The notes: a model not told the origin generated them from the letters alone. Positions 1-59,953 are shown, counted from the first letter of the whole stretch. The stretch: 59,953 nt of DNA, filler included, from Dimargaris cristalligena (GCA_003614675.1; 5 parts of 5 records of this genome joined end to end with filler, not necessarily neighbours in it), one strand, 5' to 3'. Made by a program: numbers and translations.

Positions 1-820
1 TACAGGCTGGAACTGGGTAAGCTAAGGAAGCTTCCCAGCGTACCCCCCCCCCCCCACATACTATCCTACCTATTTTATCCTACCCACCACCACCGCCGCC
101 GCTGGGGTATGTGGCACTCTCTCCAATAACCTATTGTATAGATTTTTCTCCCTTCCATTATTTATTTATTTTTTTCCAACGCATCAAGTATACAATAACC
201 AACCCCCCTCTTCTACTCACTCTGATTATGGGCCCACAACTCCGCTGACTGTGGCGGTAGAGCTACTTCTTGATCTATGGCAGTCGTTTAAGTGGATGAT
301 CTGAACCCCCCCCCGGTATACATATACCACCACCAAGCCTTGATGTATACACCACAATCACAGCAAAGCAGAACACTGGCTTTCTCTTCGCTGGATGGTA
401 GATATGGAGATGCTGCGACCTGGAAGAGAAGGATGGCTTTGGGGGTGGGGGGGGAGGTGTACATTGAAGGCGGGTTTCCGATCGGAATTTACCTGCTCCC
501 TCTGACTCTCTGGGCTTGGCTAGTCAGAGGGGGAATCGGTTTCAAACAGCGGCGGTTATTATTATGGTGCCGGGGGAGGATTGTTGCTGTGCCATATGTA
601 GAGCGGAATAGCAGTAATACACAGCCTAGTTTACATGTAAACCAAATGGTGGAGGCTTGGGTTATGTACATATTTCTGCGGAGGTTTGGAAGGGAAAATT
701 CTGGAGATATGGTGGACCCAGTCGCAATTTGGACCCCCCCAAAAACAACATTTTGGTGGAGAGGCACATCAACAGCCAAGGGAAAATATAATGGTAGGTA
801 GAGCGAGGGGGGGTGGGAGA

Positions 821-2382
821 TTATTGTGGTACGTGCGAAAACAGATACGACACGGATTCACCGTTATGGGTTCGGCGGACGGCTTCCGCCAGGGTAGCGG
901 AGATGTCGATGGTGTCAATCTTGGGGCAGACGACCTTTTTATAGTCATGGGGGATGGTGTTGGTGACCACGACCTTGGTCAGCACCGACTCGTTGATGAC
1001 CTTGATCGCCTTACCGGACAGGATACCGTGGGTCACGATAGCGTAGACACGGATAGCCCCGTTTTCGGTGAGGGTTTTGGCGGCGAGGCCCAGGGTACCG
1101 CACGTATCGGCCATGTCATCGACCAGAATGGCCACCTTGTCCTTGACATCACCGACCAGTACCATGCGGGACACTTCGTTGGCCTTTTTGCGCTCCTTGT
1201 GGATCAGCGCAAAGTCCAGGTCCAGACGGTCGGCAATGGAGGTGGCCCGTTTGGCACCTCCGGCGTCGGGGGAGACAATGACGGCCTGGCGCCAGTCGGG
1301 GATACGTTCCCGGATGTACTTGAGGGTACAGGGTTCAGCGTACAAGTTGTCGACGGGGCAGTTGAAGAAGCCCTGGATTTGGGAGGCGTGCAGGTCCATG
1401 GTAATGACGTGGTCGGCCCCGGCCACGGTCAGCATGTTGGCCACGAGTTTGGCGGAAATGGGGGCGCGGGACTTGTCCTTCTTGTCCTGGCGGGCGTACG
1501 GGAAACAGGGAATGACAGCGGTGATGCGGCGGGCCGAAGCGGTTTTGCAGGCGTTGATCATGATGAGCAGCTCCATCAAATGATCGTTAATTTCGCCACA
1601 GCCGGACTGGATAATGAAGACATCTTCGTCACGGACGGACTCGCCAATGGTGACGGAGGTCTCCTGGTTGGAGTATTTGGTGACGGACACGCGGGAGAGC
1701 TCCATACCCAAGCGGCTGGGATAGGTACGAGGAAGGAGGAGGAGGAGGAGGCGTCGGTTAGAATATGTTATGATGATACCACCATCACTAGAAAGGGTGC
1801 TCCTTTCGTAGGGAAAAGATGCCCCATGAAGGATGGGGACAGTGTGGTGTTAAACTCCCACCCGAGCCTGCAAGCCACGCTCCCCCTGGGGAATCTAGTC
1901 CAATGAGTGCCCGGCCTGTCCGCAATGAAAACCGCGGGGTGAAGTAGAGAGGCCAAAGCAAAAAAAGGCTCTGCGCCACTCTTTGGCTTGTCGCAGCACG
2001 GATGGTTTTGATATAATATATGAGATATATCTACCACAATCACCCCTTGGGACGATTTCCTGTGGCATCCACTCTGACGAGTTGCCGCATGGAAGAGATA
2101 AGAGCAAGTCAAAGATGTTCTTTTTCACTAGGACCCCGAAAAAAACACCCCCGAGTTTCTTCTCGGTTACAGTGGTCGGGTATTTTTCAGAATAGTAAAA
2201 TCAAAAGGCCTGCCGACCCGAACAATAGGGGGGCCTGCAAGGGTGATGCTATTCTGCACATATATATATATTTGATAATGTAAATTATATATAATGTATT
2301 TATAAAAGACCTACCTGGCTACAAGCTGGGCCAGACCGGGGTGAGAATTGCCGGCCAGCAGTTTGATCGAATTCACGGACAT
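821..2382 (-). CDS. PRS: Ribose-phosphate pyrophosphokinase (PRPP synthetase), ~320 aa; exons 2315-2382 and 821-1715, 599-nt intron
   Basis: Exon 1 read manually: [22 protein letters not shown], then donor GTAGGT. Acceptor CCCAG restores frame into RLGMELSRV. Exon 2 has the PRS motifs [28 protein letters not shown] and [11 protein letters not shown]. The specific paralogue is not assigned. Confidence 0.96.
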
Positions 2383-2903
2383 GTTGGGGGCGTGATTAGG
2401 GCGAAGCTAAGGGAGTGGCGAGGGGTACGCTGGGCCAGTTGGAATGTAGGAAACAGAGTGGGCGATCGGGGGGTCAAGAAGGGAGGAAGGACAGAAAGGT
2501 TAATCTTAGGGAATGGGCTAAGAATCAAAGCGGCTGGGCGGTAGAAGAGAAAGATACCTATAGTAGTAGTGGTGGTATAGTGTGACAGTCGGCGCCAACT
2601 CCCAGTAGTCCATACACCACACTATATATATATATATTCAGACTATGCAATGTGGAGAAGGGAAAATAAAATAGCCAGGCGACGCCTTCCGAGAACCGGG
2701 TTTTAGCCTTGGGTTGTTAAGGTAGGTAGGTGAATAAAATACTATGTTCACTGTTTACTTACTTCACGGGCAATACGAAGAGACAGAAACTAGTAGTAGT
2801 AATGGACAACTAACTATAACCAAGTACAGCAACAAGCACAGCTCCTCCGAGCCCGGGCGAGTGCAAAGGGGGCCCTATATAAGGGATTGTGGACTCTCCT
2901 CAA

Positions 2904-2940
2904 TACTACTACTTCTACTTCTACTGCTGCTGCTACTATA
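2904..2940. repeat. Imperfect (CTA/CTT/CTG)n trinucleotide microsatellite
   Basis: tactactacttctacttctactgctgctgctactata seen directly. Confidence 0.6.
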
Positions 2941-5900
2941 GTAGTATATCATTAATCCAGCTAGCTAGTTTGGGCTTTTTTTAGGCGGGAAGAGGGAAAA
3001 TAAAAGCGATAAAAGCCCCCGGGTCTCAAAAACCTTTGCCCCACCGCCGTGCCTTTCCGCCCCGCCTATTGGGTCTCCTCTCCCTCCCATGCCCCCTCTC
3101 TATTATAGGAGGGGGCCTATGATAGGGTCTACCCAGATTCTCCCATCCATTCACACTCACTGCCCTGCCCTGGCCATCCTCCCCTTTCTTTAATAATCAG
3201 CGACTTAACAAGGTCATATAAAAGATGTTTCACCTGTAGCGGGAGAATCCGTCGGTCGCACATTGCGCCTGCTATTCCCACTCATCCGCTTATTATTGGT
3301 CCGCCATATAGCGACCCTTCATTTACACATTCACTGCCGAGAGGCTCCGCTGCCATAGTGGACCATATACACTTCAGTACAACTAACATGTAACTAAATC
3401 TCCTTCCCCTCTGCTGTAGCCTCCACAGCCCGCAGTGTGTGCTAAGGCCGGCTGGGCGCTTTAAAACTGAGTATCTTCCTCCTCCTTCCTGGTTCATCAT
3501 CGAATGAACGATACCCCCGATTATTCCCGGGATATCTACCCCAACCAGCCCTACTTGGTATATATTAGTGGGGCCAATCCGCCCTATAGTATTCCGGCCC
3601 TAAGCGCGGGACACGTGATGGAAGCCACTGTAAAAACTCTAAAAATCCCCCCGGAAATAGCTGGCTAATTAATCTAATTGCGTGTGGCTCAACAGCCAGC
3701 ATGATTTGGCCTTCTTTAACTCACCGGCGCTAATTCCAACCACGACAGAGAGGCCCCATTAAAATTCCACTATTAGGTTATTCTAGGATCTGCCAATATT
3801 ACCTTTAATGTCCCAAATCCCTGCCCATACTACCACCGGTTTCAGAATGTCCGAAAAGGCCCAGCGTGGAATGGGAGAGAAGTGGGCTGGATAATAAACA
3901 CCCTATTATAAACAAGTGGCTTGATCCGGTGGTTCACCGCACCGTGCAGTACCCTCCCCCCCCTCACACATAGACACACCTCCACCTCCTCTTCCTTATT
4001 TACCAATTCGGAGTTTTTTCGGACATTGGGCCTGTGGGAATTGTGCTGGTACCTTGGTTGGGGGAACCGTCCTAGCCAGGCCATGGCTTCAGGTGTTCCT
4101 AGTAGCCCAAGGCCGACCTGGCCCCAAACGATAATAGACTATTCCTTTTCGACGGGGTGAATTTATCTACAAGATGGTCCAAGGTTGTACCTGTCAATTA
4201 TTATCCGCTCCCCTATCCTAGCCTAATTACTTGTTTTCATAACGACGACACATGATGGCTATAGCCTGATAGTGTTCCTCCAGGCGTATATTCCCGCTGG
4301 GTGGTGGTTATCTTTCATCTAAAACTGATGACCATCAATCAGCCCTATTCCGGTCCATAGTTAATAGTTGCCTACTATATCCAGCGGCCCAGTCGTAAAA
4401 CCCTTCCAGTCAAAGTCGGGTCGAACGACGGAAAGTAAGCCACCCGCGGTTGCTATATCACATGCCACGAGATCAAATCCGATATTCCCTAAATTGATCG
4501 ATAAGTCGACGGAAAGGTCGGCGGACTAACATGGAAGTCCAATAAAAAAAATACCGGCGGAATCAGTCAGCCTACTTTGGTTATTGACAAGCTGGTGTAG
4601 CCTGAACCGATATACCCGACCAGCCCAATTTCACTAACCACAAGCAGCGCAATCCTAACGGTGGTGCCTCCTAAATCAAGCCAAATTTGGCTTGATTTTT
4701 CGGGTAATGGGGTGGTCCACAAGGCTAATCAGACGGATGTCCTACCCTAATGGTTGGCCGGCGGCAATCATTCAGGACAGTCCTTACCACCCTTCTTATT
4801 TGAGACGGCCACTTCGATCCCTATGATTAAGCGGCTACGGCCGCATTAGATTACCTGGACTCGGACCATGAACACGATACAAGGGCTTAAGCATATACGC
4901 GTCAAAGCCGCGACATTCCTTATAAATAAAGACCTATCGTATGATATCATTATCGGACATGGCGAGACTTTTATCCATCCGCCCCACTTTCCAAGAGGGC
5001 TTTGTAAATACTCGACTTCCGGCATCTCGCATCGCGAAATAACCCCTTCGGACCTACCACTACTTGACTTTTACAGTAACTACTATGCCCCCCCAAACCG
5101 TGACTGGCCAGGGTGACCGAATATCTGCCGGACCAACTTACAGCCATCGAGATGGCCAGTCGAAGCCATGATTCCGGAATTCAACTATTCGCGCTTCTTG
5201 CTCTTGAATGGCACCCCATAGTATCTTCCTAAAAATGGTCCGATGTTTCCCGATACGCCATGGTCGAAACCCCTCTATAATGCAATGTATACACGCCTTA
5301 TAGTTGCCATCGAATATTACGATCGAATATCCCCCTCCACTTCAACATTCACCCTCGGCCCATAGAAACTGACTACCACAAAAGCTCCCCGGGAATATAT
5401 GCCATGTCGGACCACTCCCAACTGGCCCGTATTAAGGAGACGTGTCATCATTTTTTCACCGGGGATGATACCCCCAGCCCCTGCGGGATTGTATGCATTA
5501 ATAAGTTTGATAAAAAAATACCAAGTCGGGTGTCCATAATCCGTATTTTTCAAAATAAAATAAAGTACTTATAGGCAGTCGCAAAAACGGTGGCCCGACT
5601 GTGTCCCGAAGGGCCTGGAACTGCCCGGCAAATTTGGGAGGCGGAAATACGACGAAACGGATCAATGGACAATGTCTTCATCTTTTCTACTTCTCACAGC
5701 GTATTAGTTCTGAGACTGTACTCGGACATTGTCGGGATACTAGAAAATATTCAACGTGATAGGGATGAGAAATCGCCCTCGGCCCCGGTGGCGGAAGCAA
5801 CGGATGGTGGCTTCCCAAGACCGGAAACCATAGGCACTGATTCTTCAGGTCAAAATTTCAGCGATAATGATCATGCAAGTTCGGAGATGATGAGTATAGT

Positions 5901-8900
5901 CATTCCAGGGTCAACCATGTTCAGTGGCCGTGGTTTGGGTCTGGGTCCGGACTGGAAATGGTGAGTTGTTTGGGACTGATAGGCGTCGGAGTATAGCCAC
6001 TTCGTAACCTAGGCCTTCCCAGCTTCAGTAGCCGTTCACCATTTTTCATGTATATATATTAGTGCATCATTGTACCTATTCATTTATTTTCCAAAACAGA
6101 AAGGTGTGTCCTCGAATATCCTGGATAACTTGCATGGACTGTAATAATAGCACCCCTCTCTCACACAAATATGTTCCACCCTTGGGGGACGTATTGGTAC
6201 CTATCTTAATCAATTAAGTAGTGATGGGTCTCTCCTCCCTTGTATAAAAATGTGCTGAAAAACGTATTATTTTTAGACGGCTGCTACCTTACCACAAGTT
6301 AAAAAGCGCGTATATTTTATATTAACAGCTGGAACTGCTAGGTTTACAATAGGGTTAGATGGATTTACCAGATATTGACAGTTAGCAGCCTGAGGGCTAT
6401 ATATCACGGTAAGAATTCCGAAATAGATGAAGTGACCAGTGTAGCGCGCGGAGTTTGTTCCACTTCACGCACTCTTATTTCACATGTTTGGAGATTGGAA
6501 GCTTCATGCTGAAGCAATACATACTTTACGTCTTCTGTTATCGAGTTGGGGTGTAAATGCTAAGACTCGACTATATAATTGAATAATATTTCTGCCATCT
6601 AGTATCTTGATTCTGCGGTACAAATGTAGCTCACAAAGCGTGATTGTCGGCCTCTGGATATAGATTGGTATAATGTAAGAAAACGTATACCAGGCGTGCA
6701 TTTAATTACTGCTGGTTAATAGTCATCCTCTTGGGAATATTGGGTTTTTCATTGGAATTTAAGCCCTACCTATTTTTATAAATGCGAGTGGTCACTTGAT
6801 TAATTACCGATTCTAAGCGAAGAGAAGCCGTTGAAGAATAACATTTTTAATTATTATTATTATTATTATTGGGGGAGGTGGTGTTTGTCGGCTACTTCTG
6901 GAGTCTGCGAAAGTCATTCTATATTTTCCAGGAGCAGCATTCGCCAGGTAAATGAATATTGATGAGGTAATACATCAAATGTATCGCTTTACAGTCGGTA
7001 TTTGGGATACCACTTTACTGAGCTCCATATTGGTAAGCTGCCGAAATATATTATATTTAGACCGTGATTTTAGGCGAGAACAATGGGTCCCAGCCTTTGT
7101 TGCAAGTGGTATAGGTATGCATATTTCTACATTGCCCTTATGCAGGGACCCGGGTGAATCCGCTGGCACGTCTTACACAGGTGTAATTCAACGTAGGCTA
7201 GGATATTATTAAAAGCGTATAGTACGGGATAAACGAAAATCACATTCGTACGCTAACTCAATGCCACTGGTACGATTGCCGTGGTTAAATACCCCAATCT
7301 AACGAACCCCCCTTAGTCTGGTTAAAGCCTGGTTTATTGTAGTTACTGGTTTTCCAGGCGCATCCGAAGAAACCTGGGGCTATTCGGGTATAATATTAGG
7401 CTGAACACAGAGTAGGTGCACTCAATTGTACCACCATTTTTATTTGTTGGGGCGGGAATTGCCCAACCACAGTGCACTCTTGTCACTCTCTACTGTACAC
7501 ATGTAGCCCAATTGCCAGTCCCCATCCCCAGGTGACTGCTTTACGGGAAGTAGAAAATGGGATATGTTGGTAGAGGAGGGAGAACACCTATAGGATTTTC
7601 TGAAGGGAAGTCGCGCCACTGTGAAGTATGCACAATCCAGCCGACGGAAATTCCCCGCGCCTAACCAGATGATCCCCTACTTTCATGTGCGGCTTTGATT
7701 AATTTTTAAATTTAGTTATATATATATATATATACCGTCAACCACGTGTCCTAAAATAGGTCACCACTACCACCTTCCTAACTCTGTTTCCAAATGTATT
7801 TGGGTAAATTACCTCCATTTTGCCGAATTTCGGAAGTACTAATAAAGTGGACCGCGCTCATCTGGTCTCGCCGCTCTGCACCTTAGGTTAAAATAGGGAT
7901 AGGCCGATGGAGAGAGAGGTAGGTCAAGTGAACGGCGGGAATACCTCCCCGGCCCCTGTCCTGGTACGTATATTTACGACTTGGGCCTATTTATATTTTT
8001 CTAGGATCACATTGTTTATCATCACCTATCAACTGATTCTATTACTGGCCAAAAGGTATTCTCCCACATATTACCCCATACACATATTATGTAAAATCTT
8101 ATACAGTTGGGCTGAAGTTCACCCGTATGTAGGGGGACAGAGCCCCCGTTTGGGGTTAACTAATCGATTAAAAATCCGAATGGATTGGTTCTCATCACAG
8201 TCACGACTAGTCTAGGGGACGGCGTGGCAGTAGGTAGGAGGACTGTGAGGAGTGAATACTTCGATGATGCTTCAACCCCATTCACTAAGCACTGTCTCGC
8301 TCCTTCGTTTATTGATTGCGTTAAAGGGTTGGGGTTCTGCCTGCCTCATCTTCAGTATTCGAAGGAGTGACTCGCTGGGCTAAAAGGGGGAAAGAAAAGG
8401 TGGAGTCGCCTATTCTCTGATAAATCGGTGGCAAAGAAAGTCGGCGAGGGGTTTAACGGGACCACAACGGCCGGTTGTTGGTTAAAACCATCTAACAAAG
8501 GATCAGTACCCCCTAAAGTGGGATGGTTGAGTAAAATGATAGAGCCTCATTGCCTTCCCTCCAATTACGACTGAGAAAACCAGTGATGGGAATTCTCCCC
8601 AAAAATGGAATGGCAGGTCTTCTTGTATAGCCAAACTAATGGTCCAAAATTGATAAACAAGAAGACATGTGCCAAAATTGATGACTCCCAATACTTTGAA
8701 GCACTAAGTTGCCTACTGTGTACCAAACCCATCAGCGGTTCCAGGATATACTGGTAAAGGGACGGAGAGAGTCATGAAATGAACCGTATGCTAGAAACCC
8801 AAGCATACTTTGTTTACGAGTTAGCCAAGTCCTGAGCCGCAATTTGGAGTTGCCGTCGTGAGGGGTCGTCGTCTGAGTTGGTGATTCCCCCCCTCCCTGT

Positions 8901-11034
8901 GATGGTCCACGTCACGGCCGTTGGTGCATAGCCACAAGTTGCCAATGCATTATTATTATCCCTCGGCCATGAAAAGGCGTCTTTGTAAATTAGGATGTCT
9001 ATTTTGATTATTATTTCGTGTCGAAAGATTGGGCCGCCTGGGACAATATATATATATTTATTTATTAGTAGTGACAGCCCACGCCATACCGTGGCCATTA
9101 TTAAAGGCGATATTTATGGCCATGGGCTATTCGTTTGTAGGCCACTGCGTACATTGATAAGTCCCCCTGGCCAACGGCTACAGTCTATTGTAGCCATACT
9201 GGGAACCAAGAAGTCAGTCCTTATCGCCCGCTGTAGTGGGAGGTCAGAGGAGATGGGGGGGATTGTATAGCCAACGGGACCTCTAATCAGCTCCATCGCA
9301 CCGATATAGCCGCAACTCTGTCTCTCTGTTTCACCTCCCCTTTTCACGGCCAAGATTAACACACCACACCACACCCACCATCGTCTCATACATGAGAGAG
9401 ATAGCATGGCCCATTTGTGAAAGCGTGATTGGCAACTATGCATTCCACCGAGTCAACAAAATTTTTTGATTCGCCGTTTTTTACCCACTGTTCGGTGCAG
9501 GGTGGCCAGGGGGCGGGACTGTTTTTTCTCGTTGGCCTTTTGTGTATGCGCATATAGGACTGGAATAGAAAGAGTGTACCTAATAAAATAATACAATACT
9601 TTATAATACCGCATACACACTCCCTAACCCTCAAGACCTGACCGGCGTTGCTGAACCCCCCTCTCCCCATAGCATACTCTCTCTTTCGATCAGCCTCCCG
9701 AATCGTTCCGACCGGGCGTGGCTGTGATAACACACCTCGTCATATAAAGGGCCGTTGCTTCGCTCGGTTCCCCCTTCCCTCTTTTCCAACAACTAAGCCT
9801 TCCCCCCGTCTAGTAGATATATAAACCCTCTTCCCTCCCCTCGCTTTCTTTCATTCGGCTCCTTCTATTGTTGTTGTTGATTTACCTAGCCATCCCCGCT
9901 CGATTGGCCCACCCCCCTCCTTCTTCTTTCTCTCCTTTAATCTGATTACCTTGGGCTGTTGACTCCCTCCCATTACCATTCTGTTGTCTTCACCCCAGCG
10001 ATTACATCCCTCCTCGCCCTCTATTATTTGACTTCAACGGTAAGCATTGTGCCATTTCTTTTAATAATGGCAGCTCACCGTCTCCATTATCCCACGTGCA
10101 CTCTTATACATACCACCCAAGGCTTGGATTTATCTTTCCTAGGTAGGAGGGCCCCGTAAAATTAATGGCTTCCTTTCATGCGACTCCCAACCAACCCGTT
10201 AGTGTGGCAGAGAGCTAAGGTCCCTCCTCCCTTCCGACTGCCGTGGACCTGATACCGCTTGGTAGAGCCCTGCCTAGGGGGGCTGCTAATCATCATATGA
10301 AATATCACAACCCCTCTACCCAAGGCGGCGTATACACTATTGACTGACCAATTAATATCCATCCACTCTATGGATATAGTGCCACTACTAACCCTCCACG
10401 TTTTTTCCATACTTTTGGGTATATAATATAATCTATTCCTGTATGTGCATAAATTCATTGGATCGTCTGACCAATAGCCGAGTTTTCTATATTACCCTGC
10501 ATTAGTTTCACACCAATGGTGCCTACATTTTCAACGTAGACAAAATACTATGCTGCTCCACTCGCTTTAGTAGCAGTAGACCACGCTTTCCCTGCAACCA
10601 TTGTAACTTGGTTTAACCTCTTTTCTCTTTATTTTATTAACCAAAAAAACCCTGGTCATTTTTGCGTGCACATATTTTTCGATACCCACATATATACATA
10701 TATATTAGTCACCCGCCACTTCTATCCTAGGATTTTTTTTGGACGACCACCCCAATCTGTCCATTTTTTGCTGACTATACTAAAAGCCTGGGTCTATTAT
10801 TTTGGCCAAACTCGATAGGTCAATCCACTTTGGTTATTTTCCAAATACCCGTTTTGGGTTAAAAAACACCCTTGTTGACTTTGAGACTTCCGTGACGTTT
10901 CTTTTTCCCTCTCACACCCACCCTGACTCGTTCCTTTCCAGGAGTATTATATCCGAGCCCGCTCGTTGTTCGATCATTACTTATCACACTTACCTCAATT
11001 TGACCACGCTTATTCCTAGACCATCATCATCGTT

Positions 11035-11923
11035 ATGTTGAGCCGGAGTATCTTACGCCAGGTTCCCTCAGCGGTCACCGCCGGCCTGGCGCGTCCGGCC
11101 CTACCCATTCGCACTGCCCTTCACAGCACGGCTAATCGGGCGGCTATTAGGGGCTCAACCAGCCGCCATGTGGCCCCCTCCGTTCGGTTGCTGTCTAGCT
11201 TCTCCCAGTCCAACCCCCGTGCTAGTCAACATATCGCCGCCGCCACCGCTCCCGACTCGACTGGTGAGTCGGCCGCCGATTCACCTACTAGCAACTACCA
11301 CAGTTCCCATCCCCCGACGGGGCAGGTCTTTCCCTCCACCGACGTGTTCGAAACCCGCCACAACGGCTCCACGCCCGAGCAAGTGAAGGCTATGCTGCAG
11401 ACCCTCGGACTTACCAATATGGAAGACCTCCTCCAGCGGGCGGTCCCTCCTTCTATTCGCCTGGCCCAGCCTCTGCAGCTCGCCCCCGGCGTCGCCGAGG
11501 CCGAGCTCCTCGCGTCCCTTAAGGCCATCGCCTCCCGTAATGAGATTTACAAGTCCTACATTGGTATGGGCTACACCGACACCCAGGTCCCCGCGGTGAT
11601 TCTGCGCAGCATCATGGAAAACCCCGGCTGGTATACCCAGTACACTCCCTACCAGCCCGAAATCTCCCAGGGTCGCCTGGAGTCGCTGTTCAACTACCAA
11701 ACCATGGTGAGCGACTTGACCGGCCTGCCCATTGCCAACGCTTCCCTACTCGACGAAGGTACCGCGGCGGCTGAGGCCATGGCCATGGCTTTCGCCGCTG
11801 GCAAGAAGAAGCGCCGCACCTTCTTTGTCGATCACGCGTGCCATCCGCAAACCCTGGCATGCGTACGCACCCGCGCCGAAGGCTTTGGCGTTCAGGTCGC
11901 GGTGGGGGACTTCCGCTCCTGCG
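11035..11923 (+). CDS. GCV2: Mitochondrial glycine dehydrogenase (decarboxylating), glycine cleavage P-protein; 5' part only, truncated by contig end
   Basis: Arg/Ser/Ala-rich presequence MLSRSILRQ... followed by FETRHNG, SYIGMGY, MENPGWYTQYTPYQPEISQGRLESL and ANASLLDEGTAAAEAM. Confidence 0.96.
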
Positions 11924-12023
11924 NNNNNNNNNNNNNNNNNNNNNNNNNNNNNNNNNNNNNNNNNNNNTTAATTAATTAANNNNNNNNNNNNNNNNNNNNN
12001 NNNNNNNNNNNNNNNNNNNNNNN
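11924..12023. other. Artificial contig-joining spacer (N44-TTAATTAATTAA-N44)
   Basis: The same 100-nt spacer, with a stop in all six frames, occurs four times; flanking genes are cut mid-CDS. Confidence 0.98.
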
Positions 12024-12025
12024 GC

Positions 12026-12433
12026 GCCCTTCGTAATTTCTACCTCTTCTTCACTATTGCCGTGGGCATCACCGGTGTGGTCTTGAGCAGCTTCCCCTGG
12101 TTTGACTTCAGCGAGTACCGCTACATTCGGGTCACTGTCTTTAGTCTTATGGCCGCGTCGGGGCTCATTCCGATGGTGCACCTAGCCAGCGACCGGGGCC
12201 TGGCCTTGACCGTCCAATTTATTGCCCCTATCGTTAAGTCGCTCCTCTGCTATGGTACGGGGGTTTATTTTTACGCCAATAAGTACCCCGAGCGTCTTTG
12301 GCCCGGCCTCTTTGACCACATTGGCAACTCCCATCAGCTGTGGCATATGGCCGTCATTGGGGGCATCTACTACCACTACAATGCCGCCCTGCATTTCTTC
12401 AATAACAGATATGCCTTCGGCTGCCTGGCCTAG
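12026..12433 (+). CDS. PAQR / hemolysin-III family (IZH/adiponectin-receptor-like) membrane protein; 3' part only
   Basis: Hydrophobic segments plus YPERLWPGLFDHIGNSHQLWH, the conserved PER-x-x-PG-x-FD...SHQ-x-x-H C-terminal PAQR motif. The frame is open from the contig start. Confidence 0.9.
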   Translation, partial: ALRNFYLFFTIAVGITGVVLSSFPWFDFSEYRYIRVTVFSLMAASGLIPMVHLASDRGLALTVQFIAPIVKSLLCYGTGVYFYANKYPERLWPGLFDHIGNSHQLWHMAVIGGIYYHYNAALHFFNNRYAFGCLA

Positions 12434-13442
12434 AAATACATCATGGGCCCATTTTGGCCCCTAACCGGCCTTCTCTTTTCACACGCAACAACACCCCTCA
12501 CATCCAACCCTACCAGTACAACACGCCATTATCTCTACTACTCTAAGCATGTCCTTCACATTAATTTATCGGAAGTTGGACCCACTTTCAATGTGATCTG
12601 GTTTCACCATCTTTTTTTTTTGACGTTTCCCCACCGTTCCATTTAATGCCCGCGCTATTATTTCTACTCACCCTCTCCCACCCTCGACCGCCGTTTTACT
12701 TTTCCATTCCGATTCACACTCTCTGTTACATTACACCTCTCGGGTACTTACATCGCTTATTTGTTGATTAATGACCTATAGATTAGCGTTATCACTACCA
12801 TCTTTTTTATGACCTCCCCTCTCTATTAATTTAGTTGTAGCCTCCCCTAAAAGGAGCTACTGTTATTAAATTAAATATAGTCTACGTTGCCTTAAAATTG
12901 AATAGTATTATCTAGCGGGAATGCTGGGACTGTCTACCCCAAAATGACTTCCAGGAGTCCTAGGCCCATTAATATGTGTGTTATGGCTCTGGCCAAAACC
13001 ACAGTAAATTTCTCAATTACACTTATGATGAGTCTCAATTTCCAGCTGAGTTCGAAGTGAAGCATCCAAAGGAGAGGGGGGGGAGGAGACGCTATCGATT
13101 ACAAAGCTTCCATTCGATGAATCAATAAAAAGGAGGAATAATAGGGTATTCTTGGGCTTTTATGTTATCGTATTTTAATTTACTGATACTTAGAGTCGAA
13201 TTAAATTGGTCGGCCAGTCGGGAATATAGACGTATTAAAATATGGCTGCATTGTCATGTAATTAGCATGGTGTATAGAGATGCGATAATAATCAATTCAA
13301 TGCTGGTTTCTGGGGCGAATATGTCCCCTCAATCAGGATGTGTGTGATATTATACTACGTGAGGTTGAACATTGGCCAAATGAGTACAATAGCCCCCCAA
13401 TAAGGAAAGCCGTCTCTGTTGTCCTCATGCGTGGGTAATGAT

Positions 13443-13646
13443 TTAATTGTATTTAAATACAAATAACACCATGAGTTTGCGGATTGTAAACCGACTTCCG
13501 GGGACTCGGCGGGAAAGGGTCGGGGGTGGGGGAGCGGCAGCATTGGGGTTGGTGAGAAGCAGGGGATGGGCGTTCGTTGGGGTGACAACGAGAGTAGCCA
13601 ATAACCCCAGGGCCACGACGACCAGGAGACTACTAGTGCGCACCAT
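13443..13646 (-). CDS. Putative small secreted prepro-peptide (67 aa)
   Basis: Signal-peptide-like MVRTSSLLVVVALGLLATLVVTPTNA, Pro/Ala pro-region ending LSRR (Kex2-type site), and a 20-aa cationic tail. Upstream TATATAAA on the minus strand at 13910-13917. No recognised homologue. Confidence 0.55.
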   Translation of the reverse strand: MVRTSSLLVVVALGLLATLVVTPTNAHPLLLTNPNAAAPPPPTLSRRVPGSRFTIRKLMVLFVFKYN

Positions 13647-16600
13647 AGTGAAAAGAAGGGGTGCTAGGAGGGGGTGGTGGTAATAGGTGGTCGGTTTTCG
13701 TTAATAAAAGGGTTGGCGTAATCGTCGCTGGTCGGTGCGGTGATAGATGGGCTTATAATATAGATTGAGTGATGAGGCCGGTATTAAATGGGGTATACAT
13801 GTGGGATGCGGGATAGGTAGATGGTGGGCCAGTGTGAGTATTAAAGCTAATAGAAGGTGGGTTGACTGAAGAACGAATACAAAAATAAGAGGGTAGGGAT
13901 TGCCGGCGGTTTATATAGGTTACATGAGGTCGCCAGGCATTATGGCACAGGGTGATTGCCATTCAGCGGGGCAATACTTTTATTCAATGGCTGCTAAAGA
14001 TTGTCTACCTCATTTGTCGAGCTGAGGCGAGGATAGCTGAAATACACCCATTCAAAAGAAGATTTTCAGACATGGCAATTGTTAACGATTTTGCATTATC
14101 TCAAAGTAAAATTGGACCACCTTGTACAATGTCATGAGTTCGATAGATAGTAAGATATTTAAGTTTTTTCACATTGCTATTTTATAGCGATTGCCGAGGG
14201 AGGGAGTTTGTAAATCGTCGTACGCTGGACATCAATGTATCCCAATTAAGATGGCGACATGGGTGATACGGAAATGTTCGTTGGAACACGAGCTAATGGC
14301 AGTCCTAATCTGTCCGATCCCTCTCTAGCTCATGCGATACCAAAATGCCGCTGGCTACTATTGTGTGTTCCCGTGGCATTTCTCCCTCTTTTCCATCTAT
14401 GGTAGGATTGTATCCCTGGTAACAAGTTTGTCTATCCCTCCTAAATGTTCAACTTAGTTAGGTAAATTAGGATAAAATGCCCCATTTTCTTACATTTTAT
14501 CGCGCCATGGTTCAATTACGAGTGTCGACTCCTAAAGAAAGTGTTTGGATTTCCCGCTTGGGGTCACACGGTTGAATCAGGCAGTAAAATATGTCCTCAG
14601 TGTTCGCAGGATTAGCGGATAGTATCATATTGCAAGGACAGTGGTGCCCATCAGACTCAGGCAGATGTTCTAGCTGCCATGTATTATTTCTGTCGATTTA
14701 CGTTATGTTAGCGTCGACTTTAGTCGGTTAGATTTTTATTCCCTTTCACCCTCTCCCTGATTCCACGATCTGTAAATATGGCCTTTTGGCTCTTAGTCGA
14801 TCCCTCGCCGAAGTTCCTTGGCGGTGGTTATCGGTGACCCCGCATTGGCCCAACATAACCATGTCAGCTGCCCCATCCGCGTGATCTAAAACCCAGTGTC
14901 CATCCGAGCCCAGTGTAGATCCCCCCATCAATTGTATTTAATACAGACTGGTGTTACTCCTGTCAAGAAGATGCAGGGGGGTAAAGTTCAGTGGAAGATT
15001 GAAGGGGGTAAATAACAAATTAGGGGTGTGTGTGGTTTACTACTTCCTCTGGTCACTCAAGACCATTGGGATCGTGCAGTGACTCCGATATTAGCTCACC
15101 CAACTACTTTGCTATGTACTATGTTCGTGTACGAGGCCGCTCTTATTGTAGTATTTGTTACTTCTCTTCTTTTCTAGACCGCTATATCGCGGAGTGTATC
15201 TTTAATTCAGGGTACCTGGGTACACGGCAGAGATATGTAGCATATATCTAAATGAATGCCCTATAGACTCATTGGAAAGTGCGGTTGAGGATTGGCGTAT
15301 TGGCTTTACCACCTACGCTGCCAAGAAGAAATATCCGCCATACCATTATGGAGAAGCCCCTCCACCGCCTGACTGGGAGTGAATCAACCCCCCCCTTCTA
15401 ATTGGGGATACTCCGGGAGTATCCCTAGCTGAATATAGAAGTTGGCAAATAATTACTACAATAAGGGGCGGGGAGATCTATAGCTGAGCCCCATTTGGTG
15501 ATCAATCCGGATGATTGCTATTAAGTCCAAGAACGGCGAGGTTGGAGGAAGGGCTTTCTGCCAGGATTGCCAGGCTGAGTTGGCTCTGAGCTAAAAGTGC
15601 CCAACCCCGGCCAGATCCAACGATGACCAAAGAGGAGCACATCCATACAGTTTGTGGATATCTATGTTAAACCAAGGCTTGCCATTTGAATCGCCGTAGC
15701 GGTCCAACAAAAAATTTTACGTGGCTCTAACTCAGACTAGTCATCCGTCCAGAGAGAATGCAAAGAAAGTGGCTGAAGATAGGTGTAGTCATATCTGCTT
15801 GCTTGGGTCCGGTTAGTAGAAACCAACTGTATCAGGTATATTTAGCTGATCAATCTACGCCTAAGGACAGTTATTTAGGTCATATAACCGCCCATAATCA
15901 ATTCCTATTTTAGCGCTTATCAGGGCCTAACCACTCCCGCCACCAATCATAATAATAAACTGGTATTGTACTAGTATTTACTTTCTTATCCTAACACAAC
16001 CATTAGGTGCCATATTATATAGAATATTACTAAATAAGCGTTCCCTCAATAACCCCGCGCGTACATGCTAGGACTGCTGACATTTCAGTCTATAAGAAGC
16101 AAACACGCCCGGCAGTTTGTGCTTGACGGGGCTGATATTTCCTGATACCACCAAGGTCAGATCAGAAGCCAACATGTACTGAACGAGCCGGTAGAGGGCC
16201 ATCTTGGCCACCCGGTCGATGGATGCGCACATCTGGGTCAGGGCTTTAGGGTAACATTGGGCCCTTAATTTGGCGGCGACATCCTTCAGTTAGTTGAAAA
16301 ATATATCCCGACGGATCTATTATTCTCTCCTGTGTCTGACCAATTATGTAAGTCCATTTAGTTATACTGTGGCCATTCATTTTAACCACTTAAAATGTCC
16401 CCTGCCAATTACACTATTCAAAATAACTATCCACCTAGAGAGGCACCCACCGTCCCCTAGCCGCTTTCTTCCTTTAATTCCAGTTTTATTAATATTCCTG
16501 TAGTGTTTCCGATACATTGGACATGATATTATCCCGCCTTACTAGTCCGTCTTAAGGTATCGGTACTTAGCAGGGGCGCACCTCACTCCTGTTAAGTATT

Positions 16601-17796
16601 AACAGCCGCACGTGGTAGAATCAGAACCGTTACATATAAAGGGTGATCCGCTAACCATATTGGTATCCCCTTTAGTTCACTTGTGCTCCTATTGCTATTT
16701 TATTCCTCCACTCATTTATACTTCGTTATATATCGCTTTAATTCGCATTTATAAAAATATAGATCAGTTTTGGACTGCAGTCATGTAGCTATTAACGTGT
16801 TTGCAATATATTAACCGAAGCAACCAATCCATCGGCGTCGCCTTACCGCGGCCTCTTCCACTTTGTAGCATTTCTCCCAGGTTGTCAGTTGAACGACCGC
16901 CTGGGCAGTCCGACTGCTACTATATTTAATTAGGGTTACCTGGAGTGATTTAGTTGGTCATCCTCGAGACATTCTTCGCTTTATTTATAATACTCTGGCA
17001 TCATGGACTGTTAGGGTTATCTACCATTTTACCGTTATCTATTCAATGAATATTGTCCCCGTTTCGTATTGAGTGACGTGTACCTTCATAATCCCGAAGT
17101 TGACAAGTATGATCTTTTCCCCATACAAAGTATTTTTGGCGCTAGGGCTCATTATTTACCCGCTTGGACACTGTTGGGCTCACTGTGAATAGGGTCAGAC
17201 GTGAGATCTCTCCAATGGCCGTTATCGGACATATCGCTTGGCATTGTTGACAGTGGTTCTTGCTATTCCGCCGCTGGACTCGCCCCAACACCGCCAAGTC
17301 CACCATTTCCCCGATGGCGCTACTAAGTTGTCGTTGTAAAAATCTCGACTAAGAGCGCGTTAATTGGCGGGCGCTGCTGCTATTCACTCAGTAAAAGTTG
17401 ATCCACGGCGTTTGATTAGTAAAGCCGCCGGCAGTTCGCAGCCTTTACTCCTCCGCAAAAAAACACCGATTTTTACTAACCCCGCGCTGTCCCACCAAAG
17501 CTTGTTCCTTCTAATAAACTTGTTTATTATGAAATGCGATTTATTATTTTACTTATATATCCGAGTCCCCCATATCAGCCAACTGTTCCTTTTGCTAGGT
17601 TCTGAATAAGTTCCCTATTTTTGCCTGTTTGTATTAAATAGTATTTGGTGCTCCGCTCTGCGCTCAGCCAGCGTGTCAAACACCGTGAATAACAGACGAC
17701 CAGCCTACTTTTAACCCATTTTGAGTTGGGCAGTGGTATTTTCTCTTGTTTGTCCTTCCGCCTATAATCCAGCCCACTCTTTACCGGCGACTGAAT

Positions 17797-20700
17797 ATGT
17801 CCGAGTCGTCGGCACTCTACCCTGACTCTCCCCCACTCCAGGTTGTGCAGGGGCCTTTCACTAATGGCCCAGTTGTGAATTCAGGTCACCAGCACTCGCA
17901 GACCCAGACCCAACGCATGCAACCCCATTCCAGTCCGGAATGCCACCCGCCGCCCCCTTCTTCCCAGGGCTCTGGCGTCGAAACTGCGTTGGACTCCTCC
18001 CGTCATTTACAAATGGACTTTTCGGGGCAACCTGGCATTGGAACCGAACCAGGTCCTGGCCAGTTCGACGTTGCCGTCCCGTTGGCTACTGAGTCCAGCA
18101 TGCCCAATCCTCGTCGAGTGTCGCAGGAGCAAAACCCCCGTTCAACATCCACATCCCCGCTGGTATCGGCGCCTGGACGCCCCCACTACTCGGATAAGCC
18201 AGAATCCCCGCACCTGTCCGCACTGCCTGGTCAAAGCACCGACTATCGTACGTCCTCCTCGACCGATGGTGTTTCCTCTCCCTCCCCCGAGTATTCTAAG
18301 CCTTATACCAGCCATGGATCCCAACTATCCACCAGTCCCAGTGGGAAGTTAAAACAGCTGGAAGGCCACGGCCCAGCCCACGGGCCTTCGTCAATGGAAC
18401 TCAATCAATCCACGCTGTACACTGGTAGTTCTCCCTCCCCCACACAGCGCTTGGATGCGGGCCGTGTTCCTTCCGATCGACCATTACCCGAATCCGGCAG
18501 CTCCAGCGGGGACTCCCGCTCCTCCTCCCCGCCTCCATTGCCACCATCACCTCCCGGTATCTGGCCCCGCCTATGGGTCTATCTATCCGCCGTAACCCGG
18601 ACCGTCATGACCCAGCTTCGAGCCCCGGGTGCCATGACCGTGCTAATCCGTGCTATGTTGACCGCGGCCATATCGACGCTATTCGTCCTTATTGATGGCA
18701 TCGAGCGGTGGATTGGTTCCTTTTCATTTCTATTGCCCCTGGGTGCTACTCTGCTCTGTACCTCCTCGACTATTGGGGCCCATGTTGAATGTATGGTCTT
18801 GGGCTACGTTAGTCTGGCTGCTACCTTTGGGTACACTCTCTTGGGGCGGTTTGCTGCCGAGGAATGCAACCGGCGATTTGTCCCAAGCGGCAACCACGGT
18901 GCCCGGGCTATCTTAGCCGTCTGGCTGTTCGTTGGGCTGTTTCTGGTCAGCCTGATTCGAGTACGCCATAGGCGGTACTTCATCCCGACCATCCTGTTCT
19001 GCCTCCCCTTGACTCTGGTCTTGACCACCAACGTCGATAGTACAACAGGGGCCTTCTCAGCCATGTGGTCCCTCACCAAACCCTTTGTCTTTGGCGCCAA
19101 CATTGCTCTCGTCACCGGGATTTTCGTCTTCCCCGTGTCAGCAATTTTCAACCTGGAGAAGCACATACTCACCGTCATGTGCCGAATTCTTACGGTGCTG
19201 GATATCACCACCCGGGCCTTTTTGTTGCGGGATTCGTCGGCCCTTCTCACTCCCCAGCAGTTTAATTCGCACATGGCCAAGGTCCGCCAGGCCATGTCCG
19301 CTCTAAAGGAGGCCGCCCTTGTGGCCAAGTACGAGATCTCGTATTCCAATCACAAGCCCGAAGATTTTACGGCCATCCAGAAAACGCTGTTGACCATCTC
19401 CCAACACTTGGGGAGTATGGTCCTTAGTGCCCAAAATGAGCGATACCTGGTCCACGCCCGCGACTTTGTCGACCACCAGGCGGATACGAATAGTTCCGAT
19501 TCAGATGCGCCGCATGTTGGCCCCCCACAGACCGGGGTACCTAAGCAACTGGCCAAAGCCAATCGGCGGGTATTCATACAGCTATTACGGAATTTTGCAC
19601 CATCGATCCAGGACCTGTCCTATCTGTGTGAATTGACTCTGGACCGTAGTGCCCATCAATTCATCAAAAACTGCCAAGCATTGGGTCGGTCATCCGCGCT
19701 TCCGCGCATTGTCAACGACGTGCCCGGGAATTTGCTTATCCATGGGTATTCCCTCATCGAATCCCGGTACCAGAACCAGCCCCGTAGCGATAAGTTCGGG
19801 CCCTTGAAGAGTCTTTACCGTCGTCTGGTAGAATGGTTCTGGGACGCGAAGAAAATGAATGCATCCCCAGGCGAAGTTGAAGCCAAGCGAACATCTTCAG
19901 CTTCTTCCGGGGTGGTAGACCTCAATCAGGTGGAATCAAACATGAACTTAGCCGATGGTCCAACTAGTTCGGGTAGCATAGTCATCGACGTCAACCACCC
20001 GGGTTATTTTAATCAACCCGTTGAACGCCGCCTAATGTCCCAACTCTTTCCAAAGATTGCTCCAGAAAACTCTCGCGAACAGTCCCCAGAGCCAGGCAAT
20101 GTCCATCAAGATACCGTTGACGAAGATCAGCCCTCGCCTCCAAACACCTATTCTTATCCGACGAACTCAAAGCCAACTGACGAAATCTTCCGGCGCCCCG
20201 TGTGCTCCGACTACCCACTGGCGGACTCCGACATGCAGGAGTTTGTTGATAGGGTTCTCAGAGCCATTGCCCAGCTCGACAGCTTAGAAGTATCAGTCAT
20301 TGGCAAGGTGTGCCGATTCCCGGCAGGTTTTTCTGGCCGTATCGCCCCCCTAGATTCACAGAAGGGGCTCAAGCTAGATGTCCCCAAGCCCGGTTCCACA
20401 GCGGATGAGCCCAGCAGTGAATCGATCGCTGCGCTGCCCCTGGATGAATTCAGCGAAGAGGCCTTTTTGATTTTTTTCTTTCTATTCAGCCTCCGCGAAG
20501 TAGCCGTCCTCCTGTCGACGCTGATGACCCAAATTCACACACTGCAGCTCGCTCGGTCCCAAACCAGGCGGCTATGGATCCGCTGGAATAGTGACGCGTG
20601 GAAGGTTTTCCACTACTTCCGCGTCTACATTATCGATAGTCTGTTCAACCGGCGGCAGCGACGATCAAAGAACACCCCACTAACTACTGGTTCGAATGAT

Positions 20701-23010
20701 AACCTGGCTGGCCCTGGGCAGCAAAGTGCTCTACAGCAGCGGCGCTCCAGCCAGGAAAAGGGCCCTCAACATCGACCATGTTGTAATAAGGAGTTTGGGA
20801 AACTGCCCCAGGATTCTGAAGCCGCCCATTCTACTGGCGTACAGGTACGTCCCAGCCAATACCGCCCAACCGATAACCCTTCAGGCACTGAGCCGATTCT
20901 TCGCCGTCGCCGCCGCCATCAGCCCACTAATGCACCCGCGACTCGGATTGGCGGCTTCTACGAAGAATATCGGGAAATTGTGCAGCAAGTGTTTGAGGAG
21001 AATATTGACGACAATGATTCGGAGTCCGCTTCTGAGGCTGAAGCCGGTGTCGTGACTGAACCTCCCCACGCTCGCCCGGCCGCTACTTCTACTCGCCAGT
21101 CGAAATGGTGGGTCCGTTGGCGGGGTTGGTTGGATATTTTTCGGCCCCCACGGTATACCAAGGGTGAACGGCGGGAAGAATCGGTGCCTGCGATGGATGG
21201 TTCCCATTCTCTAACCCACGGACCCGAGTATGCCTTCCCTCATATCACAGTGGTGGAGCAGTCCGATGCGCGGGCGTCTTCAGCATTACCACCGAGTCAG
21301 GGCCCAATGCCGACTGAATCGGCATCACCTTATACTCCCCCGCAGCGGTTATCCACCGATGGAAGACAGGGTTCCAGTCGAAATCTGGCGGAGCAATCAG
21401 ACCCAGCGGTAAACCCGTCATCCAAGTGGGCCTCCTTCTTATATGGGTTGTGGCTTATCTCCCAGTTCCTCAAAAGCGGGGCAGTACAGTATGCCGTCAA
21501 GGTATCGCTCTCCATTTCGGTAATCTGTCTCCCGGCCTGGTTTGACACTTCCATGGATTTCTACCGCACCCAACGCGTGGAATGGATTGCCATTGTCGTT
21601 CTTATCGTACTGAGCCCCACCATTGGCCGTACCCTCCTCATGTCTATCTACCGGGTGGTCGGAACCGTCTATGCCGTGCTGGTTTCACTGATTGGTTGGC
21701 ACATGACCACGGGCAACAAGTACGGCCTCTTCATCGTTTCCATTGTGTTTTCAGCCCCCGCTTTTTATGTGATCATTTTCACGCCCCACAAGGGCGTCGG
21801 GTATCTATCCTCGTCTGTTTATATCATCACAGTATTCACGCTGTACACCAACAACCAGGGATCGGATAACATATTGACCCTGACGTACCAGCGCCTCTGG
21901 ACCAGCTTGGCGGGCATAGTCGTCGCCCTGCTCTTCAACGCCTGGTTATGGCCCCGCATTGCTCGGGTTGAATTGCGCCATTTTACAGCGTTGGGATTGG
22001 ACACGCTGGGTAATATTTATTCGCAATTGACGGCCAAGCTGGTCATTCATCCGTACCTCAATTCACGCAACCATTTCTTCAAATTGCGCCTGGAGCAAGA
22101 CAATGCGAGGAGTGGCCGACAGGAAGGGGCAACTACTACGAGGAGGGACTCGGCTCACCACACTAGAGATGTCGTACTTGATCCGGGCTACCCCTATATC
22201 AACTTCCCCCCTCCCTCTGCCGCCCTCGAGCCCTACGATCACCTCCAGGCCAGTGTCACCAAATCAACCCGGAAGATGCAGGATTTATTGGGGCGGAGCC
22301 AAATTATGCTGCAGGAATCCATGCTGGAGCCCCGCCTCCGGGGGCCCTTTCCCGCTGCAGTATACACCGAAATCCTGGGCCGCCTGCAAAATATTCTCGA
22401 CCGTTTCATCTCTATGTCCGTGACGACAAACTATATATCGCCCGAAGTGCACCGGGCTCTTATTCTCCCGTTCAACCAACACGGCCGCCGCGACTTGACC
22501 GCCGCTATCCTAATCAATTTCTACGCGCTCGCTGGCGCCCTCCGCAGTAAAACTCCGCTCCCGCCGTACTTGCCGAGTGGTCGGGCGGCCCGGATTCGCC
22601 TTATCAAACAGATCCGGGGCCAAATGGACCCCCTTCACCAGAGTGATAGGGTTGGTGTCCCTAATGGTCCCGCAGTTCTAGTTGCTGGTGGAGCTGATAG
22701 TGGTGGCTGCGGGGATAGCATCACCTATGAGATTCCCGAGGCCTTGGGTGGGACCAACGCTAGCCCCCCAGCTACTCCGCATTCTCGGGAAGCGATCGGT
22801 TTAGCAGGATTAAGGCCCTCTGCAGCCGGGCTGCCGAGCCAGTCAATACATCAGCCACGGAAATATATGTTGAATACTTTCTACTGGTACGCCTACTGTG
22901 CCGCACTGGAGGAAGTGATAGAAGAGCTGGAAAACGTTGTCCTGCTAATCAAATCGCTGGTGGGGGAGAATGCGATGCTTCATGACCTTTTGGATTCGCC
23001 AGAGTGGTGA
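17797..23010 (+). CDS. Large polytopic membrane protein, FUSC/ArAE (aromatic acid exporter; BRE4/YGL140C-like) family, ~1737 aa, intronless
   Basis: 5.2-kb ORF with first ATG at 17797. Two hydrophobic TM clusters, and the C-terminal cluster has family-like motifs (YAVKVSL, EWIAIVVLIVLSPTIG...YRVVGT, WLWPRIARVELR, EPRLRGPFP, ALRSKTPLPPYLPSGRAAR). Confidence 0.8.
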   Translation: MSESSALYPDSPPLQVVQGPFTNGPVVNSGHQHSQTQTQRMQPHSSPECHPPPPSSQGSGVETALDSSRHLQMDFSGQPGIGTEPGPGQFDVAVPLATESSMPNPRRVSQEQNPRSTSTSPLVSAPGRPHYSDKPESPHLSALPGQSTDYRTSSSTDGVSSPSPEYSKPYTSHGSQLSTSPSGKLKQLEGHGPAHGPSSMELNQSTLYTGSSPSPTQRLDAGRVPSDRPLPESGSSSGDSRSSSPPPLPPSPPGIWPRLWVYLSAVTRTVMTQLRAPGAMTVLIRAMLTAAISTLFVLIDGIERWIGSFSFLLPLGATLLCTSSTIGAHVECMVLGYVSLAATFGYTLLGRFAAEECNRRFVPSGNHGARAILAVWLFVGLFLVSLIRVRHRRYFIPTILFCLPLTLVLTTNVDSTTGAFSAMWSLTKPFVFGANIALVTGIFVFPVSAIFNLEKHILTVMCRILTVLDITTRAFLLRDSSALLTPQQFNSHMAKVRQAMSALKEAALVAKYEISYSNHKPEDFTAIQKTLLTISQHLGSMVLSAQNERYLVHARDFVDHQADTNSSDSDAPHVGPPQTGVPKQLAKANRRVFIQLLRNFAPSIQDLSYLCELTLDRSAHQFIKNCQALGRSSALPRIVNDVPGNLLIHGYSLIESRYQNQPRSDKFGPLKSLYRRLVEWFWDAKKMNASPGEVEAKRTSSASSGVVDLNQVESNMNLADGPTSSGSIVIDVNHPGYFNQPVERRLMSQLFPKIAPENSREQSPEPGNVHQDTVDEDQPSPPNTYSYPTNSKPTDEIFRRPVCSDYPLADSDMQEFVDRVLRAIAQLDSLEVSVIGKVCRFPAGFSGRIAPLDSQKGLKLDVPKPGSTADEPSSESIAALPLDEFSEEAFLIFFFLFSLREVAVLLSTLMTQIHTLQLARSQTRRLWIRWNSDAWKVFHYFRVYIIDSLFNRRQRRSKNTPLTTGSNDNLAGPGQQSALQQRRSSQEKGPQHRPCCNKEFGKLPQDSEAAHSTGVQVRPSQYRPTDNPSGTEPILRRRRRHQPTNAPATRIGGFYEEYREIVQQVFEENIDDNDSESASEAEAGVVTEPPHARPAATSTRQSKWWVRWRGWLDIFRPPRYTKGERREESVPAMDGSHSLTHGPEYAFPHITVVEQSDARASSALPPSQGPMPTESASPYTPPQRLSTDGRQGSSRNLAEQSDPAVNPSSKWASFLYGLWLISQFLKSGAVQYAVKVSLSISVICLPAWFDTSMDFYRTQRVEWIAIVVLIVLSPTIGRTLLMSIYRVVGTVYAVLVSLIGWHMTTGNKYGLFIVSIVFSAPAFYVIIFTPHKGVGYLSSSVYIITVFTLYTNNQGSDNILTLTYQRLWTSLAGIVVALLFNAWLWPRIARVELRHFTALGLDTLGNIYSQLTAKLVIHPYLNSRNHFFKLRLEQDNARSGRQEGATTTRRDSAHHTRDVVLDPGYPYINFPPPSAALEPYDHLQASVTKSTRKMQDLLGRSQIMLQESMLEPRLRGPFPAAVYTEILGRLQNILDRFISMSVTTNYISPEVHRALILPFNQHGRRDLTAAILINFYALAGALRSKTPLPPYLPSGRAARIRLIKQIRGQMDPLHQSDRVGVPNGPAVLVAGGADSGGCGDSITYEIPEALGGTNASPPATPHSREAIGLAGLRPSAAGLPSQSIHQPRKYMLNTFYWYAYCAALEEVIEELENVVLLIKSLVGENAMLHDLLDSPEW

Positions 23011-23937
23011 GTGCGATTGATCCTGGGTCACCGAATATTACTTGTGTAAATAATCTAATCATTTGTGGTATCCGTTTAACGGTATTGGGGTTAATAAGGT
23101 GTTGGGCAGCGCCTGTTATTATTTCCTGGCCACCCTACTACCCGTAGCGCGTTATTTTGATATGGGCGATCCCATTAACTAGCAGATAGCTACAAAATGT
23201 TAGAGAAGGGAATTGCCAATAGCCTATCACGCAAGAGGACAAGGAACACTGGTTCCTGTAACCTCCACATTCTTTCCTGGACGCGGGTTTTGATCATGTC
23301 CGAGGGACTATGGTTCTTATCAGGGATTGTTTTTCTCTTCTTGAGACCTATCGTTGCTTTTAAGGATGTTGTAGGGATGTCTTAAACCCCACTTGCCTCA
23401 CAAGAGTTATGCCAGACACCTGAAAGCACAGCCTGGATCCCCAATCACCGACCTTAGCCCTCCATTATTCTATCGTATCCTTGCATAAAACTTTCGTTGT
23501 ACCTCAACATTTTACTGCTATTGCCACATTAGTAGTTTATTTATTCATAATTTACACTCTCAAGTTTATTGATTCTGTTACTTTGTGCAAAGGGTTGATA
23601 TTGAAACTTATTTTTATAGAACATGAGCATATCTACGTTTAACGGTCTGCCGAGCTATAAATACACTTAGATCATTGACCAACGGCTCCTGATGACCCCC
23701 AGGTTGACACTATAGAGAAACATAAATCACAGCTGCTTATGAACAATATACCAGTTCCTTGTATGCACATCAGCAACGACTGAATATCGGAAAATTATAT
23801 TAATAAATGTCCCGTTTTGTCGAAATATTAATAGTCCAATACTTACTGAAGGATTATGTATAGTCAAATCAAGATAGTTCTCCAATTCACCCCACCAACC
23901 CTTTCATTCACATATTTCTGGTTATGTTTGGAATATT

Positions 23938-24037
23938 NNNNNNNNNNNNNNNNNNNNNNNNNNNNNNNNNNNNNNNNNNNNTTAATTAATTAANNNNNNN
24001 NNNNNNNNNNNNNNNNNNNNNNNNNNNNNNNNNNNNN
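23938..24037. other. Artificial contig-joining spacer
   Basis: N44-TTAATTAATTAA-N44. Confidence 0.98.
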
Positions 24038-26822
24038 GGACCCTGGAAGGGAAGCGTTGGACAGCTTCAGCTTACTAAATAGTGCATTCATGGCACTGCG
24101 TTCATCATTGCCCGATTGGCGGTTAAGCAGCGTGTCCGTAGTATCAGCAACCAGATCAGCCGGGGCAGCGATGTCCGAAGTTACCGTAGACGTGCGTCGA
24201 ATAGGCGCACGCATGGCGAAGGGATCGGTCGGTGCGGGGGCCGGTTTGGCCAATTGGAATAAAGAGCTTGTGGAAGCGTCATCGCGGTTGCCAGCCAAAA
24301 TAGACGCACTGAGGCCGAGATTAGGTAGGAGTTCCTCAATGGGGGATTTGGGTACCTCCGGAGTTGACCCAGTGGTGGCGTCTAGGGAATCCATCCGATT
24401 GGCCTCTAGTAGAGCGGGTGACGCCAAGGGAGCCGAAAATGGATCAAACGAGCGGGAAGGAGCCATTGGGGTTTCTTCAAGTTCGGTGATGGTAGGGACA
24501 GCTGTGGTAGCAACTGGGGAGGACTCGGAGTAAGTCGGAGAAGGTTCCGCGGACCCCACCTTCTTGCTGAAGGGATCGAACGATCCGGTATATGGTGTCG
24601 GGGGTTCGGAAATTTCCCCGGATTCGGGGCTAGGAGTGGGCTCCCGTGACGGGGTCTCTTCCATGGGTTCAGGAGGTAAGGGAGGGTCAGTAGTCTCGGT
24701 GAACGGAGCAGCCATATCTGTAGTCGCGGTAGACTCCGCCTCGGTGGGTGGGGCGGTGTTGGCCTCGGATGCTGGTGGCGGGGGTACTTCGGGAAGAGGA
24801 GTAGGCGAGGTGAGGGCATCGGGCGAGAGTGGGTCCTGGGAAGATTCACCCACCGACCCTTTGGATTCCAGCTCTAGGGAATCATCATCCAGCAATAGTG
24901 CTGAGCTCTGCTTGCCCTTGGCATCAACTTTGCTGGCGTGCTTACTACTGAGACGAGTGCTGAGTTTGAGAGTGGGTTTAGTCTCAGACTTAGCCTCCTT
25001 AACGGTGACGGGGCTTGGTACGGGTTTGGCCCGGGCCTTAGCGGCAGTATTCCGCTCGGAGACCTTGAGGCTACTGGCCCGGTCCCTCTCTTCAGCTAGT
25101 GGGGACGCCTTGCCGGGCGGTTTTAGGCCACCGACGCGAGCCCAAGAGGCAGTAGGAGGTAACGCAGATCCTGTACATCAAGTATTTTATGAAAATAGTA
25201 GCAAAGGGGGTAACATTGGGTTAGAATAGTACAGTCTGAGTCAACATTGTACCGTATTACAAATGACAGCAGTAAAACAAAAACGCCTTCGCTAAATCAG
25301 TACCTTCGCTGGATGATTTGGAATCGACACTGGCGGATAATTCAGGGGCACGGGGCTTGTCTTTGATGACGGATGCCAAGCTGACTGTCATTGGTTTCCG
25401 GGAAGGCGACGTAGGGGTGCGGGGCTCGGGGGGTTGGCGTTTGAGGGCGGGGAAAAGTGTGGGGGAGGTGATCGAGGGGACCTTGCCCAGGGCCTGGGTT
25501 TTGCCGCCCCGACTTTGAAAAGCGCGGTTAATCAGAGGGAAGCAGGTAAGTGATACACATAAATAAGGGTGAGGATGAGTATGCGTTGGCTCTAAAATGG
25601 GTGCATGCACTTTACGAGTCGTTCAACCAGGGGAGTGGGTGTTCGGGCGTATAGTACCTACCCAGAAGCGAGATCTTCTTTGGTGTAGCTATCGGCTTCC
25701 TGACCGGGCTCGTGGAGATACATGCAGTTGGGGTTCTGGCAGGGGATGTGTCTTAAGTAGTATGTACAGTACTTGGTGGTTCCGAATGTGGCTCTAAAGA
25801 GGTGCAGGGAATATGAATAGAAGGTGAAGAAGAACAGATCAGAATGACGGGTGGGGGGTTAAATACAGACAGTTCGGATTAATAACAGAATTGAATATGG
25901 GAAACGGAGGGCGGACAGGCAGGGCAGTGGGATGATACCGGTGTTTACGAGTCACCTACTTGAGCGGTTTGCCGTCCGATAAACTTCCATCGACAGCAGT
26001 AATCGCCCGGGCGGCATCGTCCTTACGGGCATATGTGATATAAATACCGTAGTTAACATTCTGGGCGGAACTACCCGACGAGCTGGCGCCGGTGGTTGGT
26101 TGATTCAGCCGCTTGTTGATGACCACTTTGGTAATTTTACCGAACTGGCCAAAGTACTCGTGCTGCCGAAGAGTTTCTTCGTTGGCTAAACGGGGACTTA
26201 GGCCAATCACATAGACCAAATTCTTTTGGACGACTCTCATATTTTGCAGCTGTCGGCGGTTGGCGGATTCGGCTTCTTTTTTCTCTCGTGCCTTGGCCCG
26301 TTTGGCGTTTCTTATCCGGGCCATTCTGAAAGGGAGGGAGAGAGGGGGTTGGGTAAAAAACAACAGCAAAGGATAAATTAGAGATAAGTACGGGCGAGTT
26401 GGTCGTGTGGGGCATGCTACAATGAAGTTCGTGGAGGCAACGTATAAACAGGAATGGCATACTCTTCAGGGGTAATCGGGGTAAACTGGACGGTTTGCTC
26501 GGAGTAGAGTCGACGGCAAGCAGGGCATTTGTCATTGAGTTCCTCTTTGATGTGATGCCAGCAGAACCGGCAGATCTAGACGCGAATTAGCGAGACGGGA
26601 TTGAGAGGCATAGGAGACGGGGGGAGGTAGACGTTTGGATTAGATTGAGGTACAAGTGGGCTTAGCGGTCGGCAGTTATTCCTTCGCTAGAAAGCGCTTG
26701 GAAATAGGTGAGAGGGACAATTGCCTTACCTGATAGCCACATTCGCAGGGCTTGAAGCCCCGGTCGGACAGGTCCATTTCCTCTAAACAGAGGGGACAAT
26801 CCCAATCTTCTCGGTCGGACAT
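24038..26822 (-). CDS. NOT4: CCR4-NOT subunit Not4 (RING E3 ligase + RRM + CCCH); exons 26730-26822, 26463-26575, 25960-26325, 25662-25793, 25304-25512, <24038-25170; 3' truncated
   Basis: Spliced manually with consistent intron phases: MSDREDWDCPLCLEEMDLSDRGFKPCECGYQ|ICRFCWHHIKEELNDKCPACRR (C4C4 RING), RVVQKNLVYVIGL...YFGQFGKI (RRM), ATFGTTKYCTYYLRHIPCQNPNCMYLHE (CCCH), GSALPPTASWA. The exon 5 acceptor (AAG) is less certain. Confidence 0.93.
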
Positions 26823-27396
26823 GATGAGGGGGATCGGTGAATAAACAGGTGGGCTGTATAGCGGATAGATGAACGAAAATGAGAGTGTAAGCCTTGCTGA
26901 GGCTGTGCGAAAGGATGTGTGTGTGCGTGTGTGTAGGGGGGGGTGGTTAGGTTAGACGAAGTGGAGTGGGCCGAAGGTGAACAAGAAAAGTTCCCAACCC
27001 CAGACGAGTGCGGCGGGTAGGTCTACGGCACACGGAGAGATGGAAGGGTAAGGGTTATATAGAGGGGATCTATCTAAAGAGATGAAGTATAATCGGATGG
27101 GGAGGAAGGAATAGAAAGAGAGGGAGAGAGACAGGAATAAGTTAACGGGATGGGACAATCCGATAAACAAGGGAGTGGAATCAGCCAGTCCTCTCTTCCT
27201 TCTATTTGAAAAGGTCACAAGCCTTACAAGGGTGACTCTCTTCTACTATATGCTAGGTCTATATGATACATACAAGCCGCATTATGGCTCACCCACGTAT
27301 CTCGGTACTGAATAGTGTGCGGGGCGGAGGTTATCGAAGCAGTCGGGGTTTCTATGCTCCTCCCCCCTTCAAGGTACCCTCCCCCTTCTATAGCTT

Positions 27397-27418
27397 TCTC
27401 TCTCTCTCTCTCTCTCTC
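27397..27418. repeat. (CT)n microsatellite
   Basis: Uninterrupted tctc run seen directly. Confidence 0.7.
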
Positions 27419-30400
27419 ATTTTATTAAAGCAAGGCCATGTGGAGCAACTAGTACCCCCTCGATTGCTCAGGATATACTAGTTGTGGCGCCTGCTCCACG
27501 CAGCATTAAAGGCCGCTTTGTAAAGGGGAGGAAGCAGTCCAGTACCAGGGTACCCGACTTTCTGCTAAAACAGGTTAAGCTATTGAACTCTTTGCTGACC
27601 GAGTCTGGGGCCATGGAACCAAGGCCAGCTCTTGTTAATTCTCTATTTACCTTACTCGCCCAACCCCAGGGTCTAACGAGGAGGGGACACTGCGCCGGGG
27701 GTTGGACGGTCGTACAAACAAGCCGGCGGCCTGGGGTTTCTTTCGGTTAGCATAACTAGACAAGGGCTACTTACTTAAGTTGAATGTACTTCCTGCCCCC
27801 AGCTAGACATTCAAATGGAGGGGGGGTAGAGACAATGAGTGCCGAAAAGAAAGTCAAGCTAGTATTAATTTCAAACTTAAGTACAAAGAGAGTAGCCGGG
27901 GGACTATTACTATATGCCCTTGAGGAGGGCATATAAAGAAGATTCCTATCACCACTGCTGGCTTAGGGTGACGTACTTCACATTCACCCATGTGTATATA
28001 GGTGAGTGTGAGCGATTTCAGGAACTCCAGTATCCCTTTGTCGTTGCTCCATTAATCCAGGGCATTTGGCTTTTAGATGGATTGCTACGAAAGAGCCTTT
28101 GGCAGTTGTTGGGTGAGGAACCCACCTGCCTACTTGGTGGTAGGACGCCCCAGTTCTCAGCTCCATAAGGAGGGGTATAAGAAGATAATGGTGCCGCCCG
28201 ATTTGGTCGTTGTTGGGTTCACGGTTCGGATAAATTTACCCGCATTTCCGAGTACCGCCCCTCATCATAGTTTCATTATTGACTTTGACCCAACATTGTG
28301 GTCAATTTTAGGGATGGTCAATTGGGTATGCGGTGGCGATTATTGGACACTAAGCGGCCATTGTGCTCCTCCATACACCTCCCGTGCCGGCATGTTCATT
28401 TCATTCAGGGGATGCACCGATAAGAAGTGGGGGGAGATTCGGAAAATTCACCCTTCCCTAGTGCCTATGGCAGGTGCACTCGACCTTAGTCTTATGCGGG
28501 AAAAGAGGGGGAAGAGAAAGAAGTGAATGTATTACTACTGCCTCCACACCTCTTCGAATACTATTCGCGGAGAAGACCACAGCAGCTCTTGTTACTGTTG
28601 GCGACCGCATGTCCATCCTTTTACAGAGGGAGATATTCCATGAATAGCTTGGTCAAACCGCTGTATCACAGTGGCCGTTGGACTAGCCATCGCTAAACCA
28701 TCTCGCTGGTCTACCATGAATTGCCGCCAGAGTTGGCCTCCCGCTTGTTTTCCGCCGACCATGAGATCTTTTGCTCGCCCTACCCCCCTCCCCTATAATT
28801 GGTGGCAGATGTACCGTATGGCCACCAACCTAACTAACTATTCAGCGAGACTAATGGATGTACTTGGGTGAAAAGGACCAAGGGAGAGGGAAAAGTTGGC
28901 CTCCCCCCTCGCTGAGGATTGGAATGTATTCTCCGAATTCTTCAAGCATAGTGGGTAGACCTGTTGGAGTGGCTTCGCGGTATACGCACCACCACCAATG
29001 CGCTTTGGCCACGGCCCTTTCCCGTCAATGCCACGGCCCGCTGCATTATCAGCGACTAAAAGAAACCCTTACTCCGTTAGTTTCCGTTTTCTTTGGCCCG
29101 GCCATCAGACATTGGGTTTATAAATGCCGCTTGTTTCATTGGTGGTATCCATCGATGGATGTCCGCTAATTACGCACCCACTAGGCCAACAGTCTTGATA
29201 AGCAATTATTGCAACGCACTCATCGACCCCAAGGCAGACTGGGGCATTGCCTACGATGAGATCTCCCGGAAATAGTTACCCATTTAGGGTCGATTTGACC
29301 CCCTATTCTTTCGGGGGATATTCCAATAATTATAATGGTGAAACTCTGGGTACGTCAAATATGCTGTCAATAGGGCGGCCATCGATGGGTAACTATAGTA
29401 TATCCATCGAACACCCTCTCCCCCCAAGGGACATTCAGTTGTAGCGCAATGCTAACCAAGTGCTACCTGAGATGGCCTTGGTGGCTTTCGTACCACCCCT
29501 ACTGCGGTTACTACCCCCCAAACTGATAAAAACGGTTTTTTCATCTTCAATATAGTGGGCTAGTAGGACTTGGCAGATAACTCAAATACAAAACCTCGTT
29601 AACTGGGCTACTTCCATATTAGCATCGACTAGCGGCCGCTTCCTCTTCCTAGAAACCTCGAGATTGTATTAATTTTCATTGACTTAGGCGGCCGTCGATG
29701 TCTGTCAGGCTGTGTCTATTCCTGACTAGATACCCTTAATGACACCTGGATAGTTGTCATCGGTGTTTAGTTGCCCACCGAGCAACCGCCGATACTATGG
29801 CAAGACATTCAACATCCCTGCTATGAGCAGTGCCGCTGCCGCATGTTTGGAGGTCGCTTATAAAATGTAAAGCACTGGGAAATGCCTTCAATATGACAGC
29901 CCCGCCCCTATTCCCATACTGCTCTCTTAATTCACGGTTTAAGCTGGGAAATCTACGGTAGAGCGGTCTATAGCCTAACTCTTCTTCCTACAATGGGCGA
30001 CAGGGAGGGGAGTTGGTCCCATATCTGTCAATTTCTTCTAACGCGGCCTTGTTGCGCCAAGGGTAACTGTTTGGGACCGAAGCACTTGATACACTTCCCT
30101 CCGGGACCACACCTGCCTCTTCTACGAATGGCAATGATTCATTTTAAAAGGGGTAAACGAGGAAGAGAAAGTCGCTGGCTCACCTATTTGGGTGACGCCT
30201 CGAGAGGGTTGTCCAACCACTAGGAATGAGGGGAAAGGTCGATGTTTCGAAGGAGGACCCGATTCTTGTATTACTTCCTGTTTGCAAAAATAGTTTTTTG
30301 CGCCGGTATATTATAATAGCCGGTACCGATGGACGAGACTTGCTTGCGCCCCACTATTACAATATACCCAACTGACTGGCGGTCAATGTAATGCCCATTT

Positions 30401-30501
30401 CGCAGCGGAGGAGGAGGGGGGGGGGCAGCAAAAATTATTTACCCGGCCTCATGGACGGAAGTGGGGGTGAGGGGTAGTAATAGGGCCTGGCCCCGTTCGA
30501 G

Positions 30502-30508
30502 TATAAAA
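30502..30508 (+). promoter_or_regulatory. TATA box of the GPI-protein gene
   Basis: TATAAAA ~160 nt upstream of ATG 30665, followed by a pyrimidine-rich leader. Confidence 0.5.
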
Positions 30509-30664
30509 GCACCTCCATGTCCCTAGAGTCGGAGTAGTTACATTAGCCCCAGTCATTTCTCTCTCGTTTCGCTTTAGATCTTTTCCTTGCCTTTTAGTGG
30601 TCCTGTCCCCAATTTTGTAAATTTTATCGAAAAACCCCCTTTTCTCCCTTTTACATTTACAACC

Positions 30665-31465
30665 ATGAAGCTGACTCTCTTCTCCGCTCTCACTGTTCTG
30701 GCCGCTGCTGCCGCTGTTTCAGCTTCCCCTCGCCCCACTGAAGCGGCCGCCGCCGGTACTGCGGCTCCTACTTCCGTCGATGTGGAAAGTTTCCTCAGCC
30801 AGCTGTCCGCCGAGGATAAGCAGCGCATCAACACGCTGCTTCAGCAGAACCCTGATACTGCTGCTGCCGTAGCTCAGGCCCAGGAAGTGCTCCCAGCTCA
30901 GATTGGAACTCGAGTGGGAGAGGTCGTCGTGGACCAACAACAGCAGCAGCAGAAGTCACAAACCACTTCCTCCGCGATTGCAGTTCCCACTAGCAACGGT
31001 GCCAGTCTAGCATCGGTCCGCCAGGCCAGCAACGTGGCCGCCGTTAGCCCAACCGACGCCAACGCCAACGCCTGCTCACTCGAACCCGGTACGGCCGCGG
31101 CCGCTTGCATCCAGCAGGTCGCCCCGGTGGACGATACGTGCGAGTTGCTCAAGACCCAGCTCAAGTGTATCCAAGCGTGTCCCTCCAATACCGAAGGTGG
31201 CCAGCTCTTCGCGGCCAAGAACCAGGAGGTCCAGCAGTTCTGCCCTAACTCAACCACCACCAGAGCCCAGAGTTCGGCCACGTCGAGTGCTATTGCCACG
31301 CGGGTGGCTACTTCCTCCGGACCCTCCCGCACGTCCCGTAGTACCCAGACGGCGTCCGAAACGGACGTGGATTCCAACGATAATGCCGCTGGTCAGCTCA
31401 ATGTTTCTTTCCTGGCCTTCACGCTGGCCCTAGCCCCCGCTGTCCTGGCCTTCCTGTCGTCATAG
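30665..31465 (+). CDS. Secreted, probably GPI-anchored cell-surface protein (266 aa) with 6-Cys domain and Ser/Thr stalk
   Basis: Signal peptide MKLTLFSALTVLAAAAAVSA in an aaccATG context, six clustered Cys, S/T-rich stalk, and C-terminal small-residue omega region plus hydrophobic tail (DNAAGQLNVSFLAFTLALAPAVLAFLSS). Confidence 0.82.
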   Translation: MKLTLFSALTVLAAAAAVSASPRPTEAAAAGTAAPTSVDVESFLSQLSAEDKQRINTLLQQNPDTAAAVAQAQEVLPAQIGTRVGEVVVDQQQQQQKSQTTSSAIAVPTSNGASLASVRQASNVAAVSPTDANANACSLEPGTAAAACIQQVAPVDDTCELLKTQLKCIQACPSNTEGGQLFAAKNQEVQQFCPNSTTTRAQSSATSSAIATRVATSSGPSRTSRSTQTASETDVDSNDNAAGQLNVSFLAFTLALAPAVLAFLSS

Positions 31466-32311
31466 TTTGGCAACAAATTAAAGATGCTCTCCCTGTTTTC
31501 TTTCGCTTCTTGTCCTTTTTGTTTTCTAAAACTACAACTACAATTACAAACTATGCTAGTTTGAAATTTAACTATCCTTTAGGTTCGATCTAGCCACTTA
31601 ACCCCTTTTTTCTTATGGCTTTGGCGACGACATGATGTTCCAGGGGAACTCTGCTTCGTTGTCCATGATAAATAGCTCTAGCGACTTTATATGTATATAA
31701 CCCGGTCACCTTCGCCACCCTCTATATCACCTTTTGCCTGTTTCTACTTTTGGTGACGCGCCTTTTTACGGCTGATTCACATTTGTTTATCAATTTCTCT
31801 CTTATCCTCCGATATTTTCCATCGTTACGTATATAAATACAAGTACATAGCCCAGCGTTGCAGGCAAAAAGACGAGTATAGGGAATAGTCTAAGGAACTT
31901 AGCTGGATTTCAGGGCCTAATAATTAGTAGTCGGTGGACGAGTATATCCTATAGACATGGTAAATATATAAAAGACGTAATGTTTAACATCAGCTGGGGC
32001 TTCCTCAACCCGTGCGCTGATTGGATACAGTGGCTTGGTATTTTAGGTATGTAGGGAGTGTGTGGGACCCGCCATCCCCCTCTCCCTCTATATACCTATG
32101 CCAGCGGAGTCTACGCCCTATGTATTGGCGGAGGGGAATCAAAGCCCAGAGAGCAGCCCAGTGGTGGGATAGAATATACGCTTGGTTCTAGGCTCAGTAC
32201 TCCTCTTTTATTACCTCAGCCTTGATCACTTTGCCCACCATTTCAGTTCCTTTTCACTCCCCCACTTTGTTTGTTGCTCCCTAAATTCTTCCCACTTCCC
32301 CTCATTGCAAG

Positions 32312-34456
32312 ATGGTAAGTTCATCTATCTGCGATCTCGATAACCTGTCTTTTCCCCCCAACAAGACAGTGTCCGAGTCCTGGAGCTTCGTCGAGGATTC
32401 CACCGTTGGTTTGGTTCGTAGTTGACGGATCGTCGCGCCGGTCTGCGTATACCCGATGTTTATGGGTTATTTTCCCTTTGAATCGTCGAAATGGAACTAC
32501 TGAGCGGCCCATCCAGAGTGCCAGCAATTTGATTCCCAGGTCCTCTTATTAATGTGGAGTATATGGCTCGGTTCATTTTTGGCCAATTCCCTAGTATCGG
32601 ACCTTTCTAATATATATTCCCCTTCCCCACTTATACGGTCTCTCTGCTCGGATTCGATTTTGACAGTCGCTAGGTCCCGTTCAGATTTTTGGTGAGGAAG
32701 CCTACCAAGAGCGCGCCGAGAATGCCCGCCTTGTAAGTATATATATCTATTGCCTATTGTATACCGAGAGCTATACCCACTCACCTTATTTATCCAGGCT
32801 CATTTTGGCCATTTGAAATCCCCCGCTTTGATGTCCTTTGACATCACTGGTCACGGCGAGTAGCCCTCCCATTTCCTTACTGAACCCCACCTCGTATTTT
32901 TTGTCTGGCGCCTAATTATGTTCGTAATCTGTATAACCTAGTCAAATATCATCGGGGCCATTGCCGTGGGTGACCTCGTCAAAAGTACCCTGGGACCCAA
33001 GGGCATGGACAAGATCCTCCAGTCCGGCAGCAGCGGTGAGATGCTGGTGACCAACGACGGTGCCACCATCCTCAAATCCATTGCCCTCGACAATGCGGCG
33101 GCTAAGGTGCTGGTGAATATCTCCAAGGTCCAAGACGATGAGATCGGCGACGGTACCACCTCCGTCTGTGTCCTGGCCTCGGAATTCCTGCGCCAGGCTG
33201 AGGCGCTCATTAACCAGAAGATCCACCCCCAGACCATCATCGATGGCTACCGTATTGCCTCGAAGGCCGCCTATGATTCCCTGGAAAGCTCCGCTCTCGA
33301 TCACTCCAGCGACGAGGCCGCGTTCCGCAAGGATCTCATCAACATCGCCCGTACCACCCTGTCGTCCAAGGTCCTCAGCCACGACAAGGAGTACTTCTCC
33401 AACCTCGCCGTCGATGCCGTTCTGCGCCTGAAGGGCAGCACCAACCTCGAGCACATTCAGATCATCAAGAAGGTCGGTGGTCGTCTCACCGACTCGTACC
33501 TCGATGAGGGTTTCATCCTGGACAAGAAAATCGGAGTCAACCAGCCCAAGCGGATCGAAAACGCCAAGATCCTGATTGCCAATACCCCCATGGACACAGA
33601 TAAGATTAAGATTTTCGGAGCCCGCCTTAAGGTCGAGGCCACCGGCAAACTGGCCGAGTTAGAACGGGCCGAGCGGGAAAAGATGCGCCAAAAGGTCCAG
33701 AAGATCCAGGCCCACGGTATCAACTGCTTCGTCAACCGGCAGCTGATCTACAACTGGCCCGAGCAACTGTTCGCCGACGCCGGTGTGATGGGCATTGAAC
33801 ACGCCGACTTTGACGGTGTCGAACGTCTCGCCCTGGTTACAGGGGGTGAGATTGTGTCCACCTTTGACCACCCCGAACTGGTCAAGTTGGGCCACTGCGA
33901 CCTGATCGAAGAAATCATCATCGGGGAGGACCGTCTGATCAAATTCTCCGGCGTGGCCGCGGGTAAGGCCTGCACCATTGTGCTGCGCGGTGCCACCAAC
34001 CAACTCCTGGATGAGGCCGAGCGTTCCCTCCACGACGCCCTCAGCGTGCTGTCCCAAACCGTCAAGGAGCCCCGGACCGTGCTGGGTGGCGGATGTGCCG
34101 AAACCCTCATGTCCAAGGCCGTGGATGCCCTGGCCGCCACTACCCCCGGTAAACAGGCCGTCGCCGTGGAAGCCTTCGCCAAGGCTCTCCGGCAGATGCC
34201 CACCATTCTGGCCGATAACGCCGGTTTCGACAGCTCCGATCTCGTGGCTAAACTGCGGGCCGCCCACTACGACGGGGATGCCCGGGCCGGTCTTGATATG
34301 GTGAATGGCTGTATCGCGGACATGCAGACCCTCGGGATTACCGAATCGTTCAAGCTGAAACGCCAGGTGCTACTGAGTGCCTCGGAAGCCGCCGAGATGG
34401 TACTCCGTGTCGACGACATTATCCGCTGCGCCCCTCGCCAACGTAACCAGGTGTAG
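32312..34456 (+). CDS. CCT2: T-complex protein 1 subunit beta (CCT2), 527 aa; exons 32312-32314, 32667-32732, 32942-34456
   Basis: Spliced N-terminus [62 protein letters not shown] and the C-terminal [12 protein letters not shown] typical of CCT beta. Confidence 0.97.
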
Positions 34457-35950
34457 AAACCCTAAAATTTGTGCCCGAAATATTTCCTGTTGTTCTCTCT
34501 TTTCTTCCCTTTTCTTTTTGCGGAAGTCGACCTCTCTAATTCAAAAATAAAAACGGGTCCTTTCGCCCGTCTTGATAAGCAGGGGGCCGTTTTTCAACCT
34601 TCTTTAGCAGCTCTTCCCTATGCGAATGTTATTTTCACCAATTGGATGGTCTTCGTTTTATTCTGAATTAATTATCATCTCGCCTCAAATCTAGGCAAAC
34701 ACACAAAGAATACGGTTAACCGAGCTATACCATGAAAAATCAGTGTGGTGAGTCGACTTTACTAGTTACCAATAAAGGTTTATCATTTATTCTATCCATA
34801 GAAGATATTTGGGCTGAATTGCGTCTAATTATTACTATATCTAATTAGGGGAGAGTATGTAGTAAAAGGATGTGGCACCAGAATGGCCCGTCTCATTAGA
34901 CCTCTATTGGGTTTATTATGCAGGATAATTGGGGCTATTGTGACTAGGCCTACGACTACCCGTTTGGTTGGAACCGCTGGCCACTTGCTTTGCTGAATTA
35001 GGCGACTTTATAATCCCCTTCAACCGGCCGCCCCGTTGCCGCTATGAAAACACAAAACCCTACTTTGATTTCGTGAGTTACTTTCTATCGCTTCATCCCT
35101 TGATCTTTGATAGCAACGGTCCTTCTTTTTCCCCCTAAGATAATTGTATCGTCATTACCACCTGTTCACACCTCTTATCCACACTAAAATGATTGGAGGA
35201 TCACGCATGGCCCACCTTTTTGAATCAACAGGAAGCGGCGCATGTAATTATTCAGCGAAATCTGACAATGTACTATATATAGGGGCAGTTGACATCTCCT
35301 TCAGGTGCCTCCCGCTCTCCAGCACCACTAATTAAATTGATGATTAGAAGATAATTTTCCTGTATTGACTTATTCATAGGGCTTTATTAAGATATTGCTG
35401 ATATACGGCCTATCCAATCGCCAGATTGATCAAACCACTGATCTCAAGTTAAACCCAGTGCGGAATATTGGTATGGGAGAGGTTCAATCAGGCCGTATAA
35501 CAGAAAATCTGTCGGTTGATGTAAATATTTCTAGATAAAATTGAACCTCCCGCGTAGTTTGCCCTACACGTATCATTTATAGCATACATCTGGTCCGAAT
35601 TTCACCCATATATTTATAAAATAAATAAAATATGGTTCACTGATATTTAATAAAATCATCATGTTAAGGACGTGTTACTGCAGCGGTCGTAAAAACAATG
35701 TTGATATTCACTTTCCTGCATCAGCAACCAGTCAAAGTAAAATGAAGAAATACAAAATTAAATAAAAATTGCATAGCTAATGGAGCTTGTAGACCAAGGT
35801 CAAGGGTAGAGATACATTTAATAACTACGGCCTACTTTTTAAACATTTTGTAAGAGACTTACAAGTCAGAATCGACCGAATATGCCCACTTGTCAGTATT
35901 GTACAGTGGCAATAATTAGATTAGGGCACCGGTAAATAAGAAAATGCAAG

Positions 35951-36050
35951 NNNNNNNNNNNNNNNNNNNNNNNNNNNNNNNNNNNNNNNNNNNNTTAATT
36001 AATTAANNNNNNNNNNNNNNNNNNNNNNNNNNNNNNNNNNNNNNNNNNNN
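35951..36050. other. Artificial contig-joining spacer
   Basis: N44-TTAATTAATTAA-N44. Confidence 0.98.
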
Positions 36051-39000
36051 AGGCTGCGATGTTCAACCATGACGCCCTTGGGGAGGCCGGTGGATCCTGA
36101 GGTGAACACAACGTAGGCCAGCTCTGTCGGTTGAATGGGGTGGAGGGAGGCAGCAGTGGTGGTAGACTTGATGCTATCGATAAGGTCGTCAATGGTGATG
36201 GCTTCGCGCCATTCGGTGTTTGTTCCTGACGCATTCGCCATACATGTGCACCCGGCTGTTTCGACAATGTATTTTTGACGGGCAATTGGATGCTTGCTAT
36301 CCACTGGCACATAAACAGCACCGACACCCCAAACAGCCAGCATACACATGACTGTATCAGGATGATTAGACACAATAACACCAACTTTGTCGCGTGGCTG
36401 AACATTAGCACGTCGGAGACGCTCAACCATTCCCAAAACTCGCCAGGTTAGCTGGGTATAGGTGTGAGTATCGTTGCCAATTTCAGTCGCCACTCGATTT
36501 GGATATTTTTGAGCCATACCAAAGAATAGATCCAAAAGGCTAAGGCATGGATTTTCCTCTGTAATTGGATTAGGAGACCCAAGTGCAAATTTATCCAGGA
36601 TGAGGGTGGCCTCAGTTGGACACACCAGTGATGTCGTGGACCATGGCTGGTGGGCAACCACCACCGAATGAGCATAGGCCAGAAAATTGTGAAGTAGGCG
36701 GTTTGCCGTATCAACGTTGAAGAGGCTCTGGTTGAATCGCAACTGACACATGGGTACAAGGTCATGAAAGTCAACAACCAGCTGTAAATCGTAAGGGAAC
36801 ATCGTCCAGGGCGATAGGGACCTGGTACAGTGTAATGTAGAATTGTCCCGGGGAACAATGTGATGGTGGAATACGACTGATACATGAGACAGGCCGGAAA
36901 TTCTGTGCTGTCCTTCGGGAGATAAGTGGGTAACAATATCATCCGTCGAAGGTAAAACGTGGGGCCGGGAGTCTCTAAGCTGGCGGATCAGTCGTTCGGC
37001 TAGTTCGGAGAAATCTAACGGCAGAATTCCATTCACTCGAAGCGGCCCTCTCAATTCTGACAAAGTCGCCATGGCCGCCGAAGTATCACTATTACCAACA
37101 TCCGGGCCGTTTATGTCCATAATCAAATCAGTCTGTCCTGTCAGGCGCAACATGAATGTTGAAAATAGAGACGACCAGATCCCATATTCCTTAACCGACT
37201 CATTCGAAGCCTGTACCTGAATAGCTTCAAACAATCGCCCCTCAACTTCGGTTTCGGCCAAGTCACAGAGGAAAGAGGGCAAAAGAGGGCGAGGTCGGTC
37301 AGTCGGAAGAGACAGTTCAACCGGTGGATTCTGAAGAAGAGTGGCCCAATAGTCGAAATCTACTTTAGTAGGCTCACCAGTACTGCAAACTCTCGTGAAT
37401 TGGACATCGGGTAAACTGCGTGAATGCCCAACCAATTGATTGGTGAGAGCATGTACGAATTTTTCAAATTCGCTGGTGGATCCGAGGATTTCGTGGACAC
37501 GAATTACAATCACTGAAGAGTTGTTGTAGACTGTGTCCGTCGGCCACTGATACAAGTCGAGTTGAACCAGCACGCCTTGATTCAAATCAAATTGAGGTGC
37601 ATGAACGTCGAACTGGTCACCATTGAATACTTGAGAGCTGGGAAGCTGGTGCTCAGTTACTCTAATTGACACTCGTGGTAAAACGTGGCAGGTAAGTACA
37701 CCTCGAACTGATAGAAACCGACAACGAAGGGATTCGAATATGATAGTTAGGTGATCGATAGTCTGCTGAACCTCCTCCAACTGAAGCAGGATCTTGGAAA
37801 TAATCGTACAATGGTGGTGGAAAGCTGATGAAGGATTGCCCAATCGACTGAGGGACCAGACTCGTTGTTGATGGCTAGTGGTCGACTTTTGAGTATGCAG
37901 AAGCGATGCCTTCAGAGGGGGAATATAGGTATCATTGACGGTGAAATCGGGAGACTCCTCAACCTCGGCTTGCTTAATAATATCCTGGATGATGGAGGCC
38001 AAAGTACGAATCTCAGTGTGTTTAACCAATTCTCCCAAACCGACAGCAATACCGAATTTCTGGTAAATGCGATACTGAAGTAGGTCTAGTTGGGCCAAGG
38101 GAATCCTTGATGTGGATATTAGAGGTGCAGTATCATTACTGCAAGCTAAAGTATGATTGGCGGATGCGTATAGCTCATTCACCACTACTGTCAACCACCA
38201 TTCGGAATCTGACAGGGACTGGGCTGAACGGGTTGGAAGCGTGACTAGATATGCTATTGCAAAGTGCGGGAGAAGTTGGTCATTAAGGTCAGTCACATGT
38301 GGGAACGCATTGGTTGAAATGATCTCATCGGGCACGAGAGCGGCTGGAATTGTAGGTGGAGTCATAGTAGTTTTTATCCCAATTAGGTCCGCTTCGGAGG
38401 CATTGGAAACCAGAACCACTAGCCGATCATGAGATAAGACTAAGTATCGTGGGGATTGGGCACCAGCTTTAGATAATGCTCGCACCAACGTACCAAGATG
38501 GACCTGCCGATGCTTAATGGCCACTCGCTGGCTGGCCGGGCCCAGAATATGGACAATGTCAGCAGCATCACGGTAGCCAAGTACGGATTGCTTTGAAGAA
38601 GCAGGGTAATAGGGAAACGAAGTGCCCAGGAATGCCAGTCGACCAACTACACCAGGGGGAGAAGGATGGCCATGTTTACCCAACACATCCAAAGCATAGC
38701 CACCATTGAGTGGTTTGTCCATAGCAGGTAGTGAGCGGGAAGCCAGTTGCTTTGGTGTGATACGCCGATGCCCATGGAAGATGGATTCGATAAAAGCCAG
38801 GCAGGTATCGGTTGATTTGTCCAAACTTTCGACATGAGGCCAGGTGTCACCTTTTAAGTCAAAGAGAATTAGACGGTCACCTAAAACCGACCCATGCGAC
38901 AGAGAATCGCCGGCGATAACGTGGCAAGGTGAAGATTCGCTACTCTTATGTATAGGTGAATCAGGGGCCGAGATAGTGGCCTGTGAGGTTAGGCACGACA

Positions 39001-42000
39001 GAGTAAACCATATGCTCTGTGGGCTATCCAGGTCCAAGGAACTATCCAAAATATACTGTCTCTTGCTATCAACGAAGGTCCGAGTTGAGGCAAGGGTTTG
39101 TTGGATGCATGGACTATCAATAATAGAGACCGCACAATCAGTTGAATCGCTACGGGATGCAAACGCCAAGGAGGGATCTTGCAAGCCACTGGGCTGCGTC
39201 AATAGACAAGTGGCTCGCGGTTCACTTATTATATGATCAAACGAGTCCGGTATGCCAACCGCTGCAATACCATTATCCAGATAAGGGCATACATGTTCTA
39301 TGTCAGTAGATGTTAGCCACACTATCTGCGCACCAACGGCCTTAGAACACGCTGTTAATTGTGTGATGGTAAAGGGTGATGCCAGAGGTAGAAATTGTGC
39401 ACCCATCTTGATTGCGCTCACTAGGCAGACCAGCAAATGTTCGACACTATCTACTACAGCCACGACTGTTGGGTGGGGGGCTAAGCCAAACTGGCTGGAT
39501 TGAACAGCGAGGGAATGAGCCAATTGGTCAAGCTGACTGTATGACAGGCTATGGGCTTTTGAGTCAAGGGCTAGGTGATCTGAGCTGTCCAGCAAAGAGT
39601 TGTTCCAGATGTCATTTAGCAGCGGGGGCGCTGGAGTGGTCGTGGATCTTCTCGATTCTTGGTCAACGTGAAGGCGGCTGTTTGACGGAGGGCTTGCAAG
39701 TGCGAGTTGGTCCATAGGTGTGTTTATATCCGCCACTAGAATCCACGTAAGAACAAACTGGACCATATCAACTATCTGACTGACGGATTCTTCAGAATAG
39801 ATGGATGTATCATAGAATACTTTGGCCTTGATACCGTTAGAGCTTTCAATAAAGTCAATGGCCAGCGGGTACTCTGTAAACTCATCTGTACGTAGGTCAG
39901 ATAAAACCAGGCTGTGTGTCGGATCAGCTACAAGTTCCGGGAAATTTTCGAACCCCATAATGGTTTGGAATAGTGGTCCGGAATGGTCGGTGGAAGCCCA
40001 CTTAGTAATGTCAGTTAGGACTGAGTGTTCAAACGGGATCATGGCTACCTGGCCTTGGTGGAGGGTCTGCAACCAGTCCGCAATTAATTGATGATCCAGA
40101 CGCACCCGGGAGGGTAAAGTATTCGTACAGGGACCAATCGTCCGTTCGATCCCGGGCAGGCCTAGGTTGCGGCCGGACAGAGTCACGCCAAACACCACTT
40201 CATCCTGGTCGAGTAGAGATCCCAGAACTAGGGCATAGGCGGCTCGGAATAAAGTAGCCAGAGTGACCCCGAACATCTGCGAGCATTGGGTTAACTGGGT
40301 CTTGGAAAGATTAATCCCGGTTAGATAAGTCGCCCAGCCTGGTAATCCAATATAGCCGGGGGAGAGTAAAGGGGCAGGGGTCTTGGGTGCATCTTTTAGA
40401 TAGCTGCCCCAGAAAGCCTGGGCTGAATCCGAATTGAGCTCGCTGACGCACTGAATAATGGACGAAAAAGGGACTGACGGAGAACTCGCTTCCAGGTTGG
40501 GATGGTGATAGGCTTCCATCCACGCCTGGAATAAAAGAGGCAGCGACCACCCATCGCACAGAGAATGATGAAACGTAATAATAACATCATGCACTTGGTT
40601 ATCAACGGTAGGGAACACAAAATTGCGAATCATATGTTCTTGCAATGTAAAACCCCGCTGGCGGTTCTGTGCTAGGAATTCGTCGAGTGACTTTAAGGGT
40701 TGGTCGGAGACAGTCCAGGCGGTGGGGCACGACCGAAGAACCGCCTGGATATACCCTCGGGACTGCTTCGATGACGACTCAAGAAATACAGTGCGCAGGG
40801 CGGTATTCTGCTGGGCAACCGCCTGCCAGGCCTGCAGCAGCCGATCAGCATTAAGCGGGCCGTTGAATTTGACAGTGAGTTGCACTAAATATGCGGAGGC
40901 GTCAGTGGATAATCCTGTTAACAAACCACCCTGGAGAGCAATGCAGGGCAACACATCCTCCACCTGATCTAGCGGAATATGACGGTGACAGAGATCGTCA
41001 ATAATCTCCTGGAATTCAGATGTGGAAGGTTGGAGGTGGGCAAAGTCATATCGCGTGAGAAGTGGCTCCACACTAATGGACTGCGATTGGTTCATTTCAC
41101 TGGCGAGCTGGACGAGGTTCTGACGCCATTGGGCCATGATTTCATCGACGATGCTTCGGCAATACACCAACGGATTGAACTCCATAATTAGACGAAGGCA
41201 GTCACCGACCACCGTAGGCATGGGATTGATGTCATAAATAACCTTGTCCTGGGGAGCAAAGTCGTGTAGACCGAAATAGTCGGACCACTCGATGGATAAC
41301 AAATCGTCGCTTAGATCTCCACCAGTATTGCTGAAACGGCCAAAATAGTTGAACTGGACGTCTAGGCTGGCCGGGGTCTTGGCCTCCAACTTGGCCCGCT
41401 CTTCCACTGAAACGCCAGGCATGTATTTCAATAAGGAATAGGGAAATCCCTTCATTGGGATTTGCTGCAAAGCCTCTTTGGTATGGCGCAACAGGTCCAG
41501 TAAGGGCTGGTGAGACTGAACCTGCAGAACGAGGGGGTAGAGAGCGGTAAACCAGCCTACGGTGCGGGAAATGTCTTGATCAGATAGCCATGGCTCACGG
41601 CCGTGCCCCTCCATGCAAAAAGTTACTTGGTCCAGTCCTATGGTAGTGGCGAAGGCGTGTGTGAAGGCGGCCAGAAGTAGATCGCGTGGAGTGACGCGTA
41701 GCTGCGCGGACAATTGGAACAATAGTGGGTATGTGGATTCAGAGTCGAACTCGAAAGATGTGGAGAGGCGGGCAGCCTGGGTACGGGTAGCATCCAATTC
41801 AGGCGGTGGAAGGCGGACCCGGATATCGGGAACGGGTTTATCTGAGTTTAACTGAGTGGGCCAGATATCGGCCGACAGAGTTGCTGCATAGTCGTCGAGC
41901 TGTGAGGCCCAGACTTGGAAAGGCAGTGATTTCGGCGGCAGTGAGGCGCCTCGGAGCAGGGTATTCAAGTCCTCAATTAGAATACGCCAGGCAATCAGGT

Positions 42001-44950
42001 CTACCAAGACGTGATGGATGGTGATGAATAGGCGGGGTTGGGACTTACTGTCCGGGTCATGGATCAGGGCAACAGCCAACACAGGGCCTGCAGTAAGGTT
42101 AAGGCTAGATTGAACCCGCAGAATAAAGCCGACATAGTTTTCGGAAGAAACCGTTTCTTCCAACACTAAGAAGTCGGCGGGCATGGCCCTGGCTGTAGGT
42201 ATCGCCTGGACCCACAACCAGCCATCATCACTTGGTTTGAATCGGGCCCGGAGAATGTCGTGGTGGTTGGCCAGGGCCACAAGGGCGTCGGAAATGGTCG
42301 TCAATGATAAACTGGCTTTGGGGTTTATATTCAACGTGAAGGACTGGTTAAAATGGTGGGGGTTACGAAGACCAATGGCACTGAACCAGCGCTGAATAGG
42401 CGTTAAAGTCACCGCACCCTGGACTTGTTCCTGGTAGGCAGCGTTGACATTGGCCAGATGGCTAGAGAACTTTTCAGTGTGCTGGGCCAACTGTCGGAGT
42501 TCGGGGTACTGGTAGATCAATGGCACGGCTAATTGATATCCAATCTGTCGACCCTTAGACACAAGTAAAATGGCTGAAATAGAGTCACCGCCGATTCGGA
42601 AAAAGTGGTCGGTAGTGCTGATACGGTCAGGGTCTAAGTGTAGGACCTGGGCCCAGATCTGGCAAAGGTCACGTTCGGAATCAGATTGGGGAGCGGTAAC
42701 CTTGGACATCGTAGAGTCGGTACTAGATGGGCCACCCAGTAAATGGTCAATTGGGGGTAAAGACTTGCGGTCCAATTTACCGCTGACCGTCGTTTTAAAC
42801 TCCGTGACAAGCACTACTAGGCCAGGTACCATCTGCTTGGACAACCGCTTCTTCAGATAGCTCAGCAGGGCCAGCTGGTCCAAGTCCGTAGGGCTAGCGT
42901 AAAGTACTAGGGTATCATGTTTTACTGATGCTACGCATTGCTTGAGACCTGGAAAGTGGCCACTAACCGACTCAATTTCTTCGAGCTCGATGCGATACCC
43001 ACGCAGCTTGATCTGGTTATCGATCCGACCTAAGAAATCGATTGTGCCATTAGCCAACCAACGGGCCTGGTCACCGGTCCGGTACACCCGACCTGGTCCA
43101 TAGGGATTGGAAATAAACTTGGCTTGGGTAAGTTCAGGAAGATTTTGGTAGCCTCGGGCTAAACCAATCCCGCCAATGAGAAGCTCGCCGGGAACTCCGA
43201 CAGGTACCAATTGAAGCTGGTCATCTACAATGAAACAAAAAGTATTGCGTATCGGCTTCCCAATAGTAATGTCATGGTCGGAACCAATTTCAACTGAATG
43301 GCTATAGATTGTCGCCTCGGAGGGTCCATAATAGTTCACCATTCGGCACCGATGTGCCCAATTTGTCTGAATTTCGGGGGTGATGGGTTCGCCGGCCATT
43401 CCAATCAGCTCCAGATTGGGGTAGTCATCAGGATCGAGGCGGGCCACAAACGAGGGAACAAATGACCCGCTAGTGAGGGTACGCATATCGTCCAGGATAT
43501 TATCACCCGGGACTATCAGTGTACCTCCATGGCATAGGGTACGTAAGGTATCGACCAAGAAGGCATCAAAGACTACGGACATACCCTGGATAGTACGTTT
43601 ACCCGGACCGAAGTCCTCCGCTAGGTATGGGTCCGCAACCAGACTTGCTACCCCACCGTGTTCCACCAACACCCCTTTAGGCTGACCTGTAGAGCCTGAC
43701 GTGTAGATCATATAGGCCAGGTCGTTTGAGTTTGACGGATTTGGGGTAAATGGTGGGACATCGAGGTTCTGGGAGTGGTGAATATAAGAGTCCATGACCA
43801 GAGTAGTTGCAGTCGACTCGGCCGGCAGATAGTCATAAGTAGAGCTGGTGGCGATAGCTAAGAGTGCATCACTGTCCTTGAGGATATACCGAATTCGTTC
43901 AATAGGATAATCGGGGTCAATGGGGACATAAGCGGCGCCAGACTTGAATATCGCCAGCATGGTGATGTTGAAGGCAGCGGACTTAGGTATAAAGATGGCA
44001 AATCGCACCTCAGGTCGGGCCCCATATTCTTCCACCAACACACGGGCGAGATTGGAAGTGACCTGGTCCAATTGGGAGTAGGTCCATTCATCGGGGCCGT
44101 ATGCCAAAGCAAGATGATGGGGGTAGCGCTGGGCACATTGGCTGAACAGGCAATGGACGGGTAGACCAACTGGTTGGACAGTCTCATTCATACGAGAGAA
44201 CTCCATCAGGCGAGTTCGTTCATTGTCGCTGACCCAGGGAATATCACGCACCAGGACAGGTTGGTCTCGGCCCAGGGCCTCCATTACGCCTGACAAAATA
44301 GTACCCAGTTGGAGGGCAAACTCGGCTACGGCCGGTCCATGATACTGAGTCCGCGGATAGGTGACTGTAATTCGGACCTGATCATGATGCTGCTCGCAGC
44401 TAACCATGAGTCGGGCGGCTGTCGCAATCAAAATCGCGGCAGTGGACGGGTCAGCGTCGGACTCGCTGAGTTGCCCAACATAATCGGCTGGGAGGAATGT
44501 CCGATGATTTTTGCTTGGCCAAGGGTTGTCGACGTGAAGAATGACCTCAGCCACATGACTAGTGGAACCAGGTGAATTAACAGGCTTAACCTCCTGCATG
44601 ATGGAAACATCAAGAGGGAGATCCGGCTTTACTTGGGAGAGAACCAAGTTGAGTTGATGACCGGCTGCTTCGCCTTCCCCGATTGGACCTGTCCAGTGAG
44701 CGAAAGCGACGCCAGGTTGGCGGTGGTAGCGACTCAGGAGAAGTGCTAGGGCCATCTGGCAGGGTGGAGTGGGGTCAAGCTGCCCGCCTCCTACCGAGGC
44801 CGGAAGAGGAAGGGGGTGCAACCAACTGGCATAGCCCGTCCCATATTGGTGGGGTTTGCCAAGAGGCAGGTCGGCCGCGGGCTGATAATCAATGGGAACG
44901 GCAGGCATACACACGCGTGTGTTATCGTTGGGGTCTACTGGAGAATACAT
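36051..44950 (-). CDS. Non-ribosomal peptide synthetase, intronless, 3' truncated; architecture partial-C, A, T, E, C, degenerate A-T-C, A(partial)
   Basis: A1: LAYMIYTSGSTGQPKGV, YGPSEAT, YRTGD, RIDNQIKLRGYRIELEEIE, SGKLDRK. T: FFRIGGDSI. E: PIQRWF, HHVLVDLIAWRILIEDL, MEGHGRE, RTVGWFTALYP, FNYFGRF. C: HHSLCDGWS. Final A begins LAYVVFTSGSTGLPKGV. Confidence 0.96.
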
Positions 44951-45696
44951 GGTGTAATGACGTAAATTGGGGTGGTAGGGAAATACGAAATAAATAAATA
45001 AGGTAAATTAGGGGCCAAACTGGACAGCTAATGAATCAGGCGGCTGATCAATACTAGGATATGCTTATTGGGTGACACCTAAATTGAGATCGCTGATGAT
45101 GCTCTGCACTTTATATACCTATGCTATTACTATCTCCACAGAAGAAAAGCTGCTCGCCGCCCACCGCTCAACAGGGAGTCGAGTAGTTAAGGGCTTCACC
45201 AAATGATGTGTTTTTGGTGGGAGTGGTATGTATTGGCCATCGCTTACCGAAACGCCCATATCAATGCAGATACTAAGCAAGAGATATTATTTTATAATAG
45301 TTGGTTGAAGTTGATTAGGCACAGCAACTAGTCACGCGTACAATTCCGCATCATATCCCCCCTGTGGACAACAAAAAATCATTATAATAGGCTGCCTAGT
45401 AGTTCGAAATATCGACCTACCAAGGTGGCATATTTTAAATCAGTGGTCCTAATGTCGTGGATACAGGTATACTGTATCTGTGACTCATACCCGGTGCTAG
45501 TCTGCATGAGGTTTTCCCATGAACCCCTCGAAGTGGTAGACTATAGGTCTGTTTTGGTTCTATCTGTACTGGTGATGAATAAAATCTGTTCAAAAAGGGA
45601 TATCCATGTTATTTCATAGTGCCTCTATGTTTCCGCCCGACACACTGACTACCTATTATTAATTAAGCCAAGCAGTATACTACTACCAACTGTCTG

Positions 45697-46082
45697 CATT
45701 ATTACTGTAACAATATAAGAGTTAAGAGAAAACCTCACTTCGTTCAGTGACAATATTGGTATGTAGACAACGAATTATTCCAAATATAAAAATAAGATAA
45801 ATAAAAATAAGCAAACAGGTAAAATAACTAAAAAGGTGACGGTGCGAGTTGTTGGGGATAATGATGATTGGTATTTTTCAACGTCCACCGAGGACGTTTT
45901 TTATAAAGTATCGGTGTGGTTGTTTGGGCCAGAATATAAATATGGCGTGCTGTAGTAAAGCCAGGATACCCCGGAATAATGTAAGGCAGTAATGGCTCAG
46001 ACTGTTGAATAATAATAGAAGAGATGCAGAGAGGCACGTCAGTTAATAGATTGTATGCTAGACATGTAAAGTGAAACGTCAC
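45697..46082 (-). repeat. Left arm of a diverged ~385-bp inverted duplication
   Basis: Its reverse complement is colinear with 46971-47353; shared core TATAAAAA..AACGTCC-N5-GGACGTTGAAAAA..CAATCATCAT. Confidence 0.85.
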
Positions 46083-46970
46083 AATTATTTCGACCCAGTT
46101 CCCTCACATTTGCTAGCCACGTTTTTTTATATTATTTTTACAGTTTAGCTATATTATTTGAATTTATTTTTACTGCTTTTACTTTTAATTTACAGAGGCA
46201 TTAGGTCACCATACTCCCCTAACGCTCAATCGGGGCCATACCGGCACTGCCCGTGTATTATAGATAACTATCCTTTAATGAAAATAGTTCTTAATATAAT
46301 ACAGGTATTTTTAAGTTTTTTTTTCCGGTGAGTTCGATCGCTAGCGGGAAAATGAGGCTGGCATGGTTTGGGGAAGAGGGGTTTTTGATACTAACAAGCT
46401 AGTCCCACTTCCGTCGATTGTAAACTGATTCAAACGAGGCTACTTTACTCCCAAACTAACGGATTATGTTTGTCATTTGTCCACTGCACCCCAGTATTAC
46501 ATGATATGTGATTATTAAATCCCTCGCACCGGGAAAATAAGACTGTAGAATGGCTATAAAATCAGCTTAGTCGGCCACGATACTTTGATTCACATCCAGC
46601 TACCATTACCCATTGAGTTGATTCATAGCCTACCCTTGAAATAGGCACACTAGTTAATTATACCTCCTCGAACATGTGATTTTAGTTCGATAGGCAAAAG
46701 TCTAGGAAGTATGCATCTACAGTTGGCGTTAAATATATAACTGGTTAAGTATTTGGGTATTGAACCAAAAATTCCAATGTCATGTCTACCAGCGAAACGT
46801 ACCAACGTTGATGGCGTTGCGAACAGATTCTTCAGCTCTGTGAGAACGCCTAGGTGACGATTAGTCATAACAGGGGAAAGGCTGACTGGGTATAGGTATC
46901 TTTTAAATGGTGAGAAAGCAGGAGGTCAAAGGAGGTGGAAAGATTCACCCATTGCATATCTAGTGCAGCT

Positions 46971-47353
46971 GTGATATTTTACGACCCTTGTCTAATGCAC
47001 ATAATATTACTGGCGTGTCCCTTCGCGTCTCCTTAATTATCATTCGGCAGTTCAAGTCATCGCTGCTTTGCATTACTCCGGGTTACCCCAGCCCGACCAC
47101 AACACGCCATAATTGTGTCTCGCTTTCAGTAACTATATCCATTCCTATAAAAAGAACGTCCTCAGTGGACGTTGAAAAACAACAATCATCATAATCCTCA
47201 ACATTCTACATCACCGCTTTAGTTCTTTCACTTATTTCCTTATTTTTACCTATTATTTTCTTATACTTTGAATAAACCTTCATCTTAACACCAACATTGA
47301 TGTTGGATAAACTGGGGTCATCTCTAAACGCTTATATCGTTACAGCAGCAATG
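46971..47353 (+). repeat. Right arm of a diverged ~385-bp inverted duplication
   Basis: Colinear with the reverse complement of 45697-46082; the short ORFs in both arms also resemble each other (PGYP..TT.RH). Confidence 0.85.
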
Positions 47354-47952
47354 GACCTGGCAATACAATCAACATATTGGTGTAACTATGTGGGCTGAGT
47401 AGGGTAGGATTGCAACCACAAAGTGAGACGACCACCTGGGAACAGAATACATCACGTGACTCATTACCCCAGGACCCCCGCCAAGCAGTGCACGAACAGA
47501 TACCGACGCGATTGAACCCAATAAGCGAACCTAGAGCATAAAACCAAATTGATCACCTGGAAGCTCGGGCTCATCATGTCTTAATAAAATAATAATTAAC
47601 CCTTCAATCTGAACTAGTGACTACTCTGATTCCCCTCTCAGGCCCTACTACCTGGTAAACTACCCCCCTCTTTGGTCCCCCTCAACTAACTCTTTACAGG
47701 AGGAGCTATGGGAATGACCATCTGTGCTGAACTACGCAAATAATCTAATTATAATTCAAGCCTGATACACACTTAGCCTGTAGGGCTGTGGGGGTATGGG
47801 GTTGTTGAAGGAAGCTCAGGAGAAAGGGGAGCACAGGAGGCAGAAGGGTTTCCTACCACAGATAATAATATGAATAATGGGTACTGTGTTACTAACGATT
47901 TGAGGGGCTCCACTGGCATGCCTTTGGGAGAGTTGGCAGGAGGGGTAACCTC

Positions 47953-48052
47953 NNNNNNNNNNNNNNNNNNNNNNNNNNNNNNNNNNNNNNNNNNNNTTAA
48001 TTAATTAANNNNNNNNNNNNNNNNNNNNNNNNNNNNNNNNNNNNNNNNNNNN
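47953..48052. other. Artificial contig-joining spacer
   Basis: N44-TTAATTAATTAA-N44. Confidence 0.98.
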
Positions 48053-49675
48053 TACGCATTCGTCCCCGGACCGGGACATGACCAGGTTTTCCGGTTCGTT
48101 GTAAGCGAACCCTTCGTTCTGATCAATGAGCATCTGGCGAATCAGAGGCTTGGCTTCTTGTACGGGCTGGCCAGCGTAAGGGCCGACCAGCATGGTGCCC
48201 TTGTAAAAACCTTCCTTATAGGCGAGCTCCTTGGCTTCAGCCAGCTGGACCTTGTCCTTTTGACTGTTGATCTTGAACTGCTTACACAAAGCGGCGGCGG
48301 TCATGTCACCATACTGCGGGGTGGTCAGAACCGGCACCGGGACGAAGGGCTCGACCCAGGTACGGTCGATTTGGTAGTAGTCGGGCTTCTTGATAAGGTC
48401 CTGCAGGGCGGCGTAGTCATCGGGAGAGTCGCTAGGCACCGAGGTCACGACACCGGTACCCTTGGTGGCCAGCACATTGTCCATGGGCAGCACATAAATA
48501 CCCGAGGAGTACTGGCTAAGCGGGGCCAGGACCTTCGAGCCGATCAGGTCCTTGCCCTGAATGGTGGCTAGCTGGCAGTACTCGCCGTCGACGGGGGAGA
48601 GGCCCTGGAAACACATGTTGCGGGCCGACCGACGGGTGCATACGAATACATCAGTATCGTTGATTTGGAACAGACCGTACTCTAGTTGGGTACCGACGAA
48701 GCAGTTGGTTTGACCGTACATGGTTTCGGGACGCAGGGTAGCGGCCACCAGGTACACGGTCTTTCCCTGCAGGGCGGGCAGCTGGCTCAGTTGGGCCTGG
48801 GCCTGGGGAGACCAGTCCAGTACACGCATCTTGATGCCGGTGTAGTCCTGGGGACCTACCCCTTCGCCACTCTGGCGGTCGTGGTCCATGCAGGGCTGCT
48901 TGTCCACCGGCGAGTAAATAGTGTAGCGCTTGCCAAACTTGATCTTGTTGCGCTCCTTCAGGCGAATAAACTGCCAGCGGGCGAACGAGTCGTAGTAGGG
49001 ATTGGCGTCGGTGGTGATGAAGGACCGGCGCCAGTCAATTTTACAGCCGAGGGCCTTGAGGTCCTCGATGGCCAGGGGAGGGAAGTAGGTCAGCCAGTGC
49101 TGCGGATCAGCGAACTTGTGGATTTCCTCGAGCGGGATCCCCATGGACTGCATGATCTGGAACTGGTACTTGGCACCCGTAGCCTTGGCGGCCACCTTAG
49201 CCGGACGTTTGGGTTTGGGGGCGCTGTCGTTTAATTGAAGCTGGTTGGCGAGGTCCTTGGTCACGGCCTCCACCGGGGTGGAGTCGGCTTCGACCTCCTC
49301 GGGGACCTGGAACTCTCGGCCGAACTTCTCCAGCTCGGCCTTGATTTTGTCAGCACTGGTCTTGATGGGCATACCGGTCACATGGAAGCCGAACGGAAAG
49401 AGGACATTCTTGCCCTTCATGCGCTCGTAGCCGGTGGCAAACTCGACCTTGGAGACGGAGAAGGCATGGCCCAAGTGCAGACGGCCGTTCATGTACGGGA
49501 ACGGGAAATTGGCGAAGTACTTGGGGTACTTGACGTGAAGCTCCTCCAGGGCTACGCTCGAATCCTCGGGGGCCGAGGCTTCGAAGGCCTGGACAGCCTC
49601 CCAGCGGTTCTGGGAGTCCTGCTCGATGGAGCGGAGGAAGTCGCGCTTCTGGAACTTTTTGTTATCCTGTTCCAT
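48053..49675 (-). CDS. CDC60: Cytosolic leucyl-tRNA synthetase; 5' part, truncated by contig end
   Basis: FPYMNGRLHLGH (HIGH-type motif), DWRRSFITTDANPYYDSF, QPCMDHDRQSGEGVGPQ, AATLRPETMYGQTN and the CP1 editing motif GTGVVTSVPSDSPDD. Likely start MEQDNKK at 49675. Confidence 0.96.
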
Positions 49676-50873
49676 GCTGGATTGAGAATTGTTTTGTATA
49701 CACGATACTAGGGTTAGGCGGACTGAAGTGAGATCGCAGTTGCGCTTTCTAAGGAATTGGCAGATGAGAGCTACTGCCAAAGACGGTCGGATATTTTTGA
49801 ATAGAAACGGGGCTAGTGTATAATGACGGAATATATATATATATACTAATAAATAGATAAATCCAAAGCAACCGAAGAGCAAGGAAAGGACCGGGGGAAC
49901 AGTAAGTATATAGGGAGGGCATTGATTTCTTCTATCTCTTTCTCTCTCCCTTTTGCCCAAGCTGTGGAGCATTCAATGCCACAGGGCCAATAATAGGCCA
50001 GATGCAAGAGATTGGCCTGCTATTGCTCTTGCTGCTTCCAACCATCCCACAGGAGGAGGAAATCCAATACTCTGGTATAGTAAATAATATGGGTGAAATT
50101 CTTCAGCTCGGTTGTGTAAGGGTTTAACTGTTATGCGTATGGGAAAATCGGTGGGACGTTTATTTTCAACCAGTAGTATTTGCCTCATCAAATGGATTTT
50201 TCGTTAAACAGCCTGGTTGAACTGCTCCCATATTCAACGATGGTGACTAATTAACTAGTAAAAAAACGCAGGGCCACGCGCTTATTTTCAACCATTGGCC
50301 AGGAAGGAGGAAAGTCTGGGGGTTCAACCAAAATGGCTCTCTCTTCTCCTCCGCACAATAGGACCAGTTGGCAGTCGACCCACGTGACATCTAAAATCCC
50401 AGTAGTGTCTGTAATTGCATTCAATAAACGTCGTACTATTATTATCACCAATACTAGCCACTATATTATGATCTCAATTAGGGATTGCAATTGAACCCGA
50501 ACAGTTGGTTCACCATGCCCTTGGTTCACCGTCACCATAGTTAAGCTCCAACATATTGTTGTGACGGGCAATGCATAAGGATTACTGTGTAAGATTTTTT
50601 TATCAGGCCAGTGGTTGATAGCGTAGATATGGGATGGTGAGGGGAAGGATATGCAATTGAAGTCAGGTTTCAATAGGGGTAAATAAGAAGATGTCAGAGT
50701 GAAAATAGTGCATCGGGAAGCCGGTTATATTACAATAGTGGGGTGGTAGGTGATGATCTGAGTTACCAGGGGTCGGTTACAAAGCGCCCGTTGTTGGATC
50801 CAGAGGGTGGTGGTAATACTTCGGTAGCAATATTGCATGCACGCTTTGGAGTGAGGGATGTATCTATTACTTT

Positions 50874-52071
50874 TTACTCTGTTCTTTTATTAGCGCCTAG
50901 AACAGCCAGCTGGTCGGCCCCATCATTACCCGGGTCGCCACTATGTCCCCGCACTTTGGTAAGTTTAACTGGACCGGCCCGGACTTGTATCTTTTCGAGG
51001 ATGCCCTGGATTATATCGACGTTCACTACATCGCCCCCCGTGGCAGTTTTCCAGTTATTCTTCTTCCACCCGTGATTCCACTTGCGTATACAATCGATGG
51101 AGTACTGACTGTCGGTGCAAATCTCAAGGGGCGTATGTGGGCTAAACATCTCAAGAGCGCACAGGATGGCCGCGAGTTCGGCACGCTGGTTGGTTTGATT
51201 GCCGTCCCATAAAGGTTCACTGATATTGCGGGGATCGTTTGGACCAAAATAAACGCCAATTCCGGCAATAGCCCCTGGACGGCCATTATTGATGGCTGCA
51301 CCGTCAGTGTAAACCCGCTCGTACGATGCGGGCTTAACCGGTGGAACTGACTTGGGCTTAACCGGCAGAGCTGGCTTGGGCTTAACCGGTGGAACTAGCT
51401 TGGGGGCAATCAAATCAGAGTCGGAATAGATCAATTTACCGCAATAAACACACTTGGTGGTTTCGATTGTGACTGATTGCGGTATGTCCGGCAGCGGCCC
51501 CTGGGTCGAGGTTTCCTGGATGAAGCGCTCGGCTTCGAACCGGGAAGTGAACTTTTTATGCACGGCACCCGAGTATTCGGAGACTTGTTGTTGGCAAATG
51601 GCCCTGTAAGAGAACAACATCAATCAATAAATGGGCGCAGGAGTCAGGAAATATGGTGGCCGTGTTAAGCAAAAAGCCGAGAGCACCGTCAATGGGAGGG
51701 CTTATCTGAATTATAGTCCCCAGCAGTAGTAGTTGCATGTATGCCTAGAATCCATTGAGTTGGGAAAACCCCTCAACCATCTTGCCCCGGGAGTTTGCGC
51801 TTGCTAACACCGGGTGGGGGATTCTAAGGAATGCACCAGGAGGGACGGCAGTCTGTACTAACCAGTTGGTGTAAATGCCGGGGTTGTGACCTTTGCGAAC
51901 GGCGTAGTACGCCAGCTTAGGGGCGGTAAGGGGTTGGGTATTTCGATGTGTGGCTCGTTGAGTACGGCGGGACTTGGCCATGCCAGCTCTTCCTTGGCCT
52001 GACAATAAACGGCCGAATGCAGAGAAGGGTTGGGCTAGAAGTAAAGTCCTTGAACGGACGTGAAACGGCAT
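50874..52071 (-). CDS. RNH1: RNase H1 paralogue A (~312 aa; exons 51863-52071, 50874-51603), with putative mitochondrial presequence
   Basis: Hybrid-binding domain YYAVRKGHNPGIYTNW|AICQQQVSEYSGAVHKKF and catalytic domain YTDGA, TNQRAEL, TDSQY, GHSGDPGNDGADQLA. Phase-2 intron GTTAGT...CAG. Confidence 0.92.
51330..51401. repeat. 3 x 24-nt imperfect tandem repeat inside RNase H1-A (PKLVPPVK/PKPALPVK/PKSVPPVK)
   Basis: gggcttaaccgg recurs at 51330, 51354 and 51378. Confidence 0.9.
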
Positions 52072-52951
52072 AGTATGTGCAGTTGTTTTTCCAATATTGA
52101 TAAAAATTAAATAAAACACCGAAAGTAAAATAGTTGATGGAAAAATAAGTGGAAAATGAAGAAATGGTTGTAATATAGGAGAGGGCTACCACCACAGCCC
52201 CTTTTTACCTTTACCTATGGTTAGGCATGCTATGAGGAGGGTGGGATTGTTTGGTGCCTGTCTGTGTACTGTTACGTCTGAGAATGAAAAATGCACCCGA
52301 TGGCCATCAATACTATTTGAAATTAGAGGCCATTTACTTTTTAGTCTCTCAGGAGCCTGCTCCCCCTGCAGATGGGGCCCCCTAATTATTTAATGCTTTA
52401 TTGTGAGTAATCGTTATTGCCCAATGTGTAAAACCAGTGGTCGCGATTCAATTATCCGGTTTTCAATCCCGTCACCGTTTGGGCCTACATTAAAGGCCAA
52501 TCCAAGAGGATCGTTAGGATCTTTTATAAACCTGGATCATGCTGGTTGGCCTGTCGTATGGTTTCTTCACGACCAAGCTGACATGGCACGCATTCTCGTT
52601 CGTATATGGGGTAGCAGACCCGGGGATATTCTGCTAACTACTGGGTGGTTTCGACCCCCGAGCAAGTTGGTCGGCGCAAACACCAACCAACGGTATGGAT
52701 TGCCTGGGGTTGTCAGGAAGGTGTTATTAATTTAAAGCTACGCAGCATGTACTGTGCCAAGGCACTCGCTAAACCAGACATACTCCAGGAAGTCGGCGCC
52801 TGGATGGGGGATAGTCAGGGGCGAATTAATTGGACGTGTCTACATACCCGTTACAATACATGTGGCAATGCTGATCGATTCTTTGGCAATGGGGTATTGT
52901 GGAATTAATTTAATATAAGGTTTATTTCATCTTTCTTGGTATGGTTGGGTG

Positions 52952-54074
52952 TTATATCCGGCCTTTTCTAGCACCTTCCACCGCGAGACGATCGGCCATA
53001 TCATTGCCCGGGTCGCCGCTGTGACCGCGGACTTTGGTGAAGGAAACCGATCCCCCACGGGCTTGGATATTTTGCCGGATGCCTTGAATAACATCGGCAT
53101 TTACGACCTTGGCCCCGGTGGACGTTTTCCAACCATTCTTGTCCCATGCCTTGCACCATTTGGTGATGCAGTCAATGGAGTATTGACTATCCGTGCATAT
53201 TTCAAGGGGTATAGATGGATCGGAAGTTTCCAGTGCCCGCTTGATGGCGGTAAGTTCGGCGCATTGGTTGGTCTGATTAGCATGGAGCAGGGGCTCACTT
53301 ACATTACGAGGGTCGTTGGGACCGTAATAGACCCCGACTCCGGCCCGGGCCCCTTGGCGACCGTTCTTGGAAGCGGCCCCGTCGGTGTAGACCCGTTGCC
53401 GCTCAGTGAGACGCGGTACCAAGTGGCGTAGGGCGAAGCTAGGGACCACCTCCACTCGATTGGGCACGGGCTGGCTCATCTTAAGCTGCTTAATGGGCCT
53501 AATACTAGATGGTCCTGAGACAGTAGTATCACTCGGGTCAAAGGAGCTTGGCAGGCTACGTTTAGCTGATGTTGGCCTTGTGCTCGCTGGGGCTGTGATA
53601 GAAGGCCCAAGTCGAGGTTGGCTCGGCTCACTATACCGCGAGGACCCAGCCGAGACATGCGTGGATGGGGGCGATGCTGACTCATAGAACTTGGTCGTTT
53701 GTGAAAAGCGTTCAGCCTCAGCTAGCGTACCAAATTTCTTATAGGTGGCCCCCGCGAAACCAGTCACTTGCTGTTGGCAGCTAGGCCTAGGTGGTAGGTA
53801 GGTAGATGATATAGGTTCCAAGGCCAACGAGGGTTACAGAAGGGGTAAGCGAATAGCTCGGGGTGGGTTAGAAATATCTCCGACACGGGCTTGTATAAGT
53901 TAAAGGGCTTGGGGGCATTCTTATTGCAGGTGGGCCTGACCCCAGGTAGTAGTGGGTTTCGGAGGGGGTCAGCAGCTAACACATGGTATAATCGAGGTTT
54001 GTTCGTTGGGCAGGTACTAACCAGTCGGGATAGACTCCAGGCCTACGGCCATTGCGAACGGCGTAATAGGGCAT
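52952..54074 (-). CDS. RNH1: RNase H1 paralogue B (~295 aa; exons 54022-54074, 52952-53786)
   Basis: MPYYAVRNGRRPGVYPDW|PSCQQQVTGFAGATYKKF; YTDGA, TNQCAEL, TDSQY, GHSGDPGNDMADRLA. Intron at the same phase-2 Trp codon as A. Confidence 0.92.
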
Positions 54075-54960
54075 GTGGATGTGGGGTGAGGGCTTCAACA
54101 GGTTGGGCGGATTGCGGGCCAGTTGAATGGGAAAGTTGGAGAAGGGGTGGTGATAATGAGCTTAAAGGAAGCCCATGTGTGGAGAATGGGAAACATAAAA
54201 GTTTGAGTTGAAGAGCAGTCGGCGGATTTATTTAGAAAAGGGAGCTTTAGTGGATGGGGTAAGGCTATGGCAGGAGAAATGAGGATATAATTGTAAAGCA
54301 GAGGCCAATTTCCGGGTACCCACCAATATCAACACCATCAAAATCACGCACACTTTCGTCGATTTTATAAGGGAAAATAAATAATAGCGTGCAGAATGCG
54401 GAGCGGCGTAGTTAAACGAACCGACAATGTGTGTGAATAGGCGGAGGTACACACTCACTCCCTTCTCTCATAACCCTTCGACCTTCACGCTGTGTAGAAC
54501 CCCCCCTCCCAATTTATCGATTTTCCTGTCCTGATTAAAGGCTCCCGCCCAAATGAAACCGATCTAAACTGCTTCAACGATGATCTGCTGGTAAAGTTGT
54601 TTGGATTATAACAGGCATTTAGACAGGGACTCGTACTAAGGAGGCTGTATTTGGAATTATGGCGAGTGCAAGCCAACAGCAGAATAGGATCCACGATAAA
54701 ATGCAGTTGTATTAATGGAGATGAGGGGGTTGGTTCATTATTCAGTCAAATTATACCGATCCCGCATCAAAAGGATCCATTAGCCCAGTATATATATATA
54801 TATAATAGCTAGAGCGGTTGATGGTCGCCAATACTGGTAAAGGTTACCACCAGCTAGTGATTTACTCGAGTCAGGAAGCAGCCGTCGCCTCGTAGTATTC
54901 GTATTGATACAGGTTGACTTCGGATTGAAAGTTAGGCAATGCGAACGAAAGGCAACCATT

Positions 54961-56353
54961 CTAAACTATGGTCGTCGTTTTTTTGGCACCTCTAACTGCT
55001 AATCGGTCCGCCTTATTGTTGCCAGGGTCACCACTGTGGGCGCGCACTTTCCTGAATATGACCGATCCTGGCCGAATAGCCAGTACTTGGCGAATATCTT
55101 GAATGACGTCCGCATTCACTACTTTGCTACCAGTGGCCGTTTTCCAGGCGGTGAACTCCCAATGGTAACCCCACTTGGTGATGCAGTTGATGGAATACTG
55201 GCTGTCGGTGCAGATTTCCAGGGGCGTGTTCAGGTCGGCTTTCTCAATGGCACGCTTGATGGCCATGAGCTCAGCACGTTGGTTGGTTTGTCGACCGTCC
55301 AGTAGAGTTTCGCTAACGTTGCGGGGATCCCCAGGCCCGAAATAGACCCCCAGCCCAGCACGGGCATTGCGTCGGCCATTATTGGTGGCGGCACCATCGG
55401 TATAAACCCGCAGGCGTTCGGTGAACCCTGGTGCAGGGTAGTTAGAAGCATAGGTAGGCTCAGGGGGTACATATTTTGGCCTGGGGCGGCTCGATCGTTG
55501 GCGTTTGGCTGACGGTTCATCGCAAGGGGGTATCGGGGCATTGTAGCTAGAATCGGGACAGTCCATGCTACTGCGCTTAGCCGGCCCACTGGCATGAGCC
55601 GTTGGGACGGCGGCATTAAGCCATGGCAAGGCAGGGACACTCCGCCGTTCCAGAGTAGGGGTGGCTAGAGCTAGTGGGTGCATTGGGCCATTAGTTGGCA
55701 TCGCATCTGGATATTGACACCTTACTCCTTCAGCGCGGTCCCAATCGGAATTAGAGAGGGTTAACCATTCCGGCGGAAGTCCAAGAATATCGGACGGTAC
55801 CGGGGCAGATTGATTAGAGCTGAGGTAGCCCGTACCACAGCATTTAGCACACTCGAGGCGGGTCAGCGCTGGTGTAGTATGATTCGGCGCGGAGGAGCTT
55901 GGCTCACTACGCTGAATAGGTAGAGTGAATGTAAAATCAGCGGATTGAGGCATGGCCAGCGATGGTGCGGGAGACGGAACCAGTTGGGAGAAAATTTCGG
56001 CCTCGCCCAGGGTTTTGAATTTTTTATAAATAGCGCCTGAGAACCCGGTGACTTGGTTCTGGCATTGGGGCCTATGGGCATAGTAAAAGCCAAGATAATG
56101 GTGGCCCGTTGGAAGGAATTGGAGGACAGAGGATATATTAAGGAAATCATACCTAGTTCTTTGGACCAAACCTTCAACTAAAGCCCAACCAAATTGGCTG
56201 TTTAAGCTGCATATAGCTCCCTAGTGTACTACAGCGTGGAAGGGAAAGGCCAAAGGGAATCAAAGGAAGTCCAGTTAAGGCACATGTAGTAGGTACTGAC
56301 CAGTCACGGTAAATGCCGGGGGTGCGGCCTTTACGAACGGCGTAATAGCTCAT
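54961..56353 (-). CDS. RNH1: RNase H1 paralogue C (~387 aa; exons 56301-56353, 54961-56071), extended linker
   Basis: MSYYAVRKGRTPGIYRDW|PQCQNQVTGFSGAIYKKF; YTDGA, TNQRAEL, TDSQY, AHSGDPGNNKADRLA. Intron GTCAGT...TAG at the same position. Confidence 0.92.
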
Positions 56354-58249
56354 TTCGGGGGTGGCTGGGGTACTTCAAACCGCCCAGAGAGATCTTCACT
56401 TGGCCGCGGTTCCTTCGACAAGCCAGGCGGGGTTAAATAGTATGAAAGCCAACTTAGTGAGTAGAGGGAATGAAGGAAAGGTAGGTGAAACGCAGCTGAC
56501 TGGTGGCCAATGCAGAGCAATATGAATACCATAGCAACTTAAAGATGGGCTGAAGGGGAAAATTAAATAAGGGTTGAACAAGGGGAGGGTTTAGAGAATT
56601 TTTAAACCCCGTTGCAATCGTCCGGCTCTAAATTCACTCCAACCATTTCAAGCATATGAGGAGTACTCACCATGGGCTTTGGGACTAAATCGTGGGTAGA
56701 GGTAGATAGGCCAAAAAAGACATCCTATCCTATTTGCCCAGGGATTTGGTGGCTGAATCCCTTCTACATTGGGCCTGAGTATGGGCATGCCGCCTCCACA
56801 GGCGAAAGCAGAAGGGATAGTATATATCAGGTTAAAAGACAACAGCTGCAAGCATTGATGGGTTTTATTGGAAGTAAGCGGAGACGAGGTCGATGACTTG
56901 GCCCAGTAGCAAAAAAGACATCAATGAAATATAAATAGTGGTTATCAGTTGAACAAAAATATAAACATTATAGCCAATTGGTAAAGCCAATCAGGCATCA
57001 GCCATGGCAAATAGTCGCCTAAAAGTATTGATGAAACTTGCTCCCATTATGAAACGTCCGATTGGGTTTTCCACTGAAAGATAGGCCATTATCGCCGTTG
57101 GCGGTTGGGACACCAATCCTGCTATAATTAGTCCCTGCTTCCCAAATAGAAAACAGGGTTGGTTTCAAATATTCATACACAAAAAATGAAAAATATATAT
57201 CTGTAACTAAATAATACTAACACGTATGGCCGCTGGACATTGGTAATCTGATGCCAGTCCCGAATATGACCGATAGAGTACCAGGCTCCTCCTCCTGCTT
57301 GTCTGTATCTGCGAATAACCCGGCTGTGATCTTTTCCAACCCAATTCTTATCACTGTGACAGTATAGGTGATCAGTGGCGCACAACAATAAGAACTGATA
57401 CATGTCTTAAATGAATAAAACATGCAATATTTCTATATAACAATGCCTATATATACACATTAGACCATGGCATACAACTCGTATTTCCTCTTCATGCAAC
57501 TTTAACAATTTATATATGGCTGGTAGTTAGTAGGGCAGCAATATAATTTACAGGATAAGCAAGAAAAACCACTATTGATTTAGCAATCTTGTTGTTTATG
57601 GAGGGTGCAGTATAAGGTTCACATAGTATCTATATGGTTTAGGATAGAAAAAATGGAGCTATGCATGGCTAATTCATTGACAATCAGATGAAAGCGCTGA
57701 ACATCGGTGATCTCTGGTCCCACCCAGCCAGGATGATACAGCTAATTCACGGGGGACCAAACAGCATCACGTTGCTAGCCGATCCCTGCCAAGGTAAAAT
57801 GCATCTATTTGTATGTATATTAATTGTACAACTCTCTTATTATATCTAAATAGTTCTAGGAGTTTATGCGCTTGGCATTTCTTTTGTATGTGAAAATTTC
57901 TACTGCTGTACTATAGTAACGACAAGCTGGCATATGAATGAAATAGTCACAGTTACTATTGATGAATACGAAGGGGGGCAAACGAAATGATGGTATATAC
58001 CAAAGGTGCAAGAAATATGATATCAAAGAGTGTTTGATATAATATGAGACGAAAATACCATTTTAACAAATATGTGGCTGTGATATATTTTTTTACCTGG
58101 CATTCATATGTTTTCATTAGAGAGGCTGTTTTGGCAGCTGGGATTGGCCTTACCAAGAAGGTCTGACTAAGAGGGTGATCTTTGCTTACTATATTAAACA
58201 TCACCCAAAGTAAGTACCCTAGCCAAAATGTGATTCAAGAAAATCGGAA

Positions 58250-59890
58250 TTAGGAATCAGGCTTGGGATATTACTTAGGTGAGTGCTGTAAGTGAGTGGC
58301 CAAAGTAACTATAAGGCAACTGCCATTAATTTGATCAATATATATTATTTACTGAATACTTATAGTTATTATTTAGCATATCACAGACTACAGTTATTAT
58401 ACTTACTGGTGACACTATTTGTAGTTTTGGTGCACCCAATACCTGCAATTTGGATAATATGCTAAAATAATTGAATATCCTCTCTATGTCCTTACTAGCC
58501 CTGGTAAATACATATTTTAGCTGGAATAGGAGCCACTACCTTGATCCAACTATTGGAGAGTATTCTTAATAGAATCTACACATTAAGGGAAATATCAGAT
58601 GGAGAGTAGAAGAGTTGAGTCACATTATTAACAGAGGCCCCTCTTCACTTAGGTATTTAGTATGTGGGTTACTTAATTAATTCTGTAAATATAGAGACCA
58701 GACAAACCAGAGTAGAATACATACAGCCTTAATTATAAGGTATTGAATTTCCCAACACCCATGTGTTCAGGACTTAAAATTGGTTGAATGTTATAGTGGT
58801 GCCAATGGTTTGCTACATTAGATATATACTCACTAGGGCTTGTGGGCATAAACTCCGGCTGAATGGACTACCCATATGTAAGCACAGCCCTTGGGGCTGG
58901 TCATTTCAAGCTGATAAGTCTAATGTTAATAGGCAGTGTCTTGCAGCCTGGCTGCCTGGGTGGAAATGTTCAATTTTGGAAGGCCATTAGGATGAGTAAA
59001 AGGCTAAAGTAAAATATGATTATGAGGATACAATGAAAACAGCTGAAAATAGTAGGTAATAAACTGGCCATGTCAGTCTCTGTTTAGGGTTGCTAGCCAT
59101 GCAGCAATCTGGGGGATTACTGGGGTCTTCATCAACCCACTCAACCTCATAACCAATGGTATAGTTACATATTAGATATAAAGCAGTTCATATTGGCACA
59201 TGGTGATTATTCAACAGCCTGAAAAATTGACTAAAGATTTGGACTGGGCAGACTACTAAATAAAAACATGTTTTGTGTAGATTGGTACATGTATGGAATT
59301 GACACAAACAAATACAGAAAGAAGATACAAATTGACCCCTCCAGTGGGTCCTAATAGAAGGGCCTATATCCAGTTCAATGGTAAGCCTGGCCCAGCCATT
59401 AGATATATTATATATATATATATACTTTGTAATGCCCACCTTGGCTGGTGACTATTCCATGGACCAGATATAAAGGTATGCTTGAATGCCATCTATTGAA
59501 ATCCATCTGCCCTGACTTCAAATATGAAAGGAAACACAGGTGAATGTGCTGGTATTTTCAAGTAGTCAAGGCAGAAGTGAAGGTGCATTTCATTGTAGAT
59601 GAGCTGAAATAAGCCATGGTGGTGAACAAAAACCACTTTTTATTGCCTTCTGATAGAAACCAAGAATAATTACCCATCCCACCAAGTTCCCTCTTGGATC
59701 CCGACCTGCCCTTTGCTTAGCAAAAAAGGACCAGCAGCATCAGTAAGAGGTAAAATGGGCAACTATAAGTAATTACCTTTATTGTAATGGTATGCAGGTA
59801 CTGCATAGTACTAAGACCAATAGAAAGTCAGTTTAAGCAAGCCAGCTATGGTGAACTTACCACATTTTTTACCTACTTTTATTTTTAATC
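58250..59890. other. AT-rich, strongly CpG-depleted tract; probable methylated and decayed repeat or transposon relic
   Basis: Only two CG dinucleotides counted by eye in ~1.64 kb (near 58856 and 59702), while GC, TG and CA are common. No long ORF; family not recognised. Confidence 0.5.
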
Positions 59891-59953
59891 CATTTTTCGC
59901 ACTTATCGGAAGTACGCCCCTGACAAGTGAATGAGCCCCTGCCCCTGCCCCTG

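Follow-up and report, generated by a model that had tools for sequence, protein, structure and literature searches.

Analysis of positions 50874-56353 (minus strand) of the DNA stretch described below revealed a tandem array of three intact, diverged genes encoding ribonuclease H1 (RNase H1); the duplication is genuine, though of a fairly ordinary kind. We consider it rather probable that the array arose by an old, Dimargaris-specific tandem triplication of a canonical RNase H1 gene, and that its copies have been divided by cellular compartment, with partial redundancy. An earlier, sequence-only reading of the same DNA had reported three such genes in tandem, and all of the elements that it described were found in place. 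Its further proposal of an undescribed system was not upheld: the array consists of paralogs of an already known enzyme, and plants show a like pattern (10.1101/662080).

The window, i.e. the whole stretch of DNA that was analysed (59,953 nt), originates from Dimargaris cristalligena, a mould-parasitic fungus. The three two-exon genes, designated A, B and C, were read from the sequence and form a tight head-to-tail array on the minus strand, with the copies placed approximately 2.0-2.3 kb apart. Each of them encodes (i) a hybrid-binding domain (HBD), (ii) a linker and (iii) a complete RNase H1 catalytic domain, and each contains one phase-2 intron located inside a Trp codon (exon 1 ends with TG and exon 2 begins with G). 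All of the spliced frames are open until a single terminal stop. Gene A (50874..52071; 312 aa plus stop), recognized as an RNase H1 paralog by domain search, its open frame and its grouping in a clade with B and C, is composed of exon 1 (51863-52071), an intron of 259 nt (51604-51862; GTTAGT..CAG) and exon 2 (50874-51603). Its product contains a basic N-terminal extension, the HBD, a Pro/Lys-rich linker of 78 aa and the catalytic domain. The paralogous gene B (52952..54074; 295 aa) contains exon 1 (54022-54074), a 235-nt intron (53787-54021) and exon 2 (52952-53786); the HBD is located right at the start of the protein and is followed by a Ser/Thr/Pro-rich linker of 113 aa. The third paralog, gene C (54961..56353; 387 aa), is built of exon 1 (56301-56353), a 229-nt intron (56072-56300) and exon 2 (54961-56071). 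It also begins directly with the HBD and encodes a 203-aa linker, predicted to be disordered, with a basic cluster (KRQRSSRPRPK). The size of the linker differs strongly among the three copies. The copy count of three refers to the window, elsewhere in which tBLASTN detected no fourth copy or remnant, and scans for tRNA and Rfam matches around the array were negative.

The Pfam RNase_H domain (PF00075) was detected in A, B and C with scores of 117.6, 119.9 and 115.3 bits, respectively (cut-off 25.8), and E values of 1e-33 to 1e-34 (6e-34 for gene A). The exon-2 parts of the HBD (Cauli_VI, PF01693) scored 28.5, 33.7 and 31.6 bits, respectively (cut-off 21). In gene A this domain was matched in both exons (exon-1 part 23.5 bits), and for B and C the exon-1 portions were recognized in the sequence itself as MPYYAVRNGRRPGVYPDW and MSYYAVRKGRTPGIYRDW. 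The aromatic-K-K motif of the HBD is present in all three copies, which also have in common the motifs YTDG, AEL, CTDSQY, HSGDPGN and AD-x-LA. The catalytic domain of B was aligned with that of human RNase H1 (2qk9/6vrd) over approximately 145 residues (E 2e-32), and the catalytic motifs of the array match human residues D145, E186, D210, H264 and D274 (by direct alignment for B and by invariant columns for all three). Residues D225, E267, D289, H345 and D355 (numbered by exon 2 of gene C) do not vary among A, B, C and 17 homologues; W300, W304 and W309 are likewise invariant Trp columns. At 52 exon-2 columns agreed by at least 16 of the 17 homologues, A, B and C deviate once, three times and once, respectively, and B carries an Arg-to-Cys change within the otherwise invariant substrate-contact motif QTNQRAEL. 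B also aligns without a gap over the human 'ITNWVQGWKKNGWKTS' region, which we take to be the basic protrusion (handle) that cellular RNase H1/HI possesses and retroviral RNase H lacks. All three copies were placed inside fungal cellular RNase H1 in trees of 58 and 27 rows. The presence of the HBD and of the ungapped basic-protrusion region, together with this placement, excludes a retroelement origin. Judged by these features, A, B and C are cellular-type (type 1) RNase H1 genes and not retroelement RNase H, and their products presumably cleave the RNA strand of RNA:DNA hybrids.

Within fungal cellular RNase H1, A, B and C form one clade, apart from the other sequences (support 100/99 in the 27-row tree; SH-aLRT 99 in the 58-row tree). 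The order of the duplications is a trifurcation in the 27-row tree, with a B+C clade neither supported nor rejected (p-AU 0.45); the identities of the HBD and linker favour the B+C grouping. In the same tree B has the shortest branch (0.31), followed by C (0.51) and A (0.76). Protein searches (best 120 of 267 and best 120 of 177 matches) yielded no sequence that came nearer to A or B than the other copies of the array do. Pairwise identity among the copies is 57-62% at the protein level and 66-68% for the DNA of the catalytic domain. In this domain, pS reaches 0.72-0.80 (synonymous sites are saturated) versus a pN of 0.18-0.22, and identity at third codon positions is 35-46% versus 73-82% at positions 1 and 2. 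BLASTN similarity is confined to exon 1 and the catalytic domain; the introns and intergenic spacers share none, except for a marginal 39-nt match (E 0.006). The common clade, the saturated pS with a pN of about 0.2 and the unalignable non-coding DNA together indicate an old, lineage-specific triplication retained under purifying selection, which agrees with the retained family suggested previously.

Copy A is alone in having a basic N-terminal extension (51910..52071, minus strand), which places 54 residues before the YYAVR sequence of the HBD. It contains 10 K+R, no D+E, 9 S+T and 14 A+L residues, and its helical hydrophobic moment peaks in the second half. A second in-frame Met is located at codon 31 (ATG at 51981), 23 residues before the HBD. 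In B and C only 2 residues precede YYAVR, and their open frames contain no upstream in-frame Met. Judged by its composition, the extension of A may serve as a mitochondrial presequence, with the second Met as a putative alternative start. If transcription of A starts downstream of the first ATG, A has no presequence. Among 172 homologues examined, a basic extension with an internal Met also occurs in the annotated fungal proteins P0023, P0060, P0068, P0166, P0191 and P0219. Human RNase H1 is described as having an MTS-HBD-connection-catalytic layout (PMC6588129), with a predicted mitochondrial targeting sequence (MTS) at residues 1-26 (PMC6182146). Most annotated Coemansia RNase H1 models lack a presequence, so its absence from B and C alone is no proof of their exclusion from mitochondria. 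A division of labour by compartment, as put forward in the sequence-only reading, is nevertheless plausible, because a presequence-like N-terminus is found only in copy A.

In the compartment-divided triplication that we favour, the presumed products of A, B and C would bind RNA:DNA hybrids via the N-terminal HBD, and the RNA strand would be cut by a D-E-D-D (+His) two-metal active site, like that of human and yeast RNase H1. Copy A, with its apparent MTS-HBD-linker-catalytic layout, would act in mitochondria and perhaps, through alternative initiation, also in the nucleus. B and C, which have no presequence, would be nuclear or cytosolic enzymes clearing R-loops and primers, with B as the most conserved copy.

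Copy C is polymorphic at position 56026 (minus-strand gene): the window carries a TAT codon (Tyr33) versus a TAA stop (A>T on the plus strand) in one contig of run X5, from another study (depth 183). Tyr33 is the aromatic residue of the HBD motif YKKF. Comparison of the two strains gives 4 missense, 1 nonsense and 3 silent changes for C, versus no exon change in B and one in A. B and nearly all of A lie within a 3.9-kb stretch with 1 substitution between strains and C within a stretch that is about 1% diverged; part of the contrast among the copies therefore reflects the region, and few changes are involved. The changes in C look nearly neutral and point to relaxed constraint. We infer that C, with its long disordered linker and an HBD cut off by the stop in another strain, may be dispensable or at least partly redundant, and of the redundancy that the sequence-only reading had set against its own proposal, this much was found. 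The public protein P0003 (NCBI H4R33_004130) is identical to C at 321 of 325 positions; its model begins at an internal Met and lacks the HBD, owing to the stop that the annotated strain has in this domain. At 54978 (minus-strand gene), in an A7 run close to where C ends, one base is missing from runs X2, X4 and X5 and kept in X1 and the window; this alters only the last residues past the catalytic domain (KKTTTIV-stop versus KKRRP-stop/KKLRP-stop), as the C-terminus of P0003 also shows. AlphaFold2 modelled the catalytic domain of C with a pLDDT of >90, and the linker with a pLDDT of <50 and no secondary structure. Pfam revealed no hidden domain in this linker and the ESM Atlas gave no usable match.

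An alternative is plain redundancy or dosage, by which all three copies would perform the same job in the same compartments, the extension of A would not be a functional targeting signal, and the copies would persist because a surplus of RNase H1 activity brings a slight benefit or because copies are lost slowly. The domains and catalytic residues are indeed alike in all three, one strain tolerates a nonsense mutation in C, and independent RNase H1 duplications without known specialisation occur in other fungi, as seen for a Podospora pair (support 99/96) and a Logan pair (97/94). Full redundancy is, however, not expected to last so long that synonymous sites become saturated while the frames are still open and pN is about 0.2; the linkers and N-termini are also very different, with a basic extension in A only. 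We regard this explanation as possible, though rather doubtful.

The above duplications, as well as two distinct RNase H1 loci of Coemansia guatemalensis (among the matches listed), make the earlier statement that the gene is normally single-copy in fungi too strong. For Boeremia exigua (P0090/P0208) and Colletotrichum tofieldiae (P0015/P0030), what looked like a second copy was in each case one gene with two models and was rejected as a duplication. P0013 and P0038 are listed on contigs of equal length (5611), which suggests a possible tandem pair elsewhere. None of 80 metagenome loci encoding relatives (median 6.1 kb; 29 of at least 8 kb) contains a second RNase H match, so a tandem array is not the usual arrangement, and a three-gene array was not seen among these loci. 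No publication on RNase H1 arrays in fungi emerged from our literature search, and the main text of PMC9866270 contains no mention of 'RNase H' or 'ribonuclease H'.

The array is accompanied by genes for a leucyl-tRNA synthetase (LeuRS), a non-ribosomal peptide synthetase (NRPS), a CCT chaperonin and the glycine-cleavage P protein. From LeuRS to the end of the window there is no other ORF of at least 130 aa, overlapping frames aside. RNase H enzymes act on retroelement intermediates, which lends some appeal to the recruitment of B and C against hybrids of retrotransposons, mycoviruses or host nucleic acids in mycoparasitism, as does the linker of C, which is long, fast-evolving, lineage-specific and without a look-alike in the ESM Atlas. 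Such a role is nevertheless very unlikely: beside the array there is no reverse transcriptase, integrase, LTR or defence-type gene (the domains of the neighbours are housekeeping or NRPS only), long-term evolution of the domains has been conservative and not diversifying, the disorder predicted for the C linker adds no fold, and C is truncated in one strain. The retroelement or genome defence part of the sequence-only reading thus finds no support in these neighbours. A more elaborate proposal, in which the array is a hybrid-surveillance module of the mycoparasite, with A as a housekeeping enzyme (mitochondrial and nuclear) and B and C, relieved of those duties, tuned by their divergent linkers to particular targets, is in our opinion similarly improbable. 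These targets may include replication intermediates of retroelements or mycoviruses, or R-loops at particular loci. If it were true, C would undergo strain-specific turnover, of the kind foreseen for genes engaged in conflict with parasites, and the Arg-to-Cys change of B would be part of the retuning.

Gene B is 100% identical to P0002 (NCBI H4R33_004129) of D. cristalligena, and B and C have adjacent locus tags on a 34.7-kb contig in the public annotation of another assembly. Moreover, the whole array is covered by single contigs in run X2 (0 substitutions) and in run X5 from a different study (28 substitutions), which means that it is not an assembly artefact, as the sequence-only reading had also concluded. 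An artefact in the form of an assembly duplication, or of retroelement RNase H misread as cellular genes, has no evidence in its favour and a negligible probability, given the divergence of the copies in protein and in catalytic-domain DNA, their recovery on one contig in two studies, and the HBD, basic-protrusion region and phylogenetic placement described above.

The array represents no new kind of biology, since the enzymes are canonical and RNase H1 duplication is recurrent in fungi. It may be viewed as a fungal counterpart to the plant RNase H1 paralogs that split the genomes of the cell among them. It also provides a natural trio of diverged enzymes: a copy with a putative presequence, a compact conserved copy and a third whose linker is long and disordered and for which an allele lacking the HBD occurs naturally. 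With this trio, the separate contributions of N-terminus, HBD and linker to the working of RNase H1 could be explored. In addition, the public annotation is corrected: both B and C bear the label 'hypothetical protein' there, and the HBD is missing from the model of C.

Among known systems, human RNASEH1 (2qk9, 6vrd) has a four-part order that copy A appears to follow, given the basic stretch and the second Met that precede its HBD. The human enzyme resembles B in its set of D, E, D, H and D residues and in its basic protrusion, and shares the HBD with all three copies, whereas its linker is unrelated in sequence to those of Dimargaris. One human gene serves both compartments; Dimargaris has three genes, with an extension in only one of them and a targeting that we infer. 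In other Kickxellomycotina and Zoopagomycota, the RNase H1 enzymes of Coemansia, Spiromyces and Syncephalis, single-copy among the matches listed, belong to the same family and have the same domain order, with 38-45% full-length identity. A parallel is found in plants, where, according to 10.1101/662080, independent duplications gave rise to nuclear, mitochondrial and plastidial paralogs. Arabidopsis RNH1A, RNH1B and RNH1C are likewise products of lineage-specific duplications of an HBD plus RNase H1 gene, in which the N-terminus sets the compartment and some copies are dispensable (same source). In contrast to them, the Dimargaris genes stem from an independent fungal duplication, form a tight head-to-tail array in an organism with no plastid, and include two copies that appear to share a compartment.

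Reading of the minus strand (50700-56600), with location of the start codons and splice junctions, revealed three two-exon RNase H1 genes in head-to-tail arrangement: (i) gene A (52071-50874; 312 aa, exon 1 of 209 nt), (ii) gene B (54074-52952; 295 aa, exon 1 of 53 nt) and (iii) gene C (56353-54961; 387 aa, exon 1 of 53 nt). In each, exon 1 ends with TG and exon 2 opens with G, which places the phase-2 intron within a Trp codon. The introns (259, 235 and 229 nt, respectively) are bordered by GT(T/C)AGT and (C/T)AG, and the spliced frames are open up to a single terminal stop. Elsewhere in the 59,953-base window, a tBLASTN search with the three proteins found no additional RNase H1 copy, whole or fragmentary. 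Gene B is 100% identical to the NCBI entry [quoted passage not shown], and gene C matches H4R33_004130 at 321/325 residues; both entries share one 34,658-base contig. By these matches, the window derives from that species or from a closely allied strain.

All three products contain the Pfam RNase_H domain (115-120 bits; cut-off 25.8) and the N-terminal hybrid-binding domain (HBD) of RNase H1, and fungal RNase H1 proteins make up the great majority of the matches listed in two protein searches. Aligned with human RNase H1 (6vrd, 2qk9; E 2e-32), the catalytic domain of B has YTDG, AE, TDS, GHSG and AD-RLA in register and, from the third carboxylate to the His loop, no gap. Residues D225, E267, D289, H345 and D355 (C exon-2 numbering) are invariant in a 20-sequence alignment. 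Exon 2 has 52 columns shared by 16 or more of 17 other homologues; at these, A and C each deviate once and B three times (F→Y, G→H and, within QTNQRAEL, R→C). Judged from these residues, none of the copies looks degenerate. Sequence reading and Pfam bear out the coordinates, the motifs, the phase of the intron and the catalytic residues given in the sequence-only reading, all of which are correct. The Cys of gene B (QTNQCAEL; 53262-53264) lies next to the catalytic Glu and is the same in both strains; all 17 other aligned homologues, A and C have Arg there.

As had been proposed, the array is no assembly artefact, given the low identity of the copies, their unalignable introns and spacers, and single contigs spanning the locus. 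The proteins share 57-62% identity over the conserved columns and the catalytic-domain DNA 66-68%, with no intron or spacer similarity among copies beyond one marginal 39-nt match (E 0.006). Logan contigs from four DNA runs provided an independent check. One contig of run X2 covers 50359-57000 with 0 substitutions, and a single 8250-nt contig of X5 (a different study and strain) spans 50194-57000, differing from the window by 28 substitutions and a single 1-nt gap; the stretch is in two overlapping contigs in X1 and in four in X4.

A, B and C form one clade, apart from Coemansia, Spiromyces and Syncephalis, in a 58-row tree (SH-aLRT 99), and again in a careful 27-row tree (support 100/99), with branches of 0.76, 0.31 and 0.51 substitutions per site, respectively. 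The latter tree gives the copies as a trifurcation, and a B+C grouping was not rejected (p-AU 0.45); this grouping is favored by the identity of the HBD (73% for B-C vs 56-58% for other pairs) and of the linker (44% vs 26-28%). In the catalytic domain, codon identity is 35-46% at third positions vs 73-82% at positions 1 and 2, and Nei-Gojobori pS (0.72-0.80) is saturated with pN at 0.18-0.22, which indicates that each copy was kept long-term by purifying selection. This rules out both a recent duplication and long-standing pseudogenes, and the single clade together with these values supports the proposed retained paralog family. The best 120 of 267 and of 177 protein matches included no closer orthologue from elsewhere in the Dimargaritales.

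The copies differ mainly outside the catalytic domain. Only A carries 54 residues ahead of the YYAVR motif; these include 10 K+R and many Ala, Leu, Ser and Thr and neither D nor E, and a second in-frame Met lies at codon 31. B and C start two residues ahead of the HBD, with no upstream Met within their open frames. Human RNase H1 is described, in extracts of two papers, as MTS (mitochondrial targeting sequence)-HBD-connection-catalytic (PMC6588129), with a predicted MTS at residues 1-26 (PMC6182146); gene A repeats this order, its MTS being a candidate from composition. Such a layout, with a basic extension and an internal Met, also occurs in the annotated models of several fungal homologues (e.g. 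P0023, P0060, P0068, P0166, P0191 and P0219, among 172 examined). The proposed division by compartment is therefore plausible for A. The linkers comprise 78, 113 and 203 aa in A, B and C, respectively. That of C contains a KRQRSSRPRPK cluster, yielded no known domain or relative in Pfam or ESM Atlas, and is predicted to be disordered (pLDDT <50, no secondary structure, vs >90 for the catalytic domain).

The 28 X5-window substitutions are unevenly distributed: 1 in gene A (T311A), 0 in B, 7 in the B-C spacer, 8 in the C exons, 3 in the C intron and 9 in the 647 nt upstream of C. The C exon changes are 4 missense (I70T, P174L, T175M, S354P), 3 silent (window frame) and 1 nonsense, TAT to TAA at 56026, which converts Tyr33 of the HBD "YKKF" into a stop; for this reason the public H4R33_004130 model has an internal Met as its start and no HBD. 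In one strain, C is a pseudogene of recent origin or else an enzyme devoid of the HBD. Substitution density in the C exons (8/1164 nt) is near the value for the non-coding DNA around them (19/~1760 nt), so C looks nearly neutral between the two strains, on small counts from one comparison; the contrast with A and B is to be read with the fact that these sit in a 3.9-kb segment almost without variation. At least one extra copy thus shows signs of dispensability. One nucleotide of an A7 run at 54978 is absent in X2, X4 and X5, affecting no more than a few C-terminal residues of C. Within 50194-57000, divergence shifts sharply near 54100 (1 substitution/~3900 nt to the left, 27/~2900 nt to the right), suggesting that a haplotype border or a recombination boundary lies between B and C, within the array.

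D. cristalligena is a mycoparasite. Just downstream of A lies a class-I aminoacyl-tRNA synthetase gene, probably LeuRS; other neighbors in the window encode a ~3000-aa NRPS, a CCT chaperonin subunit, a membrane transporter-like protein and the glycine-cleavage P protein. These are ordinary genes, with no reverse transcriptase, integrase or LTR among the array neighbors in the window, and the suggested role in defense is left without support. Between LeuRS and A, a 149-nt element (50086-50234) ends in 16-nt imperfect terminal inverted repeats (AATATGGGTGAAATTC / GAACTGCTCCCATATT, 81% complementary). In each of the four DNA runs its summed k-mer depth exceeds that of the flanks 100- to 10,000-fold, and dozens of short contigs, 90-95% alike, end at 50102 and 50233/50234; the element appears to be a MITE-like repeat present in very many copies. 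A weakly matching copy occurs at 35472-35616 (69% over 152 nt). The NRPS frame (36053-45007, minus strand), a single open frame of ~3000 aa, has three condensation and three AMP-binding matches and a carrier domain. It fits the unusual wealth of predicted secondary-metabolite genes reported for D. cristalligena in an extract of PMC9866270, where the Dimargaritales are recovered as the earliest-diverging Kickxellomycotina lineage. Pairs of 44-base N-runs, ~12 kb apart at the joins of the record parts (11924-12023, 23938-24037, 35951-36050 and 47953-48052), were read as masked stretches; since one pair breaks the frame of LeuRS and another that of the NRPS, the window gives only partial models of these two genes.

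Fungi do not always have a single RNase H1 gene: in the 27-row tree, independent duplications are represented by pairs from Podospora (99/96) and from a Logan assembly (P0013/P0038), and the two loci of Coemansia guatemalensis (P0004 and P0160) differ clearly from each other. P0013 and P0038 are sisters (97/94), each reported on a contig of 5611 bases, and may mark another tandem duplication, of independent origin, in a fungus resembling the Kickxellales. A second RNase H match is absent from all 80 metagenome loci that encode relatives (median length 6071 nt, with 29 reaching 8 kb or more), and a tandem array seems rare. The literature on RNase H1 paralogs and duplication or on D. cristalligena yielded no paper on fungal RNase H1 arrays. 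The array is not the undescribed system that had been proposed; it is a new instance of a known event, RNase H1 duplication with subfunctionalisation, and merits mention in an annotation or comparative paper. The closest precedent is found in plants, in which, according to an extract of 10.1101/662080, independent duplications gave rise to nuclear RNase H1 proteins and to organellar ones, with some of the copies being dispensable.
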